Shown: positions 1 to 16,272, counted from the stretch's first letter. The stretch: 16,272 nt of DNA from Candidatus Krumholzibacteriia bacterium (GCA_036478295.1 JAZGDW010000281.1:1-16272), one strand, 5' to 3'. Translations and numbers: made by a program. The notes: generated from the sequence alone by a model not told the origin.

Positions 1-1715
1 GTTCCACCCCCATCGGTGGTGATAGCGTTGTCAGTGATTACTGCCTCGCTCGCGTTGGTGAGAAGAATTCCGAAGGAACCACCTCCACCCCCGGCTCCGA
101 GACCGCCTTCGCCACCGGCCCCACCCGCACCTCCACCACCGCCACCACCACCACAAACGAACAGCGAGGCAGCGCTACCACCCCCGCCGCCACCCCCGCC
201 GCTGCCGTGGATCCCAGTCGCGCCTTTCCCGCCGTTGGCGGTGTTGTACTTGCCCGAGCCCAACGAGCCAAACGCAAGTCCGCCGCTACCGGCGGCTCCC
301 TTGCTGCCGGCGCCGCCGGGGCTGCCATCCTTACCTACACCGCCTCCTGTCCCACCGGCACCACCCAAGCCCCCACCTGGCCCTTGTCCATCGGACCCGC
401 GAAGCCCGCCACCAAATGAGTTGCCCCCGTTTCCACCCTTTCCACCAGCTCGCCCGATGGACGAGGCGCCACCATCGCCTCCGCCACCCGATACGCTGCA
501 AAACCCCCCATCCTCACCCTTGCTGCCATTGCTTCCCTTGGCCCCATCCGCCCCCGAACTCCCATTGGCGCCGTCGGCACCCACACCCGCGATAAGTGTG
601 TTGCGTGAGATGACGACGCCCGTACTGGCACTCAGGCCGATAACAGTGGAACTCTCACCGGCCGTTACGCCGTCGGCACTTTCGATCGTCAGTCCGTCAA
701 GGGTCAAATTGTTGGCGCTCGAGCCCCTGACGGCCGTGGGACCGCCGATGATGAACGTCTGATTCTGCTGGATATCACGCAGCCAGGTTGCCGTACTAAA
801 GCCGCCGTAAATGCTAACGTCCGTGCGCAATGTAATCGTCTCTGCATACACTCCGTCGGCTACGTACACGTCCGCGCCATTACTCGAGTTATTGATAGCT
901 TCTTGCACCGAGGCAAGCGGCGCCTCACGTGTACCGGCGTTGGCGTCGTTTCCTGTCTTGCTAACCCATAAGGCGTTTGCCCCGTCTTCGAGAATCCAGA
1001 TCACCACCGTATCGGGCTCGCTCTCCTCGAGTCCGTTGTTCACCGTGAGCTCGAATTCCAATGTGGTAACCATGTCGGGCGTATCGAAGACAGACGGATT
1101 CGCTGCTGATGGATCCGACAGCGTCACCGTTGGACCAAAAATCTGGTTCCACGAGTAGGTCACGGGATCCCCGTCCGGGTCGAGACTCGCCGAACCGTCC
1201 AGTTGGAATGGCTCTGCTTTGCTTTTGTCTTGATCCGGTCCGGCGCTCGCAACGGGCAACGAACTGGCCGTAAACGACCAGGATGAGTCTGCCTCCAGAG
1301 AAGCACCTCCCAGATCTTTCACGTCGTCCGTAATTGTCGCCGTGTAAGTAATCCCCGGATCCAGCGGCGCGTCGGGTGTGTAAGTGGCGGTCTTTCCGCT
1401 GACACTCACAGTGCCGTTGAGACTACTGACTCGAAACGTCGTCGTAGTAACGCTCGAGGCACGGATGTTTTCGTTAAACGTTACGCTTACGATCGTATTG
1501 ACCGGAACCCCAGTAGCTCCATCTGCCGGGAAAACCGAGATGATTTGGGGTGGAACATTTAGCGGCGCCAGTGTTGGAGGTGGGTCATCTCCGCCACACC
1601 CGCCAGCAACGAATAACCACATCGTGGCCAAAGAAACTGATACCAACTTCAGTTTACGATCGCGGGCGAGCGTGTACGCTTTGTTCTGGGGGATAACCCG
1701 ACTTTGACGAGTCAT
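1..1715 (-). CDS. Surface lipoprotein, partial (3' end beyond window): Big_5/SbsA-like Ig domain, PKD-like domain, DUF1565/beta-helix region, PGRS-like Gly-rich region
   Basis: Translated by hand: ATG at 1715 with GGGAGG RBS (1723-1728), then 571 open codons to the window edge. Signal peptide ends VAGG-C40 (1596-1598). Motifs: PQIISVFPADGATGVPVNTIVSVTFNE...SWSFT (Big_5-like); PVASAGPDQ...LDGSASLDPDGDPVTYSWNQ (PKD-like); WVSKTGNDANAGTREAPLASVQEAI...VYVADGVYAETITL...IYGGF (DUF1565-like); then Gly-rich repeats. Confidence 0.9.
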   Translation of the reverse strand, partial: MTRQSRVIPQNKAYTLARDRKLKLVSVSLATMWLFVAGGCGGDDPPPTLAPLNVPPQIISVFPADGATGVPVNTIVSVTFNENIRASSVTTTTFRVSSLNGTVSVSGKTATYTPDAPLDPGITYTATITDDVKDLGGASLEADSSWSFTASSLPVASAGPDQDKSKAEPFQLDGSASLDPDGDPVTYSWNQIFGPTVTLSDPSAANPSVFDTPDMVTTLEFELTVNNGLEESEPDTVVIWILEDGANALWVSKTGNDANAGTREAPLASVQEAINNSSNGADVYVADGVYAETITLRTDVSIYGGFSTATWLRDIQQNQTFIIGGPTAVRGSSANNLTLDGLTIESADGVTAGESSTVIGLSASTGVVISRNTLIAGVGADGANGSSGADGAKGSNGSKGEDGGFCSVSGGGGDGGASSIGRAGGKGGNGGNSFGGGLRGSDGQGPGGGLGGAGGTGGGVGKDGSPGGAGSKGAAGSGGLAFGSLGSGKYNTANGGKGATGIHGSGGGGGGGGSAASLFVCGGGGGGGGAGGAGGEGGLGAGGGGGSFGILLTNASEAVITDNAITTDGGG

Positions 1716-1859
1716 GCGTGTACCTCCCATTGATCTTTGGGGATTAAGGTCGGTTCAGAACGGGGAGTGGCGCGAGATGTGATGAGCAGCTGACTGAAAC
1801 GGCCAACGAGCCCAACAAAATCGGGGGCGATAAGAAAACTCGTGTTACGTTATCACATT

Positions 1860-1888
1860 TAGATAGAAGTGTCTATGATAATTGTCAA
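1860..1888 (-). promoter_or_regulatory. Candidate sigma70 promoter for the leftward lipoprotein gene
   Basis: Minus strand TTGACA (1888-1883), 17-nt spacer, TATCTA (1865-1860), in an AT-rich patch about 145 nt upstream of the ATG. The -35 is perfect and the -10 is weak. Confidence 0.45.
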
Positions 1889-2172
1889 ATCTTGGTGAGG
1901 GCTCGTTAGCAGATGGCTTGCCCCCCAGAGCTTTCCGTTCACAATTCCAAGCCGTCTCAAGAACAGTAATACCCACGCAACCCTCCCCGAATGTCCGCTT
2001 TGCCTTCTGCAATCATAGGGGTTATCGTGCAATCACCGCACCTCCCTGCACCAGGGATCTGCCCGATAGGAAAGCCCTGAATCCCCCCTCGAGTTCCCCG
2101 ACGACACCCTACCCGCCACTACCGGGCATGACGCGAACATCCGCGGTTTTATGGCACCCGTATGCACGACTG

Positions 2173-2188
2173 CGGCACATCGCTTGCT
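2173..2188 (+). promoter_or_regulatory. Candidate sigma54 (-24/-12) promoter for the eight-gene cluster
   Basis: CGGCACATCGCTTGCT: GG (2174-75), exactly 10 nt, GC (2186-87), matching TGGCAC-N5-TTGCW. It lies about 85 nt upstream of the GTG start at 2274. Confidence 0.6.
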
Positions 2189-2273
2189 CTATACCTGCGG
2201 ATTTACGCATGACACTGGCCAAAGCCACTGTGTAAATAGTGGCGTTAACAATTGCTTAAAGAGGGTGGCTATC

Positions 2274-5200
2274 GTGCAGTTCCTAAAGACACATATTCGT
2301 ACCGCCGTTCTCGTAGCGCTTGCGCTGACGCTCGTATCGTCGACCGCGCACGCACAGTACGTTCAGCTTCAGGTGCTGCTGCCGGGTGAGACCGAAGCTC
2401 CGGGAACGTCCTCGGGGAAGCTTGGCACCCCGAGCGCACAGACGGTCGGCATCCCCTTCAACCTGACCGTCCGCGCCTGCGACGCCAACTGGAATACCAT
2501 GACGTCGATAACCAACGTCGTACAGCTCAGCTCTTCCGAAGCGCTGGCGACACTTCCGGCTGCGGCCTCACTTATGAGCGGTACGGTCAGCCTGTCGGTC
2601 ACGCTGAATGCGGCGGGCTCGTTTACGTTGTCCGCAGACGACCAGTCCGACCCAACCATCCCGCTGGCGACCTCCGCGAACGTAACCACGTTCTTGCTGC
2701 AAGGGTTCGACTTTTCAAGAATCAATCAGAAAAACCAGACGGCCGGCATCGCCATGAACATCACACTGTGGGCAGTCGACCCCAACGACAACGTGGTCAC
2801 CGGATTTTCGGGCCCGGTGCTGCTGCAGGAGATCACGAGCTTTGGAAACGGCCGTATCACGCCTTCCGTCGTCAATCTGACCAACGGCACGTGGACCGGC
2901 GGCTTGACCATGTTCCGCGCCGACGAGACCAGCATCAACCGCGGTAACGTGAACGTATTCGCGTCACTCCCCGGTGATCCGACCAAGAATGGCACCAGCG
3001 ATCCGTTCACCGTGCACCCGGGGCCGTTTACTCAGGTGCAGATTGTGGTCGCGGGACAGAGTCCCGCACCCGGCACTGTGAATGGTCTTACCGGCAGTCC
3101 CGCCTCGCAAGCGGCCGGACAGCTCTTTCAGGTGGACGTTTACTCCACCGATGACTTCTGGAACCCGGTGCCCAGTATAGACGTCGTCCGCATCACCTCG
3201 AGTGATCCGGCGGCGAGCACACCGGTCACCGACGCCTTGCTCAACGGTTTCGTCCAGCTTATTCTCTCGCTGGGTACGGTCGGCACACAGACGCTCACCG
3301 TCACCGATCAGACCAACGGTGCGATCCAGGGCATGACCAGCGCAGGGATTCTGGTCACGCCGAGCGCGCCCGACCATTTCGAAATCGATCCCATCCCGTC
3401 ACCGCTCACCGCCGGTACCAGCATTCCGGTCACCATTCGCGCCACCGACGTGGGCGGCAACACGGTCCCCGACTTCAGCGGCAACGGGATCCTGGTGGCC
3501 AATACGGGCCCGGGCAGCATTACGCCCGAGGCCATCGTCTTTGTGGCCGGCGTGTGGACGGGCAACATGGTATTTCGCGGTGCGGGTGGTGCCGTTGCAC
3601 TGACCTGTGCCGATTTCGCCTCCCCACCCCACATCGGTACCAGCAACAACTTCCAGGTGCTGCCGGCAGCTTTCTCGGGCATGCAGATACTTCTCCCCGG
3701 GCAGACGCCGCGGGGAGGGACCGCCATCGGCTTTACCGGCACCCCGACCGACCAGAACGCGGGTGCCAGCTTCAACCTTACCGTCAGAGCCGTCGACCAG
3801 TTCTGGAACCGCGTCTCGGGCGTGAACCACCTTTTTTCCCTGACCTCGACCGATACGTTCGCTGCCATGCCGTCCGACACGACACTTATAAACGGCGAGC
3901 TGATCTTTCCGGTGAGGCTCCATAAGGGCGGCAGCCAGACCATTACCGTCACCGACATCGATACGACCGGAATCACCCCGCACACCTCGAGCCCGGTAAA
4001 CATCCTCCCGGGCACGTACTCACGCATTCTCTTGATCGCACCGGGCGAGATCGTCGCGCCGGGACTGGCCGACGGGCGCTCTGGAGCGGCCACCGACCAA
4101 TCGATCAATTTTTCGTTTACCGTCACCGTCTACGCCACCGACCAGTGGTTCAACCCCATGGGAGGCGTGACCGACGTGGTACGAATTACTTCCGGCGACC
4201 CGCTTGCGCAGCTGCCGCCGGATACACCGCTGGCGAACGGCCGTGCCGACTTGACCATGCGGCTCTCGACCGGAGGTTTCCAGCAGATTACGGCGGAGAA
4301 CCTGACCCAGCCAGCGATGCCGACCAGTACGACCCAGGTGAAGGCGATATCCAGCGGTTTCCATCTCGAGGCCGATGTCAGTCCCACCAACGTGGGCGCG
4401 GGTGAGCCGTTCAACTTGACCGTGCGGGTGACCAACGACGCGGGCAGCGTGATCCAGGAAATCAATTCGTTCGTCACAGTCGTGGTCCAGAACGCGTCGA
4501 CGCAGGCGCCCGGCCAGGGCACTTTGCTAAACACCCAGTTCCAGCTCCTGCAGGGCGAGCGCACCATCGCGGAGACCTATACTTTCGCAGAGGACATTGT
4601 GCTCGTGATCACGGACGATGCGGGCAATGACCCCGCCGTGAGCGCGGTAGTCATGGTCACACCGGGCACACCGGCGGACATCCAACTGACCAGCAATCCG
4701 CCGTGGGTGCACGGCAACTCAAACTCCACCATTCGGGCACGACTGGTGGACGCTTATGACAACGGCTTCCCTGGAGCGCCGATGGTGTTCCAGATGGTGA
4801 GCGGCACGGGCACGCTGACCCCAATTGACTCTCTCACCAACAACAACGGTGTCGCGCTGGCTGACTTTGCGGCGCCGCGCGTGCCGGAGATCGACCGCAT
4901 CCGCGCCACGTCCGGCGCCATCGTCGCCGAGATAGACGTCGAAACTGCCTTTGTCGATCCCAGCAAACCGGCCGGCAGCATTACCAATTACCCGAATCCG
5001 TTCCACCCCAACGAGGCGCCGACCACGATCGCCTACAAGATTTCCGACGACGCAACCGTGACGATCCGCATCTACACGCTCAGCGGCGGACTGGTGCTTA
5101 AGACCACGTTCGACCAGGGCACACCGGGCGGCGTCACCGGACTCAACGAGTTCCAGTGGGACGGGCGAAACGGTGACGGCGAGCTCGTCGCAAGCGGCGG

Positions 5201-5279
5201 CTATATCGTCGTCGTCGAAGCCGTCGGTAACGGGGAGACTTTACAAACCATGCGCCGCAAGATCGGCGTGGTGCGATAG
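2274..5279 (+). CDS. Secreted multi-Ig-domain surface protein (1001 aa) with C-terminal T9SS type-A-like/FlgD-Ig domain
   Basis: GTG at 2274 with GAGG RBS at 2261-2264; Sec signal ending AHA|Q. About 8 beta-rich ~110-aa Ig-like repeats. C-terminus NYPNPF...TIAYKI...VTIRIYTLSGGLV...WDGRNGDGELVASGGYIVVV...RKIGVVR. Confidence 0.9.
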   Translation: MQFLKTHIRTAVLVALALTLVSSTAHAQYVQLQVLLPGETEAPGTSSGKLGTPSAQTVGIPFNLTVRACDANWNTMTSITNVVQLSSSEALATLPAAASLMSGTVSLSVTLNAAGSFTLSADDQSDPTIPLATSANVTTFLLQGFDFSRINQKNQTAGIAMNITLWAVDPNDNVVTGFSGPVLLQEITSFGNGRITPSVVNLTNGTWTGGLTMFRADETSINRGNVNVFASLPGDPTKNGTSDPFTVHPGPFTQVQIVVAGQSPAPGTVNGLTGSPASQAAGQLFQVDVYSTDDFWNPVPSIDVVRITSSDPAASTPVTDALLNGFVQLILSLGTVGTQTLTVTDQTNGAIQGMTSAGILVTPSAPDHFEIDPIPSPLTAGTSIPVTIRATDVGGNTVPDFSGNGILVANTGPGSITPEAIVFVAGVWTGNMVFRGAGGAVALTCADFASPPHIGTSNNFQVLPAAFSGMQILLPGQTPRGGTAIGFTGTPTDQNAGASFNLTVRAVDQFWNRVSGVNHLFSLTSTDTFAAMPSDTTLINGELIFPVRLHKGGSQTITVTDIDTTGITPHTSSPVNILPGTYSRILLIAPGEIVAPGLADGRSGAATDQSINFSFTVTVYATDQWFNPMGGVTDVVRITSGDPLAQLPPDTPLANGRADLTMRLSTGGFQQITAENLTQPAMPTSTTQVKAISSGFHLEADVSPTNVGAGEPFNLTVRVTNDAGSVIQEINSFVTVVVQNASTQAPGQGTLLNTQFQLLQGERTIAETYTFAEDIVLVITDDAGNDPAVSAVVMVTPGTPADIQLTSNPPWVHGNSNSTIRARLVDAYDNGFPGAPMVFQMVSGTGTLTPIDSLTNNNGVALADFAAPRVPEIDRIRATSGAIVAEIDVETAFVDPSKPAGSITNYPNPFHPNEAPTTIAYKISDDATVTIRIYTLSGGLVLKTTFDQGTPGGVTGLNEFQWDGRNGDGELVASGGYIVVVEAVGNGETLQTMRRKIGVVR

Positions 5280-5295
5280 ACAACCGGGAGGACCC

Positions 5296-6561
5296 ATGCT
5301 TACAACACACGGACATCATCTTCGCGGGTTCACTCTGACCCTGGCCCTTGTCATGGGCCTGGTTGCCTGCGCGGGCGTCGCGCTCGCCCAGGACCCCAAC
5401 GGTGGCGTACCCGGCGACTGGCTTTCCCGCTACATGGGCACGCGGAGCGCTGGCCTCGGCGGCGCGTTCGTGGCGGCCGCCAACGACCCCACCGGCGTGT
5501 TGTGGAATCCCGCCGGTTTGTCGCTGATCGCCCAGAACGCCGTACACCTGGAATCGGCGCGTCTTTTCGAGGACACGTCCATCCAGGGATTGAGCTTCGC
5601 CATACCGGCGCGGCGTTTTCCCAGTTTTGGACTGACCATCTTGAACCTGCGCTCGGGCAAGTTCGAGCGCACCAATGAGTTCAACCAACCGCTCGGTGAT
5701 TTCAGCGAGAGCGACATGGCGTTCTTTCTGTCCGCGGCAAAGAGTATCAGCCCCCGGCTCGCCCTCGGCGCCAACGTCAAAGTCGTGCGCCAGAGTATCG
5801 ACGAATTCGACGGCGTGGGTGTCGGTGTTGACCTCGGCGTTATCTATAGTGTCACCCCCAAGCTGCGTGTCGGCGGCACACTGATCAACCTGGGCGGCCC
5901 GACGCTCAAGCTGCGGGACACCGACGAGACATTTCCGTTCGAATTCCGCGGCGGCCTGGCGCTGACCTTCTTCAACGGTCGCGGCATGGTGGCGGCCGAA
6001 GTCGACCACCGCTCCGGTCCCGGCGCGTCGTTTCACGCGGGCAGCGAGTTCTGGGTTCACCACTCGATGGCGCTTCGCCTCGGCTATGCAGAGGACGCGC
6101 CGACCGGCGGTTTCAGCTACCGCATATCACCGGATCTTTTTCTCGACTACGCTGCTTCCGATGCGGAGCTGGGTGTCACCCATCACTTCGGCATCTCGTA
6201 CAACTTCGGTGGATTCTTCGCCAGTTCCGAAGCCATTCCGCCGGTGTTTTCACCGATCGGCCAGCAGTCCGTGACCAAGTTTCACCTGCGCGCCAGGACC
6301 AAGGCCGAGGCGAGCTCGTGGAACCTCGAGATTATCGATAAATCAAGCCAGGTCGTGCGCCGTTTCGGTGGCAGGGGAGTGCCGCCGGCGCATGTCATGT
6401 GGGATGGCAAGGACGAAACCGGATTGCCGCTGCCCGACGGGATCTACCGTTATCAGCTGGTGGTCATCGACGTCGAAGGCCGGGAATTTGTCGGCCATGA
6501 GCGCGACGTCGAGATCACCACGGGTGGTCCGCAGGGTTCGGTCCCGGTTTTTACGGACTAA
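5296..6561 (+). CDS. PorV/PorQ-family (FadL-like) outer-membrane beta-barrel fused to a C-terminal FlgD-Ig-like domain (421 aa)
   Basis: ATG at 5296 with GGGAGG RBS; signal ending ALA|Q. Family motif GTRSAGLGGAFVAAANDPTGVLWNPAGL; amphipathic strands ending HHFGISYNF (6181-6207). Then FSP...WNLEI...WDGKDETG...PDGIYRYQL. Confidence 0.85.
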   Translation: MLTTHGHHLRGFTLTLALVMGLVACAGVALAQDPNGGVPGDWLSRYMGTRSAGLGGAFVAAANDPTGVLWNPAGLSLIAQNAVHLESARLFEDTSIQGLSFAIPARRFPSFGLTILNLRSGKFERTNEFNQPLGDFSESDMAFFLSAAKSISPRLALGANVKVVRQSIDEFDGVGVGVDLGVIYSVTPKLRVGGTLINLGGPTLKLRDTDETFPFEFRGGLALTFFNGRGMVAAEVDHRSGPGASFHAGSEFWVHHSMALRLGYAEDAPTGGFSYRISPDLFLDYAASDAELGVTHHFGISYNFGGFFASSEAIPPVFSPIGQQSVTKFHLRARTKAEASSWNLEIIDKSSQVVRRFGGRGVPPAHVMWDGKDETGLPLPDGIYRYQLVVIDVEGREFVGHERDVEITTGGPQGSVPVFTD

Positions 6562-6574
6562 CGCAGGAGTCATC

Positions 6575-9500
6575 ATGGATTGGGAGAAACTATTGCGGAT
6601 CGTACGCATCCCCGCGTTTCTGAGCGTGGGGTTGTGTCTTGTGGCCGCCCCCGTTTACGGGCAGGACGATAAATCACCCGTCGAAACCAGAACGCTGGAC
6701 AGCGTCGGCATGGAGTTCGAGTGGGCGCGCCTCAGGCCGCTCGCCGACCGACGCGCGGCCCTGACTAACGTCGTCACGTCGTTCGACCAGCTCATGCGGG
6801 GCGATGTGCCGAAGCAGAAAAAGAGCGCCGCGCAATTCCTGTTCGCCGAGATCCTCTTTGCCTCGGGCGATTACCGCGAGGCGGCCAGTCAGTTCAACAA
6901 GGCCGCCAAGGCCGGCAAGAAGGGTCCCTTCGCGGACGACGCCGCCTTCGCCGGCATCCTCGCCCTCGAAGCACAGGGCCGCGACAAGGAGGCCGCCCGC
7001 CAGTGGAAGAAATGGCAAAAACAATACGGCACGAGCCCGCTCATGCCGGAAATGCTCCTTGCCCACACCTGGAACGCGCTGCGCCGTGATTCGCTGCGTG
7101 AAGCGACGCTTAGCTTCGCGCGGCTCAAGAGCGGCTTTCCCTACATGGTGCGAAAATCACGTGTCGTTCTGACCGGCGCGACCCTCGCCTACCTCGACAA
7201 CCGGTCCGACGAAACCCTCGCGCTTCTCGGCAGGAGCGAGACCGGCGTTGCCGCCATCTACCTGCGTGCCCTCGCCTACGAGGCCAAGGGCGCAATGCTG
7301 AAGGCCGCCGCTCAGTACCAGGAAGTCGTCGAGCGATTCCCGCGTTCCGTACTGCGCGATCACGCCATGATCGCCAAGGCCAATATTTTTCTCACCAGCA
7401 GCGCGTACCGCAGCGCCGCCGAGGAGTTCGGCCGTGTCACCGAGAAGGCCAGGCATGCGGACGTCCGCGCGGAGTCGGCCCTGAGACAGGCGGCGTGTGT
7501 ATTTCTGGATGGAAATGCCGAGGACGGCACCCAGCTGCTGCGGCAGGTCGTGGCTCAGCACGCCGGGACCGACGTGGCCGCGCGCGCGCAGCTCATGCTC
7601 GGCGAGGTGCTCGTCAGTCAGTCATTATATGAAGAGGCCATTCTGGAATTCAACCGCGTGCTCACCAGTTATTTCCAGCACGAGCTCGCCGCCAGCGCGC
7701 AGTACCGCGTGGGGCGGTGTCTCGATGCGCTCGAACGTCGCAACGAAGCAACCACTGCTTATAAGCTCGTCGTCTCCGGCTACCCGCAGGCGCCGCAGTC
7801 TCCGGCGGCCGCCTATCTCGCCGGCGTCGGACTTCTCGACCAGAACCGGCCGCAGGCCGCCGTACCGTATTTCCAACTGGTCCTAGACCGCTACGCGCAG
7901 GACAGCGAAGGCTCGATCGTCTTCGCCTCGACCGATCACCAGGAGCTGGTCGAGGCGTCACTGTGCCTGCTCGAGCTCTCGTACCACCGCATCGGCAACA
8001 TGGGACAGCTCACCGGCGTGCCGCACCAGATGCTGCAGAAGATGCCGCCAAGCAAGTCGCCGTGGCGGGCGTGGGCACTCCTTATAGATGCCGACGCGTT
8101 GGCCGCGCAGGCGCGTTACGGCGATGCGCAGGGCGTGCTCGCCACGTTGATCAAGGAATTTCCCACGCACAGCGTGGGGGTGGGCGCGAACCGGCTGCTC
8201 GCATGGACCTACGCGCGCCAAGGCAAGGACGACCTGGCCATTGCCACCGAAGAGCGCATGCTGGCCCGTTACGCCGAATCGGGCGACCGTGACAACTTGA
8301 GCGCCGCCTATCTCAACAAGGCGCACATTCTTTTCAATCGCAAGAAATACCGGGACGCCGCGAGCACCTACGATGATTTCCTCCAGCGTTTCCCCGCTCA
8401 TGAGCAACGGCCGCTCGCGCTGTACCAGTCGGGGCTGTGCCACTCGCGGCTCGATCATAACGGCGATGCCGTCGACCGCTGGGAAGCCGTGGTCGAGATC
8501 GACCCGTCGGCCGAGATCGCCGAGAAGGCCTGGGTGCGGGCCGGTGACCTGTACTTTCAAACCGAACACTACGAAGACGCCAAACGCTGCTACCAGGGAC
8601 TGCTGGATAATTTCGCCAACAGCCGTGCCGCCGCCCTCGGCATGCTGCGCATGGCCCAGTGTGATTACAATGCGGGCCGCGACGCGGAAGCCCTCGACGG
8701 CTTCTCCGCAGTGGCCGAGCTGTTCCCCGGCACGGGCATCTCCAAGGAAGCCGGGCGCGGCATCGAGCGCGCGCTCTATCGTTTGGGTCAGCGCGCGGAC
8801 AGCGACGAGATTCTGGCCGAACTCGTGGAGCGCTACCCGACCAGTTCGTTTGCCGCCGACGCACAGTTCGAGATCGCCATGCGCCATTTCGAAGCGGGCA
8901 AGTTTTTCGAAGCCGCCGAAGCGTTCCGGCGCGTCATCAGCCAGTTTCCCAGTTATCAGGAAGGCGACCGTGCACACTTTCTCATGGCCGACGCCTACGG
9001 CAAGGCCGGACAGGCGACGGACGCGCGGCTCGCCTACGAGCAGTTTCTCATGTTCTTTCCGGAGAGCGAGCTTCGCACGACGGTGCGTTTCCGCCTGGGA
9101 TCGGGCCGTTTCGACGAGGGCAACTACATGCAGGCCGCCGTCGACTTCATGACGGTGCTCGAAGACTCGACGACCCTGGAAATCGCATCGGCCGCGCTTT
9201 TCAACCTGGCGCTGTGCCGCCGCATACTGGAGGAAACCGCGGAGGCCAGGACGCTTCTCGAACGCTACCGCAAGCGCTACCCGAATGACGAGCGCGCCTC
9301 CCAGGTGGCCTACCAGCTGGGTGACATTCTCGACCTGAGCGGCGAGTACTTCGATGCCGCCGAACAGTACAAGCTCTCCATCCGCTCCGGCGCCGACCCC
9401 GTGCTCACCATCGAGCTCTACTACCGTCTCGGCGTGTGCCGCGAGCACCTGGACAACGACAAGGGCGCCATCCGCGCGTACCGGCAGGCCCTCAGTTCGA

Positions 9501-9682
9501 AGAAACGTTCCGATGCGTTCCGCCTGTCCGCCGTGGCGCGTTTGGCCGCGCTCTATGAAAAGGCCGGAAATTTCAAGAGGGCACTCACCGCATACAAGGA
9601 TTTGATACGCAACGCGAAGGACCCCGAGCTGGTGCTGGCCGCCAGGGAGCGCGCCACACAGATCGAAGCCGCCGTCAAGTAG
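6575..9682 (+). CDS. Large exported tetratricopeptide-repeat protein (1035 aa; CpoB/BamD-like TPR repeats)
   Basis: ATG at 6575 with AGGAG RBS; Sec signal ending VYG|Q. Many helical repeats of the form A.(F/Y)..G..(Y/L)...(Y/F)..A...(F/Y)..(V/L)...(Y/F)P.S along the whole length. Confidence 0.9.
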   Translation: MDWEKLLRIVRIPAFLSVGLCLVAAPVYGQDDKSPVETRTLDSVGMEFEWARLRPLADRRAALTNVVTSFDQLMRGDVPKQKKSAAQFLFAEILFASGDYREAASQFNKAAKAGKKGPFADDAAFAGILALEAQGRDKEAARQWKKWQKQYGTSPLMPEMLLAHTWNALRRDSLREATLSFARLKSGFPYMVRKSRVVLTGATLAYLDNRSDETLALLGRSETGVAAIYLRALAYEAKGAMLKAAAQYQEVVERFPRSVLRDHAMIAKANIFLTSSAYRSAAEEFGRVTEKARHADVRAESALRQAACVFLDGNAEDGTQLLRQVVAQHAGTDVAARAQLMLGEVLVSQSLYEEAILEFNRVLTSYFQHELAASAQYRVGRCLDALERRNEATTAYKLVVSGYPQAPQSPAAAYLAGVGLLDQNRPQAAVPYFQLVLDRYAQDSEGSIVFASTDHQELVEASLCLLELSYHRIGNMGQLTGVPHQMLQKMPPSKSPWRAWALLIDADALAAQARYGDAQGVLATLIKEFPTHSVGVGANRLLAWTYARQGKDDLAIATEERMLARYAESGDRDNLSAAYLNKAHILFNRKKYRDAASTYDDFLQRFPAHEQRPLALYQSGLCHSRLDHNGDAVDRWEAVVEIDPSAEIAEKAWVRAGDLYFQTEHYEDAKRCYQGLLDNFANSRAAALGMLRMAQCDYNAGRDAEALDGFSAVAELFPGTGISKEAGRGIERALYRLGQRADSDEILAELVERYPTSSFAADAQFEIAMRHFEAGKFFEAAEAFRRVISQFPSYQEGDRAHFLMADAYGKAGQATDARLAYEQFLMFFPESELRTTVRFRLGSGRFDEGNYMQAAVDFMTVLEDSTTLEIASAALFNLALCRRILEETAEARTLLERYRKRYPNDERASQVAYQLGDILDLSGEYFDAAEQYKLSIRSGADPVLTIELYYRLGVCREHLDNDKGAIRAYRQALSSKKRSDAFRLSAVARLAALYEKAGNFKRALTAYKDLIRNAKDPELVLAARERATQIEAAVK

Positions 9683-9796
9683 GCAGCGCATATGAAGCCA
9701 CCTCCGGGGGCGGGCAAACTCGAAGTCGCCACCGGGGTACAGCGCAAATACGAAGCCGCGGCCAGCAAGGCGCGAAACTGAACAAGGAGATAAGCA

Positions 9797-10522
9797 ATGT
9801 TTGCGGATTTTGACTGGCTAAACGCCACGACCAACAGCCCGATTTTTCTCGCGCTCGTGCTATGCAGCATCGTGACCCTGGCTGTCACCGTCGAACGAGC
9901 GGTCTATTTCTTCCGGCGCCGCGGCAACCCCGATGAGACGCTCGCCAAAGCGCTCAAGAAGATCAGCGCGGGTGCGCCCCGTGAGGCCGCGTGGGAATGT
10001 GAACACACCTCTCACCCGATGGGCGTGGTCGCCCTCGAAATCTTCAAGCACATTCACAGCAAGTTCGAGGCGCTCGAGGAACGCCTCCAGATCGCACTTA
10101 GCGGCCAGAAGCTCCTGCTCGAGCGCAACCTGAACGTGCTCGGCACCATGGCAGCCATTGCCCCCCTCATCGGTCTCCTTGGAACGGTGTGGGGGATCAT
10201 GCGTGCCTTTCACGACATGTCTGCGACAGGCTCCTCGGCGCCGTCGGTCGTCGCCTCCGGTGTCGCCGAAGCGCTGGTCACCACGGCTGCCGGTCTCGTC
10301 GTCGCCGTGCCGGCGTTGATGCTCTACAACTACTTCTCGCGGCGCATGAACGTCACGCTGACCATCTCGGAGAACTACTGCCGGTCGATACGCACGGCGC
10401 TCCTGGAGAGCGGCGCGGCGGAGGGTGGCTCTTCCATCCAGCCGTCCGGCAAGGAAGGCGCCAGCAAACCGGCCGCCAAGCCGAACCTCAAGCATCAACC
10501 CGAACCGATCGTGACGAGGTAG
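9797..10522 (+). CDS. exbB: MotA/TolQ/ExbB proton-channel protein
   Basis: AAGGAG RBS; three TM segments; conserved LGTMAAIAPLIGLLGTVWGIMRAF and GVAEALVTTAAGLVVAVPA...YNYF. Confidence 0.93.
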   Translation: MFADFDWLNATTNSPIFLALVLCSIVTLAVTVERAVYFFRRRGNPDETLAKALKKISAGAPREAAWECEHTSHPMGVVALEIFKHIHSKFEALEERLQIALSGQKLLLERNLNVLGTMAAIAPLIGLLGTVWGIMRAFHDMSATGSSAPSVVASGVAEALVTTAAGLVVAVPALMLYNYFSRRMNVTLTISENYCRSIRTALLESGAAEGGSSIQPSGKEGASKPAAKPNLKHQPEPIVTR

Positions 10523-10526
10523 CCGC

Positions 10527-10940
10527 ATGTTCTTTCAGAAGAAGATGAACAAGGACAGTGACGGCAATCACGAGGTCAATATGACCCCGTTGATCGACGT
10601 CTCACTCGTACTCGTGGTCATGCTGATGATGGCTACGCCACTGGCGTTCGAATCGAGTATCAACGTCAAGAAGTCCAGGCCGAGCGCCAAGGTGTCCGAG
10701 CAGGAAAGCCACCGCGAGCGTGTCGAAGTGCGTGTCTTCTCGGAAGACAGCGTCCGCGTCAACCTGACTGTCGTTCCGCGCAAGGAGCTCACGGACACGC
10801 TGCGGCCGCTCATCGCCTCCAGCGTGGATGGATTCGTCGTGGTCCGCTGCGACGACGACGTCACACACGGCACGTTCGTCGACGTGCTTGACCAGGCCAA
10901 GATGTCCGGCGCATCGGAAATCGCCGTGGTGGGGAGATAA
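10527..10940 (+). CDS. exbD: ExbD/TolR family protein (copy 1)
   Basis: EVNMTPLIDVSLVLVVMLM TM segment with the conserved Asp; C-terminal VVVRCD...V.VLD.AK.SG...IAV. Confidence 0.92.
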   Translation: MFFQKKMNKDSDGNHEVNMTPLIDVSLVLVVMLMMATPLAFESSINVKKSRPSAKVSEQESHRERVEVRVFSEDSVRVNLTVVPRKELTDTLRPLIASSVDGFVVVRCDDDVTHGTFVDVLDQAKMSGASEIAVVGR

Positions 10941-10941
10941 C

Positions 10942-11364
10942 ATGAGGGATCCGCTAGTCCAACCCGCACCGACGATCGCACGGATCAACGTCACGCCCAT
11001 TATCGACGTGGCGCTAGTGCTCGTCATCATTCTGCTCATTACCGCGCCGATGATTACGAATTCGAATATGGACGTCGACCTGCCGGCCGCGCAGACGCGC
11101 GCCGCTGAGGACGAGGTGCGTATGAGCGTCACCATGGGCGTGCACGGTGAGCTCGCCATCAACGAGAACACGGTCCCGGCCAAGGAGTTTGTCCGAACGC
11201 TCGCCGCACGCCTGGCCGAAAGCAGCAACAAGAACATCCTGGTCGTGGTGCGCGCCGACGCCGGCATGCCCTACGATTCCGTCAACCACGTACTCAAACT
11301 GGTACGCAAGGCGGGCGCCATGCGCGTCGCCATCGCCACACGCCAGCGGGAGAAGAAAAGCTGA
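10942..11364 (+). CDS. exbD: ExbD/TolR family protein (copy 2, 140 aa)
   Basis: ATG at 10942, 1 nt after the previous stop, with GGAG RBS. Motifs INVTPIIDVALVLVIILLITAPM, VDLP, VRADAGMPY..V..VL..V.KAG..RVAIAT. Confidence 0.92.
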   Translation: MRDPLVQPAPTIARINVTPIIDVALVLVIILLITAPMITNSNMDVDLPAAQTRAAEDEVRMSVTMGVHGELAINENTVPAKEFVRTLAARLAESSNKNILVVVRADAGMPYDSVNHVLKLVRKAGAMRVAIATRQREKKS

Positions 11365-12305
11365 TGGCCGGCCAGATCGTCACCGAGGAACTGGAAGTCA
11401 TCCGCCAGCGCACGCGCAAGTGGCTCTACTGGAGCATCGGCGCGCACGCGCTGCTCTTTCTGATGCTCTCTCTTTATCACAAGATTATTCCCGAGCCGCT
11501 CGCGATTACCGAGATAACGTGGATCGACCCCGTGGAAGCAGCCACACCGGCGCTGCCCGTTGCCGTGGCGAAGAGCGAGCCGGCACCGGCCGAGAAGACC
11601 TCGCCGGAGAGGCCGTCACCGCGCAAGATCGATGACAATTTCAAACGTGAGCAGCCGCTCGCCGAGCTGGCGCCCGACCCGCAGTCCATACAGGCGATCC
11701 AGGACAAGTTGAGCGAGCGCCTCGCCTCGCTGCAGCGCGACGCCACCACCAGACCGAAGAAGATTGCGTCGCTGGCCGCCCCGAGTCCGGTGGGCCGGCC
11801 GAAGCTCGCCGGTGTCGCGGACGACGCGCGCACCGGACGCCAGACCGATTTGACACGTACCGAAGTCTCCACGCCGAATCCGATTGCGCTGACCCGATCC
11901 AGGACAACGATCAAGAAGGCCGCAGTGGCCACACCCGTGCCCAAACGACCGGTCGCGCGCGCCCAGAACGATGCGACGGAAAGCGCCGCACAGCGGGAAG
12001 TGGCCGGTGCGCAGATGACGGGCCCCGTTGCCGACCGCCCGATCATCTCGTACAACACACCGGTCTACCCCGAGTGGGCGAAGAGCGAGGGTGTGCAGGC
12101 TTCGGTCATGATTTATTTCGTCGTGCTCCCCGACGGGCACGTCAAAGAGAACGTCATGGTCCAGAAAACGTCAGGCTTTACCGATTTCGACGACAACGCC
12201 GTCAACGCAATTCTCGCCTGGCGCTTCGCGCCGCTCAAGGGCTCCGTGACCGGCGAGCAATGGGGTACGATTATGTTTCACTACCGTTTGACCGGTGGGA
12301 ACTAA
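11364..12305 (+). CDS. tonB: TonB family energy transducer
   Basis: TGATG overlap with exbD2. N-terminal TM with S-x3-H (WSIGAHALL), Pro/Ala/Thr-rich linker, and TonB_C domain PVYPEWAKSEGVQASV...V.PDG.V...SG...FD..A..A...WRFAP. Confidence 0.88.
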   Translation: MAGQIVTEELEVIRQRTRKWLYWSIGAHALLFLMLSLYHKIIPEPLAITEITWIDPVEAATPALPVAVAKSEPAPAEKTSPERPSPRKIDDNFKREQPLAELAPDPQSIQAIQDKLSERLASLQRDATTRPKKIASLAAPSPVGRPKLAGVADDARTGRQTDLTRTEVSTPNPIALTRSRTTIKKAAVATPVPKRPVARAQNDATESAAQREVAGAQMTGPVADRPIISYNTPVYPEWAKSEGVQASVMIYFVVLPDGHVKENVMVQKTSGFTDFDDNAVNAILAWRFAPLKGSVTGEQWGTIMFHYRLTGGN

Positions 12306-12473
12306 CGAATGGGCGTAACCTTTAAATGGAAATAAATTAGCGATGGGAAATAATTTCAGGCGTCTCTTGTTTTTTCGCCTGCGGCGGTTTCGCATACGGA
12401 TTCCGGCAGCCTGCCGGATACAGGTGCCGGCCGCGCGCTGGTGGCGAAGATAGATTTTATGGAGCGTAGTATA

Positions 12474-13478
12474 ATGAAAAACACTCGATGGATCCTCACA
12501 GCTCTCTTCTCGGTCGGCGCCGGGATCGGTGTCAGCAGCCTCATGTTCACCGACGTCACCGCGGCAAAGAAGAAAGACGTCAAATCCAAACCCGCGGCAG
12601 AAGCCGACAGCACCATGAAGCTCGAGGCCGGCACGGGAGGCACGATTTTCAAGAGCCTGCGCATCGAGGGCGAGGACCGGGTGCGTATCGAATTCGAGCG
12701 TCCCGCCCTGAACCCCAATCTCGACCCCACGAGTGCTCCCGGACTCGAGTGGGAAAGCGTTCGCGCCGTGCTGAGCCACAGCGGTCTCGACCTGGTGTCG
12801 CCGTATATCACCCGCTCCGCCACGCAGCGCCCGCCGTTCTACGCGCGTCCGTGGCTCGATCATTTCTCGACCCGCGGCGTCGCGCGTTTTCGCCCCGTTC
12901 TCGAGGGCGTCGACCGCTGGCGCCTGAACGTCGCCAACTCGCAGGGTGAGACCGTCGCCCGCTTTGAAGGCAAAGGAAAGCCGCCCAAGGAAATCACCTG
13001 GGACGGCCGCTCACTGGACGGCAAGCCGGCGCCGCCGGGGCTGACTTATACTTATGTGTTGGAGGCGTTCGACCGTGCGGGCAACAAGCGCAACTTTCTC
13101 GGTGACGGATTCGAGCTGCCGTCCTACCGCTTGAACACACCCGAAGGCTTTACTATGCTCTTCTCCGGGGACAAGCTCTCTGCGCAGCGCCCGGCGTCCG
13201 CCCAGGCCGGCGGCGACGAGCCCGCACCCGCGATCCTGCTCGAAGCGGCCAGCTGGATCAACCAGCGGCCCAACTCGCAGGAGACCGTTCGCGTCGAGGT
13301 AACGGCGCGCTCGTTCAGCGACGCCAAGCAGATCGCCGGCAGCATCATCGAGCAGCTACGGCCGCTGCTTCTCGGCGACCCCGCACGCCTCAAGCCGATT
13401 GCCGCCGTGCAGAACGGCGCGCCCGACCGCGGCTCGGTCGCGATCGTCGTGGGCCCACCACCGGCGCCCGCCGAGTAA
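12474..13478 (+). CDS. Exported hypothetical protein (334 aa): central FlgD-Ig-like domain and possible degenerate OmpA-like C-terminal domain
   Basis: ATG at 12474 with GGAG RBS at 12461; N-terminal signal or anchor. WRLNVANSQGETVARFEGKGKPPKEITWDGRSLDG...YTYVLEAFDRAGN. The C-terminal alpha/beta pattern resembles OmpA_C, judged by eye only. Confidence 0.75.
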   Translation: MKNTRWILTALFSVGAGIGVSSLMFTDVTAAKKKDVKSKPAAEADSTMKLEAGTGGTIFKSLRIEGEDRVRIEFERPALNPNLDPTSAPGLEWESVRAVLSHSGLDLVSPYITRSATQRPPFYARPWLDHFSTRGVARFRPVLEGVDRWRLNVANSQGETVARFEGKGKPPKEITWDGRSLDGKPAPPGLTYTYVLEAFDRAGNKRNFLGDGFELPSYRLNTPEGFTMLFSGDKLSAQRPASAQAGGDEPAPAILLEAASWINQRPNSQETVRVEVTARSFSDAKQIAGSIIEQLRPLLLGDPARLKPIAAVQNGAPDRGSVAIVVGPPPAPAE

Positions 13479-13542
13479 CACTCCCGGCCCACCGGCGACC
13501 CGCGTTTCTGCACACCCGGCCCACCGACAACCGGCGCTTCTC
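13479..13542. repeat. Imperfect 32-bp tandem duplication
   Basis: CACTCCCGGCCCACCGGCGACCCGCGTTTCTG (13479-13510) versus CACACCCGGCCCACCGACAACCGGCGCTTCTC (13511-13542): 26/32 identical. Confidence 0.8.
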
Positions 13543-13572
13543 GAGACCCCTGGAATTTTCGCGAAAGGAAAA

Positions 13573-13676
13573 TGACAGTATGCTGTCATGTGATTGACAG
13601 TATGCTGTCATGTGATTGACAGTGTGCTGTCATGCGGTTGACAGTATGCTGTCATGCGGTTGACAGCATGCTGTCA
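13573..13676. repeat. Tandem array of five palindromes TGACAG-N4-CTGTCA with a 22-bp period
   Basis: Copies start at 13573, 13595, 13617, 13639 and 13661. Centres are TATG, TATG, TGTG, TATG, CATG; 6-bp linkers are TGTGAT, TGTGAT, TGCGGT, TGCGGT. Confidence 0.97.
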
Positions 13677-13689
13677 AGTCACTATTGCG

Positions 13690-14988
13690 TCAGATGAGCC
13701 TCTGTAGTGTTATTTTCTTCTTGATCACTCGGCCGTCTCTCTGGATGGTCAGCGTCATTTTTGTACCGGGTTCCTGCGAGAGCAGCTCACGGATTTCATC
13801 CCTCGTGTATTTCTTTACCGAACGCCCATCGATCGCCTGGATTTTATCTCCGGCGAGGATACCCGCTTCGGCGGCCGGCGAGGGGTCGTAGACATCGATC
13901 ACTTCGATCGTCTCAGCCCCGGACGCGGCCGGTTTGAGATGCACCCCGGTCGTGGTGAACGTGAACGGATCGTTAAACTCCTCGTTTGGCTCGAGAATCA
14001 TGATTTCGTGCGTGTAGTCAAAGATGACATGAAAGCGCTCCAGCGCCAGTGCACCGAGGTTCCCGTGCCTTCCGGACAGCCCACGGTTGCTAGCGCCTGC
14101 TTTCTGTTCGTGCCCGCCCTGGCCGAACACGCCGTGTGAGCTGGGATCGGGAAACGAAACGACGACACCGTCCATCGCGTAGCCGCCAATGGCGAGGCGG
14201 TTTATGCGGCCAACGCGTCCCCGGATGATACCGTTCGCCCCCCAGCCGAGGATGGCATTGGGAAGCGCGTTTTCGGGCACCTGCAGATCCTCGTGCGACC
14301 CGGCCTGAAGCGACAGCACGTGCCCCGCTCCAATGTCGATCACCAGGCTAACGGGAATCTCTCCCGCGCCGTCCACATCGACGGTCCCGTCCACGAACGC
14401 AAATCCCATGGATGTTACATCGAGCGGCACAGTCGAACCATTGCCCTGGTAGGTGTACCCGTCCGGCGGATAAAACTTGATGATGTGGCCGATGAAGTCG
14501 ATGTCGACGACAAGATCTCGAAATAGCGGCTGGCCGATGACGCCTTTCCAGGTCATACCTTTCATCATGTGCCCGCCGATACCGACGGCCATACTTAGGC
14601 CTGTTACCTCGATGCCGCCAACATCGAACGTAATGTTGCCGGCGATGGGAACGGTCTGCGCTTCGCCCTCACCGGCTCCTCCCACCATCGCCTCCCCCAT
14701 GATGTCCAGATCGAGCGTTTCGCCCAGATCGGCATCGATCAAAACCGCTATCGGCGCGCCCGTGTCCAGCACGAACGGCAACGGCTCCGAGCCGTTCACT
14801 CGCACCGGGATGACGATTTTTCCTCTCAGGTATTCGAAGGGAACCTCGACGACCTCGCGGTCTTCGGGAAACTGCAGTGCCGCCGGTGCGCCTCCCATAC
14901 GCATACGGGTTTGCGCGGAAACAGTCGTCACGAGCGCCAGCAAGCACACTACAGGGATAACGACACGTATCGTTCGCAAGAAGAGCAT
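13690..14988 (-). CDS. Exported aspartyl protease (two retropepsin-like domains) with C-terminal PDZ domain (432 aa)
   Basis: ATG at 14988 with GGAGG RBS; signal ending VSA|Q. FVLDTGA and GVIG in domain 1; LVIDIGA and GNLG...F.VIFDY in domain 2; PDZ motif SPAAEAGILAGDKIQAIDG...LTIQRDG. Confidence 0.9.
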   Translation of the reverse strand: MLFLRTIRVVIPVVCLLALVTTVSAQTRMRMGGAPAALQFPEDREVVEVPFEYLRGKIVIPVRVNGSEPLPFVLDTGAPIAVLIDADLGETLDLDIMGEAMVGGAGEGEAQTVPIAGNITFDVGGIEVTGLSMAVGIGGHMMKGMTWKGVIGQPLFRDLVVDIDFIGHIIKFYPPDGYTYQGNGSTVPLDVTSMGFAFVDGTVDVDGAGEIPVSLVIDIGAGHVLSLQAGSHEDLQVPENALPNAILGWGANGIIRGRVGRINRLAIGGYAMDGVVVSFPDPSSHGVFGQGGHEQKAGASNRGLSGRHGNLGALALERFHVIFDYTHEIMILEPNEEFNDPFTFTTTGVHLKPAASGAETIEVIDVYDPSPAAEAGILAGDKIQAIDGRSVKKYTRDEIRELLSQEPGTKMTLTIQRDGRVIKKKITLQRLI

Positions 14989-15301
14989 TTTCCCCTCCAG
15001 GGGTTGTGGGGTCCGCGTCATCACTCCGTCGTGATGCGCGCTTTTAACACAGGCTCCCGTTCGGGAGCTCGAGGACTCTCGTTCATGCAGCCATCCGCTT
15101 GAATTATCTTACACCTGACGGAAAGGGTTGGTTCCAATACTCGATCCACAACATCGCCACCGAGGGTAGTGCCATTCAATTTATTGACGCCAGGGCAGGG
15201 GTGAACATCCTTCTGGGCGGACAGTAGCAGCGACTCGTTAACGGGTTCTATTGAGCTCCGAGCGACCTGATCTCGAGAACGTTCTCAATTGCACCAGAAA
15301 A

Positions 15302-16272
15302 CTAGACCGCCTTGTCGGAAAAATCCAGGGGCGCGGTTTGCGTCGCTTCGAGCTGGTCGGAGCAGACTTCGCACACGCGGTTGAAGACACGGAAGCCAAG
15401 CAGCTTCACGTCGGGGGAGAGAAATCCCTCCCCTACAGGCTCGTCGCCGAGGAGGTCCGTGGAGAGATATTTCTTGTTGTCGTCGGGGAAAACCGTTACC
15501 ACCACCGCATCGCTTCCCATCCCGTCCTGAACCTTGAGCGCGCCCAGGAAGTTCGCACCCGAGGAGATGCCCACGCCGATTCCCATGTCACGCGCGAGTT
15601 TTTGCGCCATGAGGATCGAATCACCGTCGTCCACGGCGACGACCTTATCCATCGCTTTCAGGTCGACGATGGGCGGAATGAACTCGTCCGAGACCCCCTG
15701 GATGCGGTGCTTGCCCACGCGATGTCCCGTAGAAAGGGTGGGTGAGTTCGCCGGCTCCAGCGGGTGAATCTTGAGGGCGGGATTCTTTTTCTTGAGGAAA
15801 TCACCGGTGCCCATGATGGTGCCACCGGTACCGACACCCGCCACGATAGCGTCGGGCCGGAGCTGGTGTATTTTCAACTGCCACCAAATCTCCGGCCCGG
15901 TTGCGAGCGAGTGGGCTCGTATATTGTCTTCGTTCGAAAACTGCCGGGGCAGAAACGCGCCCTCGGTCATGTCGGCGAATTGCTCGGAGCGCCAGATGCT
16001 CCCCACAAACCCGCCGGCCTCCTCAGTAACCAGATGAATCTCGGCGCCCAGCGATCCGATCAGGTTGACTCTCTCCGCGCTCATCCAGTCCGGCATAAAG
16101 ATGGTGACCGGATGGCCGAGTGCGCGGCCGATGGCGGCGAATGAAATGCCCGTGTTGCCACTCGTCGCCTCGACGATCAGGGCGCCCGGCTCGAGAGCGC
16201 CGCGCTTGTAGCCCTGCCGGATGATGTGCAGTGCCATGCGGTCCTTTATGCTGCCGGTCATGTTCGAATGCT
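15302..16272 (-). CDS. cysK: PLP-dependent cysteine synthase family protein, partial (5' end beyond window)
   Basis: Frame open to the right edge ([11 protein letters not shown], containing the PLP lysine). Motifs [12 protein letters not shown]...H, GVGTGGT, HRIQG, GISSGAN and PD...KYLST. Confidence 0.88.

Follow-up and report, generated by a model that had tools for sequence, protein, structure and literature searches.

A conserved eight-gene operon combines a Ton-type motor with a PorV-family barrel and its putative Ig-array cargo in Candidatus Krumholzibacteriia

Introduction

What does a Ton-type motor drive when its genes stand in one operon with a type IX-style carrier barrel and a long putative surface protein? 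Type IX secretion has been described as a system of the Bacteroidota in which the rotary motor GldLM supplies the drive, and in an early survey none was reported from clades outside the Bacteroidota (bioRxiv 031039). In the phylum studied here the SprA translocon is nearly always present and GldM was not detected, so the question arises of where its type IX-style secretion draws energy. The operon of a Candidatus Krumholzibacteriia bacterium unites a Ton motor, a type IX carrier and a cargo in one conserved unit, so that this question can be tested with eight genes.

Gene content and conservation of the operon

ORF and profile searches of the window (the whole stretch of 16,272 nt analyzed) revealed eight genes on the plus strand at 2274..13478, separated from g1 to g8 by 16, 13, 114, 4, 1, −1 and 168 nt. 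They encode an Ig-array protein (g1), a PorV/PorQ-family barrel (g2), a TPR protein (g3), ExbB (g4), two ExbD proteins (g5 and g6), a TonB-like transducer (g7) and an Ig/OmpA-fold protein (g8). These identities had been proposed in a sequence-only reading, and coordinates, profiles and folds bear them out, the OmpA-like part of g8 by structure; to the parts named there we add a C-terminal FlgD-Ig domain in g2, which had gone unmentioned, and the lack of a GH[TA]D motif in g8. The same reading had pointed to missing partners, and profile scans indeed detected no gene for a TonB-dependent receptor, TolB/Pal or GldL/M among the 11 window proteins.

All eight genes were found in order at 43 of the 61 loci examined, with complete loci in four phylum-level samples, an order that is far above chance and that bears out the synteny expected by the sequence-only reading. 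The remaining loci comprised 17 that were incomplete but in order and one consisting of g8 alone; three loci marked out of order and one with g7 unassigned proved to be ORF-calling artifacts, since domain coordinates put all of them in order. The order is kept with both the short (~1000 aa) and the long (~2100-2300 aa) forms of g1, and no receptor gene interrupts the eight-gene block in the loci listed. Pairwise distances across 39 loci were correlated (Spearman 0.73-0.91 among g2-g8 and 0.51-0.73 with the g1 CTD), which we did not count as coevolution because kin share history and the figures come without a housekeeping control. A promoter scan was uninformative (6 sites versus 3.3 ± 1.6 in shuffles). 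Relatives from Elusimicrobiota and WOR-3 were present in Atlas clusters. No publication describing the operon was found among the titles and abstract openings searched, which covered few subscription papers; none of these papers combined a Ton motor with a type IX-style carrier barrel and a long surface protein of its own, and the job that we assign to the operon below is put forward from its parts.

Type IX components and other motors in the host phylum

The host genome encodes SprA (TIGR04189, above cut-off) outside the operon, on contig C267, together with C25 peptidases, PorV-family barrels and 83 terminal CTD-type domains. In the host phylum, SprA was detected in 130 of 131 genomes and g8 in 87, while the latter was not found in the other 44, some of which are nearly closed, for example G025 (2 contigs, 97%); the operon is thus accessory in the phylum. 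Genomes positive for g8 carried SprA in 86/87 and 36/40 cases in two sets, and it was not found in 1/87 and 4/40 of these drafts. With SprA present in the host and in nearly all carriers, the module is probably not the self-contained exporter of its own cargo that had been envisaged at first.

A lack of GldL/M, which would favor that proposal, agrees with our searches, all of them without a responding positive control: profiles found GldM in 0/131 phylum genomes, GldL in 0/5 (another set of five again gave none above cut-off, its single weak match being at E 9e-4) and GldN in 0/5. In the host itself, GldL/M/N were likewise not found. A different ExbB (contig C81) occurs in 130/131 phylum genomes and tracks SprA. 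The host also has a complete tolQRAB-pal-cpoB locus on contig C182, apart from the operon, a separate receptor-linked ExbBD operon and six TonB-receptor matches, all on contigs other than that of the operon. As the Tol-Pal and receptor-linked sets are separate loci, the motor in the operon is not simply one of them, in agreement with the initial proposal.

Putative cargo and carrier

The first gene (g1, 2274..5279, plus strand) encodes a protein of 1001 aa. It has a signal peptide and eight Ig-like domains, and its C terminus is formed by an FlgD-type CTD with RRKIGVVR as the last residues; Big_1 and FlgD_ig were above cut-off in Pfam, and the AlphaFold model (mean pLDDT 84.9) is all-beta except for the signal peptide. 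Its internal repeats reach 39% identity. With 778 homologues, it is the most conserved gene of the operon (mean identity 62.5%). Profile and structure searches found no catalytic domain and no enzyme or ligand-binding family in it, and Foldseek with the whole model matched Ig arrays of a generic kind (TM at most 0.19) and no specific relative. We predict that g1 is a surface filament or adhesin. Its CTD (4968..5279, plus strand, residues 899-1001) is 68% identical to those of orthologues, weakly matches PorZ, PorU and M6i models in their CTD regions and has a terminal strand of the type seen on 77 of the 85 FlgD_ig matches in the host, although it scored 17.2 bits against TIGR04183, under the cut-off of 23. 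By similarity, it is a probable T9SS-type export signal.

The g2 product (5296..6561, plus strand) consists of a PorV/PorQ-family outer-membrane barrel (approximately residues 32-304) followed by the FlgD-Ig domain. It scored 110.8 bits against the PorV family profile NF033709 (cut-off 90), stayed under the PorV and PorQ equivalog cut-offs, and matched PorV 6h3i at E 4.5e-14 as well as FlgD. All but two of the 85 host FlgD_ig matches are terminal; the two exceptions are those in g2 and g8, and the domain of g2 would be located in the periplasm. We consider g2 a putative dedicated carrier or anchor. Its conserved C-terminal strand GPQGxVPV was tried as a TonB box and dropped, because it is absent from long-type g2 and one alignment barely fits the pattern.

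The motor and the point at which it may act

Between the barrel and the motor genes lies g3 (6575..9682, plus strand), which encodes a TPR protein of 1035 aa. The sequence suggests a signal peptide, and the protein has Pfam TPR_6, TPR_16 and TPR_2 domains and repeated YbgF- and BamD-type TPR matches; it may serve as a periplasmic scaffold. The four genes that follow, all on the plus strand and all above Pfam cut-offs, form the motor. The ExbB/TolQ-type proton-channel subunit g4 (9797..10522; MotA_ExbB PF01618, E 1e-33) matches ExbB 5sv0 at E 3e-21, and its channel Thr motifs are kept in 39/39 and 38/39 loci; outgroup branches in a quick-mode ExbB tree were very long, and the tree spoke neither for nor against a single clade of operon ExbBs. 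The membrane Asp of ExbD-1 (g5, 10527..10940; PF02472) is invariant in 39/39 loci. In ExbD-2 (g6, 10942..11364; PF02472), it is present in the window copy, and across the 39 loci this position is Asp in 24, Asn in 10 and Gly in 5, so that the Asp is missing in 15/39. The transducer g7 (11364..12305) has a short cytoplasmic N terminus of ~20 residues, a membrane helix with an SxxxH motif (kept in 45/45), a Pro/Ala-rich linker and a TonB_C domain (PF03544, E 1e-13).

A single cluster holding a TolQ/ExbB-like subunit, two ExbD-like subunits, a TonB-like transducer and a TPR protein recalls, in gene make-up, the Agl-Glt core complex, which consists of AglRQS, GltG and GltC/D/E (PMC3169522). In Myxococcus, a surface adhesin lies downstream of this force chain, and TonB_C has been proposed there to act on a boxed, adhesin-bearing outer-membrane platform (bioRxiv 2020.07.22.216333). 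The motor might likewise act after export and use g2 to tug, cycle or release the displayed g1 filament, so that the cell could attach and detach, sense a surface or move slowly over it. The absence of a detected catalytic domain from g1, its high conservation and the accessory nature of the operon are all compatible with this, and the separate, universal ExbB could serve export. However, the operon has one large TPR protein and not three, g7 has only its ~20 residues before the helix and no FHA match in profile scans, unlike GltG as described in PMC3169522, and at the outer membrane a PorV-type barrel and its CTD cargo take the place of a GltA/B/H-type barrel or vWA adhesin, neither of which the operon encodes. 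The Agl-Glt core by itself was, moreover, judged insufficient for motility in the same paper. We regard this role as unlikely, although no other alternative fared better.

An uptake role appears improbable. Here g1 would be a surface binder, and what the motor energizes would be import by way of the g2 barrel or of a TonB-dependent receptor encoded elsewhere. The transducer matches TonB-family proteins only (16 of 16 PDB matches), the host has its six receptor matches, and PorV-family barrels are FadL-like. Against it, neither the window operon nor the listed eight-gene blocks contain a receptor gene, the host already possesses its receptor-linked ExbBD operon, and g1 shows no detected enzyme or ligand-binding family.

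A candidate TonB box on a predicted periplasmic protein

The last gene (g8, 12474..13478, plus strand) encodes an exported protein of 334 aa (model pLDDT 85.2). Its N-terminal arm is modeled with low confidence, and it further has an Ig domain of the FlgD/Fn3 type and a domain that resembles OmpA/MotB. Pfam did not detect the latter in the window copy; in the structure search, which barely covered residues 1-93, MotB/OmpA entries led the matches, with a best Z of 10.8 (rmsd 2.8, 100 residues aligned to 3oon). Atlas look-alikes of g8 exist as well. The usual peptidoglycan-binding motif of OmpA/Pal proteins is GH[TA]D ... LS..RA. Its GH[TA]D part was absent from all g8 homologues (0/101 and 0/119), while LS..RA was found in 1/101 and LA..RA in 10/101.

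This absence, in 101/101 and 119/119 homologues, weighs against a tether resembling Tol-Pal or PorE, in which g8 would anchor the g2-g1 outer-membrane complex in the cell wall, with the motor making or breaking this link and so remodeling the envelope. The OmpA/MotB fold speaks for such a role, as does PorE, a TPR and OmpA-like protein that binds the barrel PorP and its cargo (PMC9143113) and has been proposed as an outer membrane-peptidoglycan tether (PMC12204202). Given also that the host Tol-Pal locus is complete and that 44/131 phylum genomes lack a detected operon, we find the tether quite improbable.

The g8 arm contains a TonB-box-like strand, KSLRIEGE (residues 60-67; 12651..12674, plus strand), conserved in two alignments, that reads xSLTVEGE, PEMVVEA or LDDVVVKE in relatives. 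It sits in the low-confidence region and, in Calditrichota-type copies, directly after the signal peptide. Against a TonB-box pattern that is loose, 63/101 homologues were within one mismatch, whereas the window strand has three, and folded Ig strands of g1 match the pattern too; the pattern occurred in 22/119 homologues versus 7.2 expected from shuffles. The strand is the likeliest point at which TonB would pull, rather than the TPR protein or, directly, the barrel; the first proposal had the motor act on the barrel through the TPR scaffold. The idea that g8 is a split plug found no support (probability of 0.3% in a profile comparison with one host TonB receptor).

Proposed mechanism

That the operon energizes the SprA system of these phyla for all CTD cargo, standing in for GldLM, is very improbable and largely refuted by distribution, since g8 is present in 87/131 genomes (with misses such as G025) whereas SprA and the different ExbB that follows it each reach 130/131, even if SprA, PorV-family barrels, C25 peptidases and CTD proteins are there and GldL/M/N were not found.

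We favor instead, at somewhat under even chances, a private Ton motor whose force reaches a dedicated carrier by way of g8 and the TPR scaffold and thereby releases or displays a single SprA-exported Ig filament. From the observed gene set, order, folds, motor residues and host SprA, we infer the following steps. The g1 protein would cross the inner membrane with the help of Sec and then traverse the outer one via the host SprA translocon, after which its CTD would be caught by the cognate carrier g2 and kept there, like SprB on SprF. ExbB, ExbD-1/ExbD-2 and TonB would draw on the proton gradient, with TonB_C gripping the box-like arm of soluble, periplasmic g8, and g8 and the g3 scaffold would relay this force to g2 at its periplasmic Ig domain. 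This work would free the g1-g2 pair from the translocon, a step powered by GldLM in Bacteroidota, and leave an Ig filament of fixed length displayed.

We count in favor of this display mechanism the eight-gene order, the type of CTD on g1 and the nonterminal position of the FlgD domains in g2 and g8, the co-occurrence with SprA, the failure to find GldM, the conserved motor residues, the g8 strand and two precedents: in Flavobacterium, pulling carrier and substrate off SprA needs energy (PMC10994853), and there are known cases of a barrel and its cognate cargo that have an OmpA-type partner in the periplasm (PMC9143113). Counted against it are the looseness of the box pattern, the dissimilarity of g8 to the one host receptor compared, the g8-positive drafts in which SprA was not found, the TIGR04183 score below cut-off and the lack of a control in the Gld searches. 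A private export motor for g1 is also hard to explain when ~80 other CTD proteins of the host have no adjoining motor gene and an ExbB is as widespread as SprA.

Comparison with known systems and significance

The Bacteroidota T9SS comprises the SprA translocon, the PorV carrier, the GldLM motor, the GldKN hub and the SprE TPR scaffold (PMC10994853). The operon and its host share with it a PorV-family barrel, a cargo tail of CTD fold, a TPR scaffold, SprA and C25 peptidases, and in both a proton motor would act on the carrier; unlike it, the motor here is ExbBD-TonB, with GldL/M/N not found, the barrel has an extra Ig domain, and the module is accessory and tied to one cargo. The PG1035-PorP-PorE and SprB-SprF sets likewise combine a surface CTD protein, its own barrel and periplasmic TPR/OmpA-like parts (PMC9143113). 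Compared with these, the operon has a barrel of the PorV/PorQ family in place of PorP, it divides the TPR and OmpA-like parts between two genes (g3 and g8), the OmpA-like domain lacks the usual motif and a full Ton motor is coencoded. Ton systems have the same motor subunits, SxxxH helix, TonB_C and a box-like target. However, in contrast to them, including Oar-dependent PopC secretion (PMC6434023), the operon has no receptor, and the box-like strand is on a soluble Ig/OmpA-fold protein. In the TPR-tolQ-tolR-tolR-vWA clusters of the PVC group, the transducer ends in vWA and not in TonB_C, and the accessible part of PMC12204202 mentions no PorV or CTD cargo.

The operon lacks the receptor of Ton import, TolB and Pal, and the FHA-type transducer and three TPR proteins that mark the Agl-Glt core, and no GldLM motor was detected. 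Every part has a known fold, while the function of the whole is a proposed one. Slightly more tentatively, the operon may encode an envelope-spanning machine of a new class. Its Ton motor would pull a TonB box on a free periplasmic adaptor, g8, and in this way power a PorV-type carrier together with its Ig filament. The candidate TonB target would then be something other than a receptor, which would extend the range of tasks known for 5:2 proton motors. Together with the ExbBD locus that tracks SprA, such a machine would mean that type IX-style secretion outside the Bacteroidota runs on ExbBD-type motors and not on GldLM, and the motor would then be a replaceable module of type IX-style secretion.

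Operon organization and motor genes

The eight-gene operon (positions 2274 to 13478, + strand, with intergenic gaps of 16, 13, 114, 4, 1, -1, and 168 nt) encodes an Ig-array protein with a C-terminal CTD (g1), a PorV-family barrel (g2), a TPR array of 1,035 aa (g3), ExbB (g4), two ExbD proteins (g5 and g6), a TonB-like protein (g7), and an Ig/OmpA-fold protein with an N-terminal arm (g8). The barrel passed the PorV/PorQ family model (110.8 bits against a cut-off of 90), also matched PorV (6h3i), and carries a FlgD-Ig domain at its C-terminal end, while g4 to g7 passed the Pfam cut-offs for ExbB, ExbD, ExbD, and TonB_C, respectively. Coordinates, gaps, and family matches thus confirm the eight co-oriented genes of named families described in the sequence-only reading. 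Motor residues were scored using the ExbB channel motifs, the TonB SxxxH helix, and the ExbD membrane Asp, which we take to be the relevant ones. The channel motifs were kept in 39/39 and 38/39 loci and SxxxH in 45/45; the Asp was present in all 39 ExbD-1 copies versus just 24 of 39 for ExbD-2, a hint that the two ExbD proteins are unequal. Judged by these residues, the motor looks intact.

The flanking genes are all on the opposite strand. The downstream ones code for an aspartyl protease-PDZ protein and a cysteine synthase, and the upstream one codes for a Big_5/PKD protein. The latter (positions 3 to 1730, minus strand) is a partial, divergent gene for a probable lipoprotein that also has a glycine-rich region. 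The stretch from g8 to the convergent protease gene has, at 13573 to 13676, five 22-bp units that all contain the palindrome TGACAG-N4-CTGTCA. This looks like a REP-type family, with 31 exact matches on 13 contigs of the host genome, and it was not found at the locus of any other fetched genome.

Conservation and distribution

A search with g2 retrieved 30 loci, 29 from close relatives and one distant barrel lacking the operon (L048), which was left out of the 61 loci examined (the window, the 29 found with g2, fetched regions numbering 16 and 10, and five metagenome loci picked from 80 for their length). The complete operon, with all eight genes in order, was found in 43 of these 61 loci, which are not independent, since they were found via operon genes and many are kin. 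Another 17 were in order but cut by a contig end or region boundary, and one (L090) was a lone g8. Two operon types could be distinguished, with a g1 of ca. 1,000 aa (short) or 2,100 to 2,300 aa (long), and the nearest named relatives were labeled Krumholzibacteriia or Latescibacterota. Within the host's phylum, g8 was found in 87/131 genomes; in the phyla of records labeled Eiseniibacteriota and Zixiibacteriota, it was found in 30/81 (29/80 without the unpublished G150, which enters no other result) and 2/6 genomes, and in that of a Caldithrix record, in 9/61. Loci in full order came from all four phylum samples, so the synteny proposed earlier as a check is indeed conserved.

g1 and its CTD-type tail

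In the g1 model (mean pLDDT, 84.9; pTM, 0.40), the signal peptide is followed by eight Ig-like domains and the CTD, and neither domain searches nor a fold search with the model found a catalytic family. No other gene of the operon is as well conserved (mean pairwise identity of 62.5% for g1 versus 42 to 58% for the rest), and the best 120 of the 778 g1 homologues were 966 to 1,063 aa long. The host has 85 FlgD_ig matches, 77 of them with a K/R-hydrophobic terminal strand like the RRKIGVVR of g1. Since 83 are terminal, the two exceptions being g2 and g8, the g1 tail appears to be of the host cargo type, and g2 and g8 probably use the FlgD fold for another purpose. The g1 tail scored under the cut-off of the Bacteroidota model TIGR04183.

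g8 and its candidate TonB box

Three parts can be told apart in the g8 model (pLDDT, 85.2), namely, an N-terminal arm of low confidence, an Ig domain whose fold matches FlgD and the PorU CTD, and an OmpA/MotB-like domain (best fold match, Z of 10.8). The arm carries a strand that is conserved as xSLTVEGE in the short type and as LPEMVVEA in the long type; Calditrichota-type copies have LDDVVVKE or LDEVVVKA a few residues past the signal peptide, and one host TonB receptor has PEIVVEAA where the box is expected. Scored against what we assume to be the TonB-box pattern, 63/101 g8 homologues matched at the strand position with at most one mismatch. In a second set, 22/119 matched, versus 7.2 expected from shuffles and 3/290 windows elsewhere. 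The window's own g8 strand has three mismatches, the five host receptors tested matched only when two were allowed, and folded Ig strands of g1 also fit the pattern (16/20 at one site). The arm strand is a candidate TonB box, a good lead and not a result.

The lone g8 homologue (L090:14403-15449, contig C3 of G070) had no match to the arm, and its genome also has a full long-type operon. Many proteins of 1,000 to 4,000 aa, including P0142 and P0166, carry 8 to 27 repeats of the g8-type Ig domain, with OmpA at the end of one of the two scanned; similar proteins in the Atlas were mostly from Spirochaetota. These could be fusions related to the periplasmic parts of g2 and g8.

A model for the operon

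The Flavobacterium CTD attaches to loops of PorV within SprA, and pulling carrier and substrate off needs energy (PMC10994853). Surface proteins may remain attached to a barrel of their own, together with a periplasmic partner, for example, PorE (PMC9143113). The outer part of the operon resembles such T9SS cargo-carrier pairs. The reading we favor, though at slightly less than even odds, joins both steps in a private motor that frees and displays the g1 filament. Beside the observed gene content, folds, residues, and distribution, we infer its contacts and direction of work: g1 would cross via SprA onto g2, the TonB_C of g7 would grip the g8 arm, and g8 and g3 would relay the pull to g2 at its periplasmic Ig domain, freeing and displaying g1. 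A weakness of this reading is that roughly 80 further CTD proteins of the host have no private motor.

The same force chain with different timing, acting on the g1 filament after export as in Agl-Glt, is rather unlikely. The motor block is similar to the Agl-Glt core (PMC3169522) and to TPR-tolQ-tolR-tolR-vWA clusters (PMC12204202), but it differs from that core in lacking FHA and having one TPR gene, and falls outside its definition. An uptake system is less probable again; the operon has no linked receptor, as Ton import would have. Nor does it carry the TolB or Pal of Tol-Pal; the absence of these usual partners from the window had been noted. Ranked next, and about as improbable, is a tether. 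GH[TA]D, the standard motif for peptidoglycan binding, was found in 0/101 and 0/119 g8 homologues.

Host genome and the general SprA motor

Searches of the host genome (completeness of 90.9%) matched SprA, 11 PorV-family proteins, 4 C25 peptidases, and 6 TonB receptors. SprA was found in 130/131 phylum genomes, as was a close match to the ExbB of contig C81, versus 87/131 for g8, so the operon is accessory, and it cannot be what powers SprA in general; a role as general T9SS motor is hardly credible. Among g8-positive genomes, SprA was present in 86/87 within the phylum and 36/40 outside (40 of 41 searched). The T9SS motor proteins were not found (GldM, 0/131 genomes; GldL and GldN, 0/5 each), although this does not prove absence, as no control genome gave a match.

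The host has four ExbB/TolQ genes, in a full tol-pal locus (C182), C81, C97, and the window. The C81 operon (L051:8668-15854) encodes a TonB-dependent receptor, a PorV-family barrel, a GWxTD protein, ExbB, and ExbD, and lies ca. 40 to 80 kb from sprA in several assemblies. It is the better candidate for the general SprA energizer, but may be just a housekeeping Ton locus. On C97 (L052:5671-11464), a TolA/TonB-like gene, ExbB, ExbD, a DNRLRE-domain protein, a barrel (BamG match under the cut-off), and a TPR protein form another motor cluster with unusual output. The genes lptF and lptG and a second GWxTD-domain gene are arranged head to head with the host sprA, which is cut by a contig end (L054:1-9358, C267). 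In C288 (L056:1-9706), the best PorV match of the host comes immediately after the C terminus of a PorU-like gene; next are a 1,133-aa protein with a weak SprA match and a BamA/TamA-like gene. A second tolR-tolA-tolB-pal fragment (L055, C300, 3,434 bp) scored far higher than C182 on proteobacterial-type TolA and TolB models and is possibly a contaminating contig.

A 2015 survey placed T9SS in Bacteroidetes only (bioRxiv 031039), and Oar/PopC offers a precedent for TonB-linked secretion (PMC6434023). We found no description of the operon in the part of the literature that was searched. The earlier proposal of an ExbB-ExbD2-TonB-powered export or display hybrid stands in part: the conserved gene order is borne out, tolB and pal are separate, and GldL/M/N were not found (no positive control). 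With SprA present in the host, the module is probably not a self-contained exporter. What the operon encodes is a genuine envelope machine, conserved though accessory, that combines parts of the T9SS and Ton systems, and it offers a specific, testable contact, the one proposed between TonB_C and the g8 arm.
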